Shown here: one piece after another, positions 1 through 64,000 of the stretch | How the letters are laid out: each line of letters starts with the position of its first letter | Numbering within the stretch: position 1 is the stretch's first letter | NCBI GenBank assembly: GCA_963818475.1 | Contig: CAWFSF010000006.1 | Span: forward strand, 1,568,001 to 1,632,000 | Direction of reading: 5' to 3' | Origin: Nitrospirota bacterium | GTDB taxonomy: Bacteria; Nitrospirota; UBA9217 | DNA length: 64,000 nt | Translations under genes and position numbers: made by a program | Notes under the pieces: model-generated | What the model was told of the DNA's origin: nothing | The model's database searches: none | Seen by the model: the letters and a program-made list of their open reading frames with translations, nothing else

Positions 1-1523
1 CACGTCCGCGGTCTGGACATAGCCCCGGCCTTCGAACTCCGCCTGTTCCTCGGTCAGTCCCATCTGCTCGCGCACCGCGGTCATGGTCCGGCGGGCACGC
101 GCCGTGGACCAGCCGATATCGTCGCCGTAGACGGCAGCGGTGCGCCGGTCGAGCCGCTGGTTGCTGGTATAGCCGACAAAGCGCAGGCGGACGTTGGTCT
201 TGTCCTTGATCTCGTCCATGAGCTGCCGCAACCGCTCGGTATAGCCGTCGGGCAGGACCGGGTCGCCGTTTTCGAACAGGATCGGATCGATGCGCGCCCG
301 ACGGCGGGTCATAGACCTTGGTGACCGTTTCGGCGCCGGCATCTTCCGGACACAGCCGCGGCTCGTCAGGCAGGTCCTGGAGCGGATCGTCATGCCAGAA
401 CTCGACCTCGACGCGCCGGTTCATGGCCCTGCCCTGCGGCGTGTCGTTGGAGGCCACCGGCTGCGACGCTCCCTTGCCGTCGCTTTCGACCGCGACATTG
501 GACAACCTCAGAGCGTCCTGGACGGCGAGGGCAACGCGCCGGGCCACCGCCTTCGACAGCCCCAGCTGGTCGCCGTAGATGCGCTCGTCGCGCCCTTCCA
601 GCGGGGTGTTGTCGGTATAGGCGGTGAACTTGACGACGATATTCTCCTTGCCTTTCAGATTGATCAGCGCCTGTCTGATCTGCTGCAGAAATTCTTCCGG
701 CACGGTCACCATGCTCTCTTCGTAATGCATGGGCGCAATCAGGTTCTTGACGCGGGCACGATGGGAATGGCCTTCCTTGTAACGCAATTTGCAGACCGTC
801 TCGGTGCGGCAGACCTTGACGCGGTTCACCTGCCGGGGGACGATCACTTCCTTTTCGACCATCTTTTCGCTGATCTCGTCATACCAGACCTCAACCTCCA
901 CCCGCCGGTTGAGCGCCCGGCCGGCCTCGGTCGCATTGCTGGCGACCGGCTGGCTGTCACCCAGCCCCTCATAGGAGATGGCTTCCGGGGGAAGCCCGAG
1001 GGCGCGCTGGCAATATTCGGCGGTGGTGCCCGCCCGTTCCCGGGACAGGCCGGTATTGTCGCCGTATTTCGCTTGCAGGGGGCCGCTGAGCGGCTGGGAA
1101 TCGGCGTGGCCGACAAAGTGAAGACGCACATTGGCGCGATTGCGCATGCTTTCGAGCACGCCGCGCAGAAGCGCCACATACTCCTCGGGAATGTCCGCCT
1201 CACCCTGTGCGGAAACGGATGGGCGGGACCACATTCGCCAGCTTGATCGTCTTCACTTCCTTTTCGGCGACCGTGCGTTTCTCCGTGCGGTCCCCCTGGT
1301 CCTCCGCAAAAACGGACGGATCAAGGAGCCAGGGAGTGAAGGCCCTGTCCTTCGGCAGGTGCATTTCGGTCGTTTCGCCGCAGGTAGCAGCCTCCCTCGT
1401 TCCCGGGTCCGCATTCACGGTCGTTGCAGATACGGCTTCCGCACAGACGGCGGTCTCCGCTCCGGCTACGGACACAAGGAACATCAATATAAGGGCGATA
1501 CAGCGCTTCATCATTAATCCCAT
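1..1523 (-). CDS. Exported protein with at least three tandem OmpA/MotB C-terminal-like peptidoglycan-binding domains (3' end outside window; frameshifts near 1200 and 290)
   Basis: Signal peptide (MMKRCIALILMFLVSVAGA). Reading the minus strand across frameshifts gives repeated OmpA motifs: VGHADSQ..NTGLSRERA..GLGDSQPVASNATEAGRALNRRVEV; AYTDN..LGLSKAVARRV..GKGASQPVASNDTPQGRAMNRRVEV; VGYTSN..GWSTARARR..EGRG. Confidence 0.8.
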
Positions 1524-1547
1524 CAACACATCCTAAAAAAACATTTG

Positions 1548-1660
1548 GACGCGGATTTACCGCGGATAAACGCGGATGTTAAAGCTTGAATCAAGTAAGT
1601 TTTTAAATAAAGGCCAAATCATAAAAAAAGTTCTTCGCATCTATCTGCGCAATCTGCGTC
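1548..1660. repeat. Intergenic imperfect palindrome with CGCGGAT-type short repeats
   Basis: GACGCGGATTTACCGCGGATAAACGCGGAT on the left; ATCTATCTGCGCAATCTGCGTC on the right; AT-rich spacer. Confidence 0.6.
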
Positions 1661-1718
1661 GCCTAGAAGCCCCTACTTTTGGTCATCTACGTCCTAATAG
1701 CCGTTTCTGACGGCTGGG

Positions 1719-4700
1719 TCACGGCGGCGAGCCCCGGCGCCAGAAGATCTCGGTTTCGATGGTGAGCCGATATCCGCCATCCCACTTGCCGGCGATCTCC
1801 TTCTTCAGCGCCTTGAGACGCTTCTCTACCAGACCTTCGTTCTCGACGTCCGCCAGGTACGACAGCCGCAGCACCGAAGGCGCTTTCCGCAATTCCTTCA
1901 ACAAAAGATCGATCCTCGGCTGCCACTGCATCCGCAGCTCCGTGCTCTTCGGTTCGAACGCCCCATCGGCGATATCCATGGACACCACGTGGTGGATCGT
2001 TGCGCCGAAGTTGAAGCGCAGCATTTTGCCGCGCGTGGCGCGCTGCACCCGCGGGTTTTCGGTGGTCACCCGATAGCCGGTGGGCAGGGTGCGATCGTCC
2101 AGCTTGAGGATGAAGTTGCTGCCGCGATTCTCGTCAGGGACCACCGCGCAGGTGATATGGAAGCGCCCGTGCTCGTCGGTGGTGGCGATCAGACCGCGTG
2201 CCGTCACCACGCGCACCCCGGCAAACCCCGTTCACCCGCATCCTGCTATCCGTTCAGATCGCGATCGTCGAACACCTTGCCGATCACGTCGGTGCAGTCG
2301 AAGGTCGGGTCGGGGATGACGCGCACGGTCGCTGTCGCCACCTCCGAGAACGGTCCGCCGGTGTCTGTATTGATCACCTGCGCCTGGTTGACGTACTCGC
2401 CTTCCGAGACGCCGGCGCCCACTACCAGGAGCAGCCTGATGGTGTGCTGCTGGTTATAGCCGATGGCGAGATTATTCCACACCAATTGACGGCCGTTAAT
2501 GACCGGCTCAAGCGCGGTGCTCGTCGATGCGGCTGGAGCCTTCCACATACTTGAACCCGGCCGGCATCGTATCGACGATCCCCAGAGGGGGCAGCGTGCT
2601 GCGCAGCGTGTTCTTGAAGGTGATCGTGTAGGGAACGAGCTGACCGCGGGTGACATTGATCAGGGGGCTCGTCTTCGTGATCGAGATCTTTTCCTCAACA
2701 TATGGATCGACCGGAATATGATTGTTGAAGATCTGGTTGTCATCGGGTTGCCAGTCGAATCCAACGTGAGGCGCAGGTAGTAGGTGGTGACCGCCCCCGT
2801 CGGCGCAGTCGCGGAGACCTGCGCCTCGCATTGATCCGTGGACGGAATGGCGTCATCGGGACAGACCGGTACTGAATAAGGAACCAGCGTTCGCTGCATC
2901 GAAAATGTTGCTCGGCAGGAATAGATCAGCGACGGCCCCGCCACGTATCCCGCAGGCACTGCCGTAACCGCGATGAGGTAGTCGCGCGCCGTCGGGACAA
3001 TTCTGGCTGACTGAAGTTCAGGTCGAACTTGTAAGTTCCGTTCGCCGGCGTCACCTGGTTCTGCTGAGACGGATCGACGAAGCAGCTCGCGGGCAAAGCG
3101 GTCCCCGTTGACGCCAGCAGCATGGTGAGTGTCACCCCACCCAACGGCTTGCGCGACACCGCATCGTAGACGACGCCGTTCGCCGGGATGACGGTTTGCG
3201 TCGGGTTCTCGGCGGGCAGCACGTTCAGATCATCGTCGCTCTTGATCGGCGTCGGCCAGGGACCGTGACAGCTCGGCCTGGTTCAGCACTACGGTCGCCG
3301 CTTTTGAGATCCGTCCTGAGGACAGCCTCGAAGACGATCGTCAGGGTTTCGTTCGCCTCGATATTAGCCGATGACGTTGAGCGTGGTGCCGTTGACTACA
3401 GCACTGACTCCTGTCGTCCCGGTCGAACTCGTGACAACGACATTCTGAATCGAACCCTGGAACCTCGGCATAGCGTTCAGGCGATCGATCTCATCGACCA
3501 GCGAGATATTTGCTACCCGAATACCAGTCGGGTTTTGTATGACGATGGTGTAGCGCAGCCGGTCACCCGGGTTCGCAATCGGTTTGTCCACGGTCTTCTG
3601 GAGCGTCACGACCGGAATCGGAACGGTCAGCGGCGGCGCAGCGGCCGTGGCCACGTAATCGTTGAGCCCGCCGATGCCGTCCGCGCCGGTGCGTTCATCG
3701 CTGTTCGCGCCATCGAGGCTGGTCCAGCGGACGGTCACGCTGTTGGTCAGCGTCTGACCGGCGCTGACCGTATCGAGCACCTTCACCTCATAGGTGATGG
3801 TGACCGTTGTCCCTTCAACGATGTCGATGTCAGCGGTCGGGGTGACCGGCCAGGCCCAGGTGAGGGTCTGGGCCGTGGTGCTGCCGTCGCCGGTCTGCAT
3901 CGGGTCGGTGATGGTATTGCCGGTGCCGTTGACCGTGGCACGTGCCGACCTGATAGGCCAGGCCCAGGCTCAGCATGTCGACGAGGCCGGCATCAAAGGC
4001 ATCGGAGAAGTTGGCGCCCGAGGCTGCCGTCAGGGTCACGGTGTAGGTCAGAATATCACCCGCTTTGGGTGGCGTCGTTGGACTCACGCTCTTGGTGACG
4101 GTGACGGAAGGCTCCACCACCGTCATGACGGCGGTGGTATTGCTGGCCCCCGACATCCGGGTGGCGGCATTACCGTCGATCTGGTTGTACGTATAGGAAG
4201 CGGTGTTGCTGAAGGACAGACCGGCATCGTTGCCGGCAACGTTGTTCATGCGCACCGTCACACTGACCACGATCTGTTCATTGGCCGGGATCTCGATGCC
4301 GTTGGTCGTGTCTTCGATAATTAGATCGGTACTGGTGTTGGTATTGACCGGCGTCCACGTCTGGGAACCAGAGACCTTGCTGATGCTGACCAGGGTCAGA
4401 TTCGCGCTGACCGCCCCGAGGTTGTCGAGAATGCGCACATCGTGCAGCGCCGCCGCCTGCGGGACAGCAGGCACGGTGATGGTGTAGGTGAACTCCTGGC
4501 CGATTGTTGCGGTCGTGCTCGCCGGATTCTGCTTCAGCAGCCCACCGGGCACAGGCGAGGTCAGGGTCTGCTGCGCCGTATTGGTCGGGCCATAAACCTC
4601 GCGGTCGGCAGCGCTGCCATTGGCCGGTACCGCCTCATCATCGAAGGAGTAATAGAGCGTTGCCTGGGCTGTGTTGGTCAGGGTCAGACCGGGACCGAGG

Positions 4701-7700
4701 TCCGCATCGGCCGTCACCTGATAGACCACGCGCAGAGTGTCGCCCGCCGGGATAGTGTAGGCATTGGCGACGCCGGAATCGAAGTTCCAGGTGGCGACAC
4801 CAGTAGTGGCATTGTAGACGGGGGCCAGTACCGGCAGGCTGGTGTTGGTGTTTACCAGGGTGATGGCGGTGGTGGTCACTCCGCCCTGCCGTAGACCTAC
4901 CGGCAGGGTATCCACCAGCACCGTGTCGTAGGCTGGCGCCGCGCCGCTGTTGAGGATGCTGACCGTATAGGTGATGACCTCGCCCGCGTTGATGACCGTA
5001 TCCCCGCCCGCCGCCGATGCGCTCTTGCTCACCGTCAGTATCGGCTGCAACGTGGTGACGCTTGCGGTACTCGGCCGCGTCACAAGATCCCCGGCGACGG
5101 TGTATCCGAGTGTGGCGTTGTTTGTCAGCGTCTGGCTTGTCGGCGTCTGCGCGAACGTATCGTTGTTCAGCACGCGCACGCGGTAGCGAAGCACCAGGAC
5201 GTCATTGGTCGGATTGCCGTCACTGGGGTTGACCACCGTACCCAGAGTCCAGGTAAGGGTCTGCGTGCCGCTCGGCGCAGGTGGTGTGGGCTGGACCGTG
5301 CCGAAGTAGGTGGCACTGACCATTCCCACATACTGAAGTCCCGTCGGCAACGTGTCGGTGACGCTGACATTCGTGTGGGTGCCTTCCTGCAAGCCCAAAC
5401 GCAACTCGTATTCGATCAGATCACCGATACGGACATTGGCATCGGCAGCAGTATACGTATCGCTCGCCCTCACCTTGACAAAGGCTGTGCTATCTCCGAC
5501 GATCAACGTGGTGCTGTCAGAAGCAACATAGTCGTTCGGCACGACGCCGGTTCCGCCGCGCTCATAGGCGGGGAAGTCGCCATCGAGACTAGTCCAGCGG
5601 GCGGTCGCGGTGTTGGTCAGCGCCTGACCGATCACCACGTCGCTGTTCACCAGCACATCATAGGTGACGGTGACCGTCGTCCCCGCCGTGATATCGAGAG
5701 CGCTCCAAGTGAGTGTCTGGGGGGTGCCGGTCACACTCGGTTCAGCGGGCACACCACTGATCCGCGCGGTCCCGGCAACATACGTCAGCCCCAGGCTCAG
5801 GGTATCGCTGAGCACGAGGTCATAAGCGTTGGAGGCCGGGGCCGGGGCAGCGATCAGGTTCACCGTGTACGTGAGAGTGCTCCCTGCTGTTGGCGGCGTA
5901 GCCGACGAGACGACCGTCTTGTCCACGGTAACTGCCGGTTCAGCGATGGTCAGTGCACCGCTGGTGCCGCTGGTCACTGCGCCGGCCGGAATGCCCGTAT
6001 AGGTATAGGATGCTGTATTGGTGAAGCTGACGCCGGCATTGGCAGTGGTGTTATTGGCCACGCGTGCGGTCAGCGTGATCACCGCCTGCTGGCCGGCAGG
6101 AATTGGGCCGATGGTGAGGCTTACGTTCTGGCCGGCCGTGTTGTCCGTCAGGGTGAACCGGCAGCGGCCACTGTGGCGCTCACATAGGTCAAGGCACTGA
6201 GTGCAGAGTGTCGGTGATGACCACGTTGCTGAGCGCGGCGTTGATCGGCGTGCCCGGCACGGTGATCTGGTAGGTCACCGTCTCGCCGATGGTCGCTTCG
6301 CGACGGCGACGTCAAGATCTTGGTCAGCGGCTGAACGATCACCTGGTTGGTCATCCAGACTTGTGCAGGGCGGAGGAAGCGTAGATGCGGCCATTCGCCG
6401 GCAGCGACTCAGTACTCGATGCAGTGTTGCGCTGTTGCTCCAGGTCTGGTCTGCGGCCGCGATGTCGGTATGGAAACCGATGGTGTAATCGATTGTCACG
6501 CACTGGCCCGGATTGACCGGTGTGCTGAGCACGAAGTTCATGGTGCCGCCGCGGCCGGCAGGCGGCGTATAGGTATAATCGGTCCCGGCAATGAGGGTGG
6601 TCCCGCCCACGGCCACCACCGGCGTGGTGATGCTGGTCTCATTCAGCTGGCTCGCCAGCAGGTCGGTAAGCTGGACATTGTAGGCCGGCGCCAGGCCGTT
6701 GTTGCAGGACGTCAGCTGGAAGTTCATTACATCGGTGGCAATGTTGACCTGGTACGGATCGGCCGAGGTACCGGCACCGGTGCGGCCGGTGCCCAGATCG
6801 ACCTTGGCTGATCGCGCTCATCTGCGGCTGACGCACGTCGACCCGCTCCGTGGTCGTCAATCGGGCGGGATAGACCGCCGGATCGCCGCCCGTATAGGAA
6901 AGCTTCGCCAGGTTGTCGAGCAGAATGGACGTGTCATAGCCCACACCCACCGGCGGCGCGTCAGTCACGACCTTCGCGACATACCGGATCACCAGGGCGT
7001 CGTCAGTCGATATGCCGTCCGGCGTGTTGATGATGTCGCCGAACTCCCAACGCAAGGTGCCGGTGGCGCCGGAGACCGGCTGTACCCCCAGGGTGTAACT
7101 GAAGTTCGGGCCACCGATGACGGAAAAGCTTTGCAGCGCCATGCCCACGGGCAGCGCATCCTCGACCACGACGTTCCGGGTCGTGTATTCCTGCATGTTC
7201 AGCGTCAGATCGTAGGTGACGGTGTCGCCGACGCGCAGAATCGGATGCGGTGCTGGTGGAAGGATCTCGGCATAGGAATCCGCGTAAACCGATTTGACGA
7301 TGGAGGTGTTGTCAACCGTGTAGACGGTGACCGACTGGCCGGGCCGGTGCAATAGTCGTTCGGCAGGGTTATAGTCGGACAGCCCGCGCCGGTGCGCTCG
7401 CGCCCCGGGACCGGATTACTGATCGGATCGATCGGATAGTCCTCATCGAGCGAGGTCCAGTCCACATAGGCGCTGTTGGTGAAGGAACTCACCGAGGAGG
7501 CGTCCACCACGGTCACCTGATAGGTGAGCACCAGCGACTGGCCGGCGGGAATGTCGAGACTGCCGTCGTCGTTGTCGCGGCCCCAGACCAGGGTGGTGCC
7601 GGAGGGCGTGGCGGGAGTTCGCGACAAAGCCGGTGACCGCGACGCTGTTGATCGTGGCCGTGGCGGAACCGGGGACCAGCGCTACGTTCGCCGGCAGGGT

Positions 7701-10174
7701 GTCGGTGATGTTGGCATCAAAGGCCGTGGAAGCGTAGAGGCCGCTGTTATTGGTAATCGTTATCTTATATTCGAGAATGTCGCCCACCGTGGCGGGATCG
7801 GTTGCCGGTTTGCCGGCAGGCGAGACAAAGCTCACCGTCTTGGCGGCGGTCAGGAGCGGTTCGACCACGGTCATGTTGGCGGTGGTGCCCGCGCCGCCGG
7901 CCAATTGCGTGCTATTGACGCCGTTTGCCCGGTTGTAGGTGTACTACGCGCTGTTGTTGAAGAACACGCTGCTCTGGTTGGGGGCGCTGTTCAGCAGCTC
8001 CACGGTGATCGCGATCTTCGCCTGGCCATTGGCAGGGATATCGATGCCGGTGACCGTGTCTTCAAGGATGAGCGAGTTGCCGGTGCCCGTATTGCTGAGC
8101 GCCCAGGCGCCGCCCGTTACCACCCGCGCGCTCACAAAGCGCAGGTTCGCCGGCAGAGTATCCAGGATCCTCACGTCGTACAGGGGCACGGCGGTCGGGG
8201 TCGCGGGCACGGTGATGGTGTACTCGAACCGCTCGCCGATCGTGGCGGTCGTTTTTGCTGGGTTCGCCTTCGCCAGCGGGCCGGGAATCAGGATCGTCAC
8301 GATGGTGGGATCTTCGTCGCCCGCCACATCGGGCGAGGCCACGCCGTTGACGTAGGGATCATCGCTCAGGGCGGTGAAGCCGCCGGCGGCGTTCAGGGTC
8401 GCCTGGTTGGAGACCGTGGCGCCGTTGGCAAGGCCCGATTTCAGGGTGATGTCGAACTCGACCACGAGCTGGCCCCCGACCTTGACATCCAGAGCAGGCG
8501 CGCCAGAGATCTGCAGCAGGCCCGAGGTGGAATTAAAGCTCCAGGTGGCGCTGTATCCGGGGGCCCGTCGCAATGCGTGACGATTGCTGAAACGTGGCCG
8601 GATCGAAGTAGGTCAGGTTCAGCGTGTCGTTGATCGTGACCGTATTGATCGTTCTGATCAACATTGAAGACGCGCAGCGTATAGCGCAGGGTGTCACCCG
8701 GCAGCCGCCGTGGTAGCGGGGTTCGCAAGACTGGTCAGGTTCTGGACCGTCTTCTCGAAGTAGTAGCCGTGCAGTGGCCGCCGTGACGGTCTGGCTGTCC
8801 TGATAGTCAATGAAGTCGCCGGCGTGCCGTCGGTGAGCGTTCTGGTCGAATTCGCGGCGGCCGGCATAGGTACTGTTCGCGCTGAACCACTGGGTGGCGC
8901 CGGCGACATTGGTAAGCGTTGCGCCGTCATTGGTGAAACCCGGGATCGAGCTGCGTCTGGTAGGTGATGATCAGGTGCTGCTCGGGTGCGATCGGGCCCG
9001 CGGCATCGGTCATGGTCAGGCTGAGCTGGCAACCGCTGTAGGAGACCGTGTAGTCGGTGCCCGGAGCCAATGTCTTGACCAGGGTGGTGCCGTCGGCCTG
9101 GACGATCCTGGCGCTGAGCGTGGCAGTGGGGTCGGTGGCGCACATGCCGACCGGGAGCTTGTCGGCGATCGTTGCGTTCCAGGCGTCGCCGCCGCCGCTG
9201 TTCTGGACATCGATGGTGAAGGCCGCTGTGTCGCCCAGGTTCAGGGCCGTCGCCGGGCTCGTCTTGTTGACCACGAGATCGGGCGCCACGATGGTCATCG
9301 GCGCAGAGATGCCCGACTCGCCCGGGAGGGGGTTAAAGAATTCGTTGGAATCCACGATGCCGTCCTCATCGAGATCGATCCACCGTGAAAATTGCCACTT
9401 GGCAGTGTTGGTGAACTGCCTCCCTGGCACGTTCGTCGGCGTGTCATCGAGGACCACCGTCACCTCGACCACGATCTGCTCCCCGGCCGTGAGATTGGGA
9501 AGCGTGAAGTGGAGGTTCTTATCGCCCAGCTACCCAGAGTTACTGATCGGCACCGGTGTGCCGCTGCCTTTGTAGTAGGCGTTCAGGCTTACAAGCGTGA
9601 GATCGACGATACCGTCCGACGCCCGTCGTGGTGAGATCGTCCCAGACCTCGAATGCTGCCCAGGTCGTTCGGTGACGGGTCGCTCGCCAACGGGAAAATG
9701 TCATGACCGGGATCGTGAGCGTGTAGGTGAAGGGCAGACCGATGGTGGCCGTGGATGCAGGGGTCTTCTTATCGATGGTCTCAGCGGGGATCATGATATC
9801 CTGGCATGCGCCGCTGAAAGCCCCCTCTTCGGGGAGTTAACTACCCAGAGCTTGTGATCGATATTGGAACACGCCATATTGCCGGCGAACCAAACGTTGT
9901 CGAAGACAATGAGATATATCGTGGGGTCATTGGTTTGAAAGTTGATGGTTGCGGTCAGCGGATTGGACTGCGGCCAGTTCTGGAACGTGCAAGTCGTGTC
10001 GATCGTGATCTGGACAGGAGAGGTGCCGAGAACATTACCGTCAATCACGCCGAAGTACGGGGCCTCGGAGCAAAATTTCTCCGCCGCCTGCGCGGAGGAG
10101 GCCACACCCAGCACCAGGGCGAAGAGGAGCAGCAGCGGGAAACCGAGCCTGGCGCCGCGTGCTGTCAGGGCCAT
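1719..10174 (-). CDS. Giant (~2800 aa) DUF11 / fimbrial isopeptide-domain repeat surface protein with SdrD-B-like C-terminus; split by many frameshifts
   Basis: Consecutive minus-strand fragments (9791-10519, 9540-9794, 8927-9472, 7944-8573, 7443-7904, 7205-7627, 6639-7352, 6275-6727, 3830-6082, 3364-3900, 2926-3222, 2508-2831, 2246-2656, 1719-2216) belong to one protein; most carry K..[A/P]..G[D/E].lTYTi.......a.d..l.DTLP.gl..v...N.A repeats. Signal peptide LLLLFALVLGVASSAQA; C-terminal VIGKVFDDRDLNG..TTDEHGRFHI. Start could alternatively be GTG at 10330. Confidence 0.85.
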
Positions 10175-10360
10175 ACGAAAACGTTCCCACTTCCAGGCCT
10201 TCCTGATCGAACACGTTCCCCGCAGCTTGCCGCGCAACGGCAACGCCGAGGCGACCCCAAGTACCTGGGCTGCTCGAACGAGAAGGCCTGTAAAAAATGA
10301 AATGATTATGTTTTTCAAATTGTTATGCACTATTTGGCTACAACGTTGGGTCACGAGTGT

Positions 10361-10417
10361 AAAAAAAAAGCCGCCAAAAAATAGTCCTGTCGTGACAGGC
10401 GCTATACTTTGGCGGCT
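10361..10417 (-). terminator. Intrinsic terminator (riboswitch expression platform)
   Basis: Minus strand AGCCGCCAAAG-TATAG-CG-CCTGTC-AC-GACAGG-A-CTAT-TTTTTGGCGGCT followed by a T run; its 5' arm overlaps the aptamer 3' end. Confidence 0.85.
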
Positions 10418-10522
10418 CGACGGGCATGGAAAGCAAAGCTGGACCATCCTGCGTAGTCCTTGCTTTCTGTAGCCTCGGAACTCTGCGTCCCAAGGTTTCC
10501 CCTGGTTTGCTCTGAGCAAAGT
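10406..10522 (-). ncRNA. Cyclic dinucleotide GEMM-I (c-di-GMP-I class) riboswitch aptamer, A20 variant (candidate 3',3'-cGAMP sensor)
   Basis: Minus strand: P1 ACTTTG/CAAAGT; J1/2 CTCAGA; GC-AAA-CCAGGG-GAAA-CCTTGG-GAC-GC-A; P3 with CTAC...ATG tetraloop-receptor-like motif; 3' GCCGCC. Matches GEMM-I architecture; located in the 5' leader of the DUF11 gene. Confidence 0.88.
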
Positions 10523-10900
10523 TGAAAAATTATGAAATTGTCAAAGCAGCAAACGAAATCACTGAAATCTATACAACTTTAGCATTATACTGCTTTGCTG
10601 TCAAGAATCAGAAGAAATAAAATTCTAGATAGAACAACCATTAGTATTCACAAGTTAAAGCGGTCACGGTTTTAGTGGGTCTTCATCTTCACGTTGGCCA
10701 TACTACATGGGAAACTTAAAGTGGTATGTGATTTTAAATACAAAAGTATTATGTGATTCTGATTACATTTTATAAGCGAAGATAGCAATAAAGCTGTGAT
10801 TGAAGTCACATCGCAAATTGACTCGGGAGTCGGAACAGGCCTAAAGAAACCACGAATCACGATGCGAAGTATACTGATTTAGTTGCATGCATCAGGCGCA

Positions 10901-10929
10901 AGAATAATAGTAATGTAACATTCTGTCAA
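10901..10929 (-). promoter_or_regulatory. Sigma70-type promoter
   Basis: TTGACA-17 nt-TATTCT on the minus strand; homologous to the promoter at 15196-15224. Confidence 0.6.
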
Positions 10930-11457
10930 GAACAATTGTCCATTTATTCGGGTGAATTTAAGGGGATGTGTCAAATTTGCAACAAAGAGCTAAAAGGCAG
11001 GCTATGTGTCGGTTTTAATGTTTCATCACCTCGTCCACTTCTTCAGAATCTCCCTCGCAGCCACCACGCCGGAGATCGATGCCTGAATCAGGCCGCGGGT
11101 CACTCCGGCGCCGTCGCCGACAGCGAAGAGGTTCTTCACTTCTGTTTCGAGCCCGGAGGTGAGCTTCAGCTTCATGGAATAGAATTTCACCTCCACGCCG
11201 TAAAGCAGCGTATCTCCCGAATTAACACCCGGCGCCACATTGTCCAAAAGCCTCGAGCATTTCCATGATATTGTGAAGATGGCGGTAGGGAAGGACAAAG
11301 CTCAGATCACCGGGCGTTGAATCCTCGAGCGTCGGCCGCACTGATCCCTCCGCTGCCCAGGAGGTTCGCCAGGCCGGCTATGTACTTGCCGTACGCGATC
11401 GGCTCGTCAAAGGGGCTCGTGAACTCCGTGCTCACCAGGAGGGCGAAGTTCGTGTTC
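10919..11457. repeat. Direct repeat (copy B) of 15214-15874
   Basis: Near-identical to the 3' ~480 bp of the 15376-16764 gene and partly to its downstream intergenic DNA; ~65-bp internal deletion and a few substitutions. Confidence 0.95.
11026..11457 (-). pseudogene. Displaced 3' fragment of the FAD-dependent oxidoreductase gene
   Basis: Encodes NTNFALLVSTEFTSPFDEPIAYGK... and ...GDGAGVTRGLIQASISGVVAAREILKK, identical to the C-terminus of 15376-16764; no 5' part. Confidence 0.9.
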
Positions 11458-11476
11458 TCGACAAAACAAGGGACAC

Positions 11477-11514
11477 AAAAAAAGGGGCAGGATTTATCCT
11501 GCCCCTCGTTTTTT
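11477..11514 (-). terminator. Intrinsic (probably bidirectional) terminator after the 1098-aa gene
   Basis: AGGGGCAGGAT-TT-ATCCTGCCCCT hairpin flanked by A7 and T runs. Confidence 0.85.
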
Positions 11515-11524
11515 AGTGTTCCAA

Positions 11525-14500
11525 TCACCGCAGCTGCATGACTGAAAATGTCTGGCCGGAAATATTTATAGTGCCGACCCTGCGAACCGACGTCTGGTTC
11601 TGAGAGACTGCGTAAGTCAGGGTCCCATTGCCCGTGCCGCTTCCATTCGAAACCCTTATCCAGCTGTCGTCACTTGTGGCAGTCCAGCCGCATTGGCTGT
11701 CCACGTTCACGGTAACACTGCCTGTGCCTTCCGCTCCATTGAACAGGCTGCTCTTGGGGGATATGATAGGCGTGCAGGAACCGGAGACCCCTCTGGTAAA
11801 CGAAGCAAAGATCGTATGCCCGGCGTTTACGTTTGTGAACGTATAACCGGGCGCCGTTCCGACCGATACCCCGTCCACCAGCACATCTGAAATGTTATAA
11901 CCAGTATCAGGGGTGATTGTGAACGCCTGGGGTTCGCTGTAGATCACGGTGATGTCCCCGGCCGGAGTGATGCTTCCGTTAGGCCCTGCCGCAGCAACGA
12001 TGTATGGGTTAAATGTCGCACTAACCATGCAATCCGCTGTTACTGTTGCGGTCGTAAATATGCTTCCATCGAGCGTGCCCCCGCACCCGGTCACCGAGGC
12101 GATGTGATACCCTGTGTCCGGCGTAATCGTGAACAACATACTTTGTCCGTAATCTACCATCTGGGCCGTCGAGGGATTCATGTTCCCGTTGGCTCCAGGG
12201 GCAGGGATAACAGTGTAACGATTGATCTCAAACGAGGCGGTAACCGTGCAATCCGCCGTTATGGCTGCAGTCGTAAATGTGCTTCCGTCGAGCGTGCCCC
12301 CGCACCCGGTCACCGAGGCGATGTGATACCCAGTGTCCGGCGTAATCGTGAACAACGAACTTTGTCCGTGCTCTACCGTCTGAGCTGTCGAGGGATTCAT
12401 GTTCCCGTTGGCTCCAGGGGCAGGGATAACAGTGTAACGATTGATCTCAAACGAGGCGGTAACCGTGCAATCCGCCGTTATGGCTGCAGTCGTAAATGTG
12501 CTTCCGTCGAGCGTGCCCCCGCACCCGGTCACCGAGGCGATGTGATGTCCTATATCCGGCGTAATCGTGAACAACGCACTTTGTCCGTGATCTACCGTCT
12601 GGGCTGTCGAGGGATTCATGCTCCCGCTGGCTCCAGGGGCAGGGGTAACAGTGTAACGATTGATCTCAAACGAGGCGGTAACCGTGCAATCCGCCGTTAT
12701 GGCTGCAGTCGTAAATGTGCTTCCGTCGAGCGTGCCCCCGCACCCGGTCAGCGAGGCGATGTGATGCCCGGTGTCCGGCATAATTGTAAACGACGCACTT
12801 TGTCCGTAACCCACCGTCTGAGGACCTGCGGGACTGATAGCCCCATTTACCCCTGCCGAGGTGGTAATGGTGAGCGGCGGAGCGAGATTTATCGTTACGG
12901 ATAACGCATCCTCAGCTGTATTGCCGATGCTGTCGGCTGCCCTCACGGTAAAATTAAATGTACCGGCCGCAGCTGTTGTGCCCGATATGGCACCGTCTGA
13001 ACTAAACGACAGACCTGCAGGCAAGGCCCCTGATACCACTGACCAGGCGTACGGGCTCACACCGTCTGTGACAGTCAGGGTTTGACTGTAGGATACGCCT
13101 TGCATGCCGGAAGTCAGGGACGATGTGGTAATAGTGAGTGGTTGATAAATCATTATACTAAGGCTGGCCGTTGTGGAAGCCGACACCGCATCCGTCACCT
13201 GTATGGTAAAACTGAAAGTTCCTGCTGTCGTTGCTGTGCCGGAAATTATTCCTGTCAAGCTGTCGAGTGTCAATCCTGACGGCAGGCTTCCGGCGATAAT
13301 CGACCATGCATAAGGTGATGTGCCACCTACGGCAGTCAACGTCGTGGTGAATGGCATGTTCGTTTGGCCGAATCTCGACAGCTGGGGTGAAATAACATGA
13401 AATGATGTATCCCTGAATTTTTTCGTAAAACCGCCATTGGGAAATTGAGCTCCTTGTCCTGTTACATAGACATTGCCGATCAGGTCCACTGCGATGCTCC
13501 ACGGCCATTCACCGATTATATGGTCAGATTGTTTAGTCCACAATTCATTACCGAAAGAATCATATTTTCTGATCAGTGAGTATGGCCCAGTGAGCCGCGT
13601 ATAGCCCAAGACATAAGCATTTCCCATGTTATCCGTGGTAACGCTCATTGCCTCGCTGTACCAGCCTTTCGGGGCAGGAGTCGCCCACCATCTGAGGTTT
13701 CCGCTGGAATCATAGGACATGATGGCCCACATATAACCGGATAAGAAACGTCCTGCTATAAAGCTGTTGCCGGCAAAATCCACAGCGATATCCCAGCCGG
13801 ATTCTTCGCACCAGTTGGGGTCGCAGGGCGCATAACTTAAATAATATGACCTTTCCCACAGGAGAACACCTGTTGCACTGAGTTTGACCGTCAGCATGTC
13901 ATAACCCGTTGTTGAACCCATGCGGTGACCGCTACCTGTTAGATATGCATTGCCGAGAGCATCAACAGCAATGGAATGTGCACTCCCGCCGCCGCTATCG
14001 TAAAAGTTTTTCCATATCTTATTGCCTGAAGCATCATACTTGATCGTGACATAACCTATCTTAGTTCCTGTATCATCCTTTCCCCCATCGCACACATAAA
14101 CATTACCCGCACTGTCGGTTGCAACGCCTGAACGGCCTGAGTAAGCCTTATGAAGGTACTCGGACTTCGTCCATTGCACCGTACCTGAAGCATCATATTT
14201 AACGAGCACCAAATCAACATCCCAAAATGTTCCACTGTCTCCGACAACATAGATATTGCCCGTGTTGTCAATGGCGATGCTGTTCGCATGGTCGTAGCCT
14301 GTATTTCGATGAGTTCTTCTCCAAATCTCGTTACCTGCGCTGTCATATTTAACAATTAAAAAATCAGTTCCGCCTAACTCATTATAAATTGATCCCACAG
14401 TATAATAATTGCCGTCTGGATCGAATGCAGATCCGGTGTTCCTCCAGTTGCCGGGGAAATGTGCCCACTCTTCAACAATAAAATGATCGTCAACTGGCAG

Positions 14501-14821
14501 CATGAGGTTTTTCGATGCCACTGTGTTTTCCGCATCAGCGGCCTGCACCGTGAAACTGAATGCACCTGTTGAAGACGGCCTCCCGGAAATTAATCCCGTT
14601 GCGCCGTCTAATTGGAGCCCCGGCGGCAGTGTTCCTAGTGTGACTGTCCATGCATATGGAGGCAGTCCACCAGTGATATCAACCGATTGGCGATAATCGC
14701 TACCCACCGAACCTTGCAATAAATAATCAGTTATTATTGCAGGAACAGCTTGTGCATATCCGGAAAATAAAACGACATAAAAAACCGCAAAAGCGAAAAC
14801 CTTGAAGATCTCTTTTTTCAT
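11525..14821 (-). CDS. Secreted surface protein: putative Ig (He_PIG-like) domains, SBBP-type beta-propeller, InlB-B/Flg_new-like repeats, C-terminal BACON-like domain
   Basis: Signal peptide; GG..PY.W....G.LP.GL.l....G.ISG.p...G.F.FTV.a.D x3; repeats of IAVD..GN.YV.G......D....KYD.SG...W; FTITPDTGYHIASVTGCGG repeats; C-terminal C.WTA.S...WI...GSG.G.GT..Y.V..N.....R.GTI.I.GQTFSV.Q. Confidence 0.85.
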   Translation of the reverse strand: MKKEIFKVFAFAVFYVVLFSGYAQAVPAIITDYLLQGSVGSDYRQSVDITGGLPPYAWTVTLGTLPPGLQLDGATGLISGRPSSTGAFSFTVQAADAENTVASKNLMLPVDDHFIVEEWAHFPGNWRNTGSAFDPDGNYYTVGSIYNELGGTDFLIVKYDSAGNEIWRRTHRNTGYDHANSIAIDNTGNIYVVGDSGTFWDVDLVLVKYDASGTVQWTKSEYLHKAYSGRSGVATDSAGNVYVCDGGKDDTGTKIGYVTIKYDASGNKIWKNFYDSGGGSAHSIAVDALGNAYLTGSGHRMGSTTGYDMLTVKLSATGVLLWERSYYLSYAPCDPNWCEESGWDIAVDFAGNSFIAGRFLSGYMWAIMSYDSSGNLRWWATPAPKGWYSEAMSVTTDNMGNAYVLGYTRLTGPYSLIRKYDSFGNELWTKQSDHIIGEWPWSIAVDLIGNVYVTGQGAQFPNGGFTKKFRDTSFHVISPQLSRFGQTNMPFTTTLTAVGGTSPYAWSIIAGSLPSGLTLDSLTGIISGTATTAGTFSFTIQVTDAVSASTTASLSIMIYQPLTITTSSLTSGMQGVSYSQTLTVTDGVSPYAWSVVSGALPAGLSFSSDGAISGTTAAAGTFNFTVRAADSIGNTAEDALSVTINLAPPLTITTSAGVNGAISPAGPQTVGYGQSASFTIMPDTGHHIASLTGCGGTLDGSTFTTAAITADCTVTASFEINRYTVTPAPGASGSMNPSTAQTVDHGQSALFTITPDIGHHIASVTGCGGTLDGSTFTTAAITADCTVTASFEINRYTVIPAPGANGNMNPSTAQTVEHGQSSLFTITPDTGYHIASVTGCGGTLDGSTFTTAAITADCTVTASFEINRYTVIPAPGANGNMNPSTAQMVDYGQSMLFTITPDTGYHIASVTGCGGTLDGSIFTTATVTADCMVSATFNPYIVAAAGPNGSITPAGDITVIYSEPQAFTITPDTGYNISDVLVDGVSVGTAPGYTFTNVNAGHTIFASFTRGVSGSCTPIISPKSSLFNGAEGTGSVTVNVDSQCGWTATSDDSWIRVSNGSGTGNGTLTYAVSQNQTSVRRVGTINISGQTFSVMQLR
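12030..12790. repeat. Intragenic tandem repeat, 219-bp (73-aa) unit, ~3.5 near-identical copies
   Basis: TTGATCTCAAACGAGGCGG recurs at ~12222, ~12441 and ~12660. Confidence 0.9.
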
Positions 14822-15195
14822 TCCCTCACCTCCGTTGTTTTTTCAGGATGCCATTTCTGAATTTACGCGATTAGCAAGATCTGCATCTTCGACGTGAGGA
14901 TAGCCTGAGAAAAACGGACGATACCCTCGACACTATCCTTTTTTCAGCCTGAGATGTTTGGACATTGATTGAGTGAACTTCCTTGATGACTTTTGAACCG
15001 ATAAAGCACTCACTAGCCCAAGCGTTCTTTGAAGGGTCTTTCAGTTATTTCGTGGAGCATTTGATTTCGTGCGTATAGAATTAAACTGCGTTTTGGACGG
15101 CATGGTAAGGCGGATATGCAGGAATTCTGAAATACGAAGCTGCAGCTTTGATCCCGGATGGTCAAATGGACTGATGCATTTTTCTTATAATGCGC

Positions 15196-15224
15196 ATACT
15201 AATATAGCTGTGTCATTCTGTCAA
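15196..15224 (-). promoter_or_regulatory. Sigma70-type promoter for the 1098-aa surface protein gene
   Basis: TTGACA-17 nt-TAGTAT on the minus strand. Confidence 0.6.
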
Positions 15225-15375
15225 GAACAATGGTCCATTGTTTCGGGGTAATTTAAGGGGATGTGTCAAATCTGCAACAGAGGGATTCTTGTGCGAGAGA
15301 GCTACTTTGCGCAACAAACTGCACACCCCTTCTAATAGGGCTAAGGTAGGCCTATGATCCGGTTGTAACGAATCA

Positions 15376-16764
15376 TCACCCATTCCCCTTCTTCTTCAGA
15401 ATCTCCCTCGCAGCCACCACGCCGGAGATCGATGCCTGAATCAGGCCGCGGGTCACTCCGGCGCCGTCGCCGACAGCGAAGAGGTTCTTCACTTCTGTTT
15501 CGAGCCCGGAGGTGAGCTTCAGCTTCATGGAATAGAATTTCACCTCCACGCCGTAAAGCAGCGTATCTCCCGAATTAACACCCGGCGCCACATTGTCAAG
15601 GGCTTCGAGCATTTCCATGATATTGTGAAGATGGCGGTAGGGAAGGACAAAGCTCAGATCACCGGGCGTTGAATCCTCGAGCGTCGGCCGCACTGAGCCC
15701 TCGGCGATCCGCTCGGGCGTCGACCGCCGGCCCATCTTGAGATCGCCGAGCCGCTGGACGATCACTCCGCTGCCCAGGAGGTTCGCCAGGCCGGCTATGT
15801 ACTTGCCGTACGCGATCGGTTCGTCAAAGGGGCTCGTGAACTCCGTGCTCACCAGGAGGGCGAAGTTCGTGTTCGCTGTTTTCCGGTTCCGGTAGCTGTG
15901 ACCGTTCGCGCTGTACACGCCTTCGCTGTACTCTTTCACCACCTCGCCATAGGGATTCATGCAAAAGGTCCGGACGCGGTCGCGGAAGCGTTTCGTGCGA
16001 TAGAGAAATTTTCCTTCATAGGCGACATCGGTTATGTCCTTCATGATGCTTGCCGGCAGCTCGACCCGCACGCCGATGTCCACGGGGTTCTTCCGGATCG
16101 ACAATCCCAGCCGCTTCGCCTCTGCTGAAAGCCAGGTCGAACCTTCTCTTCCCGCTGCAACGATGACCTGCCTTGCATCGTAACGGTCCCCGTCCCGGGT
16201 CAGGACCCCGGTTGCCTCGCCTTGCTCTGTTGTGATCTGCTGTACTGCTGTATCAAAGAGAACATCCACCTTCCCGTCCAGATACCCCCGTATGTTCTGC
16301 AGAACCACCTTGCAGAGGTCGGTGCCGATATGCCGGATGCGCGCGGGGATCAATTCGAGGCCATAACCTGCTGCTTTTTTCTTGAGCCTGCCAAGGGCCT
16401 CGTCATCCTGCCCGTGTATCGCCCCGCCGGCCCCGAAGGATTGGTACGTAGCGTCCACCTGATCGATAAAAGCCGACAGGTCGCCTGGCAAGATATACTC
16501 CTTGAGCCATCCGCCGAACTCAGGAGTGAGCGTGAGCTTTCCATCGCTGTAGGCCCCTGCCCCTCCCCAGCCGCAGAGGATGCCGCAGAGGCTGCACTGC
16601 ACGCAGGGCACGGACGACTCCAGCATGGGACAGGCGCGGGCAGTGATATCGCTGCCCTTTTCGATCATGAGGATTTTAAGATTGGATTTTTTGGACAGCT
16701 CGAGCGCGGCAAAGATGCCTGCCGGTCCGGTGCCGATGATGATAACGTCGTAAGAGGAAGTCAT
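15376..16764 (-). CDS. Uncharacterised NAD(P)/FAD-dependent oxidoreductase (COG2509-like)
   Basis: N-terminal DVIIIGTGPAG Rossmann motif, GWGGAGAYSDGKL, VRTFCMNPYG, GDGAGVTRGL. Confidence 0.85.
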   Translation of the reverse strand: MTSSYDVIIIGTGPAGIFAALELSKKSNLKILMIEKGSDITARACPMLESSVPCVQCSLCGILCGWGGAGAYSDGKLTLTPEFGGWLKEYILPGDLSAFIDQVDATYQSFGAGGAIHGQDDEALGRLKKKAAGYGLELIPARIRHIGTDLCKVVLQNIRGYLDGKVDVLFDTAVQQITTEQGEATGVLTRDGDRYDARQVIVAAGREGSTWLSAEAKRLGLSIRKNPVDIGVRVELPASIMKDITDVAYEGKFLYRTKRFRDRVRTFCMNPYGEVVKEYSEGVYSANGHSYRNRKTANTNFALLVSTEFTSPFDEPIAYGKYIAGLANLLGSGVIVQRLGDLKMGRRSTPERIAEGSVRPTLEDSTPGDLSFVLPYRHLHNIMEMLEALDNVAPGVNSGDTLLYGVEVKFYSMKLKLTSGLETEVKNLFAVGDGAGVTRGLIQASISGVVAAREILKKKGNG

Positions 16765-16830
16765 GTGATCACTCCCTACAGGGAGAATGAGTCACGATAA
16801 ATAGTAATAAAACCCTCATGATTCTATTTT

Positions 16831-16908
16831 ACCACGGAGACACGGAGGCACAGAGAAAACATTAACGTTTTGAAATAGCTCTTCTCCGTGACTCCGTGTC
16901 TCCGTGGT
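16831..16908. repeat. Palindromic element, (CACGGAGR)x3 octamer arms
   Basis: AC-CACGGAGA-CACGGAGG-CACAGAGA ... TCTCCGTG-ACTCCGTG-TCTCCGTG-GT; sister copy at 56078-56258. Confidence 0.85.
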
Positions 16909-16940
16909 AGATGTCAACCGGCTCCTTACTCTGTGGTTTC

Positions 16941-18369
16941 TTATTTCTTCGGTTCGAAATCGTTCTTGATTTTAAGGAAGGTGCGGCAGGTTCGTGAACA
17001 ATCGCCGCGCGCTGTCGGGCGACTTGAACATGAGCGGCACGATCTTGCGGGTCCAGTTTCTGCCGGTGTAGAATTGTTTGATGAACTGTTTGTACAGGTC
17101 GTCAAGCCGTTCTTTTGATCCGATCCCCTTCGGCACGAACACGAAGTTCAGGCAGTTCATGAGCTCCCATTTTTCGTCAAAGGTCCCCTCTTCAAGGATA
17201 TTCTGGTAGATGGGCGAACCCGGGAACGGCGTGAACTTGGTCATGTTCATATCGTCCAGTCCGAGGCCGTTAATAAAGTCCGTCGTCATCCTGACGGTCT
17301 CCTCGGTCTCGCCCGGGAGCCCCATCATGAACAGTCCCTTGGCCCTGATGCCAGCCTTCTGGATGCGGGCCACTGTGGTCTTCATCTCATTGAAATCAAC
17401 CTTGGTCTTGTGGCGCGCCAGTATCTCGGGGGCGCCTGACTCGATGCCGAGGCTCACCATCCAGCAGCCTGACGCCTTGAGCATTTTGAGCAGCGCATCA
17501 TCGATATGGCCCACGCGGACGGCGCAGTTATAGGTCATGCCCAGCGGTTTCTGGAGCAGGAGGTTGCAGAATTTCTCGATCCGCTCGCGGTTGAAGGTGA
17601 ACAGGTCGTCGTAAAAGAACACGTGTCTGATGTTGAAGTTCTTTTTCAGGAATGCCATGTGCTCGTACAGATATTCCGGAGAATTGAACCGGAAGCTCCT
17701 GCGGTATACCGACCGGTCGCAGTAGGAGCATTGATAGGGACAGCCGCGGCTCGAGATGATCGTTGCGGTCGGCGCCTTGGGATAATTGAACAACGCCGCT
17801 TCGAAGCGCTTGGGGAATCCATCGAGTTTGTGATATGCGGGGAATGGAAGGCTGTCGAGCTCAACAAGATCGGTCCTGAGCCCATTGTCCTTTATCAAAG
17901 CGCCGTCGCGATACACCAGTCCCTGGATCGTTCCCGGTTCCGCGCCAGCGGCCAGTTCCGCCATGGCCTTCTCGCCTTCGCCGGTCACGAGATAATCAAT
18001 GGCCGGGTACTGTTCGAGGATCTTGCCTCGCAATGCGGACACATGCACCCCGCCGACGATGGTCGTGATATGCGGCGTTGCCTGCTTGATCGCTTCAGCC
18101 TGGCGATAGGCATTCAAAAAGCTCGAGGTGACCGCGGTGAATCCCACCATATCAGGCTTGAACTCGGCAACGCGCGACATGACGTCCGCAGTGCCGACGA
18201 GCGTGACCGGTCCGCGGCAGTCGTGGATCGCGGTCTCGACGCACTGCTGCTCCAGATAGGCGGCTATGGACAGAATGCCCATGGGCGCCATCCGGATGGC
18301 GGTTTCGGTCTTGTCTTCCCTGCCTTCGACCCAGTTCGAGCCGAAGGGATTGATCAAAAGTATTTTCAT
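16941..18369 (-). CDS. B12-binding radical SAM protein
   Basis: N-terminal cobalamin-binding domain (PMGILSIAAYL, GG.H, GEGE), SRGCPYQCSYC; likely true stop at 16941 after a terminal frameshift. Confidence 0.9.
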
Positions 18370-19793
18370 CGTTTTAATTTTCCGCTTGCGGTCCTGGGCA
18401 ACTGGTCTACGAACTCAAAATCCTTCGGCACCTTGTACCGCGCCAGATGCTGGTAACAGTACCGCCGAAGGTCATTGGCATCAGGAACCCCCAGGTCTTC
18501 CTGCGCCACGATCTTTGCAATGGGCAGCTGTCCGTAATGAGGGTGTGCAACGCCATACACTAAAGATTCCTTCACCAGCGGATGCTGGTTCAGGACCGAT
18601 TCAACTTCGAGGGCGAAAACCTTCATGCCCACAAAATTGATCACGTCCTTGTCCCTGCCGACGATGAAGAGAAATCCGTCTGCATCGATCTTGCCGAGGT
18701 CGCCGGTCTTGAACCAGCCGTCGCTCAGAATGTCATCCCTGCCCTGCCAGGGCGAGTAGTATGCATCGAGCATGCCTTTCCCCCTGATCCGGATCTCGCC
18801 GACCCCCTCAGCATCCTTCTTGTCCAGGGCGATCTCGAAATCGGGCAGCGGCTTGCCGACGGACCCGCGTTTTTCCGCTGTTCCGGAAAGGCGGATAAAG
18901 GGCAGGCCGACCTCAATGATCCCGTAGGCTTCGGTCAGTTCAAAACCGAACTTTGCGGAGAAAGACGCTGCCACCTCTTCCGGCAGTTTCATGGCTGTCG
19001 AGACCGCAAGGCGGATATGTTTCAGCACATCGCTCGGCAGCGAATCGGTCCGGGCCAGAAGGCTGTAAAAGAACGGCGACGCATAGATGAGCGTCCCCTG
19101 ATGGGCCTGCACGCCTTCGATCAGCGAGCTGGGATAACGGTGGCCGCACAGCACGATGGTGGCGCCGCGCCGCAGGAACAGCAGGATCGTGACCACAAAA
19201 TGAAAGCTCATGGACAGCACCCAGAGCACCGTGTCCTGTGACGTGATCTGCAGGCCCTTGTCGGCAGCATCGGTCCGTTCGATGATCGCTTCGTGGGAAA
19301 GCACCACGCCTTTGCTCGTGCCCGTGGTCCCCGATGTAAACCGGATGAACGCGGGATTGATGCGGAAATATTCCGACTTTGGCCGCTCCCGCACTGCCCG
19401 TTTCGCGAAGAGAAATTGTTTCTTGAAGAGGCCGGTGGACTGCAGCAGCTCACCATAGCCGCCCTTCCGCAGCTCCGGTTCAGCCACCAGAAAATCGACA
19501 TCGATCCCGTCAATGACCGTCTCGACCTCTTCCGGAGTCTGCTCTGTCGAGACCGGCACGATAACGGCTGACAGGGACAGGATGGCCAGGCTCACGATAA
19601 TATAATCGATGCTGTCGTCGCACAGCAGGCCGACGCGGTGCAGCCTGCCCACGCCTTTTTTGTGCAGTTCCTCGGCGACCAGGCCCGCCGATTCCAGCAG
19701 CCGGCCGTAGGTGATCCGGTCGTCCGCCTCGATGACGGCGATCTTGCCCGAGAACGCCTGGGTCTCCTGCTTTATGATATCAAAGATATTCAT
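18366..19793 (-). CDS. AMP-binding acyl-CoA/acyl-carrier ligase
   Basis: FTSGTTGTSKG, EAYG, GWFKTGD, PRTASGK motifs. Confidence 0.9.
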   Translation of the reverse strand: MNIFDIIKQETQAFSGKIAVIEADDRITYGRLLESAGLVAEELHKKGVGRLHRVGLLCDDSIDYIIVSLAILSLSAVIVPVSTEQTPEEVETVIDGIDVDFLVAEPELRKGGYGELLQSTGLFKKQFLFAKRAVRERPKSEYFRINPAFIRFTSGTTGTSKGVVLSHEAIIERTDAADKGLQITSQDTVLWVLSMSFHFVVTILLFLRRGATIVLCGHRYPSSLIEGVQAHQGTLIYASPFFYSLLARTDSLPSDVLKHIRLAVSTAMKLPEEVAASFSAKFGFELTEAYGIIEVGLPFIRLSGTAEKRGSVGKPLPDFEIALDKKDAEGVGEIRIRGKGMLDAYYSPWQGRDDILSDGWFKTGDLGKIDADGFLFIVGRDKDVINFVGMKVFALEVESVLNQHPLVKESLVYGVAHPHYGQLPIAKIVAQEDLGVPDANDLRRYCYQHLARYKVPKDFEFVDQLPRTASGKLKR

Positions 19794-21227
19794 CCTTTTT
19801 TCGGCAGATAGTCCTTATAGATATTTCGCATCGAGAAGATGTAGCGTGTGGCAAGGAAAATGATCTTCATCAATTCCCTGAACGGCACCTTTACCCGGTG
19901 CACCCGCAGCGGATTTGCCTGCAAGGCCACCCGGGACAGCTTCGCAAAATGAGCGTAAAAAAGCTTCATCGGAAGCTTGGTCGGCAGGATCGTGTGCATG
20001 CAGTCGTAGTACAGGTAGGGATCGACGATGAAGTCGTCCTTGTGCTGTTTCCAGAGATCGGTGCCCGGCGACGGTGAGAAGACCGTAAAGGTCACCTCGG
20101 CGGGGCAGACAAGCATGATCTCTTTTTCAAGGTCCTTGAAATCCTGGACCGAGAAGTCGGGGTCCACCATGAAGCTCGCATGCAGCGTGATCCCGATCTC
20201 CTTCAGCAGCTCCACGGCCTTGCGGTTCGTGTCAACGTTCGTGCGCTTTTTGTATTTGTCGAGCCGCGAGCCGACCATGGCCTCCAGGCCCACATAGACC
20301 ACGCCGAGGCCCACCTGCTTCCAGAGCCTGAACAGTTCGGGATATTTCACGATCGTGTCAGCCCGTGCCCAGCTGATATACTTCTTCTTGATGCCCCGTT
20401 CGAGCAGCAGGTTCGCGATCTTGGTCAAGCGGTCCTTGTTCAGGAAGGTCTCATCGTCCACAAAGTAGATGTGGTCCTCGGGGACCCTGGCGATCTCGTC
20501 GACCACATCCTCGGGTTGGCGCTGGAGATACTTGCCGCGCATCAGGTAATGCACCACGCAGAAGGAGCACGAGTAGGCGCAGCCGGTGGACGTGCGCATG
20601 CTTGCCATGCGCGGGAACATCGTATCGAGCTTCTTTTCCGTGGTTGAGGTCCAGACGCAGAAATAACGCGACCGGTCAACGAGCTCGCGGCGCGCCCGCG
20701 GGATCTGTTCAACGGGCGGGAACTCCGGCGGCGGGCCTGCCGCCTTCTCGGCAAAATCAGCTGCCCTGGGCGAGAGCACGGCATCGCCGAAGGCCAGCGG
20801 CTCGTTGTTCTTGTAGCGCCTGATGATCTCGCCGAACACGGTGCCGCCCTCGCCGCGCACGATGATGTCGAGACTGTCGCAATTCACCGCATAATCCGCC
20901 GGAATGATCGTGGCGTGCGTGCCGCCGACAATGGTCACGATCTTCGGATCGTGCTTCTTGACGAGGCCCGGCCAGGCTCTTGACCAGGGCGGACTGGCTG
21001 CTGTAGCCGGTGAAGCCCACGATCTGCGGGGCAAAGGTCCGCACCTTTTCCTGGAAGCCCAGGACCGCGTCCTGCTCAAAGCTCAGGTCCTGGATCACGA
21101 CTTCGTCCTCGGCAGGAACGCCGGCAGCGACCATTTCAAGCTCCAGCGGTTCGAGATGCAGGAACCCCTCCTGCAGGCGTTTTGCCACGAGCAGCTGCGG
21201 ATTCGGTTTTACGAGTAATATACGCAC
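19790..21227 (-). CDS. B12-binding radical SAM protein (frameshift ~20980)
   Basis: RILLVKP..EPLELE + VGGTHAT..RGEG + GCAYSCSFC; GTG start behind an AAGGGGG RBS. Confidence 0.88.
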
Positions 21228-21245
21228 GGAGACCCCCTTTAAGTT

Positions 21246-21375
21246 CAAGCATCAAATTACAAGCACCAAATTACAAATACTATTCAATAATTAAAAATCA
21301 AGTCCCAAATGGTTTGAATATTGGAATTTTGGATTTGAATATTATTTGGAATTTGTCATTTGGGATTTAGTATTT
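21246..21375. repeat. Palindromic CAA-N4 heptamer element (family A, copy 1)
   Basis: (CAAN4)4-CAAATACTATT-(~7mer)3-CAAAT-G-GTTTG-mirror arm. Confidence 0.85.
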
Positions 21376-21377
21376 TA

Positions 21378-22586
21378 TTAATAGTCCTTTATCTTCTCCG
21401 GATACTTCCCGTTCCTGACCCAATAGGCAGCAGCCTTGCCCGCCTGTTCACCCAGCGTCATGCACGTGCCCATGACGCGCGTGGAACCGAGCGCCTCGTG
21501 CGTCACCGATATGCACCTGCCGGCAGTAAGCAGATTCGTGATCCCGTCGACCATAAGACACCGGAACGGGATCTCGTAATAGTCCCCGCGCGGAACGTAT
21601 TTATAGATCGTGCCTTTTTCGCGGTCCCACAGTTCGATGGGCCAGGCGTTCTTTACCACGCCGTCCGGGAACTTCCTGGCGGCGAGCACATCCTCTTTCG
21701 TCAGGGTATAGGCCCCTTTGATCCGCCTGCCTTCGCGCTCCAGCACCTTGAGCGACGTTCCGGCGACATAGGCATCCTGAAAAGCAGGCAGCACTGATGC
21801 GAGGTATCTGACCACGCCGTCCGCGTCTGTGCGTGCTTTTTCCACTGACACCGTTCCGTCACTGCTGGAGACGCTCATCTTGCAATATCCCTCATCAGGA
21901 GCGTCGCCGGCGCTGAAGGTGGTGAAGCGGGTCACCGGCGAAAACGTCCCGGCTTTCACTGCCTGCGCAAGATAATAGGGAACTTTGAGGCACAGGCTGT
22001 CATTCACGTCCTTGAGCCCTTTGACATGGACCACGAAGCCTGCCAGTTGCCGTTCATCATCGGGCGTAAGTTCAAAGGGAGCGCCCGCCAGAGCTGCCAC
22101 GGAACCGCTGCCTGAACAGTCAATGACCATGTTCGGCGCTATTTCCTGTTTGCCGCGCAAACCATCTATGGTGACCGACCTGACCTCGCCCTCCTTCGTG
22201 GCGACCGCGATTGCTGAGTGACCCCGCAGCGTTGCGATAGCGCTCTCGCCGTAGCAGAGCGCGGTAAGAACGGACTGCAGATCCTCGTACTGATAGGGCA
22301 GCACGTATACCTGGCCGATCTTTTTGAGCTCCTTCTTCGGCGACGCGTCGCGCAGAAGAGCGGTGATCTCACGCGCCAGGCCCGGGTTCAGGGTTTCCGC
22401 GGGGGCCGCCTCAGCGTTCAGGTAGAGACCGCAGATATGCTGGAACCGTCCGGCAAAACCGGTCCCCCCGAGATAGCGCTCTTTTTCGACGAGTATGGTC
22501 CGCGCACCGCCCCGTGCCGCAGCAACAGCTGCCGCAGCGCCGGCAACGCCGGCGCCGACCACCAGCACATCGCAGGAAGTGCTCAT
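21378..22586 (-). CDS. FAD-dependent oxidoreductase (FAD_oxidored family)
   Basis: DVLVVGAGVAG, IDCSGSG, REGRRI.G.YTLT, YYEIPFRCL..NLL.AGRCIS..H.A.GS.RVM. Confidence 0.88.
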   Translation of the reverse strand: MSTSCDVLVVGAGVAGAAAAVAAARGGARTILVEKERYLGGTGFAGRFQHICGLYLNAEAAPAETLNPGLAREITALLRDASPKKELKKIGQVYVLPYQYEDLQSVLTALCYGESAIATLRGHSAIAVATKEGEVRSVTIDGLRGKQEIAPNMVIDCSGSGSVAALAGAPFELTPDDERQLAGFVVHVKGLKDVNDSLCLKVPYYLAQAVKAGTFSPVTRFTTFSAGDAPDEGYCKMSVSSSDGTVSVEKARTDADGVVRYLASVLPAFQDAYVAGTSLKVLEREGRRIKGAYTLTKEDVLAARKFPDGVVKNAWPIELWDREKGTIYKYVPRGDYYEIPFRCLMVDGITNLLTAGRCISVTHEALGSTRVMGTCMTLGEQAGKAAAYWVRNGKYPEKIKDY

Positions 22587-23908
22587 GCAGGCCTCCCCAG
22601 GCCGAACCCCTTGCGGATCTGCAGATCGAGCATCTGCACCTCGTCACCCGAGAGCAAACCGTCCAGATAGGAAATGACCAGGCTGAGCCGGTTGTTGTAA
22701 TTATTGCTGAAAAAGCCAAGCCCCGGCGGCACGGGAACGCGGGGCATATGGAAAAGTTCCATCACTTTCCTGCCCATGAACATCGGATGCTGGTACGAGC
22801 TTTTGCCGAGATGGGAGAACGCAAACGTGGCCATTTTCCCTTTCATCGGAAGATGCAGCAGTTTTCCCAGTACGGGCAGAGGCGCGATGCGGGTCAGCAG
22901 ACTTGCTTCTGCAAGGTCTTTGGGAAAACCCGACTTCACCTGGTCGTACATCTGCTGCTTCAGCAGGGCGATGAGCCCCTTGCGATCCGCAGTCTCGCCT
23001 GCCGGAACCTGATAAAAGAGATAGGAAACGTAGTTGAAGAACATTTCCTGCAGCGGGTCCTTGTTGGGACGCAGGTCCAGCGTAACGGGGATGAGGTAAC
23101 TTTGGCCGGACTCCTGCTTCGTGGTGAACAGTTCATGCAGGCACTGAATAATAACTGCCAGCAGGTACGGCGATTCCAGGAGATACCCTGCCTCAGCGTA
23201 CGCACGGTCATAAATGTGCGCGGTCTCCTGTTCGGTGAACGAAAGAAGATGATAGCGCTGGCATCCGTTGCCGTTCCGGGAAAGCGGCAGGGCCCGGGGC
23301 GAGGACTTCGACAGCCCGATGATCCTGCGGTTCACGTTTTTGCCTGCCAGGAACTTTTTCGACCACTGGGTCAGGGCCGCTGTTGACGTAAATGCAATAT
23401 CTCCGGACGCGGCAGGCGATCCATTGTTGAGATTCTGCTGAAAAAGGTTCAAAAAAAGCTCCGCCCCGCGTGCATCAAAAACACGGTGGTCGAATGCCAT
23501 GGCGAGCAGGCATTGTTCAGGATCCTTGAAAAGATGAAACGCCAGGTGTTCGGTCTCATCCTGAAAGGGAGCATTGGCACTGATCGCAAAATGAGCAAGG
23601 ATAGACTCCCGGGACAGCCGATTCTGGGAATTCAGGACCGTCAGCTTCACGTCCCGTCGTGATTCCGCGGGTATCTTCCAGTAGGGAGCGAGCTTGAGAT
23701 CACGGCTCACCTTCCCCTCCAGGACCGGGAACTGCTTCACAAAGGCGTTTAAACGATTCCGGACCTCGCTCTCGTCGAGAGGCGCGTCCAGGAGGAGAAC
23801 GACCTGCGACATGTTGCCGGCACAGGTCGTGGCCTTCATCATATGGTCGAGGGTATTGATCACCCAGTCGGAGCCGGAGAGGTACCGTTTTTGTTTGGAG
23901 AGGAGCAT
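22583..23908 (-). CDS. Stand-alone condensation-domain-like / CoA-dependent acyltransferase
   Basis: DHRVFDARG (HxxxD catalytic motif), PVTLDLRP, FSHLG; ~440 aa; adjacent to a carrier protein. Confidence 0.7.
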   Translation of the reverse strand: MLLSKQKRYLSGSDWVINTLDHMMKATTCAGNMSQVVLLLDAPLDESEVRNRLNAFVKQFPVLEGKVSRDLKLAPYWKIPAESRRDVKLTVLNSQNRLSRESILAHFAISANAPFQDETEHLAFHLFKDPEQCLLAMAFDHRVFDARGAELFLNLFQQNLNNGSPAASGDIAFTSTAALTQWSKKFLAGKNVNRRIIGLSKSSPRALPLSRNGNGCQRYHLLSFTEQETAHIYDRAYAEAGYLLESPYLLAVIIQCLHELFTTKQESGQSYLIPVTLDLRPNKDPLQEMFFNYVSYLFYQVPAGETADRKGLIALLKQQMYDQVKSGFPKDLAEASLLTRIAPLPVLGKLLHLPMKGKMATFAFSHLGKSSYQHPMFMGRKVMELFHMPRVPVPPGLGFFSNNYNNRLSLVISYLDGLLSGDEVQMLDLQIRKGFGLGRPA

Positions 23909-23919
23909 AGGAATTCAGA

Positions 23920-24162
23920 CTACAATCTGGTACTGATATACGATGCCAGGGAATGAACGGTCTCGAAGTCCTTCTTGGTAAGGTCCGACGCGATCAGCGG
24001 AAGCTTGAAGGTCTTCTCGATGAACACCAGCATTTCGACGAATCCGAGCGAGTCGATCCCCAGTTCATGGAACGGCTTGTCCGGAGAAATCGCTGAAGCG
24101 TCCTGATTCGAGATGGAGGCAATTCCCTGGATCAGCTTATTTTCAATTTCCTGTACGGTCAT
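23920..24162 (-). CDS. Acyl/aminoacyl carrier protein
   Basis: LGIDSL phosphopantetheine site, 80 aa. Confidence 0.9.
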   Translation of the reverse strand: MTVQEIENKLIQGIASISNQDASAISPDKPFHELGIDSLGFVEMLVFIEKTFKLPLIASDLTKKDFETVHSLASYISTRL

Positions 24163-24227
24163 AGTCTGTCAGCCTCATCTATATTTTATTGCATGAATAT
24201 GAATACTGCCTGCGGATATAAGCCTGA

Positions 24228-25298
24228 TCAGATCTTCGTTAAATAGACCACTGACCTATCCGCGTAACAGTTGTACCCGGTGCAGCGGATCTTTGCAAGC
24301 GCCGCGTCCCCTGTTTCCGTAAGAAGACGGAGAGTGTGCGGATTGTCCTGCACCGGCGTTGCATAACGCCGCTGCTGCTTCAGCATCAGCGCGCCTGCGG
24401 CAATGTTGAATGCGCCGCCGACCATCATACTCCCGAAGAGAGGCGAATACGCTGCCGTCGGAATATCCTTCGACAGCGACGGGAGGTAGGCCGTTTCGTC
24501 CGGCATCATGCCGTCGGCGTCAATAATATTGATATCAACGGCCTGGCCTTGATCAGGATCGTCGTTCGTATGGATAGCGTTGACATTGCAATAGGCGTTC
24601 CCCTCGCTATTGTTGCTCAGAAGAAAGAACGCAGCGCCTTCACCCGGGACCTGTCCGGTGGGTTTAAAGGTAAAAGGCCTGATCTTCCCGTCCTGTGCCG
24701 TGGTCAGTTTATGATCGGCAACATATCCCAGCACATCGCCGTACTGGTCAACAGCCCCGGCCAGAACATAGTCGCAGCGCCCCTGGTCGAGCCAGGCCTG
24801 CGCCAACTGCAGCCCGGCATGGAACGAGAACTGGAATTGGGTGATGGTCAACGTGGGCCCCTTGATGTTCAACGACATGGCGATATAGGAGGCCGCCGCA
24901 TTATGGACCGAGTTTGAGAACGTGGTCGGCGAGACCGCAGCGTCTCCATGGTCCAGGATATCGTCAAGAAAATTGAATGTGGTCACATGGGGCCCGTAGG
25001 CCGTGGTCAGGATGATGCCGAGCTTTTTCTGCGTGATATCCTTGATCCCGCTGTTGGCCAGTGCGTCGGCCGCGGCAAGCACGGACATCTTGCTCACGGC
25101 ATCGGAACGACGGATCTTCTTGAGCAGCGTTTTATCAGGCAGGTTCGCGAGATCAACAAGATACGCAGGAAAGGAACCGCCGGGAATATGCGGTGTTGCG
25201 ATCCTTCCCGGCTCTTTCCATCCCTGCAGCAATGCCTTTTCAAGACCTGCGACTCCCTGCCCCGCGGAGCAGATCATGCCGATGCCAACGATCTTCAT
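24228..25298 (-). CDS. Ketosynthase chain-length-factor-like protein (no catalytic Cys)
   Basis: SPTTFSNSVHNAAAS, PGEGAAF; ATG overlaps the KS stop (ATGA at 25295-25298). Confidence 0.8.
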   Translation of the reverse strand: MKIVGIGMICSAGQGVAGLEKALLQGWKEPGRIATPHIPGGSFPAYLVDLANLPDKTLLKKIRRSDAVSKMSVLAAADALANSGIKDITQKKLGIILTTAYGPHVTTFNFLDDILDHGDAAVSPTTFSNSVHNAAASYIAMSLNIKGPTLTITQFQFSFHAGLQLAQAWLDQGRCDYVLAGAVDQYGDVLGYVADHKLTTAQDGKIRPFTFKPTGQVPGEGAAFFLLSNNSEGNAYCNVNAIHTNDDPDQGQAVDINIIDADGMMPDETAYLPSLSKDIPTAAYSPLFGSMMVGGAFNIAAGALMLKQQRRYATPVQDNPHTLRLLTETGDAALAKIRCTGYNCYADRSVVYLTKI

Positions 25299-26480
25299 GA
25301 GCCGGCCTCCCGTCCGATAACGATGGCGGCATTGGTCCCGCCAAAGGCCAACGAGGTGGAGATCGCATAGCGCCCGTTGATCAGCGGTCACTTCGCGCAC
25401 CGGCGCCAGAGGGATCGCTTCATCCCTGTTCTGAAAACCCGCGCTGGCAGGTATCCAGCCTTCCCGAAGACCGAGCGCGGTGAAGACTGCCTCGATCCCG
25501 CCGGCAGCGCCCAGCGTATGTCCGGTCATCCCCTTGGTCGAGAGCATCCTGAGGCCGGGCCCGAATATCTCTGCCAGCACCGTCCCCTCCACCAGATCGT
25601 TGTCGTGCGTACCCGTACCGTGGGCATTGACAAAACCGATCGAGGATGGCTCAATGCCGGCCTCTGACAAAGCTGCAATAAGCGCCGCCTTCAACCCCAC
25701 CCCTTCGGGGCTGGGAGCGGTCAGGTGATAGGCGTCGCTGGAAGTGCCGTACCCGGAAAGCATAAGGTCTGCCGATGCCCCCCGTTTGCACGCCGTTTCC
25801 CGCGTCTCCAGGATCAACACGCCCGCGCCTTCGCCGAGGTTCAGCCCCTTGCGGTCGCGGTCAAAAGGCGCGCAGAGTCCGGGATTGGCGATGCCAAGGG
25901 AATTGAAACCGCAGTAGGGCACATGGTTCAGTTCATCGGACCCGCCGGCGATGGCGATGTCGCAGAGGCCGCTCTTGAGCCAGGACAGGGCGATGCCGAT
26001 CGCGTCGGTGCCGGAAGAACAGGCGTTCACCACCGAGACCTGCGGTCCCCGTGCCCCGATCCTGCGCCCGATATACTCGGCAAGATTGCCGGTTAAAAAA
26101 CGGTCAATGGCGGTCATGGGCGCTGACCCCTGATCACGGTACGATTTGTAGAACGATAGATCGTTCAGCTGGCTTGCCACGGTCGTTCCCATGCAGACGC
26201 CCACCCGGAACCGCGACAGGTCGCCAAGACGGGCTTCCTGCAGGGCCTGATCGACAGCAATGAGGGCAAGGCTCAGCGTGCGCAACCCTTCCATATGATA
26301 TCCGGCCGGAAGTCTCTGCACTTCGAATACGGGAGACTTCAGTGCCGTGGGAAAGAGCGTCACTGGACCTGCGCTCCTCGTTCCCTGCTTAAAAGACCGA
26401 AGCGTCTCGGCAGCGTTGTTCCCTGCGGCCGAGATCACGCCGATGCCTGTTATTAGTACAGAGGATGTATTCATATTCAT
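25295..26480 (-). CDS. Beta-ketoacyl-ACP synthase (FabF-like; frameshift ~25385)
   Basis: NACSSG, HGTGT, GHTLGAAG; alternative frame gives the canonical end AISTSLAFGGTNAAIVI. Confidence 0.9.
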
Positions 26481-26590
26481 AATTTAGCGTTCACCTGAAA
26501 CTCATCATCGGGCGGATAACTCGGCGTTCGTTGTTCCATCTACGGTCGGGTTATACTCGCCCCTATCTTTTCTCCCGGCAACAAAGGGAC

Positions 26591-27553
26591 TTACGGCATT
26601 TTTCCCGTAGCTGTCGCGATGTCAGGAATGCCCAGCAGGTCCAGTGCGGTATCGACCGTCACGATCCGCATGTCCGGATACTTCGTGCGCACATACGTGA
26701 GCAGCTCTGAGATCTCTGCGCGCTGGTCGTAGACGATTTTGTCAAGTCGGGCAACGGCGCCGCTCGACGCGCCGGTGACCCGGTCTCCCGGCTGCGGTGT
26801 CCCTGCCAGCGGAACAAAATGAAGATACCCTGCCGACAGGAACCATTGGTCACGCACATGTCTCCCCCGCGCCCCCGAGGGGCTGAAGACAAGCTGCTCG
26901 CCCGCTGCAAAGGTGCCGGTTTCGCTGGTCAGTGTGATCTTGACATCTATCTGGTGTCCATGGATGATCAGCCAGTCGCGTTCTGAATATGCCTTGTCCA
27001 CCCGGCCCCGCATCTTCATAAGACCGAATTTTTTGTTGGAAACGGACCGCAGGTCATATTGTTCAAAAACATCCCGGTTAAAGGCGTCCACGCCTCCCCG
27101 TGCGGAACGGTAATATTTACGGGCGACGGCCCGGATCATCTCACTGCTTTTGTTATAGGGATAGACGAGGTTCTTGACCGTCACCCCCAGACTCTCCAGG
27201 ACCGTCTTGGAACGAAACAGCTCATCCTCGACCTGGGCGGGAGAGAGAGACCGCAAGTTCCGATGCGAGGCGGTATGACCCATGATCTCCCAGCCTGCAT
27301 CTCTGAGGCCGACGATCTGCCCGGGACCAAGAAATCCCGTGCGGCCGATCAGGTCCGTGGCGATCGCCGAGCAGGCGACCGCGCCCTGTTCGGCAAAAAC
27401 GTCCCGCGCCACGAGGTAATCCGTATCGAACCCGTCATCGAACACAAAGGTCACCAGCGGAATGGCCGGCCGCTGAACGACGCCTGTGCGGGGGCCGAGA
27501 CTGCTGCAGGCAGCAAGAAACAGCGGCAGCAGCACGGTCACCAGCCGTCTCAT
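26591..27553 (-). CDS. Polysaccharide deacetylase (NodB-type) lipoprotein
   Basis: Lipobox LAAC; TFVFDDG, EIMGHTASH, YPY, WLIIHGH. Confidence 0.85.
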   Translation of the reverse strand: MRRLVTVLLPLFLAACSSLGPRTGVVQRPAIPLVTFVFDDGFDTDYLVARDVFAEQGAVACSAIATDLIGRTGFLGPGQIVGLRDAGWEIMGHTASHRNLRSLSPAQVEDELFRSKTVLESLGVTVKNLVYPYNKSSEMIRAVARKYYRSARGGVDAFNRDVFEQYDLRSVSNKKFGLMKMRGRVDKAYSERDWLIIHGHQIDVKITLTSETGTFAAGEQLVFSPSGARGRHVRDQWFLSAGYLHFVPLAGTPQPGDRVTGASSGAVARLDKIVYDQRAEISELLTYVRTKYPDMRIVTVDTALDLLGIPDIATATGKMP

Positions 27554-27572
27554 GCAGCATGATAACCGTGCG

Positions 27573-27860
27573 TCAGGATGCCTTTTTTCTGTTCTCATAA
27601 ACGAAATTGGCGATGGTATTGATGGAATGGAAGATCTCTTTCCCCTCGTCCATATTCTTTACTTCCATGCCGAAATTGCGCTGCAACAGCACGACGATCT
27701 CGACGGCGTCAAGAGAATCGAGCCCGAGCCCCTCACCGAACAGGACCTCGTCATCCTTGATATCAGCGGGATTGACATCCTCCAGCGAGAGATCGCGCAC
27801 GATCATTTCCTTGAGGTCTTTGCGTATTGTTGCCAGTTCCTGTTCCTTGTTGTTTTCCAT
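27573..27860 (-). CDS. Acyl carrier protein (aryl-polyene-type)
   Basis: LFGEGLGLDSLDAVE. Confidence 0.92.
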   Translation of the reverse strand: MENNKEQELATIRKDLKEMIVRDLSLEDVNPADIKDDEVLFGEGLGLDSLDAVEIVVLLQRNFGMEVKNMDEGKEIFHSINTIANFVYENRKKAS

Positions 27861-27893
27861 CTTTATCTCCTTGCGTGTAAGGTGTTTATCGTA

Positions 27894-28796
27894 TCAATCA
27901 TTCCCCTGCCACATGTCTCGAAAAACGAACCATTGATAGGGATGGTGAATGGCATACTCTTCCAGAATGCGTGCGAATTCCTGAACACAGGCCGTGATCT
28001 CCGCCTCCTTGTTGCCGCGTGTGCCTGTTGGCGGGTTTATAACGTGAGAAATGTCTGTCACGTATTTTTTCATGCCTGTCTTGGCAGACAGCAGGACCGC
28101 AACAGGACATCGGGCTGCTGCCGCGAGGCTGAACGCGCCGTACGGGAACCGGACGCTTCCATTCAGCAGCGACGCTTCCCGTGAACTGTACCCATAGGTC
28201 CGGTCTCCCATGATCGAAACGATGCCTCCCTGGCTGATCGCCTTCAAGGCTTCAACCACGCCGCCCAGGGAACCATCGGTATACAGAACTTTGATCTTCT
28301 CCTGTTCGCTGTCGATGTTCAACGCCTCTTTGACGGCTACATTGTCCTCAGGCCGCATCATGAGGTATACGGTACGGTTGAGTTTCCTGAGCGCTGTTGT
28401 CGCAACCTGCCAGTTGCCCACATGGGCCGTCAGGAAGATCATCCCCTTTTGCCCCTCAGCCAGATGGCTCTGTATCTTCTCATAGCCGCGGAGCTCGAGG
28501 TCGATATCACTTCCGCCGGCAGCAACATAGTACCGATCGATGAGGCTTTTCCCCTGGTTCACGAACAGCAAATATACATCAACCATCCGCCGGAGAGCGC
28601 CGTGGTCCGGAAAGCGTCGCCGGACATAAGCCATGCTCGCAGCAACCACAGCATGATCAAAGATCAGATAGTACAGGCTGACAAAGTACAGTAATCCATA
28701 GGCGCCCCGTAAGCCGAATATCTTTGCCGCCGTGCGGAAGAACCAGAATCCTAACCGGTTGCCGCGCTTGCGTTCAACACTCTTCTTTTGAGACAT
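27894..28796 (-). CDS. LpxL-family (lipid A-type) acyltransferase
   Basis: TAHVGNW, MGDR, FPYGAF, HPYQWF. Confidence 0.88.
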   Translation of the reverse strand: MSQKKSVERKRGNRLGFWFFRTAAKIFGLRGAYGLLYFVSLYYLIFDHAVVAASMAYVRRRFPDHGALRRMVDVYLLFVNQGKSLIDRYYVAAGGSDIDLELRGYEKIQSHLAEGQKGMIFLTAHVGNWQVATTALRKLNRTVYLMMRPEDNVAVKEALNIDSEQEKIKVLYTDGSLGGVVEALKAISQGGIVSIMGDRTYGYSSREASLLNGSVRFPYGAFSLAAAARCPVAVLLSAKTGMKKYVTDISHVINPPTGTRGNKEAEITACVQEFARILEEYAIHHPYQWFVFRDMWQGND

Positions 28797-29972
28797 TGGC
28801 GTACCTGAACTTTTTTATCATTGTTGCGGAAATGTACGTGACCGCACCGATCAGGACAGCAAGGAGCGGTGCAATAACGAGCGAGCCCAGGAACCATTCA
28901 TACAAGCGCGATGAGAACTGCGCGAAAACCGTTGCAAAAGAAAGGTCCGTAAGCCACTGGCCGTGGCGCATATAGTACCCCACTTCAATGCAGAGCGCCG
29001 GAACAAAAGGCGGCATGGCTATATGCTGAACATTCAAGGCCACGACCTTGTTCAGGTTCAGCCTGAGCGCGACATACAGGATCACGAGCGAATGCGCGAA
29101 CAGGATCGGCAGTACTGCCAGAAACAGGCCCACGGCCGCTGACCATGCCAGCCCCTCGGGGGTCGCGTTCTCCTGCAGCAGCATCCGCAGTACCTTTCCC
29201 GGATGACGAAGCAAAGACAGGTCGAAACCAGGCCCCCGTCTTTACCAGCTTTTTGTGAGGCAGCGGCAAGAGACGCCTTCCCACCAGCATGGAATGAATG
29301 CGGGTGAGCCGAAGGTTGTCCAGAACCGGTTTAAAGCTCGAGACCCGCTCCTCGGGCTTCGGATAGTGGACCGAGATCGGAACCATCACAAGCTCCAGCC
29401 CTGCCCAGGCTGCCTTGGCCAGCACCTCTGCCTCAAAATCATACCGGCTGCCCTTGAAGCGCAGCTGGTTAAGATAGCGGACCGGATAGGCACGGAAACC
29501 GCTCTGACAATCGTCGATCGTGCGCCCGGTCTCGGCCTTGAGCCAGAAATTGGCGAATTTCCTGCCGAAGCGGCTCGATGCAGGCACATTATCCGTATTG
29601 AAATCCCTGCACCCGACAACGAGACGAGCTTCGTTTTCCTGCAAAAGCGGAAAGAAGCGCTCCAGGTCCCGCGGATCATGCTGGCCGTCGGCATCGATGG
29701 TGATCATGTACGTTCCGCCGTGTGCCTCGATATAGCGCGACGCGGTCAGGATCGCCTCTCCCTTGCCGAGATTCTTCTCGTGCTTCAAAAGAACGACATC
29801 CAGGCCCGAAAGCAGCGATGCCAGATCGGCATCGGTGCTGCCGTCATCGATGACAACGACGTTCTGCAGGACCGAGCGACAGGATGTCACTACGTCCTTC
29901 ACCGTGGCATGGTTGTTATAAACCGGAACAGCGCACCAGATGGTCCTGATGAAGCGGACTACTTTGCCGCAT
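28774..29972 (-). CDS. Family 2 glycosyltransferase fused to DUF2062 (frameshifts ~29950 and ~29230)
   Basis: VPVYNN, VIDDGSTD, NLGKG, DADGQH, DCQSGFRAYP; C-terminal TPEGLAWSAAVG membrane domain. Confidence 0.85.
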
Positions 29973-31332
29973 TCCTCGTCCTCTCCTCGGGTTTTCTGTC
30001 CGGGCAGCAGCAGGTCCCACATGGGGCCGGTGTAGCCGAGTTTGTGCAGCACCTGGAGGCTGTTGTCCATGGCATCGGGCGGAAACACGCAGTGACGCAC
30101 ATCCGCGAACGCTTTGGTGAGCGTTTCCTCGAGCCATTTTTTATCGAGTCGCCGGTGAAATGTAGTAGACGGGCTTCAACAGGCCGTCATCGGGCGTGAT
30201 CAGCTTTTCCATGATCGCCAGGCGGGCAAGCGGCGTGTTCGGCAGTATCCGTATGCCCATGAAAATAAAGGCCACGCATTTCTGAAGGCTCAGGATGTTC
30301 TTGATCCCCTCCTGCACGGTCTGCTTCGGTCTCCCCCGGTCCGCCGAACATGAAGAAATGCGATGTGGCGATGCCGTGGCGCACAAGGAGGTCGTTGCAC
30401 GCAATGACATCGCTGAAGGTAAAGCTCTTGCCCAGCTTCTTGAGCGTCGTGTCGCAGGCCGCGTCAGTGCCGACCTCGGCTGCCGCGAACCCGGTCTTCT
30501 TCATGCGCTCGACGATCTCGTCCGTCAGGCCTCCGGGCTTGATGAATGCGGTCCAGGGAATGTTTATGTTCCGGCGCTCCATCTCGCCGATCACCTCAAG
30601 ATAGGCGCCGTCGTCGTCGTTGAACACGGAATCGACAAAGAAAACATATTTGGTCTTGAATTTATCACGCAGAATCTCGATGTCGTCCACAACCTCCTTG
30701 GGATTCCTCCTGCGGAGTTCCGCGCCCTCGAGCACGGGATAGGTGCAGTACACGCATTTATAGGTGCATCCCCGCTTCGTCTGGATCGAGGCGATGTTGC
30801 CGCTGTGCAGATAAAATTCCAGCAGCCGTTCATCATACAACGCCGCATTGATCTGATCGCCCGGGAGCTTGGCATGGGAACGGATAAGCGGCTCCTTTGG
30901 ATAGATCCCCTTCGCCGCATTGTTCGCGAACTCAACAGCCAGAACCTCGCCTTCGCCGACGATACCGTAGTCGGCTCCGGTCTCCTTCAGGATCAGGTCC
31001 GGGATAAGCGAGAATCCCGCGCCGCCCAAAAGCACTTTAGCGTTCGAAGCCCCCCGGACCGTAGTCACGAGGTTCTTCACGTTCTGGATGTAATGCTGCT
31101 CGTGCAAAAGGTTGACATTATCGATGTTCCGCACGGAGATCCCTACCAGATCGGGTTTGAACTCCAGCACCTCCCGCCCGATCGCTTCAAGCGAGGTGTT
31201 CTGCTGCAGGAAATCCGCCTGCCGCACCTCATGGCCTGCCTTCGTCAGCACGGCAGCAATGATGCTCACGCCCAGAGGATAAAGCGGGTAAGGCGACAGG
31301 GTAACATTGGCTGAGATCAGAAGCACCTTCAT
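29959..31332 (-). CDS. Lipid-biosynthesis B12-binding radical SAM protein (TIGR04072-like; frameshifts near the C-terminus)
   Basis: YPLYPLG, GISVRNIDN, QTKRGCTYKCVYC, FVDSVFN, GIRILPNT, LHKLGYTGPMWDLL. Confidence 0.85.
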
Positions 31333-32600
31333 CGGCTTGGCTCCGTTGTCGTATTTTTTTGCCATTTCCGGGGCCTGAGCGCCGCTCCCCGATAGGTCCC
31401 GTCAGCCTTTTCTTTTTCAATGACCTTCAGGAAAAGCTTGGCCATCCTGAGGTTCTGGCTGGTTTCCTTGTAGAACGTATCCCAGGCATAATAGTACAGG
31501 TCCTGCAGTTTCGAGGGGGTGATCTTTGCAGGCTGGTACACGACCTCCCCGCCAGTGTACCGGTTCCAGTCGTTCGACAGGATCCTGCCCTCTTTCTGGA
31601 GCGATTCACGGACCGGCGTATGCGGGAACGGCGTCAGGATCGTGAACTCCGCAAGGTCCAGATTGATCTCGAGCAGGAAATCGACGAGCCGTTTGATATC
31701 GTCTTCATCCTGCTCATCCATGCCGAGAATAATGGTCCCCTCGACGCCGATACCGCGTTCCTGCAATCGCTTCACCCGGTTCCGGATGTAGTCTGACGTG
31801 TCGAAGATGGCCTGGTACACATACCAGCAGCCTGCCTCGGCCGCCAGGTCCAGGATCTCGTCGTTGTCCTTGATGGGATGAGAGACCCATTTCTTCTTGA
31901 GCGGGATCAGGGCGCGGAAGAGGTCCTTTTCCCACTGATCGTTCTGTGCCATGGAATTATCCACGAAGAAGAGACGGTTGTTGTCGATTGCCGCAACTTC
32001 GCGTACCACGTCGTCGATGGGACGGGGCCGGAACTCCCTGCCGCCGAGGAACGGCGTACAGCAGCAGAAGCAGTTGTACCGGCATCCCCGCGATGCGTGA
32101 ATGAGATCGACCATCTGAACGCCGCGATAGTTGTAGCGCTCCCGGTTCAGGATGTTCCGCCTGGCCGGACCCACGACGTTCATGTTCGGGAAATTCCACT
32201 GATAATCGTAGACCGGTTTGAGGCTCTTGTTCTTCAGGTCCTCCAGGACCTGACCGAACCGGCCTTCGGCCTCACCAAGGAACACGGAATCAGCATGCTG
32301 CTTCGTTTCCTCGGCATGGATCATGGTGCCGATGCCGCCGAAGATGACCGGGATGCCGCGGCTGCGGAATTGGTCTGCGATCTCCCATCCGCGCTTGATC
32401 TGGCAGGTCAGCATGCACGAGATCGCAATGAGATCCACCTTCTCGTCGAAGTTAATGCTCTCCACATGCTCATCGGTAAAAAGTAGTTCATCCTCGCCCG
32501 GGACCGTTGCCGCGAAGCAGATCGGACCGTGCGGAGGAAGATGGAATTCTGTCTGTCGTTCAAGTTTAGGCCACTTTGGATAAATAAGTCTGATCTTCAC
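31329..32600 (-). CDS. B12-binding radical SAM protein
   Basis: GGIGT, GEAEG, SRGCRYNCFCC, LTPFPHT. Confidence 0.9.
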   Translation of the reverse strand: MKIRLIYPKWPKLERQTEFHLPPHGPICFAATVPGEDELLFTDEHVESINFDEKVDLIAISCMLTCQIKRGWEIADQFRSRGIPVIFGGIGTMIHAEETKQHADSVFLGEAEGRFGQVLEDLKNKSLKPVYDYQWNFPNMNVVGPARRNILNRERYNYRGVQMVDLIHASRGCRYNCFCCCTPFLGGREFRPRPIDDVVREVAAIDNNRLFFVDNSMAQNDQWEKDLFRALIPLKKKWVSHPIKDNDEILDLAAEAGCWYVYQAIFDTSDYIRNRVKRLQERGIGVEGTIILGMDEQDEDDIKRLVDFLLEINLDLAEFTILTPFPHTPVRESLQKEGRILSNDWNRYTGGEVVYQPAKITPSKLQDLYYYAWDTFYKETSQNLRMAKLFLKVIEKEKADGTYRGAALRPRKWQKNTTTEPSR

Positions 32601-33277
32601 AACGATCCCTTTCTTGCTGCCATACGGAGGAATTTCTGTATCAACCCCGATAAATCAGGGTTTGCTTCCACGAGAGACCGCGCGTCCTCAAAATCGCAGA
32701 GAACCGATTGATCACGACCGGACGACCGTGCGATTACAAAGTAAAGCGCTTCATCAGCCTCAGCCGCGCCCACAAGCATGGTCGGCGCTTCTTCGGCAAG
32801 GATCATTTCACGTGCGCTGTCGAGCACGGCTGCCAGTGCATTGTTCTCGCTCGCTGCATACACAACGGGCCCCAGCAGTCCGAAATGGATCGCTGCTTCT
32901 CCGATCGGGCTTGACGGCAGCGTGTAGATGAACAGGTTCCCGCGCGACAGTGTGCGCCCGCCCTCGAGGTAATCCCGGAAGTACTCCTTATCGGACTGGA
33001 GCGAACCCTCTGTATTCGTTCCCACGATCCCGATGTCCTGCTTTCGCAGGGGGGAATATTCGATGCCCGCGTCCTGCAGCGCGAGGCTGACCGCGTAGGC
33101 CGTCATCCTTGAGATCGTGTCGAGCCGTCCGAAATTCTTGAAGGGGTGCGAAAAAATATCTTTTTTCGGCAGCGTATGGACACCCTCGTCCGTCTCGTAT
33201 ATATGCCGGAGCTCACTCCTGATACAGCCGTATCCTTCTTTGGTGAGCCAACCTATGCCGCGGACTGCGATCATCAT
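32597..33277 (-). CDS. Ketosynthase N-terminal-like (CLF-like) protein
   Basis: VRGIGW, FGRLD..SR, FIYTLPSSP.GE.AI; no catalytic triad. Confidence 0.75.
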   Translation of the reverse strand: MMIAVRGIGWLTKEGYGCIRSELRHIYETDEGVHTLPKKDIFSHPFKNFGRLDTISRMTAYAVSLALQDAGIEYSPLRKQDIGIVGTNTEGSLQSDKEYFRDYLEGGRTLSRGNLFIYTLPSSPIGEAAIHFGLLGPVVYAASENNALAAVLDSAREMILAEEAPTMLVGAAEADEALYFVIARSSGRDQSVLCDFEDARSLVEANPDLSGLIQKFLRMAARKGSL

Positions 33278-33287
33278 GCCACCCTGC

Positions 33288-34406
33288 TCACGCCAGCACC
33301 AGCGCTGTGTTCACGCCGCTGAAACCGGCATTCGTCACCAGGGCAAACGCGCCTGCCCGAAACGCCTGCTGCCCGCCGGAGACCCAGCCCCGCGCATCGT
33401 CGTCAGGCTCGGTCAGATTCACGGTCGGAGGAACGATCCGCTCCTTAAGCGCACGAAGCGCGATGATCATCTCCACGAGCCCCGCAGCTCCCATGGTATG
33501 GCCGATGCCGCCCTTGATCGAATAGACCGGACGCTTCGCATCCTTGAAGACCGATCGAAAAGCCCGCATTTCCATCTGGTCGTTGTACACCGTACCCGTA
33601 CCATGGGCCGAGATAAAGCCCACGTCTCCGGGTCCGGCGCCTGCCGAGGCCAGCGCTTTCGAGATTGCCAGGATCAGTCCCTCGCTTTCGCGTGACGGGC
33701 CGGTCATGTGGTTGGCATCGTCGCTCAGGCCCCAGCCTGCCAGGGTCCCGAGAACAGGGCGGTTCTCGCGCGCCGCCCGTTCTTCGCTCATCAGCAGAGC
33801 GTAGGCTGCCGCCTCGCCCACGTTCAGGCCCGCCCGGTGTTTGTCAAAAGGCCGTGCCGGCTCGCGGTCCAATGCCATGAGCGATGAGAAGCCGGAGAAA
33901 ATGAATTCCGTGATGCTGTCGCAGGCGACCACGAGCACACAGTCCGCATGGTTGTTCCGGATCATTGCCGCTGCCTGCGCTGCTGCCGCGGCTGATGACG
34001 TACAGGCCGCTGATATCACGAGCCCCGGCGCCCTTTGTCCCGGTCAGGCCGAGCGACCTTGCCGACAAGACGGCTCACAATTGCATCGGCAGCATTTCCC
34101 CGCTCTTCAAGCATGCTCTGTTCGAGCAGATCGATCTCGCCTTTGGTCGTTGCGAGCAGCAGCTTTGCATCGGCCGGAACGGCGACCCCTGCGAACAGCA
34201 TCTGCAGCATCTGCATGACCAGGGAGTCGCCGTCGTGATACCGCAGGCCGTTGATGATGCCCGCATAATCAGAATGGAATGCCGCCGGTCTTGAAACGGG
34301 TAACGCGTGAAATTGCGGTCTTCCCGCCAAGTAAACCCTGCCAGCATGCTTCAGTCCCCCTGCCGTACGGGGTCACCATATCCGCCATGACAACGACCGG
34401 TTTCAT
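33288..34406 (-). CDS. Beta-ketoacyl-ACP synthase (frameshifts ~34330 and ~34030)
   Basis: SAACTSS, DANHMTGP, HGTGT, GHTMGAAG, GFSGVN. Confidence 0.88.
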
Positions 34407-34887
34407 GGCTTTTTATGGAACTCCCCTGCAGCCCATTTTCTGCGGACCCGGTCAAGCAGCTCCGGTGAAACCATGAAGGGTGCTCCTGTCTTGCCATCGG
34501 TGAACAATTGCACCATGTAACCGCTTGAGGCGATGCTCTGGTCCTGTTTCACCAGCTGATATTCTGTATTCAACCGCGATCCTTCGTTCCAGATCAGCGA
34601 TGCTCTGATGGTAAACTCCTCGTCCAGAAAGAGGGGCTTGAAATAATCGATATGGAACTCCACAAGCGGCGCGCGCACCCCTGCTTCGAAATATTCGGCA
34701 TAGGACAGGCCGATTGTTCTGCCCAGCTCCTCGGACGCCTCCTCGAAATAGAGCGGATACCGCCCATGCCACACGATCGCCATGGGATCGGCTTCGTTGA
34801 AATGGACCCGTCTTTTCACCTCGACCACAACGGGATCGGGTGAGCCCGGGATCCGTTCAAAATATGTTTTCTTTTTCTCGCCCTCAT
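34403..34887 (-). CDS. Acyl-CoA/ACP thioesterase (4HBT/YbgC hotdog family)
   Basis: RVHFNEADPMAIVWHGRY..YFE. Confidence 0.85.
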
Positions 34888-35276
34888 GTTCACGCCGTTT
34901 CTGATCAGTCAAAACGACACGCAGCTTCAGCTCCGCGATCTTGACCGTGTTCTTCGTGATAACCGCCTTCACCGTATGCTCGCCGCTCGCCGCTCCGTCA
35001 TCGTTGACAACGCAGGTCATTTCGTCGTCAGGAAACAACGGGGAGAAATACTTGGCGAGCACAACCTCTTTCAAGCACCACACCCTTCCCGCGTCCTTTT
35101 TCGAGCGTCGAAAGCGCGCACTGGATCTGGCAGACGCCGGGAAGGATCTTTTTCGAGGGAAAGTGCCCCTGGAAACCGATGAACTCCGGCGGGAAGGAGA
35201 AGCGTGACGTCAGCGTCGTGCTTTCACGCTCCAGGCCGGTCATGTATTGTTCGATATCTTCTTTCACTCTTCTCAA
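34884..35276 (-). CDS. 3-hydroxyacyl-ACP dehydratase (FabZ/ApeI-like; frameshift ~35085)
   Basis: FQGHFPSKKILPGVCQI; TTG start behind AGGAG. Confidence 0.8.
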
Positions 35277-35939
35277 CCGCGAATCTCCTTCTGCCTGACA
35301 ATCAGACGGTAACCGTGCCGGTAGTTCTGCAGGACAATGCCCATAGGATAACTGTTTTTCATTCTTCAGGAGATAATCGTAGTACGAAACCCGCCAGACA
35401 GCCCTGTTGTCCTCATAATAGGTTTTCGTGCGCAGAACCGTTGGCTCGCCTGCAAACACATACTCCAGCGCTCCCTCTTCCGACGGCTGCCTGAAAACAA
35501 GGCGGTTTTTCTTCTGCGCGATCCGTGCCTGATCTGACGGGACAAGGTCGAAATAAACGCGCATGATGTCGTCGCCCACGGCACGTGCAATATCGCCCCT
35601 GTCTGCCAGCGGCCCGATGGCGGACTGTGAGAGGACACCGTCCCGGTTGCCCGAAACCTCGAAAAGCTTCACGCCCATATGGTTCATACAGGCTACTTTA
35701 TAGAAACGGTCTTTTGCATTGACCTCAAGGTACCCGATCCCGCCAAAAGTGAACCACGAATACTCAAAAACAATGGTATTGAGCAATTGAAAACTTTCAG
35801 CATTCCCGCTCCGGAAGCGCTCGACAACCGTGTGCGGGTCGGCGCTCTCCAGGGGAACGAGCGCGGCTTCCTTGAACGGCGCCGCGGAAACGCACCCGGC
35901 CAGAAGAGCTGCCAGGACTGCGGCAAGCAACCGTATCAT
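35273..35939 (-). CDS. Lipoprotein of aryl-polyene/ladderane-type clusters (DUF3261-like)
   Basis: Lipobox LAGC; GVKLFE, DIMRVYF; position between MMPL and dehydratase. Confidence 0.65.
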
Positions 35940-38321
35940 GACGCTTTTTCTCTCGCTGCCGGGGACAGGAGACTGCAGAATGAAGGCACGACCAGGACGG
36001 ACGACAGGTAGCCCACCACCATGCAGATCACCATGGCAACACCGGTGGAATAGAGCGCCGGATGCCGGGCGAACAGCAGCGCGCCTGCGCCGATCACGTT
36101 GGATGCCGCGGACAAGGTCATTGCCATGACCGTGCCGAAATTCAGGTTGTGGCGGTATTCGTAGGTGATCCCCAGCCCATAGTCCACGATAACGCCGCTG
36201 GCGATCACACCAGCGATGATATTGACCACGTTCAGCGGCATGTCAAAAAGCGACATGATGCCCAGCAGCCAGACCACGCCGGTGAGAAGCGGCACCAGCG
36301 CGATCAGCGTTTCTTTCCAGTTCCTGAAAAAAAGCCACGTCAGGACGAGATTGAACAGGACAGCAAGCGGGGCAAGAAAGTACATTTCCTTGATCGTAAA
36401 GCCTGAGATCGACGCGGACAACGCCCTTCCTGATACGATGAAGGTCCCGGAATGTTTTTGCGTCAACGGGCGAAGAGCGTCGATATTCCGCTGCTCGTCG
36501 GGGAAGAACGACATGATGCGGCACTCTCCGTCCCTGTTCACCACAAAACGTTCCTGCAAGTGGGCGATGAGCCCGCCCGGATGCGAGGCGTCGGACTCCC
36601 GGGAGTACAGTCCCTCAAAAAAAGGGGAAAAAGCACGGTCCGAGAAACCATAGGCAGCCGACTTTTCCCGGATCAGCCCCTTAAGCTTCTTTTCCCTCCC
36701 CTGTTTCCAGAAGCGGTCCCAGCGGTCCCGATTTTCCTTCCTGCTCTTTTCCGATGGCCAGAACAGGGCAAGGCTCGTAAATTCTTCTCTGTCGACGGCG
36801 TTGATTGCTTCGTGGTACACGCGGTCATTTGTTTCCATGGCTTCTTCGAAATTCCTGCCCGTGACCACCAGGATCGCCTGGTTGGTCTTTCCGCCCCAGA
36901 TCTCGTGAAAGTTCTGTTCGGCCTTGAACACCGCGGGCGCGCTGCCGTCCAACTTTTTAACATCGCTGTCGAACCGGACCGAGAAGGACAGGACGAGCAT
37001 CACGATCGTCAGGAGTATCCATATCGCCAGTGTCAATTTCACCGGCCAATGGAAATTCTTCAGACGGTCGCCGATGGTCGAGTCGGGAACCAGCGCATAG
37101 CGCTTCCAGGACAAGGTCAACGGCAGTACAAAGAGAGAAAACAGGAGGCAGATAACCAGGCACACGATGGAGAACAGCGCCAGTTGCTGGTAACCGCGTA
37201 TCTGGGAGAAGATCAGGACCACGAAGCTGAATATGGTCGTGATCGCATCCATGAACACCAGTTTGCCGAGCTTTCCCATCTGCGACGAATCAGTGCCGCG
37301 CTTCATGGCGATGTACATGATCAGCCCGTAATCGGATATGCCGACGATGGCAGTGCCGAAACCGATGACCAGATAGGAAAGCGTCCCTTCAATGAACGCC
37401 ACGACGATTATCGCCCACACGACCGCGAGGAAACGGAAAGAGGATGACAAAAAAAGCGCGTGCATCGCGAAACACGAAGAGGAAGAGAAAGAAAAATCCG
37501 ATCGTTGCAACAACGGTGGCAACGGCAATGTCCCGCTTGATCACCTGTTCATTGCTGACCGTGTGGAGGTGGCCGCCGACTACATCCGCGGAAACGTAGT
37601 CCGGAAGCTGCCTGATCTTCTCTTCCAGGACCCGGACGAGTTCCTTGCTCCGGCTGGCGTCCGTCATGGGGACCGTGGTCTGCACGATCAGCATGGCATG
37701 CCGCCCGTCGCGGCTCAGAAAACGGCCGTCCTCGACAACCACATCGTACCCCATGGACGAGGGAAGCGCCTTCAGTTTTCCATAGAGCACTGTCTTGATT
37801 CCCAGGGGGTCGGTGCGGGATAATGAGGCGGTAAAAACGCTTTCCGGCCTGAAGGTCTGCAGGTAGATCTGTTTTAGTTTTGCCTCCACGGACGGACCGT
37901 TTATCTGAGCGTCCAGGGAGAGGAGTTCATCCTCGGTCAGGATCTGAGGACCATACTGGAGGACAGAGAATTCGTCCATGGCATCGGCCATGGATACCCC
38001 GGACGTAACCTTGGCGAACAAAGGCGGCTCAAGAGAGGCTGCCAGCTTATCGACAGCCGCAAAAAGGTCCTTCTTGTCCCTGTCCGTCTTGGTGAGTGCC
38101 AGGGAGATGATGACCTTGTCGGACAGGCTGGAGTCGCGCAGGAACTGCATGCTCCTGGTGACGTCCTTGTCCGGCGGGAGCATGAGATCGACGCTGCCTT
38201 CGTACCGGATGAGGGACAGGCCGAAAACAGAGCCTATGGTGACGAGCGCGACAAAGATCAAAACCAGCCGTTTATGGGTGCGGGCAAGGTCAAAGCCCCT
38301 GGAGAAAAAACGTTCGAGCAT
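35936..38321 (-). CDS. MMPL/RND-family lipid exporter (frameshift ~37430)
   Basis: Two-fold TM/periplasmic repeat, GISDYG and GVIVDYG motifs, HPALYSTG. Confidence 0.88.
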
Positions 38322-39004
38322 CAGCCTTTTACCTCAAAGCTGGAGTTGTCGAGGGGAACGTTCAACTGGGTGTTCGTGAAGGTGATCGTCGTCATGTCGC
38401 CGTTCACTTCCTGGATCTGTATGCGCTTGAGGTATTTTAGATCTTCCCGGAACGTTATCGTGATGCTTTTGATGACCTTTTTGGAGATATTCTTCTCGAG
38501 TGGAACGAACTCAAGCACCAGGGGATCGTTCTGCTTCACCCGAACATCATTGACAGCCAGGAGCGATCCATACTCACCCGAGAACCACACGGTCAGCTGA
38601 TTGAGCACATTCTGAAAAATAGGATTCTTGGCAAGCGATATTTCCTGGACTTTGTTCGTGTCCTCGTCCCACTGGCGGATGAATGTATCAGTGATCAGCA
38701 CGGAATACCGGACCGGCGAATCCACATGCCAGGCTATCTTGCTCGGTTTCTGGAGATAGATCCGGCCCTTGAGAACAAGCTTCTCCTTGAACATGGCCAT
38801 TTCTTTTTCCTGCGTGAAATCCGTTTTCAGGCTCGTGAAGTCCGAAACCTTTTTCCCGATGTTGTTCAGCAGGCTGAGCAGATCATTCTGCTGCGGAGCC
38901 GTTGAGGTGCTTTTCTCATCCGCAAAAACCGTTCCCGCGTGCGTTTGGAAACACAGGATCAGGGTAAAGAGCGCCATCATGCTTCTTTGCATACGGATCA
39001 TCAT
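38321..39004 (-). CDS. LolA-like periplasmic lipid carrier
   Basis: Signal peptide; DFTQEK..G...QKP....W...P, E.NGD.T.I.F. Confidence 0.85.
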   Translation of the reverse strand: MMIRMQRSMMALFTLILCFQTHAGTVFADEKSTSTAPQQNDLLSLLNNIGKKVSDFTSLKTDFTQEKEMAMFKEKLVLKGRIYLQKPSKIAWHVDSPVRYSVLITDTFIRQWDEDTNKVQEISLAKNPIFQNVLNQLTVWFSGEYGSLLAVNDVRVKQNDPLVLEFVPLEKNISKKVIKSITITFREDLKYLKRIQIQEVNGDMTTITFTNTQLNVPLDNSSFEVKG

Positions 39005-40485
39005 GCCGCCTTGCCGTCGCTCTGGAAGACTTTGAGCTCACCGCGGGCGATCACGGTGTCGCCCTTCTTCACTTCTCCATGGATAATGCCGAAATCACCG
39101 TACTTTGCCACTTTAAACATGGAAATACGCAGAACATCGCCTACCTTTGCGCTGCCGGGGATCTCGAGGTTCTTGATGCCGAGCAGGAAGCCTTCCTGCT
39201 GGGGGTTGCGGCTCCCGAGCTTCCTGAACCCCTCCTGGGCCGCGATCGCCTGGGACATGATCTCGGGATACGAGGCTTCATCGAGTTTCCCGTCCCTCCC
39301 GACGAACAGCATGTCCTCCAGCACCGTCATCTCGGACACCGATGCCCGCTCCCTCACCTCAAGGAGCCGGTCGATCATAAGCATGGGCGGTTTGTGCGGA
39401 ACGAGCTGTGCCGCATCCACGGGCAGGAACATGATGTCCTCGCGCCGGTCAAGGTTCTTCCAGCAGAGCGGGTCCGAAGCAAGGTAATCGCCGGTCAATT
39501 GAAATGCCGCTCCGCGGCAGCCGTAGCATTCGCTCAGCCGGTCACATTCGCTGCAGGGCCCCTTGATCGTCTCGGTGTACATCTTGAGGTCCTGGACCAC
39601 CTCGCTCTCCTTCAGGATCTCCTTGAGCTTCTGCTTGCGCACGTTGCCGATCGGGATCGTGACGCCGACGCAGGGCTGGACATCTCCTTCAGAGTTCACG
39701 GCGCAGGAGAACCGGTGGCGAAGACACTCCCCCCCGATGAGCGGCGGTTTGGGGTCCCAGTGGTGGCCGTATTTGTTCCGGTCGATCTTGGAGATGCGCT
39801 TGAAAAGCTCCTCCACCTGATGGGAATCGACGTCGAGCATATTATGCTCTTTGGCGCCGCCCTGCGGCGTGATCATCTCGAAATAGGGGGCGATGTTCTG
39901 GTCCCGCAACCACTCCCACATCTTCGGAAGCTCCTCGATGTTCTGCTGGCACACGACCGTGCTGATGCCCATGAACCGGTCCGCGGAAGGATAGCCCGCC
40001 AGTTTCAGGTTGTTGAACGCCTCGTGGATCTGGGTGTAGGCGCCTTTCCTGCCCGAAAGCGTGTCCTGGACCTTCTCATCGAAGGTATTCATCTTGAGCA
40101 CGACCCGGACACCGGCTTCATAGAGCTCCTGCGCCTTTTCCCGGGTGATGTTCGTACCGTTCGTGAAAAGCTCGACGTCCATGTCGAGACTGCGGATGAA
40201 GCGGATCATTTCCATGATATGCGGATAGAGCATGGGCTCGCCGCCGAGGACGATCATCTTCCGCGCCCCCAGTTCCTTGGCCTGCGTGATAAGGTCGAAG
40301 AACTCTTCCCTGCTCAATTCGTCCCGCTGCACGGTATGGTCCGACGCGTAGCAGTAGAGGCACCGGAAGTTGCAGCTCTTGTTGAACTCCAGTTCCATTG
40401 AAAGGAGCCGGCCGTCGCGGACGGCTTCGGCGATCTCCTCCTGGGAGAACTCTGCACCATAGATACGACTCTGACAGCTTTTCAT
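39001..40485 (-). CDS. Radical SAM/SPASM protein fused to a C-terminal hotdog dehydratase-like domain
   Basis: CNFRCLYC, LGGEP, G.VQPC, CSECDRLSECYGCR, DPLC; then LVPHKPPMLMID..EIMSQAIAA..GFLLGIK. Confidence 0.88.
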   Translation of the reverse strand: MKSCQSRIYGAEFSQEEIAEAVRDGRLLSMELEFNKSCNFRCLYCYASDHTVQRDELSREEFFDLITQAKELGARKMIVLGGEPMLYPHIMEMIRFIRSLDMDVELFTNGTNITREKAQELYEAGVRVVLKMNTFDEKVQDTLSGRKGAYTQIHEAFNNLKLAGYPSADRFMGISTVVCQQNIEELPKMWEWLRDQNIAPYFEMITPQGGAKEHNMLDVDSHQVEELFKRISKIDRNKYGHHWDPKPPLIGGECLRHRFSCAVNSEGDVQPCVGVTIPIGNVRKQKLKEILKESEVVQDLKMYTETIKGPCSECDRLSECYGCRGAAFQLTGDYLASDPLCWKNLDRREDIMFLPVDAAQLVPHKPPMLMIDRLLEVRERASVSEMTVLEDMLFVGRDGKLDEASYPEIMSQAIAAQEGFRKLGSRNPQQEGFLLGIKNLEIPGSAKVGDVLRISMFKVAKYGDFGIIHGEVKKGDTVIARGELKVFQSDGKAA

Positions 40486-41792
40486 AGTTTTTTTCTCTTA
40501 TCCACGAATCGAATTAATTTCCGGGAGTTCCCGGCATAGACCTGGCTCTTCACGTCTTCCTCGCTCGCCACGATGACTTCCGGCCGCACGCGAAGGTGCG
40601 CCTGCAGTTTATCGGTGATCATCTCGGCCGTGCAGGAATGGTCCCTGAGCGCGACCGTGACCTTCACCACATCGGAGAGGTCGAAATCGCTCGTTGCGGT
40701 CACGTAGTATTCGCTGATCCCCGGCAGCGCGTCGAGGACCGCATAGATCGAGTTCGGATACAGCGTCGTGCCGCGGAATTTGATCATGTGGTTCTTGCGC
40801 CCGACGATGGGGCCCAGCCGGGACGACCGTCTTCCGCAGGCACAGGGCGCGTCAATAAGAAAGCTTATGTCCCCGGTCTTGAACCGCAAGAGCGGCATGC
40901 CCTCGATCGCAAGCGGCGTCACCACCACCTCGCCCAGCTCGCCTGACGGGAGCACCTCGCCCTGGTCGTTCACGATCTCCACCACCGCAAGGTTCGGATG
41001 CAGATGGCCGCCCTGCTGGGCCGTGCATTCGCAGAAGGAGGTAATGGTCTCCGAGGATGCATAGGTCGAATAGACCCTTGCGCCCCAGACCGCTTCCAGG
41101 CTTTCGCCCACCCGCAGAAACTGCAGCGCCCGGTCCCTCACCGGCTCGCCGATGCAGATCAGCCTGCTGATGCCGGTCGTGCGGGGGTCGATGTTCCGCG
41201 ATTTCAGGAACTGTCCCAGTTTGAGCAGGAATGTCGGCACACCGACGATCGCGGTCGGCTTGAGCCGCTCGATGATCTCGAGATGGCTTTCGAAACCGCT
41301 CAGCCCGTTCCGGATCGCGGCTGCGCCGAGGCTCCGCACGCCTGAAAAGTAGGCCAGCCCGGCGATGAAGCAGCGGTCCATGGTGCAGGTGAGCAGAACG
41401 ATGTCGTCCCGGGTCAGGCCGCAGCTTTCGAGCGAGATCTCCTCGTTATAGGCAAGCCGGCGGAGATCGTTCTCCGTGTACATCATGGTCGTCGGCCTGC
41501 CGGTCGTGCCGGACGACAGGACCATGTCCACGATCGCCGAACGCGGAACGGCAAGGAACTCGTCGTTCTGCTGCCCCAGTGCGGTCTTGTCCGTGAGCGG
41601 AAGCGTACGCAGCGAGTCAAGGGTGACCGCTGCAGGATCGATGCCTTCCGCCTTGAAGAGCGATCGGTAATAGGGCGAATGGGCGGAGAGGTACTGCAGA
41701 TGTCTGCGCAACAGTTCTTCCTGCACCGTCCTGATCTCAGCCGGCGACGAGAATTCAAGCTTTCTGTCGCCGTCGAATTCCATCATGCTCAT
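40482..41792 (-). CDS. Phenylacetate-CoA ligase family (PaaK-like) aryl/acyl-adenylating enzyme
   Basis: LPLTDK, SSGTTGRP, IGEP, YASSE, MPLLRFKTGD. Confidence 0.88.
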   Translation of the reverse strand: MSMMEFDGDRKLEFSSPAEIRTVQEELLRRHLQYLSAHSPYYRSLFKAEGIDPAAVTLDSLRTLPLTDKTALGQQNDEFLAVPRSAIVDMVLSSGTTGRPTTMMYTENDLRRLAYNEEISLESCGLTRDDIVLLTCTMDRCFIAGLAYFSGVRSLGAAAIRNGLSGFESHLEIIERLKPTAIVGVPTFLLKLGQFLKSRNIDPRTTGISRLICIGEPVRDRALQFLRVGESLEAVWGARVYSTYASSETITSFCECTAQQGGHLHPNLAVVEIVNDQGEVLPSGELGEVVVTPLAIEGMPLLRFKTGDISFLIDAPCACGRRSSRLGPIVGRKNHMIKFRGTTLYPNSIYAVLDALPGISEYYVTATSDFDLSDVVKVTVALRDHSCTAEMITDKLQAHLRVRPEVIVASEEDVKSQVYAGNSRKLIRFVDKRKKL

Positions 41793-42542
41793 ACTGCTTT
41801 CTCCATGACGGACAACTCGTCATCGATGATATGCCATACCCTGTTCTTCAAAGCGAAGGCGTTCAGGTCTTTATACTCGTCCCAGGCGATGGACGGCAGC
41901 CGCCGCACCCGGATAGTGCCCGGTCGCAGAAGCAGCGACCCCTTGGGCGGGATGTTCTCGTTCCCGGTGATGCAGATCGGCACGACAGGCATCCTTGATT
42001 CCAGCGCCAGACGGAAGGCCGCGCCGTGAAAATTTCCCATGGTCCTGCTCGCCGATCTTGTCCCCTCGGGAAAGAAGATGATCGAGACGCCCTCGGACAG
42101 CAGTTTCGCGGCTTTTTCAAGGAACTGTTCATGCGACATCATTCTGATGTTCAGATATCCCGAGAACCTGGCGTACAACCCCAGAATGGGTATCCTGAAG
42201 GGCCAGACATTCACGATCTGTACGCACTCATGAGGCAGGACGCACATGAGAAATGCGTCGGAGGCCGCTCGGTGGTTGCATACAAAGATATAAGGCTCGC
42301 CAGGGCCATCTTTTGCCAAGGTCCTCATACCGGAGCTTGATCCAGGGATAGGGGATCGACGTAATGAGCTTTCCGTAGAAGCTGATGGAGCGACGGAACC
42401 GCTTCATGGTGCGGCGGTGCGACAGGAAGAGCCTCGATACGGCCACCACCAGCGTCAACATCGGGATCGCGACAGATGAAAGCAATAAAAAGCAGGTATA
42501 AAAATACAGGTTGAGAAAAAACAATTTCACACGCAGCAGCAT
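41789..42542 (-). CDS. plsC: 1-acyl-sn-glycerol-3-phosphate acyltransferase family (frameshift ~42325)
   Basis: NHRAASD and FFPEGTRS motifs. Confidence 0.8.
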
Positions 42543-42553
42543 CGCGGTCCGCC

Positions 42554-42811
42554 CTACTTGCCTTCTTCGTTCTTGAGCGACGAAATAAACTGATAGATAT
42601 CCTCAAGGGTACGAATGTCCCTGACCTTTTCCTCGTTCCTGATCTTTACGCCAAAGGTGTTCTGGAGCGCAACGACCAGATCGACGATGTCCAGGCTGTC
42701 GAGACCCAGATCGGTAAAGATATGCGCCGTCGGGACCAGCCGCTCCTTCTCGATCTCAAAGGATTCCTCGAACACCTTATTGATCTTGTTGATGATTTCC
42801 TTATCGATCAT
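42554..42811 (-). CDS. Acyl carrier protein
   Basis: DLGLDSLDIVDL. Confidence 0.92.
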   Translation of the reverse strand: MIDKEIINKINKVFEESFEIEKERLVPTAHIFTDLGLDSLDIVDLVVALQNTFGVKIRNEEKVRDIRTLEDIYQFISSLKNEEGK

Positions 42812-42831
42812 GCATTCCTCCGGATGAAGTT

Positions 42832-42976
42832 CAAATTACAAATTACAAATAGCAAATCCCAAATAGCAAATCCCAAATAAGCACCAAATACCAAGTTCCA
42901 AAATTCAAACTGTTTGGTGCTTGCCCTTTGGCAATTGGAATTTATTTGTAATTTGGTGCTTGCAATTTGGTGTTTG
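42832..42976. repeat. Palindromic CAA-N4 heptamer element (family A, copy 2)
   Basis: (CAAN4)6-CAAATAAGCAC-(CAAN4)3-CAAAC-T-GTTTG-(N4TTG)3-GAATTTATTTG-(N4TTG)4. Confidence 0.9.
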
Positions 42977-44200
42977 TTATCTCCTGTACACCAGCGCTGC
43001 ATTGATCCCGCCGAAAGCGAAGCCGTTTTTTAAAACGGTCCGCACCTGCTTTTTAAGCGGCTCCATGACGTGCTGTATCCCTTCGCACTCCGGGCTGACG
43101 TTCTCCAGGTTCAGCGTGGGATAGATCACCCCCTGCTCCATCATCGAAAGCGACGCCGCCAGCTCAATTGCGCCCGACGCGCCGAGCGTATGGCCGATAT
43201 ATCCCTTCAGGCTGCTGACGGGCACCGTTGCCCCGAACACTTCGCGGATCGCCTCGGCTTCCTCCTGGTCTCCCTGGATGGTCGCTGTGGCATGGGCGCT
43301 GACATAATCGATCGAATCCGATTTCATACCGGTCTCACCCAGCGCCTGCTGCATGCAGGACACCATGGATTCCCTGTTCGACTGGCTTACGTGGAGTCCG
43401 TTCGCGGTCGTGCTGTAGCCGATGATCTCGGCATAGATCTTTGCGTTCCGCTTGATTGCCCGGTCGTAGTCCTCGAGCACGACCAGCCCGCTCCCCTCGC
43501 CGCAGACCAGTCCGTCCCGGTCCCGGTCAAAGGGCCGCGGCGTCTCTTGCGGCCTGTCGTTATATTTCGTCGAGGTCGCGAACAGGATGTCAAAGGACCC
43601 GGTCACCGTGGGATGCAGTTCCTCCGCACCGCCGCAGAGGAGAACGTCCTGCCTCCCGAGCCTGATCAGATCGTAGCCCGTGCCGATGGCATGGAGTGCA
43701 GATGCGCATGCCGCTGCCGGCGCCATGACCGTGCCGTTCAATCCCAGGTACTGGGCCACGTTCACCGCGGCCGTGTGCGACATGCACTGAAAGAACATGG
43801 TCGAGTTCAGGCGGCTCAGGTCCTTGTCGGGCAGCATGGTCTCGAACGTATCGTTAATGCTTTTGGCGCTGCCCATGGTCGAACCAATTACGCAGCCGAC
43901 CTTCCCGGGGTCCTCATCGGCAAGAACAATGCCCGCATCAGCGATCGCCTCGTCAGCGGCCTGCGCGGCGAAGATACTCATGCGTCCCATGGAGCGACGC
44001 TTCTGGCGAGGGATGCGCTTTTCGTCCTGGATCGTAACCGGTGCTGCCACCAGACTGTGCAGGCCGATGTACTGCTCCCATCCTTCCATGCGCCGCACCG
44101 CGCTCCGGCCTTCCTCAATGCCCTTCATGAGAGCAGCCAGGCCGTTACCGAAGGGAGACACCACGCCGACACCGGTTATGACAACGCGCTTCAATGACAT
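42977..44200 (-). CDS. Beta-ketoacyl-ACP synthase (FabB/FabF-like)
   Basis: RVVITGVG, AACASA, HATAT, GHTLGASG, FAFGGIN. Confidence 0.93.
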   Translation of the reverse strand: MSLKRVVITGVGVVSPFGNGLAALMKGIEEGRSAVRRMEGWEQYIGLHSLVAAPVTIQDEKRIPRQKRRSMGRMSIFAAQAADEAIADAGIVLADEDPGKVGCVIGSTMGSAKSINDTFETMLPDKDLSRLNSTMFFQCMSHTAAVNVAQYLGLNGTVMAPAAACASALHAIGTGYDLIRLGRQDVLLCGGAEELHPTVTGSFDILFATSTKYNDRPQETPRPFDRDRDGLVCGEGSGLVVLEDYDRAIKRNAKIYAEIIGYSTTANGLHVSQSNRESMVSCMQQALGETGMKSDSIDYVSAHATATIQGDQEEAEAIREVFGATVPVSSLKGYIGHTLGASGAIELAASLSMMEQGVIYPTLNLENVSPECEGIQHVMEPLKKQVRTVLKNGFAFGGINAALVYRR

Positions 44201-45691
44201 GGCGCCTGATTCAGCATTTTGCCGAACTGCTCCTTGCCGACAACGACGCGACCGACAATGAGTGAGGACATCATGGCACCGATGATCCCCGGCAACAACG
44301 CGCTCTGTCCCGCAGCATAGAGGTTGTGCAGCGATAGCTTGCCGACCAGATTGAACTGGCCCATCTTCTGTTTCACTCCGTAGGCGCTGCCGTCGGGGCT
44401 ATTCAGGTAATCTTTTGCCGTAAGCAGGGACCCCGCCTCGATAAAATCAAGGCTCTCGCGGTAAGCCGGAAAAACACTGAAGATGTGTTCCTTGATCGCT
44501 TCGATCCGCGTCTTCTTGTAATCGAGATACTCCTGGGGCCGCGTCCCCCTGCGGGAGCCGCTCCATGAGGAGACCTGTTCGGGAAATGAAGGTTCGAGGA
44601 TGCAGATCCCCTTGCCGGCATTGCCTTCGGGCTGGTCCTGCGACTTGATGATGACCAGAGCAGGCTGCCCTGTGTACTGCGGATCCAGCAGTTTGTTGAC
44701 GTCGGTGTCAGGGAACAGGGAAACGATCGTACCGCCGGGATAGGGGTCCTCGTTGCCTTTAAGCGACGCGAACACGAGAAAAAAATCCCGCCGAGGGCTC
44801 AAAGGACGATACGCGGTTCATGAACGCTTTGCTGAAATTTTTTTGCGGCAGGATTTTCACGATCTCCTTGGGATGGATCGTGAACACGCAGTTATCGGCA
44901 ACGATCTCCTCGCCGGTACTCAGTACGAAGCGGCCTACCTTGCTGTCATGAATATCCGCCAGTTCCGCGATCGTTGTGTTGCACCGGACCTCGACGTCAT
45001 ATTCCTTGAATTTTCGTTCAAAGGCCCGGATAAAAGCATCGCCGCCTCCTTTGACGCAGGCGATGGATTCATAGAAGCTCAAACACATCCGGCTATGGTT
45101 GGCAAAGGACATCTCGTCAGGCCGGACGCCGTAGCACATGGCGTAGCCCGACAGCAGGCCCCGCAGGAGTTCATTCGAGGTCAGCCCTTTCAGGACCGCG
45201 TCAAGGGAGACATAATCCTCGTCAAGACTGGGCGGCGCAATGGTATTTGCATGAAGGTTCAGGGAGGGCGTTCTGCTGCAGACTGACTGGACTTTGTCGA
45301 AATACCGGTCAATGGCGCCCGTTTCTGCCGGGAAATAGCCTTTGAATTGTTTTTTTATGTTTTCGACCCCACTGGGATGTTCGAACCGTTTTCCCTGCGA
45401 CTCGAAAATGAACTGATTCTCTGATGGACCGGACAGGAAGATCGGTTCAACGGCATCACGGATCCCGAGAATCGACAGGATCTCTGAGAGGATGCCGCCC
45501 TCCTGCAAACCGCCGGTGAAATGGAACCCCGTATCAAAGGAGACGCCGCGTCTGGAGAAGCGCGACAGGGAACCGCCGATGGTCGGGGCTTTTTCCAGCA
45601 GCATGACGCGGCGGCCGTTCATGGCAAGCAACAGCGTCATGGTCAAACCGCTGACCCCGCTCCCGACCACGATATCGTCATATTTTTTCAT
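44191..45691 (-). CDS. Phytoene desaturase (CrtI)-like FAD oxidoreductase (frameshift ~44790)
   Basis: DDIVVGSGVSG, FDTGFH, GSAYG, NLY.AGQ...PG..GA. Confidence 0.85.
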
Positions 45692-45747
45692 GAGCGTCAA
45701 CAACTCCTTAACGAAGAGCACATCCCCATCTCGGTCCGCGGCAACCG

Positions 45748-46485
45748 CTACATTGCCAGCCCGCCATTGATGCCGATCACCTGACCGTGGATATACATAT
45801 GCTCTTCCGTACACAGGAAGTTGACGACTGACGCCACATCGTCGGCACTGCCCACGCGATTCATCGGTATCAGGGGCAGTACCTGCTCCTTGGGTATTTT
45901 CTCGGTCATCTCGGTCGCGATGAAGCCGGGGGCGACCACATTCACCGCGATGTTCCTCTTGCCGACCTCGCGCGCCAGGGCCTTGGCGGCACCGATCAAT
46001 CCTGCCTTGGAAGCTGAATAATTTACCTGGCCTGCCTGTCCGATCTGTCCCGATGCGGAGGAAACGATGACGATGCGCCCCCGCTTCGCCTTCAGCATGG
46101 CAAAGACCACAGCGCGGCCAACGTTGAAAAAACCATCGAGGTTCGTAGAGAGGACCGACTTCCACTCGTCCCTGGTCATCCACATCAGGAGATTGTCACG
46201 CGAGATGCCGGAATTATACACGAACACATCGGGAGACACGGTCTCAAGCCTTGTGCTTAATGCGGCCTCGGTCTCATCATAACTGGAAACATCGAAGGGG
46301 ATCAGGTCGCAGGCCCTTCCCAGCGCATCGATCTCCGCTTTTACTTTTTGTGCGGCCTCATGGTTCCCTTTATAGGTAAGCCATATATTAAAACCGGATG
46401 CTGCCAGCCGCAGTGCTATGGCACGGCCTATTCCCCTGCTGCCTCCGACTACGAGTGCAGTTTTGTTTGCATTATTTTTTGTCAT
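45748..46485 (-). CDS. fabG: 3-oxoacyl-ACP reductase
   Basis: GGSRGIG, GQVNYSASK, VAPGFI. Confidence 0.9.
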   Translation of the reverse strand: MTKNNANKTALVVGGSRGIGRAIALRLAASGFNIWLTYKGNHEAAQKVKAEIDALGRACDLIPFDVSSYDETEAALSTRLETVSPDVFVYNSGISRDNLLMWMTRDEWKSVLSTNLDGFFNVGRAVVFAMLKAKRGRIVIVSSASGQIGQAGQVNYSASKAGLIGAAKALAREVGKRNIAVNVVAPGFIATEMTEKIPKEQVLPLIPMNRVGSADDVASVVNFLCTEEHMYIHGQVIGINGGLAM

Positions 46486-46666
46486 AAAAAGCAGGTCTTC
46501 GGACTTTCCATTATTGCAGCCGCGTAGCCGCAACCATTTTTAAACAGCGTGATTTGTCCTTGTCCATTCTCAGGAAAACCTGATGCAAACTGCATCCGAC
46601 CATGATACAAAAGATAGGCTAACTGTTTATATTTAAAGACATTTTACTAGCGCTCGGAAGTTATGA

Positions 46667-46695
46667 ATAGTACACCATAGTTATAAGGCTGTCAA
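46667..46695 (-). promoter_or_regulatory. Sigma70-type promoter heading the lipid cluster
   Basis: TTGACA-17 nt-TACTAT on the minus strand. Confidence 0.65.
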
Positions 46696-46900
46696 GACTT
46701 TTCCTGTACAACACCCACCGGGCTTATACAGGCTGTCCCGAACAGTTCTTCGATCAGGGATGGTATAAGAGAAAGCTTTTCCTTCTGTCGTCGGCGAAGT
46801 TTTTTTTGACGTACTGACGATCGATCATGGCAGGTGTCGCAAAACTGGCAGAATGGTCATCGAAGGCACTGAAGGGCGGATTCGGACAAACAAAAATCGC

Positions 46901-46930
46901 TTGACAATCAACCCCCCCTTCTGTTATTTT
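46901..46930 (+). promoter_or_regulatory. tRNA promoter
   Basis: TTGACA ... TG-T-TATTTT extended -10. Confidence 0.55.
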
Positions 46931-46958
46931 AGCCACCTACAAAGTCACCGTTCAAGAT

Positions 46959-47034
46959 GCCGAGGTAGCTCAGTTGGTAGAGCAGAGGCCTGAAAAGCCT
47001 CGTGTCCGCAGTTCAATTCTGCGCCTCGGCACCA
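46959..47034 (+). tRNA. tRNA-Phe (GAA)
   Basis: GCCGAGG acceptor stem, D arm, GAGGC-CTGAAAA-GCCTC anticodon arm, TTCAA T loop, encoded CCA. Confidence 0.97.
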
Positions 47035-47157
47035 TTTCTCTTTCCTCACCATCCTCCTGCAGAACCGCTCTCGTTTCGACGTACATGCACATCCGATCCC
47101 AGGTCCCTCCTGATGCAATTTTCGTTGATCACAAACCAGACCGGAAGGCGCGGAAAC

Positions 47158-47188
47158 AAAAAAGGTCCCGCTCATCGCGGGACCTTTC
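47158..47188. terminator. Bidirectional terminator between tRNA-Phe and purF
   Basis: AAAGGTCCCGC-TCATC-GCGGGACCTTT. Confidence 0.8.
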
Positions 47189-47220
47189 GGCTGCATACAG
47201 AAGAACACTGCCTGCAGAAT

Positions 47221-48618
47221 CTATTCCTTGTCGAACAGTCCCAGCTGGGTCATCTTTTCCCCGGGGAAAGGAACCGGATAGGTACCGTCAAAACAGGCTG
47301 AGCAATAGTTCATGGGCTGCTGTACAACCTTCTGGATGCCGTCCATGCTGATATAGCCAAGCGTATCTGCGGTGATATACTTCCTGATCTCCTCGATGCT
47401 GTGTGTTGAGGCGATAAGCTCCTGCCGTGTCGGCATATCGATGCCGTAGAAGCAGGGATAGGAGGTCGGCGGCGAACTGATGCGCATATGCACTTCTGCA
47501 GCGCCTGCGTTCCGGATCATCTTGATGATCTTTTTGCTGGTCGTGCCGCGCACGATGGAATCATCGACCACCACTACGCGCTTGCCCTTGAGCGCATCCC
47601 TGACCGGATTCAGTTTGATCTTGACGCCGAAGTGCCTGATGCTCTGCTGCGGCTCGATAAAGGTCCTGCCCACGTAATGGTTCCTGATCAAACCGAAGTC
47701 AAAGGGGATTCCCGCCTCTTCGGCATATCCCAGTGCGGCAGGTACGCCGGAGTCGGGAACCGCGATCACCACGTCTGCCTCGATCCCGGTCTCGCGTGCC
47801 AACTGCTTGCCGAAGGCCTTCCTGATGGTGTACACGTTCTGGCCGAAGACCATGCTGTCGGGCCGTGCAAAATAGATGAACTCGAAGATGCAATGGGAAG
47901 GTTCCGCCGGTTTGAGCGGAAAGGACGACTTGATGCCGTGGCTGTTGATGACGACCATCTCTCCCGGGGCGATGTCACGGATATAGGTGGCCTCGATCAG
48001 GTCGAAGGCGCAGGTCTCGGATGCAACTACATACGCCCCGTCAAGTTCGCCAAGCGAGAGCGGCCTGAAACCGTTGGGATCGCGAATGGCGATCAACTCG
48101 TCTTCCGTCATGATGAGCAGGCTGTAGGATCCCTGAACATGGCTCAACGCGTCGACGATCCGCTCGTGCAGTGTGGCCATGCGGGACTGGGCGATCAGAT
48201 GCACGATCACCTCGGTGTCCGCGGTGGTCACGAAGATCGATCCATAGGCCTCAAGCTCGTCCTTCAACAGCCCGGCATTCACGAGGTTCCCGTTGTGAGC
48301 CACTGCCAGGCCGCCCAGCGCGAAATTTACCAGGATCGGCTGGATATTGAAAGCAAAGCTTCCCCCGGCGGTGGAATAGCGGTTATGCCCGATGGCCATG
48401 TGCCCGGGAAGCTTCTTGATCCGTGCTTCGTTGAAGATGTCGGCCACGAGGCCCATGGCCTTCTCGCCGTACAGTCGTTTACCGTCCGACGAAACGATGC
48501 CTGCCGACTCCTGGCCCCGGTGCTGGAGCGAATAGAGCCCCAGATAGGTAAGATTGGCCGCATCGGGATGGCCGAATATACCAAAAACACCGCATTCTTC
48601 GTGGAGTTTGTCAAACAT
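47221..48618 (-). CDS. purF: Amidophosphoribosyltransferase
   Basis: Propeptide then [22 protein letters not shown], Fe-S cysteines. Confidence 0.97.
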
Positions 48619-48635
48619 AGTTACATCCTTATTGC

Positions 48636-48715
48636 GATGCAGGATGCACGATACCGGATGCACGGAAAAGCCGTCATCATGCATCATGCATCATGGATCA
48701 TGGATCATGGATCAT
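48636..48715. repeat. Palindromic GATGCAN/NATCATG heptamer element
   Basis: GATGCAG-GATGCAC-GATACCG-GATGCAC ... CATCATG-CATCATG-CATCATG-GATCATG-GATCATG-GATCAT; overlaps the purB stop. Confidence 0.75.
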
Positions 48716-50016
48716 TTTGATTTTTTCTTAAAGACCCTTTTAAAAATATAATCCACCTTTTTAAGCGTATGCTTCAGGTCGAAACACGAATCTAGTTCTT
48801 TGCTGCTCAAGTAGGAGCGTACATCCTTGTCCTTGTTCAGGAGCTCTTTGAAATCCCCGCCCTCTTTCCAGACCGTCATGGCGTTCCGCTGAACATAGGA
48901 GTAGGCCGTCTCGCGCGCGATTCCCTTGGCTACGAGCGCCAGCATCACGGTCTCTGAATGGAAGAGTCCCTTGGAGATGGCCATGTTCCGCTCCATGTTC
49001 TTCGGATACACGAACAAGCGGTCCACCAGCTTGTTGAACCGGGCGAGCATATAGTCGATGAGAATGGTACTGTCAGGGATGATGATTCGCTCGACCGAGG
49101 AGTGTGAGATGTCCCGCTCGTGCCAGAGCGCCACGTTCTCCATGGCTGCGAGCGAGTTGCCGCGGATGACGCGGGCAAGGCCGGAGAGGTTCTCGGCCGA
49201 GATGGGGTTCCGCTTATGCGGCATGGCGGACGACCCCTTCTGCCCTTCGGAGAAGTATTCTTCGGCCTCAAGCACTTCGGTGCGCTGCAGATGGCGGAGT
49301 TCAATGGAGAATTTCTCGATGGAGGAGGCGATCAACGCAAGCGCTGAAAGAAATTCGGCGTGGCGGTCACGCTGCACCACCTGCGTGGCCACCGGCTCGG
49401 GAACAAGACCCAGTTTGCGGCAGACATAGGTTTCCACCGAGGGATCGATGTTCGCGAAGGTGCCGACCGCTCCCGACACCTTGCCCACGCTGATGACGTC
49501 ACGGGCCCTGACCATCCGGTCGAGCGCCCTTCCCATTTCCTCGTACCAAAGCGCCATCTTGAGGCCGAACGTGACCGGCTCGGCGTGGATTCCGTGCGAA
49601 CGACCGATCATCACCGTATCCTTGTAGCGGAGCGCCTGTTTTCTGAGCGTTTTCATGACCGTGCGGATATCGTCGATGATGATGTCAGAAGCCTTGCGCA
49701 TGAGCATGGCGAGCGACGTATCGAGCACGTCCGACGACGTCAGCCCCAAGTGGATATAGCGCGACTCGGGTCCGACCTGTTCGCCCACGGCCGTCAGGAA
49801 AGCGATCACATCGTGCTTGACGATCTTTTCAAGAGCGTCGATCCGCTTGACCTTGAAGTCCGCCTTTTTTTTGATCGTGGCAAGCGCCTTGGCAGGGATC
49901 AACCCCAGTTTGGCGTTCGCTTCGCATGCCAGGATCTCGACCTCGAGCCATGCGCGGTATCTGTTTTCGGGTTCCCAGAGACCGGACATTTCCGGCCTGC
50001 TGTAGCGAGGGATCAT
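48712..50016 (-). CDS. purB: Adenylosuccinate lyase
   Basis: MIPRYSR, GRSHGIHAEP, GSSAMPHKRNP. Confidence 0.97.
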   Translation of the reverse strand: MIPRYSRPEMSGLWEPENRYRAWLEVEILACEANAKLGLIPAKALATIKKKADFKVKRIDALEKIVKHDVIAFLTAVGEQVGPESRYIHLGLTSSDVLDTSLAMLMRKASDIIIDDIRTVMKTLRKQALRYKDTVMIGRSHGIHAEPVTFGLKMALWYEEMGRALDRMVRARDVISVGKVSGAVGTFANIDPSVETYVCRKLGLVPEPVATQVVQRDRHAEFLSALALIASSIEKFSIELRHLQRTEVLEAEEYFSEGQKGSSAMPHKRNPISAENLSGLARVIRGNSLAAMENVALWHERDISHSSVERIIIPDSTILIDYMLARFNKLVDRLFVYPKNMERNMAISKGLFHSETVMLALVAKGIARETAYSYVQRNAMTVWKEGGDFKELLNKDKDVRSYLSSKELDSCFDLKHTLKKVDYIFKRVFKKKSK

Positions 50017-50087
50017 GCTGTTGTTTCTCCTGAGTTATTCATGAGGATTATTGCAATGGCGACCATCCATCGGTGGAACGGTCACGA

Positions 50088-50576
50088 TCATGCGGTTATC
50101 AATCGGGATATCTTTTCATATGAAGCGGCATCAGGCGCAAGCAGCGAGATCTCGATCGAATGCCCTTGGGAACCGTCAGCCAGTCCCTGCCGGAGCGCGC
50201 TCACGGCTGATTCTGTCGATAGTTCAGACATTACAAGATACTCGAGCGCCGCAGCGGTCACGCCGGCGCCCACTGCCGCAGCTGCAGCCGACCGCGCCGA
50301 TTCCTGCAAGGTGTCAGGAGAAACGCTTTCCCGGGGGCCGAGGCCGAGCATGAATATCTTTGAGGCCGGCACCTTGCCCCGCGACGTCAAGAGCGCCAGT
50401 TCACCAAGGGCGCCGCGCAGCTTGTTCTTAATGATCAGGGAAGACAGAGAGCCGCAGAGCAGCCAGTCCAGTTCGCCGGCAAGTCCCTTGAGCGGCCGGA
50501 CATCCTCGAAAAAACCAACGATCAGTGCTCCGGTCTCAAGCTTTTTTATATCCTGCAAAATGACCTTGATTCCCAA
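50088..50576 (-). CDS. Stand-alone peptidase M17 N-terminal-domain-like protein
   Basis: FFEDVRPLKG.AG.LDW...G.LS, GE..L, GLG; no catalytic domain. Confidence 0.65.
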   Translation of the reverse strand: MGIKVILQDIKKLETGALIVGFFEDVRPLKGLAGELDWLLCGSLSSLIIKNKLRGALGELALLTSRGKVPASKIFMLGLGPRESVSPDTLQESARSAAAAAVGAGVTAAALEYLVMSELSTESAVSALRQGLADGSQGHSIEISLLAPDAASYEKISRLITA

Positions 50577-50595
50577 ACCGGGCCTTCCTCGCCTG

Positions 50596-51027
50596 CTAGT
50601 CTTCGATCTTTCCCTCGTCCAGCTTGCCGACCATTCTCGCCACGCTGTCGAGGATGCCGTTCACAAAAGAGCCGGAATCGTCGGTGCCGAACTTTTTGGC
50701 GATCTCGATCGCTTCATTGATGGTCACGCTCGTGGGGATATCTGCCCGGTAGAGGATCTCATAGACCGCCATGCGAAGCACATTGCGGTCGACGGCGGCC
50801 ATGCGGTCGATGCTCCAGTTCTTTGCGCAGGCATGGATCTTCTCGTTGATGGCAGGCAAATGCTTATAGGTGCCCTTGATGATCTCTTCCGTAAAGGCCT
50901 GCACCTCGTCGTCGACTTCATGCTCCGCCCAGAAGCGTTTCAGGATCGTGGCCGTGGGTTTGTCTTTTCTGATGTCCAGCTGAAAGAGGATCTGGAGCGC
51001 ATACTCCCGTGCCTTGCGTCGTTTCAT
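50596..51027 (-). CDS. nusB: Transcription antitermination factor NusB
   Basis: RRKAREYALQILFQ, DRNVLR, INEAIEIAK.F, FVNGILD. Confidence 0.96.
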   Translation of the reverse strand: MKRRKAREYALQILFQLDIRKDKPTATILKRFWAEHEVDDEVQAFTEEIIKGTYKHLPAINEKIHACAKNWSIDRMAAVDRNVLRMAVYEILYRADIPTSVTINEAIEIAKKFGTDDSGSFVNGILDSVARMVGKLDEGKIED

Positions 51028-51071
51028 ACGCTTCCATCTGCCGAATGCTGTTCGTTCATACGCATCGGTCG

Positions 51072-51539
51072 TTACGCGATCTGCCGCATGAGGTTCGCCA
51101 TCTCGATCGCCGAAAGCGCCGCATCCCAGCCCTTGTTGCCGCTCTTGGTGCCTGCCCGTTCGATGGCCTGCTCGATCGTGTCCGTGGTCAGGACCCCGAA
51201 GATGACCGGCACGTTGGAATCCAGGGAGACCGACGCGATGCCCTTGCTGACCTCGGCGCTCACATATTCGAAATGCGGCGTAGCGCCACGGATCACCGCG
51301 CCCAGGCAAATGATCGCGTTGTACTTTTTCGATTGGGCAAGCATCTTGGCCGCAAGCGGTATCTCGTACGCCCCGGGCACCTTCACGATCTCAATATCGT
51401 TTTCTGCAGCTCCATGGCGCTGGAGCCCGTCAAGCGCTCCCTCGACCAGTCTGCCGGTGATAAAATCGTTGAAGCGCGCGGCGATGATGCCGAACTTGAG
51501 CCCCTGCGCCGTCACATTTCCCTGGATCGTCTTTGCCAT
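51072..51539 (-). CDS. ribH: 6,7-dimethyl-8-ribityllumazine synthase
   Basis: [27 protein letters not shown]. Confidence 0.97.
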
Positions 51540-51554
51540 CAAACCCTCCGTACA

Positions 51555-51695
51555 ATTTCGGATTGCGGATTTCGGATTTCGGATTTTTTTCAACCCCAGT
51601 CCACAAACCGCATCATATTTGTCCATCCCTGAGCATGGTTTGCAGTTTTCGGCTTTGCCTTTTGAATCCGCAATCCGAAATCCGCAATCCGCAAT
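51555..51695. repeat. Palindromic AATCCG(C/A) heptamer element
   Basis: (ATTKCGG)4 ... (AATCCGM)4 inverted arms between ribBA and ribH. Confidence 0.85.
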
Positions 51696-51699
51696 GAGG

Positions 51700-52905
51700 T
51701 CACACTTTTTCCAGCATATGCCCGAGCTTGTCTTTCTTCACCTTGAGATACTTTATGTTCTTGGCATGCGGCGGGGTCTCGATCGGCATGCGGGCCACAA
51801 CGGTCAGGCCATAGCCTTCAAGGCCGACGATCTTTTTCGGATTGTTCGTCAGCAGCCTGATCTTGCGCACACCGATGTCGCGCAGGATCTGCGCGCCCAC
51901 GCCGTAATCCCTGAGGTCCGCTTTAAAACCGAGGGCCAGGTTGGCCTCGACCGTGTCCTTGCCCTTGTCCTGAAGCTCGTAGGCCTTCAGTTTTCCCTCG
52001 ATGCCGATGCCGCGCCCTTCCTGGCGCATGTAGAGGATGACGCCTTTGCCTTCCTTATCGATGATCTCCATGGCGTTGTGCAGCTGCTCGCCGCAGTCAC
52101 AGCGGAGCGAACCGAACACATCGCCCGTGAGACACTCGGAATGGACGCGGACAAGCACCTCGTCTTCAGGTTTGATCTCGCCCTTTACCAGCGCGATATG
52201 GTTCAGTTGGTCAATGTCGTTCGCATAGAGGATCGCGGTGAAATCGCTCCCGTGGCTGGTGGGCATCTTGGTCACCGCCACGCGCCGTACCAGCGATTCT
52301 TTTCTGACCCGGTAGGCGATGAGGTCCTTCACCGTAATGATCTTCAGGCCGAACTTCTTTGCGAACTCCATAAGATGCGGCACCCGCGACATGGTGCCGT
52401 CATCGTTCATGATCTCACAGATCACACCTGCCGGGTAGAGCCCGGCGAGCCGTGCCAGGTCCACCGAGCCCTCGGTCTGCCCGGTGCGCTGCAGCACGCC
52501 TCCCGGACGCGCCCTGAGCGGGAACACATGTCCCGGCCGTGCCAGGTCTTCCGGTCCCGACGCCGGATTGATGGCGGTCTTGATCGTTGTTGCCCGGTCA
52601 GCAGCGGAAATGCCGGTGGTCACGCCTTTTTTCGCCTCGATCGAGATGGTGAACGCCGTGCCGAAGGACGACGTATTGTCCGTCGTCATCATGGGCAGCT
52701 GCAGTTCTTCCACGCGCTCCGATGTCAGCGAGAGACAGATGAGGCCGCGGCCATGCGTGGCCATGAAGTTGATCGCTTCCGGCGTCACCGCCTCGGCGGC
52801 CATGGTAAGGTCGCCTTCGTTCTCCCGGTCCTCGTCATCCACGAGAATGACCATCTTGCCCTTTTTAATATCGTCCAGGGCCTCTTCAATCGTATTGAAC
52901 TTCAT
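51700..52905 (-). CDS. ribBA: Bifunctional DHBP synthase / GTP cyclohydrolase II
   Basis: [38 protein letters not shown]. Confidence 0.97.
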
Positions 52906-52973
52906 GCTACCACCCTTCTTTCAGATACAAATTCAGCCTGCCCCGGTCGTTCGCCGTGACATTCCGAACTGTG

Positions 52974-53612
52974 TTATGCAAATCCGTTCTTCTGCAGCAG
53001 CTCCAGGCTGACGCCGCCTTCAATCCTTCCGGCAAGCAGCTTTTCAACATATTTCCCGATAAGGTCCGTTTCGAGGTTCACGCTGTCGCCGGCATGCTTT
53101 GACCCCAGCGTCGTCAACTTGGCCGTATGGGGTATCATGGCGATGGAAAATCCCGAAGCATCAACGTCGGCAACGGTCAGACTGATGCCGTCTATGGCAA
53201 CGGAGCCTTTTTTTATGATGTACCGGAGTGCCGGTGCAGGAGTATCGATGGTAATACGCCAGGAGTTGCCTTCCTGTTTCTTTGCCCTGATGCGTCCGAC
53301 GGCATCCACATGCCCCGAGACCAGGTGTCCGCCGATCCGCGCCGAGAGCTGCAAAGCGCGTTCAAGGTTCACCTGCTGCCCCACGCTGAGATCGCCCAGG
53401 TTCGTAACTTTCAGGGTCTCCAGGGCCACGTCTGCGGAGAACTCGGCCTTCCCCATCTCCACGACGGTAAGGCAGACGCCATTCACGCTGATGCTGTCGC
53501 CCAGCACGGTGCCGCCGAGAACCAGGGATGCGGACACGGTCAGACGGGCCGCTCCTGCGTCACGGCGGAGCGCCTTGACGCTCCCCAATTCTTCCACAAT
53601 GCCGGTAAACAT
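52974..53612 (-). CDS. ribE: Riboflavin synthase alpha chain
   Basis: [30 protein letters not shown]. Confidence 0.97.
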
Positions 53613-53631
53613 CCCAATCCTCTGATAAATC

Positions 53632-53764
53632 CAAATCCCAAATTACAAATCTCAAATCCCAAATAAGCACCAAATTACAAGTTCCCAGTAACTCAAACTG
53701 TTTGGTGCCTGTCTTTTGGTAATTGAAATTTATTTGTAATTTGGTGCTTGTGTTTTGGTGCTTG
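53632..53764. repeat. Palindromic CAA-N4 heptamer element (family A, copy 3)
   Basis: Same architecture as, and high similarity to, 42832-42976. Confidence 0.9.
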
Positions 53765-53771
53765 TTTCAAC

Positions 53772-54476
53772 TTACTGCACGAGCGGCAGCAGAACGATCT
53801 CGATCCTGCGGTTCTTATGCTTGCCGTCGTCCGTATCGTTCGGCGCGACCGGCTGGTATTCCGAGTATCCCGTGGCGGACAACAATTTGGCGTCGAGGCC
53901 GCCCTGTTCCTGGAGATAGCGGACAACTTCGGTCGCCCGGGCCGTTGAAAGCTCCCAGTTCGTGGGGAACCGTTTTTTAAGCGCGCTCACGATCGGCACA
54001 TTATCGGTGTGCCCCTCGACCTGGATGCGTTTGTCTTTAATGTCTTTCAGGATGCTGACGACCTTGTCCAGCACCAGCTTCCCGTCCTTGCTGATGTCGG
54101 TGCTGCCCGAGGGGAAGATGATCTTATCCACCATGGTCATGGTCAGACGGTTCTTCATCTCGGTGAGCTGGACCTTCCCCTCCTGGATCTCCTTTTCGAG
54201 CTTCTTCTGCAGGTCCTGATAGGTCTGGGTCGCCCGTTCAAGCTGTTCAGCCTTTTCTGCTTTCTGCGACAGGAGGTCCCGTTCTTTTTCGACTGCCGCC
54301 TTGTCCGTTTTGAGCGCATCCACCTCGGCGGTCAGGTTCTTGACCTGGCCCTGAAGATTATCGCTCAATGCGGCGAGCGTGTCTGCTTCCTTGGCTTTTG
54401 TATCGAATGCAGCCTGCGAAACGCAACCGGTGAGCAACAGGAAGGCAACGAACGGAAAAACATGAATCTTTCTCAT
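53772..54476 (-). CDS. OmpA/MotB-family lipoprotein with coiled coil
   Basis: Lipobox LTGC; VEGHTDNVPI, NWELSTARA, NRRIEI. Confidence 0.88.
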   Translation of the reverse strand: MRKIHVFPFVAFLLLTGCVSQAAFDTKAKEADTLAALSDNLQGQVKNLTAEVDALKTDKAAVEKERDLLSQKAEKAEQLERATQTYQDLQKKLEKEIQEGKVQLTEMKNRLTMTMVDKIIFPSGSTDISKDGKLVLDKVVSILKDIKDKRIQVEGHTDNVPIVSALKKRFPTNWELSTARATEVVRYLQEQGGLDAKLLSATGYSEYQPVAPNDTDDGKHKNRRIEIVLLPLVQ

Positions 54477-54528
54477 TATTTCCTCCTTTAGAATATGACG
54501 CATGTCCAGGCGATAAAAAAGCATCGTT

Positions 54529-54557
54529 ATAATAACTTCAGCAGGGTTTATTGTCAA
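54529..54557 (-). promoter_or_regulatory. Sigma70-type promoter (motB-like/rib operon)
   Basis: TTGACA-17 nt-TATTAT. Confidence 0.6.
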
Positions 54558-54580
54558 GAATATTGTGGCGCGAAAAGGAC

Positions 54581-55171
54581 TTATAGCGCCTCAAAACACG
54601 GAATGCAGAAGGATTTCCCGCCTTTTTCGCGGCTGCGGGATTCCATGACCTTCTCGTTGCACCGGGCGCAGCGCAGAGAGGCGCGAATGGTCGCTTTGGG
54701 GGGAGTGAGTGCAGCTGCCGGCTGGATGGCCAGGAACTCCTGTTCAGCAGCGCTGAGAATGGCGGCGGCCTTCTCCATTTTCAGCTGCTGCAGCTCGCGG
54801 GACACCTCTTCCCCCGCCTGCTGACGTTTCACGAGCTCCCCGAACCGGCTATCGTCTTCAAAGCCCCGGTAGTCCTCGGAGATGCGCACACCCTGTCCGG
54901 TCCTGCGATTAAAAAAGGTATAAACGTGCTTGCCGTAGTCCCGGAAAACAAGGTTTCCCTTGCCGAAGGTGCAGCCCGTTATGTACTGGATCGCGTCAAC
55001 AGCGCAGGAGTCGTTCTCGACGACTGCCACGAGCTCTTCGTCGTGCGGCCGATCGGCCTTAAGTTCCCGGAGCGCTGCCTTTGCCACGCGATAGCCCAGC
55101 GCAAGGCCCGGGCAGAGGTGGCCGTGGAACTGTACCGTGTCACGGAGATCAGCATCGAAATTATTCTGCAT
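54581..55171 (-). CDS. FmdE-family protein with C-terminal C4 zinc finger
   Basis: FHGHLCPG, CAVDAIQ..TGCTFGKGN, CARC..CIPC. Confidence 0.9.
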   Translation of the reverse strand: MQNNFDADLRDTVQFHGHLCPGLALGYRVAKAALRELKADRPHDEELVAVVENDSCAVDAIQYITGCTFGKGNLVFRDYGKHVYTFFNRRTGQGVRISEDYRGFEDDSRFGELVKRQQAGEEVSRELQQLKMEKAAAILSAAEQEFLAIQPAAALTPPKATIRASLRCARCNEKVMESRSREKGGKSFCIPCFEAL

Positions 55172-55227
55172 AAGAACCTCTCTTTTCCATAATTGCAGGT
55201 TACAGTGACAGGATTAAGCACTTTCTC

Positions 55228-55262
55228 AATCCGCAATCCGAAATCCGCAATCCGAAATCGAA
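55228..55262. repeat. Single arm of the AATCCG(C/A) heptamer element
   Basis: AATCCGC-AATCCGA-AATCCGC-AATCCGA-AATCGAA abutting a stop codon. Confidence 0.75.
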
Positions 55263-55547
55263 TTATTTTTTCAACACCAGCTTCGCCGCCAGGACCGCTT
55301 TGGCCCGTTTCAGATGTGCTTTGATCGACTCACTGTCATCAATGGCAAGATGAATTTCTCTCGCGACTTCCTCTTCGCCGGCCGAAACCGCCCGGGCAGC
55401 CCACTCCCTGTAGCTTTCCGCATGGCTGTCGCTGTGTTCGACCCAATGCTCAAGCATTGCCTGCAGCTTGCGCAGGGATTCCGTTCCGGCGTCCGGATGT
55501 TCATGGGCATGATCGTGTGCGTGATGGTGTTTGTGGTTGTCGTGCAT
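55263..55547 (-). CDS. Small His-rich protein (putative nickel-binding)
   Basis: HDNHKHHHAHDHAHEH N-terminus, HWVEHSDSH; between nikR and fmdE. Confidence 0.75.
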   Translation of the reverse strand: MHDNHKHHHAHDHAHEHPDAGTESLRKLQAMLEHWVEHSDSHAESYREWAARAVSAGEEEVAREIHLAIDDSESIKAHLKRAKAVLAAKLVLKK

Positions 55548-55568
55548 GGTCCCTCCGTAAATGGCCGG

Positions 55569-55988
55569 CTACACCAGCTCTTTCCCGGTCGTCGTCATGG
55601 TCAATTTCCCATGCTTGACCCCCCGGGTGCCGATGAGCCTGTCCGCGATCTTTCTGATCTCACGGCTTTTCCCCTTCACCACCAGCACCTCCAGGCAGTT
55701 ATGGGCGTCAAGATGGACGTGGAGCGCCGAGATGATCTGATGAAAGGATTTGTGCTGCATGTCCGTAAGGGCATGCTCCAGTTCCCGGGTATGATGATTG
55801 TAGACAATGGTGATGGTGCCGACCGTGTCCTCATCGCCGCCCTCCCATTCCTCATCGACCAGCCGGTCGCGGATCAGATCGCGGATGGCCTCGGAGCGGT
55901 TTTTGTATCCTTTGCGGGAAATAAGCGTGTCATATTTTTTCATGAGCTGGCCGTCGATCGAAACGCCGAACCGTACGAGGTCTGACAT
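55569..55988 (-). CDS. nikR: Nickel-responsive regulator NikR
   Basis: RFGVSI ribbon-helix-helix, [21 protein letters not shown]. Confidence 0.96.
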
Positions 55989-56077
55989 GGGCTCTCCTTT
56001 GGAGCAGCAGATGGACACTGTAAAGCTATCAGGGATGGTTTGTCAATATATTCAACGGCCAGACAAACGTCTTTTTC

Positions 56078-56258
56078 ACCACGGAGGCACGGAGACACGG
56101 AGGAAACCTGTAAACCATGGGAAGTGAAGATCCATACAAGTACCATGATCTTTATCGATTGTAATTCGCTTAGTCGTATCCTGCCTCTTCATAGCCGTTC
56201 TCCGCCTTGATCCGTGTCAATGGTTTTGATCTTCTCCGTGTCACCGTGACTCCGTGGT
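56078..56258. repeat. Palindromic (CACGGAGR)x3 octamer element, longer spacer
   Basis: Same arms as 16831-16908. Confidence 0.85.
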
Positions 56259-56265
56259 AAAACTT

Positions 56266-57000
56266 TTAGCAGCGCTGCAGCGAAAGCGGCAGTTCAAGGT
56301 TATTTTCTTCCATGAGCGTTTTATCGGAGAGGATAGTCTTCGACGGGCCGTCGGCCACAACGATGCCGTCCCTGATCACGATGCAGCGGGCGCAGACATC
56401 GAGGATAAGGTCGAGGTCGTGCGAGGCAATGATCTTCGTATGGACAAAGGTCTTGAGCATGGTGATGAGCGATCGTCGGGACCTGGGGTCGAGGTAGGCC
56501 GCAGGCTCGTCCATCACCAGGATGTCGGGTTCCATGGCAATGACCGATGCGATGGCCACGGCGCTCTTCTGCCCGCCGGAAAGGTGGTGAGGCGGTTTGT
56601 CCCTGAGGTCCAGGCAATTGACCGTGCGCAAGGCCTCGTGAACGCGTTCCCGGACGCACTCGGGGCTCATGCCCAGGTTAAGCGGCCCAAAGGAGACGTC
56701 ATCGAAAACGGTCGGCATGAAAAGCTGGTCATCGGGGTTTTGGAACACGATGCCGACCTTCCTGCGGACCTCCTGTCGCGTAGACTTCTGCAGCTCGATA
56801 TCGCCGATCGTTACAGTCCCCTTCGACGGCAGGAAATAACCGTTCATGTGCAGCAGGAGCGTTGACTTGCCCGAGCCGTTGGCGCCCACGATGCCGACCG
56901 ACTCTCCGTGCGTGATCCGGAACGAAATGCCTTTCAGCGCCTCGGTGCCGTCGGGATAATGGAACAGCACATCCTTGAACTCGACAAAATGGTGGCTCAT
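56266..57000 (-). CDS. ECF transporter ATPase (NikO/CbiO)
   Basis: [26 protein letters not shown]. Confidence 0.93.
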
Positions 57001-57806
57001 CGCAGGACCTCCTGAACAAAACTTCCGAGCATGTCGGTAACCGGGAAAAGGCGAAACACGGCCAGTAACACAATCGTCAGGGAGATATACAAACCGTCGT
57101 TGGAACGGAAACGATACTCCTTCAGCGAAGGCATGTCGCCGCTAAAGCCCCGGGAGAGCATGGCGCTGTAGATCCGCTCCGCGCGCTCCACGGTCCTGAG
57201 AAAAAGGACACCGATCAGCCGGGCAACGACCTTCATGCTGCTGCCGCGGCTGCCGAAGGACCGCATGTCCCGCGCCCGGACAAGCCTCATTGCTTCTTCT
57301 ATCAGCACGAAAAGGTAACGATAGAGAAAGAGCAGTTGCGATACGAACACCGCGGGCACGCCGAGCCTGCGGAGCGCATGGCAGATGCCGGGAAAGGAGG
57401 TGGTTGCGATCAAAAGGAGCGCCGCGCTTACGGTAAGCGTGAACTTTATGAGGATCGTAAAAAAGGACAGCCAGCCCGCGGACAGCGGGACCCCTGCAAT
57501 GATCGCAACAGTCTTGGTGTCCAGGATCGGATTGAAAATACCGATAAAGACAGCAAAGGGCGAGACGATCACGATCTTTTTCAGCAAAAATCCGACGGGA
57601 AGGTCTCCCAGCGTAACCATCAGCACCGGGAACAGAAAGAACGGGATGAGGCCTGCGATCTCGTATTTGGAGAATGAGATGACCGTAAAAAGAAACAAGA
57701 GAGTGCTGACGACCTTCACGCGCGGGTCCAGCCGGTGGATGACTGTGTTCTGATAGGAGAGCCGGTCAAGCCGGCCGATGTTGAAATATTCTTCGTCAAA
57801 GCTCAT
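56997..57806 (-). CDS. ECF transporter T component (NikQ/CbiQ)
   Basis: HRLDPRVK, YRYL, RAERIY.AM.SRGF. Confidence 0.92.
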   Translation of the reverse strand: MSFDEEYFNIGRLDRLSYQNTVIHRLDPRVKVVSTLLFLFTVISFSKYEIAGLIPFFLFPVLMVTLGDLPVGFLLKKIVIVSPFAVFIGIFNPILDTKTVAIIAGVPLSAGWLSFFTILIKFTLTVSAALLLIATTSFPGICHALRRLGVPAVFVSQLLFLYRYLFVLIEEAMRLVRARDMRSFGSRGSSMKVVARLIGVLFLRTVERAERIYSAMLSRGFSGDMPSLKEYRFRSNDGLYISLTIVLLAVFRLFPVTDMLGSFVQEVLR

Positions 57807-57894
57807 GGTTTATCGCCGCCGGTGACATACTGAATTTATCGCCTCAAAACAGAAACAACATGATCGAGAACCACCACCCCAACCCTTACCATCT

Positions 57895-57978
57895 CCCCTC
57901 ACCCCAGCCCTCTCCCGCGGAGGGGAGAGGGAGCACGTCGTAGCCCCTCCCTCGATGGGAGGGGTTGGGGAGGGTGAT
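57895..57978. repeat. GC-rich REP-like multi-hairpin element
   Basis: CCCCTCACCCCAGCCCTCTCCC-GCGGA-GGGGAGAGGG ... CCCCTCCC-TCGAT-GGGAGGGG-TTGGGGAGGGTG. Confidence 0.75.
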
Positions 57979-58009
57979 GGTCAGGCAACCGAATAAACAT
58001 CAATTTTCA

Positions 58010-58142
58010 GTAACTACTCAGGTCAAAACCATTAGCCGCGAAAGATCGCATAGAACGCAGAGAGCTTTTAAAGCTGAAACCCAAGAACTGGCGCTTTTCT
58101 TTGAGTTCTCTGCGCTCTTTTGTGGCAAACCTGAGCAGTTAC
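58010..58142. repeat. MITE-like element with 14-bp terminal inverted repeats and internal inverted arms
   Basis: GTAACTACTCAGGT ... ACCTGAGCAGTTAC (13/14 match) enclosing GCCGCGAAAGATCGCATAGAACGCAGAGA / TTCTTTGAGTTCTCTGCGCTCTTTTGTGGC. Confidence 0.7.
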
Positions 58143-58224
58143 AATTTTTATTCCCCTTTGCACTGTAGTTCCTGGACGATTCAGACCGTTAGTAACACAA
58201 CTGGAGATCCGCTGACGTAGACGT

Positions 58225-59264
58225 TCAGGGATGCCTGCGCCTGACCGTTCTGATTCCCATGCCGATCAGCAGGATAAGGCCGAGCACCAGGATTGCTCCG
58301 ACAATTCCCGCCACAGACGTTCCGGTCTCGATGCCGGGCCATGACGGAGCGTTCTCCTTCGGCTTTACCGCATCAGCATCAGGCTTGATGTCATAATCAG
58401 GCATGAGAGCGGTCTTTTCCTGGATGTCCTTCAGTGCCTTCGGCAGCCCTTGCTCCTGCTCGGCCGGTTCTGTCTTGCCAATGATCTTGCTGATGGACCA
58501 CTCAAGCCCGTCCGGACGGGTCGAGGCGAACCACGAAAGCAGCCCCGCCGGTGATGACGGTAAGAACCACAAAACCGACCACAATGTTCTTCAAGGAAAC
58601 CGATGCTCCAGGTTGCAACGGGGCGGCGCTTCCTAATAGCTCCGGCCGCGTCGAGCGGACATAGCTGACCACCCCTGCGGTCACGAAGCCCTCAACAATG
58701 CCGATGGCAAGATGGAGCGGCTGCATAAGAAGCAGAAAAGCGCCGAACGGCAGTTCGCTCTTGCCGGACAGGGCAGTCTCCATGACCACGGAAAAAGCGC
58801 CGAGTTGAAGCGCAGCGACAGCGCTCACCAGCGATGCGAAAAGTATCCGCCGCGAACTTTGACCGTTTCCCGCCAGTCGGTTTATAGATCAAGGGATAGG
58901 CGAAAAAGCACGGATAGATCCCCAGGTTCCAGATATTGCAGCCGAGCGCGAGCAGACCTCCGTCGGCAAAGAACAGCGCCTGCACCGTCAGGACCGAGGC
59001 CATGGCGAGAAAAGCAGCGTAAGGGCCGAGAATTATGGCGAGGATCATGCCGCCGCCGATGTGGCCGCTCGAACCGGTGCCGGGGATCGTGAAATTGATC
59101 ATCTGGGACGCAAAAATAAAAGCGCCCATCACCCCCATGAGCGGGATCATTTTGTCATCTATGTTCTCTTTCAGTTTCTTTGACGCGCAGCCGATCGCCG
59201 CAAGCGTTCCAGCCCAAAACGTCGCGCCCACGGCCGGGGACAACAAAGCATCTGCCATGTGCAT
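58225..59264 (-). CDS. ECF nickel transporter S component NikMN/CbiM with PDGLE domain (two frameshifts)
   Basis: MHMADALL N-terminus, GSSGH, Q..FFADGG, H..IG..EG, PDGLE, MPDY. Confidence 0.9.
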
Positions 59265-59333
59265 GATAATTTCTCCTGGTTCCCTGTTCACCTGAAACGG
59301 GAGCCATAAACACAGTACATTATCCGACCACCA

Positions 59334-59360
59334 GTGCTACGATTATTAATTAAATAACAC
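59334..59360. promoter_or_regulatory. Putative NikR operator overlapping the nikMN -10 box
   Basis: GTGCTA-N15-TAACAC (near-palindrome GTGTTA-N15-TAACAC); minus-strand TTGACA at 59374-59379 with -10 at 59351-59356. Confidence 0.75.
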
Positions 59361-59579
59361 ACACAGTGAACATTGTCAACTTTCTTTTGGCTTGGGATAT
59401 GCGCGTAAAAAGGCGTATTTGCGGGAGGAAGGAACTGCCGGGTCAAGCGGAAACAATAAGCCCATGAAAATGGAATCATCTTGACAAAAAGAACATGGTT
59501 TGATACCCTGAATCACTGTTTCAGCGCAAACAGGGCATTCAATTTTTCCTTGTACTACTACGATCTAAGGAGGCTTCAC

Positions 59580-60329
59580 ATGAAAAAGATCATTCTTGCA
59601 GTTCTGTTGGTGTTCGTCATGGCAGTCCCTGCAATGGCAAAGACAACCATCAATATCGACACTTTGAGCCAGGCTGAATTCAAGTCGTTCAGCGAAGATT
59701 TCGGCATGGCCTTCAGCTACCAGCCCGTGTCCCCTGCCGCCCCGCTGGGAGACAAACTGCCCGGCTTCGACGCAGGCGTGGAAGTTTCCTACGTCAAGCT
59801 CGACAAGGGCGCATCCTACTTCCAGAAGATGGATACCTTAGCCGGCAATGGCGAGCTTCCCAACGCGCTGGTCATTCCCCGCATTCATGTCCAGATCGGA
59901 CTTCCGATCATCCCCATCGATCTCGGCGTCAGCTATGTAAGCATCCCGAGCAGCGACATGAAACTGACCGGCTACGAAATAAAATATGCAGTGCTTGAGG
60001 GCGGGCTTGCCATGCCGGCAGTCGCGATCCGCGGAGCCTATACCAAGCTCTCCGGTGTGGATGTGCTCGATCTTTCCACGAAATCGCTCGACATTTCCAT
60101 CAGCAAAGGCATCCTGATCTTCACGCCCTATGCCGGTGTGGGCCAGGTCTGGATCACGAGCGAACCGCACAGCCCGACCTCCTCGCTTCCGCTCGAGAAG
60201 GAAGATATTACCAAGACAAAGGTCTTTGTCGGCACGAAGATGAAGATCTTCCCCTTTGTCAATCTTGTCGTGGAAGGCGCCTTCTCGAACATAAAGGAAT
60301 ATACGGCTCGGCTGAATGTCAACTTCTAA
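59580..60329 (+). CDS. Exported probable outer-membrane beta-barrel protein
   Basis: Signal peptide MKKIILAVLL..PAMA, alternating beta-strand patterns, TPYAGVG, C-terminal Phe; GGAGG RBS. Confidence 0.7.
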   Translation: MKKIILAVLLVFVMAVPAMAKTTINIDTLSQAEFKSFSEDFGMAFSYQPVSPAAPLGDKLPGFDAGVEVSYVKLDKGASYFQKMDTLAGNGELPNALVIPRIHVQIGLPIIPIDLGVSYVSIPSSDMKLTGYEIKYAVLEGGLAMPAVAIRGAYTKLSGVDVLDLSTKSLDISISKGILIFTPYAGVGQVWITSEPHSPTSSLPLEKEDITKTKVFVGTKMKIFPFVNLVVEGAFSNIKEYTARLNVNF

Positions 60330-60357
60330 CAAGAAGCCTATCATATAACAGAACGAG

Positions 60358-60393
60358 CAAAGCCTCCGGTTTATTGGACCGGAGGCTTTTTTT
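60358..60393 (+). terminator. Intrinsic terminator
   Basis: AAAGCCTCCGGT-TTATTGG-ACCGGAGGCTTT followed by a T run. Confidence 0.88.
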
Positions 60394-60408
60394 GCGCCTA
60401 AAAGCGTT

Positions 60409-60437
60409 TTGACAACCCACACCCCCCATGTTATATT
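60409..60437 (+). promoter_or_regulatory. Sigma70-type promoter of fdhD
   Basis: TTGACA-17 nt-TATATT with TG extended -10. Confidence 0.65.
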
Positions 60438-60443
60438 CCCCTC

Positions 60444-61229
60444 GTGGATACCAGGCGCGAAGCATTGATCTTAAAGGTAACAGGCACCGCTGTCGAGGGG
60501 GTAATTGACGAGGTTGCGTCGGAGCTCCCGGTCAAGCTCGTGCTGAACAACGAGCAGTTCGTGACGCTCCTCTGCACCCCTGCCGAGCTCGAAGAGCTCG
60601 CTGTCGGCTTTCTCCTGTCGGAAGGCCTGCTCCGGAACAGGTCTGCGATCAAAAAGATCGAGATCCTCGAACAGGAAGCCACGGTCCGCATTGAGCTCGC
60701 CGATCTTCCCGCCGACCTCGGCGCGCTGTTTGCCACGCGGACCATCTCATCGGGATGCGGCAAAGGCATCACCTTTACGAGTTTCCGCACCGAAGCGGAC
60801 CGTCGCATACCGTTTACGGGCAAGGTCATGAGCCTGGGAGATATCAGACGGCTGCTCTCGACCTTCAGGAACATATCGGCGCTGTATCTCGAAACCGGCG
60901 GGGTTCACAGCGCCGCGCTCTCCGACGGCAAAGACATCCTGTTCTTCTCGGAAGACATCGGCAGGCACAACGCCGTGGACAAGCTCATCGGAAAAGCATT
61001 TTTACAATCCGTTCCCATAGAGGACAAGGTGCTGCTCACCAGCGGCCGCGTAACATCGGAGATCATGACCAAGGCGGCCAGGAACCGTTTCCCCGTCCTG
61101 ATCAGCCGCGCCGCGCCTTCCTGCATGGCCATAAGTTATGCCGAGGATATGGGCATCACGCTCATCGGCTTCGCCCGGGGTGAGCGCATGAACATCTACA
61201 CCTGGCCGAACAGGATCACGATGGAGTGA
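60444..61229 (+). CDS. fdhD: Formate dehydrogenase accessory sulfurtransferase
   Basis: LAVGFLLSEG, SSGCG, TGGVHSAAL, EDIGRHNAVDK, TSGR. Confidence 0.95.
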   Translation: MDTRREALILKVTGTAVEGVIDEVASELPVKLVLNNEQFVTLLCTPAELEELAVGFLLSEGLLRNRSAIKKIEILEQEATVRIELADLPADLGALFATRTISSGCGKGITFTSFRTEADRRIPFTGKVMSLGDIRRLLSTFRNISALYLETGGVHSAALSDGKDILFFSEDIGRHNAVDKLIGKAFLQSVPIEDKVLLTSGRVTSEIMTKAARNRFPVLISRAAPSCMAISYAEDMGITLIGFARGERMNIYTWPNRITME

Positions 61230-61262
61230 CAGAAAGCGTTTTTACGTAAGAGTAAGCACCAT

Positions 61263-61295
61263 AAAAAGGCCCTCCGGGAAAACCGGAGGGCCTTT
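61263..61295. terminator. Bidirectional terminator
   Basis: AAAGGCCCTCCGG-GAAAA-CCGGAGGGCCTTT. Confidence 0.85.
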
Positions 61296-61392
61296 GCTGT
61301 TTGTAGATGCGGGTTTCCTCACCTTCGAGGGGAGGATTAAGGTGGATGGGTTGCTAATGATAATCTGGCAATGGAGAAGTAATACTTCGCTC

Positions 61393-64000
61393 CTAATGGA
61401 TCACCCTGATGAAGTCCACGCCTTCGAACGTCGCACTCCCTATCCTGCCGGTCACGTGGACAGGCACCTGGTCGCCGTCCGGAAGGATTGCGATCATTGA
61501 GCTTCGATCGAACTTCACCTTGAGCACGTCATGATCATGCTCCGCGCGGTCTTGATCGCACCCGTGATCGTAGTGATGATAGCTGTGATCATAAGGCCGC
61601 GTCTCGGCAGGGACGACACCTTCAAGCCTGATCGAGGATAGGTCCACGTCCAATGCCCGGTATCCATGGGGTAGTTCCATCTCTACCATGACCCAGTTGC
61701 CGTTGCTCTTTTTATTGAGCGTCTCGGGCTCCACCTCGATATCGACATTGATGCCGGTCTGAGGCACATGGACCGTAAAGGACGCGTTGTTCATCCAGGG
61801 GCCGTACCGGTCGCCGTCAAAGGCCCGCGCCCGCCACTGGTAAGCAGTGTTATCTGAGAGCGGCGCGGCAAGCGTCATGGTCGTGATACCGGCGCCGCCC
61901 TGGGGCACGCCGGAGAGGGACTGGATAAGCGCCATGCCGCTGTAGATCTCGACGTCGTACGTGAGGTTGTCGCTGTCGGGATCAACAGCGTTCGTTACTG
62001 CAAGGAGCGGGTTAAGCGTCGCAACGGTGCTTCCCTCCGCCGGAGAAGACAGGACCGGCGCGCCCGGCGCGTCGTTCGCGGTGTTCACGAAGAACGAGGA
62101 CGCGTCCGACCAGCCGCTTGCAATAGCGCCGTCAAAGGCACGAGCCCGCCAGTAATAAGTGCCGTTCTCTGAAAGCGCCACCGGAACGGTCCAGGTCGTA
62201 TTGCCCGGCGTTTCGGCAAGGACCCCGGAACTCGCTGCCAGGGTTGACAGTCCCGCATCTCCATAGACCTCGAACTCATAGGTCAGGACGTCCCTGTCGG
62301 GATCAGTCGAATTCCAAACTGACAGCACGGGGTTGGACACCGTCACGCCGGAACCGTTCGAAGGATTGGCCGGAACAGGACCGCTTGGAGCGTCGTTCGC
62401 GGTATTTACGAAGATGCTGATAATCTGCGACCACGCGCTCTCGGCCGCTCCGTCGCTCACTTTCGCGCGAACAAAGTATTGCGTATTTTCCTGCAGCCCT
62501 TCCGCGTGCCAGGAAGTGGTTCCCTGTCCTTCCGCGATGCCTCCGGAACGGAAGATCTCTGCGCTGTCGAAGGTCAGGACCGTGTCGATCTCGAAGAAAT
62601 AGGTCAGGACAGCTGAATCAGGATCAGCGCTGTTCCTAACGACCACATCGGCGGCAAGAGACGCTGCCGTGCTGTTGTCCAGAGGCGCGGTGATCAGCGG
62701 CGAACTCGGCGCATCATTTTCCGTGTTCACGAAGAATCTGCCCGTTGTCGACCACGGTCCCTCGATCTGTTGGTCATCGGCCTGTGACCGCCAGAAGTAC
62801 CAGGCATTTTCCTGGAGGTTTACCGGGACCTGCCAGGACGTCGTACCCTCGCCACCTGCAACCTTTTTCATGGTCGCGGTGATCTGTGCAAAATCGGGAT
62901 CGAGGGCCAGGTCGAAATTATAGGTAAGGACCGGGCTGTCCGGATCAGCGGCGTTCGTGACCGCGAGCACCGGGGCAAGCGTGTCTACCCAGGTGCCGTC
63001 AGCCGGACTGGTCAACGTCGGCGCCGAGGGCGGATCGTTCGCGGTGTTCACCCGGAACGATGCTGCCGCCATCCACGGGCCGTACAGCTTTTCGTCATAG
63101 GCCCTGGCCCTCCAGAAATACGTGCTGTTTTCCTGCATATCGGCCGGCACGACCCAGGCGGTCGTCCCGGTCTGCTCAGCAGATCGGTCCGGACGAAGCG
63201 ACCAGGTGCGCAAGCCCACCGTCTGCGTATACTTCGAACTCATAGGTGATCCGGTCGTCGTTCGGGTCCGCAGCATTGCTGATCGTGAGGAACGGTGTGA
63301 ATGTGTCCACATCAGAGCCGGCGCCGGGCGAGAAGAGCGCCGGGACGGTGGGCGCGCCTTCAACTCTGAAATATGTTGCTGCAAGCGTTTCTTCGATGCC
63401 GTTGATATGCGCCCGGAGAACGACGAGATAGTCCTTGGCACTGTAGGCCGTGGTATCGATCGTTCCGCTCCCTGAATAGGCGGCACCGATGGACAACGTC
63501 GCCTGGGACGAGAGGGCATCGTACACGGTCTGGTTGACGGCATGGACGGTCTGGACGGAAAGCGATATATCCTGCAAGTCGACATTTCCGATGTTCGTCA
63601 CTGAATAAGAGACGTTCACGGGCTCGCCGGCCATGAGGCTCTGCTTGTCCACGGACACCTGACCCCGGAGTGCGGACTTGGGCGTTACGAAATTGCTGAT
63701 CACGAGGTTCTGCGCGCCTGTGGCGATGATCGATCCTGTCGCATCTTTCACTTCAAGCGTGACGGGATAGGTCCCCGGGGCGTATGCGGCGGTGTTCCAG
63801 AATGCCTTGAACGTGAATGACGCGCCGGGCATGAGGGTTGTGATGGTCTTTGTTTCCGAATAGAGTGCGCTTCCCTCCCCTGACCCTTGATCCATGGCCT
63901 TTGCGATTGTTATTTTCGCCGTCAGGTTTTCGTGAACACCCTCTCCGCTTTGGCTCGTGATGACGGACGTTATCGTTGCCTGTTCGTTTGCGTTGTAGGA
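61393..64000 (-). CDS. 3' part of a large surface protein with ~5 FN3/Ig-like ~100-aa repeats (5' end outside window; frameshift ~63180)
   Basis: Repeats N..ND.P..P.L.SP..G..V.TL.P.L.V.NA.DPD...LTY.F......F...Y.WR.RA.D...GPW...F; distinct C-terminal domain with a His-rich loop. Confidence 0.8.

Follow-up and report, generated by a model that had tools for sequence, protein, structure and literature searches.

A GEMM-I riboswitch of an A20/G48/C90 subclass upstream of a giant DUF11 surface-protein gene of an uncultured member of the Nitrospirota, with 3',3'-cGAMP as its candidate ligand

Introduction

The closest described systems are the GEMM-Ib riboswitches of Geobacter (Gs1761 and Gm0970), which, according to excerpts of four reports (PMC6456294, PMC8835794, PMC6140456, PMC5888326), sense cGAMP, possess A20, A47, and C92 on the GEMM-I fold, act as terminator-based ON switches for extracytoplasmic or surface targets, and occur in genomes that also contain G20 aptamers and Ser348-type GGDEF enzymes. 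A47 and C92 are described there as ligand contacts (PMC5888326, PMC6140456), and the A20G substitution in Gmet_0970 flips the selectivity from cGAMP to c-di-GMP (excerpt of PMC6456294). Excerpts of PMC6140456 report binding of c-di-GMP at 53 nM and cGAMP at 120 nM for the G20A variant of Vc2, binding of c-di-GMP at 30 nM and cGAMP at 463 nM for the natural Clostridium A20 aptamer Cbe 1-2, and "widespread bispecific binding" for the class. The published A20 aptamers extend from approximately 1600-fold cGAMP-selective (Gm0970) to c-di-GMP-preferring (Cbe 1-2). A20 is necessary but insufficient for cGAMP selectivity: in both Vc2 G20A and Cbe 1-2, binding of c-di-GMP equals or exceeds that of cGAMP. 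An excerpt of PMC8835794 remarks on how unusual the abundance of cGAMP riboswitches in Geobacter is and raises the question of further RNAs that sense cGAMP. In the literature examined, these riboswitches are known almost only from Geobacter, and a search for cGAMP-type GEMM-I or A20 riboswitches in Nitrospirota or Acidobacteria, which did not extend to the two founding PNAS papers and the 2016 Hypr GGDEF paper, returned no report; the present locus offers an abundant test case outside that lineage.

Here, we describe a real GEMM-I aptamer of the c-di-GMP-I family that lies upstream of a giant surface-protein gene in a 64 kb window (the whole stretch of DNA that was analyzed) from an uncultured bacterium (genome 91% complete, 7-contig assembly). 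The earlier note had named Nitrospirota as a conditional host, and RpoB, which is 91-95% identical to that of MAGs titled Nitrospirota, places the organism in that phylum. In our reading, to which we give a probability of approximately 0.5, the RNA is a cyclic-dinucleotide riboswitch that acts as a terminator-based ON switch for a DUF11 surface protein and an OmpA gene, with 3',3'-cGAMP as its most likely ligand. The locus resembles the Geobacter GEMM-Ib riboswitches in the GEMM-I fold, in A20, A47, and C92, in a terminator-based ON architecture (predicted here), in its surface target, and in a genome that contains both G20 aptamers and GGDEF enzymes of the Ser348 type, whereas it differs in the host phylum and in G48 and the A.C combination at A49-U90, which set it apart from the descriptions, rather than the sequences, of the Geobacter aptamers. 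Relative to canonical Vc2 and RF01051, the P1/P2/P3 layout, the GAAA tetraloop, A47, C92, and a score above gathering are retained, while A stands in place of G20, G in place of A48, and A.C in place of A49-U90. Cbe 1-2 and Vc2 G20A likewise carry A20 on a GEMM-I scaffold outside Geobacter; A20 aptamers in Firmicutes-titled records lie outside the G48 group, with Cbe 1-2 itself being compared by description only.

Structure of the aptamer

The earlier note had read a complete GEMM-I aptamer from the letters and had proposed an Infernal search with the Rfam c-di-GMP-I model. That search (cmscan) gave a match to RF01051 at window positions 10408-10521 of the minus strand with 50.4 bits (gathering score, 35; E 6.9e-07), the alignment spans the full model (positions 1-87), and it is the sole riboswitch match in the 64 kb window. 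The elements of the aptamer are as follows.

10404..10524, minus strand: GEMM-I (c-di-GMP-I family) aptamer of the A20/G48/C90 subclass, 121 nt (RF01051, 50.4 bits; subclass model R1, 84.6 bits)
10517..10522, minus strand: 5' strand of P1, ACUUUG, with 6/6 pairs to 10406-10411; covaries among relatives
10516-10511, minus strand (minus-strand reading): J1/2, CUCAGA
10511, minus strand: A at the equivalent of G20 of Vc2, Rfam model position 11 (cmscan alignment; coordinate check)
10483..10484, minus strand: A47 equivalent at 10484, then G at the A48 position, 10483 (cmscan; relatives' alignment)
10412..10414, minus strand: C(90)-G-C(92), with the C92 equivalent at 10412 and a C at 10414 that turns the first pair of P3 into an A.C mismatch (pair marked non-standard by cmscan)
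10406..10411, minus strand: 3' strand of P1, CAAAGU, which doubles as part of the terminator 5' arm

The A at 10511, which substitutes for G20 of Vc2 as the earlier note had claimed, is the last unpaired base of J1/2 ahead of a 2-bp G-C/C-G helix, and the A at 10484 (model position 38) is the first base past the closure of that helix. The spacing of 27 nt between the two equals that from 20 to 47 in Vc2, and model position 11 is on this basis presumably G20, given the Vc2 numbering as we take it to be. Both A47 (10484) and C92 (10412) are present and are invariant in the relatives' alignment A2. P2 is capped by a GAAA loop that is likewise invariant in the relatives' alignment, and the long P3 carries an insert of approximately 30 nt beyond the Rfam model, with flanks (CUAC...CAUG) that may correspond to the P3 receptor into which the GNRA loop of P2 docks in this family.

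A subclass covariance model (R1) was made from 18 relatives, and its match in the window covers 10404-10524. Of the 24 pairs in the 18-relative alignment, 12 vary at both partners, including 4 of the 6 pairs of P1. Paired cells amount to 90.5%, shuffles give 77.4%, and controls with slid 3' partners give 28-45%; the covariation score was reached by none of 500 shuffles. The cmscan score and this covariation led us to reject a chance resemblance to an aptamer.

A promoter-like site, known from its consensus match alone, is located approximately 50 nt upstream of P1.

10576..10604, minus strand: TTGACA, a 17-nt spacer, and TAAAGT, the latter preceded by TG (consensus scan, 10/12 matches)

Terminator and predicted switch

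Downstream of the aptamer, a terminator overlaps the 3' strand of P1.

10361..10416, minus strand: intrinsic terminator (MFE fold; arm complementarity 9/9; conserved in the metagenome locus L318)

Its outer stem is formed by GCCGCCAAAG (10416-10407) and UUUUGGCGGC (10379-10370), which enclose an inner hairpin at 10386-10399, and nine U residues follow at 10369-10361. The terminator hairpin is contained in the MFE fold, which has a z value of -4.7 and whose stability was matched by none of 200 shuffles. Since the 3' strand of the pocket and P1 is also the 5' arm of the terminator, an ON switch is predicted, and the corresponding proposal in the earlier note is thus sustained in silico. Of 32 related subclass loci, 21 share this overlap of terminator and P1, and compensatory changes accompany it. 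In L318, an independent metagenome locus, the aptamer and terminator are nearly identical to those of the window, and the terminator lies ahead of a homologous reading frame that stays open for at least 1438 aa.

A possible mechanism can be proposed on the basis of these overlapping strands. Without ligand, the GCCGCC and CAAAG strand would pair with its downstream complement to form the U-tailed terminator, and transcription would stop approximately 190 nt before the start codon. When ligand is bound, the aptamer would retain C92 and the 3' strand of P1, the terminator could not form, and the polymerase may read into the gene. The ligand would come from one of the two Ser348-type GGDEF enzymes of the host genome discussed below (L133 or L132). 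In vivo, the RNA would accordingly be expected to behave as an ON switch. Twelve DNA sequencing runs contain the locus (each share at most 0.10), and no RNA sequencing run is listed with it.

Conservation and spread of the subclass

With R1, 83 matches in total were obtained, and A20 is present in 63/63 relatives from other Nitrospirota genomes that score at least 63.8 bits; it is also present in two paralogues in the host genome and in L318. A read error at this position was rejected because paralogues, an independent contig, and relatives all have A20, and the base is therefore real, as the earlier note had assumed. G48 occurs only alongside A20 in alignments A2, A3, and A5 (0 of 12 G20 rows have G48 in A2), and the pair 43-101 (A49.C90) is never a standard pair (18/18 sequences). 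A20 co-varies with G48 and with the C that converts A49-U90 to A.C, and the three together define a tight subclass. That A20 was imposed by the search is contradicted by its presence in all 63 of the R1 matches at or above 63.8 bits and by the fact that G48 is never found with G20. In a pattern scan of A20 aptamers, 28 matches had G48, none of them from Firmicutes-titled records, and 96 of the 99 matches other than G48 had A48.

Of the 151 Nitrospirota genomes sampled, 65 (43%) have a match to the subclass, and further members come from Gemmatimonadota, Acidobacteriota, and the Desulfonema phylum. A search of the host genome for further A20 aptamers, as suggested in the earlier note, brought the set to four, three of which belong to the subclass, next to four G20 aptamers; R1 gives the latter 33-39 bits compared with 76-98 bits for the three subclass members. 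G20 and A20 aptamers also coexist in three Gemmatimonadota genomes, and such coexistence within one genome argues for two distinct signals.

Candidate cGAMP synthases

In Geobacter, the described enzymes include GacA (GSU1658/Gmet_1914, PDB 6D9M) and GSU1937, which an excerpt of PMC8835794 describes as a GGDDF enzyme. The earlier note had called for GGDEF proteins with the Hypr Asp-to-Ser change in the genome; two such proteins are encoded, but both depart from the validated Hypr signature. The first is a GacA-like protein.

Genome coordinates G000:C6:2265717-2266898: L133, GAF-GGDEF protein (best solved relative, the Hypr domain of GmGacA, 6D9M, E 2.7e-32)

In a residue alignment with 6D9M, L133 possesses Ser at position 348 (Asp344 in PleD, Ser348 in GacA) and, at the cross-dimer site, Tyr (Tyr304 in GacA) instead of Arg, so that its N-Y-R matches the N-Y-R of 6D9M. 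It differs from GacA in having GGEEF instead of GGDEF and a GAF instead of a Rec sensor. Orthologues with the motif are present in three related genomes (G001, G002 with two copies, and G004), and L133 is kept in 27/27 genomes of the host's family. The central Asp is replaced by Glu in L133 and all four orthologues, while natural Ser/Thr348 enzymes are exclusively GGDE[F/Y] in the excerpted text of PMC6456294, in which the Goldilocks model also assigns Ser348/GGEEF to the inactive combinations. The second protein, L132, is encoded at C6:1078200-1079606 and carries Ser and a GGDDY motif with CHASE3-HAMP domains; it resembles GSU1937, as described in part, in combining Ser and GGDD[F/Y] behind a HAMP domain and differs from it in a motif that ends in Y and in the presence of CHASE3. 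Either L133 or L132 may synthesize cGAMP. If L133 does so, Ser348/Tyr304 with GGEEF would be active despite the predicted inactivity.

Neither the host genome (91% complete) nor five other-phylum genomes contained a detectable SMODS/CD-NTase. Ser-type GGDEF proteins were found in one of five other-phylum genomes that bear the subclass and, among the best 5-7 GGDEF loci per genome, in two of five Nitrospirota genomes that lack the aptamer; none was found in four subclass-bearing Gemmatimonadota genomes, in which 19/19 examined matches have Asp or Asn at 348. A further genome (G312) encodes a close GacA orthologue (6D9M, E 1.6e-72), and the A20 aptamers seen there have A48 and a different J1/2.

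Ligand of the subclass

cGAMP is favored because of A20, the conserved A20, G48, and A49.C90 combination, and the presence of G20 aptamers alongside the subclass within single genomes, and 3',3'-cGAMP is plausibly the physiological ligand and the most likely one among the candidates. The strongest alternative, which has a real though minority chance, is that the aptamer senses c-di-GMP or binds c-di-GMP and cGAMP bispecifically, with the adhesin coupled to c-di-GMP as in the gene's relatives. Among metagenome relatives of the adhesin gene, 27 of 29 upstream aptamers (19 loci) are of the G20 type, sometimes in arrays of three to five before the homologous genes, and one relative (L249) lies behind a c-di-GMP-II riboswitch; control by c-di-GMP would therefore also satisfy the biology. 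On this alternative, a protonated A20 would retain its pairing to a guanine of c-di-GMP; A20 aptamers of natural and engineered origin, as described in part in PMC6140456, bind this ligand at 30-53 nM. The host genome also encodes approximately 18 canonical Asp-type GGDEF domains, and the four subclass-bearing Gemmatimonadota genomes are without a validated-type Hypr enzyme or SMODS cyclase. However, a neutral A20 should drift between A and G within the subclass, yet every high scorer (63/63) has A. A20, G48, and C90 are strictly coupled and G20 aptamers coexist with them, both of which point to a separate specificity, and A20G flips the selectivity of the Geobacter switch (excerpt of PMC6456294).

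The preferred assignment to 3',3'-cGAMP can be extended, tentatively and with more doubt than confidence, to the subclass as a whole: A20, G48, and A49.C90 may define a distinct GEMM-I specificity class selective for 3',3'-cGAMP or another mixed dinucleotide, with the signal supplied by the conserved GacA-like Ser348/Tyr304/GGEEF enzyme of the host's family. That the subclass senses another nucleotide signal (a cyclic or linear dinucleotide), neither cGAMP nor c-di-GMP, is improbable. In its favor, two additional conserved changes lie beside the pocket, Ser-type GGDEFs do not consistently co-occur with the subclass across phyla, and Rfam lists GEMM-fold variants of unassigned ligand as their own families (RF03167 and RF03168), but the specificity positions 20/47/92 are A/A/C as in the cGAMP class, and such a signal has neither a candidate ligand nor a candidate synthase.

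If the subclass as a whole senses cGAMP in this way, cGAMP signaling through riboswitches would regulate cell-surface proteins widely and far outside Geobacter. The locus offers a clean terminator, dozens of natural variants, same-genome G20 counterparts, and two candidate synthases, with which the system can address whether A20 predicts cGAMP sensing across phyla and whether G48 and the A.C combination add specificity. Since the gene family stands under G20 aptamers elsewhere, it also provides a natural system for the rewiring of regulons between dinucleotide signals.

Predicted target genes

The genes downstream of the switch lie on the same strand.

9840..10174, minus strand: start of the regulated gene, which opens with the ATG at 10174-10172 and encodes a Sec-type signal peptide as well as an N-terminal domain that belongs to no Pfam family (ORF, Pfam, and signal-peptide analysis)
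1719..9839, minus strand: DUF11-repeat giant surface-protein gene, divided in this assembly into no fewer than 12 additional frame pieces (9 pieces match Pfam DUF11)
2..1252, minus strand: ORF with an OmpA domain (PF00691, E 2.1e-16), which runs off the window start and is likewise followed by frame changes

The giant adhesin operon proposed in the earlier note holds in its order, with DUF11 pieces behind a signal peptide (3 of the 9 matching ORF pieces above cut-off) followed by the OmpA ORF, but its frame shows at least 13 breaks in this assembly, the first frame ending near 9831-9834. Relatives of the N-terminal domain are encoded by 83 metagenome stretches, and in all 39 homologous metagenome loci the frame stays open to the end of the locus. 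Intact DUF11 homologues of 2277-4553 aa occur in 5 of 30 genomes of the host's Nitrospirota family; among the matches listed for these five genomes, there is no same-strand R1 match upstream of the homologue, and a query with the regulated gene's N-terminal 128 aa found no counterpart in four close relatives. Contigs of four sediment runs, which represent related organisms of a different strain that are 85-95% alike, served for the comparison of indels only.

The frame changes, at least 13 over approximately 8.4 kb with more in the OmpA region, stand beside ordinary long ORFs in the remaining window, and the indel sites of the DUF11 gene are not within long homopolymers, as would suit a decaying pseudogene. 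Such a relic switch, with no working product under its control in this strain, is nevertheless very unlikely: relative to an intact gene that is 90% identical (L243), 11 of 12 internal length differences are extra bases in the window, unlike natural gene decay, which in bacteria is reported to be biased toward deletions, every piece still reads as DUF11 protein, other genes in the 7-contig assembly (two GGDEF genes) are also split, and the aptamer and terminator are intact and near-identical to those of L318.

The targets of the three subclass aptamers in the host genome all encode envelope proteins, namely DUF11/OmpA, a protein with seven Big_2 domains, and a CarboxypepD_reg/PEGA/PD40/TPR protein, and they are paralleled by the cGAMP regulon of Geobacter as described in part in PMC6456294.

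Aptamer and expression platform

Across the whole window, Rfam cmscan gave two matches above the gathering score, one tRNA and the c-di-GMP-I family RF01051. The earlier note had proposed a complete GEMM-I aptamer on the basis of its helices and junctions, and this proposal was borne out both by the covariance-model score and by direct reading of the strand, which recovered each named element:

10408-10521, minus strand: RF01051 (c-di-GMP-I), 50.4 bits (cut-off 35), E 6.9e-07, all 87 model positions
10522-10517 with 10411-10406, minus strand: P1, ACUUUG paired with CAAAGU
Minus strand: J1/2, CUCAGA
Minus strand: P2 with a GAAA cap
Minus strand: long P3 carrying ~30 nt of inserted sequence
10604-10576, minus strand: promoter-like site, TTGACA-17-TAAAGT, by consensus match only
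10174, minus strand: start of the regulated gene, the first ATG past the terminator, encoding a signal peptide of Sec type and an N-terminal domain that belongs to no Pfam family

In the cmscan alignment, model position 11 is A at 10511 where the consensus is G, in agreement with the A reported at the G20-equivalent position. This is the final unpaired base of J1/2 ahead of the invariant 2-bp helix, and another A, at 10484, is the first base past the closure of that helix. The two bases are 27 nt apart, which is the 20-to-47 spacing of Vc2, and from this spacing and the Vc2 numbering, model position 11 is taken to be G20. The 3' "gCC" is kept, with C at 10412. Roles of G20, A47 and C92 in ligand recognition are described in passages of PMC5888326 and PMC6140456.

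The minimum free energy fold of 10340-10530 contains a long hairpin formed between GCCGCCAAAG (10416-10407) and UUUUGGCGGC (10379-10370), followed by nine U (-70.5 kcal/mol, z = -4.7; none of 200 shuffles was equally stable). Because the 5' arm of this terminator is composed of C90-G-C92 and the 3' strand of P1, aptamer closure and terminator formation would be mutually exclusive, which corresponds to the ON switch predicted earlier from the shared P1 strand. The window aptamer belongs to a subclass with A at 20, G at 48 and C at 90 (an A49.C90 mismatch; Vc2 numbering), and in 21 of 32 subclass loci CCGCC plus the P1 3' strand can pair, at 8 or more of 9 positions, with a segment further downstream that leads into a U-rich tail. 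This segment covaries with P1 (CAAAG/CUUUG, CAGAG/CUCUG, CAGCG/CGCUG, CAGAA/UUCUG, CAGGG/UCCUG), and the remaining 11 loci have no U-tail or seemingly act via the ribosome-binding site. The predicted P1-sharing terminator is a design that also occurs outside the window. The intergenic stretch 10501-11000, which holds promoter and leader, has 36% G+C against 55-65% on either side.

The genome assembly (4.66 Mb, 7 contigs, 91% complete, 6.2% contamination) contains eight GEMM-I matches, four with A20 and four with G20. Three of these aptamers, namely those of the window, C6:164841-164929 and C2:146657-146788, have J1/2, A20 and G48 in common; the fourth A20 aptamer (L008, C1:325538-325614) has a different scaffold. 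A near-identical aptamer and terminator, with compensatory P2 changes, lies upstream of a homologous gene on the metagenome contig L318. A read error at A20 is ruled out by the two paralogues and L318. In an alignment of 18 subclass sequences from other genomes (A1), both sides change in 12 of 24 pairs and 90.5% of cells are paired, against 28-45% when the 3' partners were slid, and the covariation score was reached by none of 500 shuffles; together with the RF01051 score, these controls rule out chance resemblance. The GEMM-I aptamer and its ON-switch mechanism are very probably genuine, and the riboswitch is an addition to a known GEMM-I kind.

Host and distribution of the subclass

Host RpoB shares 94%, 91%, 93% and 95% identity with the RpoB proteins of four MAGs, and 66% with RpoB from a Nitrospira MAG. 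Record titles name three of these four as Nitrospirota bacterium MFD10007.bin.2.19, Nitrospirae bacterium DeMMO3_8 and Nitrospirae bacterium GWC2_57_9; the other, titled Betaproteobacteria, is evidently mislabelled. All four carry orthologous aptamers (L073, L023, L018, L022), and these together with the RpoB identities place the host in an uncultured non-Nitrospira lineage of Nitrospirota. An affiliation that had been left conditional is thereby settled, at 91-95% RpoB identity to MAGs mostly titled Nitrospirota or Nitrospirae. L022, on JBLMWN010000094.1 (Betaproteobacteria bacterium MAG281; RpoB 95% identical), is the orthologue of the host's own C2 aptamer, in what is probably a misclassified Nitrospirota bin.

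An exact-pattern A20 scan over 185,579 species genomes gave at least 122 loci in many phyla, so that A20 as such is widespread; record titles among the matches listed include Nitrospirota, Gemmatimonadota, Acidobacteriota, Chloroflexota, Omnitrophota, many Firmicutes and others. Among 127 A20 matches from the listed loci, two of which overlap on one contig, G follows A47 in 28, with UCAG before A20 in 25 of these, and 96 of the 99 without G48 have A at position 48. The partner of A49 is C in all 18 A1 sequences, and the pair is thus always A.C. A covariance model built from A1 (R1) matched 65 of 151 Nitrospirota genomes at E <= 1e-4, among them 25 of the 27 from the family of the host, and at this threshold gave no match in four Nitrospirota families (0/12, 0/27, 0/9 and 0/7 genomes). 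When 80 of the best ~84 matches were aligned with the three own copies, leaving out four lower-scoring or partial matches, A20 was present in each of the 63 rows with 63.8 bits or more (60 with G48 and C at the U90 position, three with A48 and C), and the 20 lower-scoring rows comprised 12 with G20 (none with G48), seven with A20 and one gapped. This invariance does not depend on A20 having been queried. In the phylum of a Desulfonema limicola MAG (30 loci, 151 genomes), there were 10 A/G/C rows and no G20 row with G48, and the A20-G48-C90 coupling also holds in the metagenome locus set.

Candidate ligand and signal sources

The ligand may be cGAMP, with a probability of roughly one half. The main alternative, c-di-GMP alone or dual sensing, is appreciably less probable but a serious contender. 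According to part of PMC6456294, A20G turns Gmet_0970 from cGAMP- to c-di-GMP-selective; position 20 is thus a known switch position, and in the subclass its A is invariant and coupled to two further changes, all of which speaks for cGAMP and against c-di-GMP or dual sensing. A20 and G20 classes also coexist in the host genome and in three Gemmatimonadota genomes, which would be hard to explain if one molecule served both. In favor of this alternative, sections of PMC6140456 record some A20 aptamers as bispecific and some as even preferring c-di-GMP. Some other ligand is improbable.

Relatives of the regulated gene's N-terminal domain, encoded by 80 metagenome loci, also bear on cGAMP. R1 matches occur in 19 of these loci, all 29 lying upstream on the gene's strand, and 27 are of the G20 type, with A20 in L318 and L273 only; in 16 of the 40 loci searched with Rfam, a c-di-GMP-I-clan or c-di-GMP-II riboswitch lies upstream. 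Both counts weigh against cGAMP.

For the Hypr Asp-to-Ser change, which the earlier note had proposed to look for, two enzymes (L133 and L132) were found: among the 27 GGDEF domains of the host genome, position 348 is Asp in 18, Asn in four and Ser in two, and three split-gene fragments do not include the column. The best alignment of L133 (GAF-GGDEF, G000:C6:2265717-2266898) among all solved structures is to the GmGacA Hypr domain 6D9M (E 2.7e-32); both have Ser348 and, at the cross-dimer site, Tyr (N-Y-R), but L133 has GGEEF. Ser348, Tyr304 and GGEEF are all kept in four orthologues (L135, L136, L137, L140), and an orthologue of at least 58% identity occurs in 27 of 27 family genomes; so conserved a combination is not an error. 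In the portion of PMC6456294 concerned, natural Ser/Thr348 enzymes are reported with GGDE[F/Y] exclusively, and Ser348/GGEEF is inactive under the Goldilocks model, which counts against cGAMP; the L133 family looks like a natural exception to that exclusivity. L132 (CHASE3-HAMP-GGDDY) is similar to GSU1937 as described in section 2.3 of PMC8835794, where this is the second enzyme contributing cGAMP in G. sulfurreducens; in the L132 orthologues, which occur beside an Asn paralogue, Ser persists together with GGDDF.

In four Gemmatimonadota genomes with the subclass, all 19 GGDEF matches have Asp or Asn at 348 and no SMODS cyclase was found, and two Nitrospirota genomes without the aptamer carry a Ser-type GGDEF, which again argues against cGAMP. 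An Acidobacteriota genome with the subclass has two Ser-type GGDEFs. Another type of A20 aptamer, with A48, occurs in a Desulfonema-phylum genome whose GacA orthologue is close (match to 6D9M, E 1.6e-72), and it is therefore not obvious that the cGAMP rule was established on aptamers like those of the window's subclass.

The full published Hypr signature (Ser348, GGDEF, non-Arg cross-dimer residue) occurs in L139 of G005 (a Nitrospira sp. MAG), L369 of G007, L378 of G026, L328 and L352 of G170, and L437 of G182, spanning Nitrospira, other Nitrospirota, an Acidobacteriota MAG and a Desulfonema-phylum genome. Several GGDEFs combine Asn348 with the cross-dimer Tyr (L324, L344).

Among the metagenome homologues, one follows a c-di-GMP-II riboswitch (L249:30-115), and others follow arrays of G20-type aptamers on the plus strand, that of the gene, with three in L246:1643-2103, four in L257:2401-3679 and five in L302:1025-2678. 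Spacing is mostly ~190-230 nt, four in L302 having a regular 220-nt period, and several array aptamers pass the threshold of Rfam's "GGC" or "UAU" variant family. A SECIS_4 match (L272:1004-1041) lies upstream of one homologue, and a tmRNA gene 2.2-2.3 kb upstream in two loci (L243:1-214, L266:1466-1823).

Regulated gene and other targets

Of the giant adhesin operon described earlier, the DUF11 and OmpA genes do lie downstream, but the frame is broken at least 13 times in the assembly. DUF11 occurs in nine ORF pieces, three over the Pfam cut-off, and the final ORF has an OmpA domain; the 13 or more frame changes fall between 10174 and ~1700, with more in the OmpA region, and ORFs elsewhere in the window are normal (300-1200 codons). 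Contigs of related organisms from four sediment metagenomes show 1-2 nt length differences at 3043, 3939, 6806, 7332, 7616, 8703 and 9831, which are frame breaks of the window. The gene family appears to be normally intact: all 39 homologous loci from metagenomes stay in frame as far as they extend (up to 1446 codons), and unbroken homologues of 2277-4553 aa were found in 5 of 30 family genomes. Indel errors of the assembly, in a repeat gene that varies between strains, are tentatively favoured over a true pseudogene, against which stand the intact homologues, the extra bases in the window that make up 11 of 12 internal length differences from the closest of them (L243; 89.8% nucleotide identity over 1510 nt), and two GGDEF genes of the same assembly that are also split; the position of the indel sites outside long homopolymers speaks for a pseudogene.

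The gene next upstream of the riboswitch promoter, at 11525-14821 (minus strand), is intact, and its 1098-aa surface-type product has He_PIG, InlB B-repeat-like, SBBP and BACON domains; cell-surface genes are clustered at this locus. Of the other two own subclass aptamers, one precedes a lipoprotein that has seven Big_2 domains and the other a cluster of CarboxypepD_reg, PEGA/TPR, PD40 and TPR proteins.

Behind the host's own G20 aptamers lie a multihaem cytochrome cluster and genes for one AHSA1/SRPBCC and two CBS-domain proteins. Downstream of the canonical aptamer L003 (C2:187261-187338), C2:181952-187239 encodes a 415-aa multihaem cytochrome (Paired_CXXCH), a beta-propeller and a 745-aa protein without a Pfam match, an arrangement suggestive of a cluster of extracellular-electron-transfer type under c-di-GMP control in this Nitrospirota bacterium. 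L001 (C5:394113-394194), L002 (C2:797503-797580) and L005 (C2:778144-778224), which precede the AHSA1/SRPBCC and CBS-domain proteins, exceed the gathering score of RF03167 (c-di-GMP-I-GGC variant); L002 has A, not G, at that variant's position-47 equivalent, and the same is assumed for the other two. The AHSA1 and CBS genes after L001 and L002 and the GGDEF genes at C6:304371-305841 and C6:1536413-1537673 are split or have out-of-frame tails, which suggests indel errors scattered over the 7 contigs of the assembly. L008 (40.6 bits) has A48, U90 and a P2 loop of GCGA type. In J1/2 it is similar to A20 aptamers of the genome with the close GacA orthologue (L414), and it precedes C1:325808-327478, a 556-aa lipoprotein without a Pfam match that has repeated Cys-rich modules and C-terminal CXXCH motifs.
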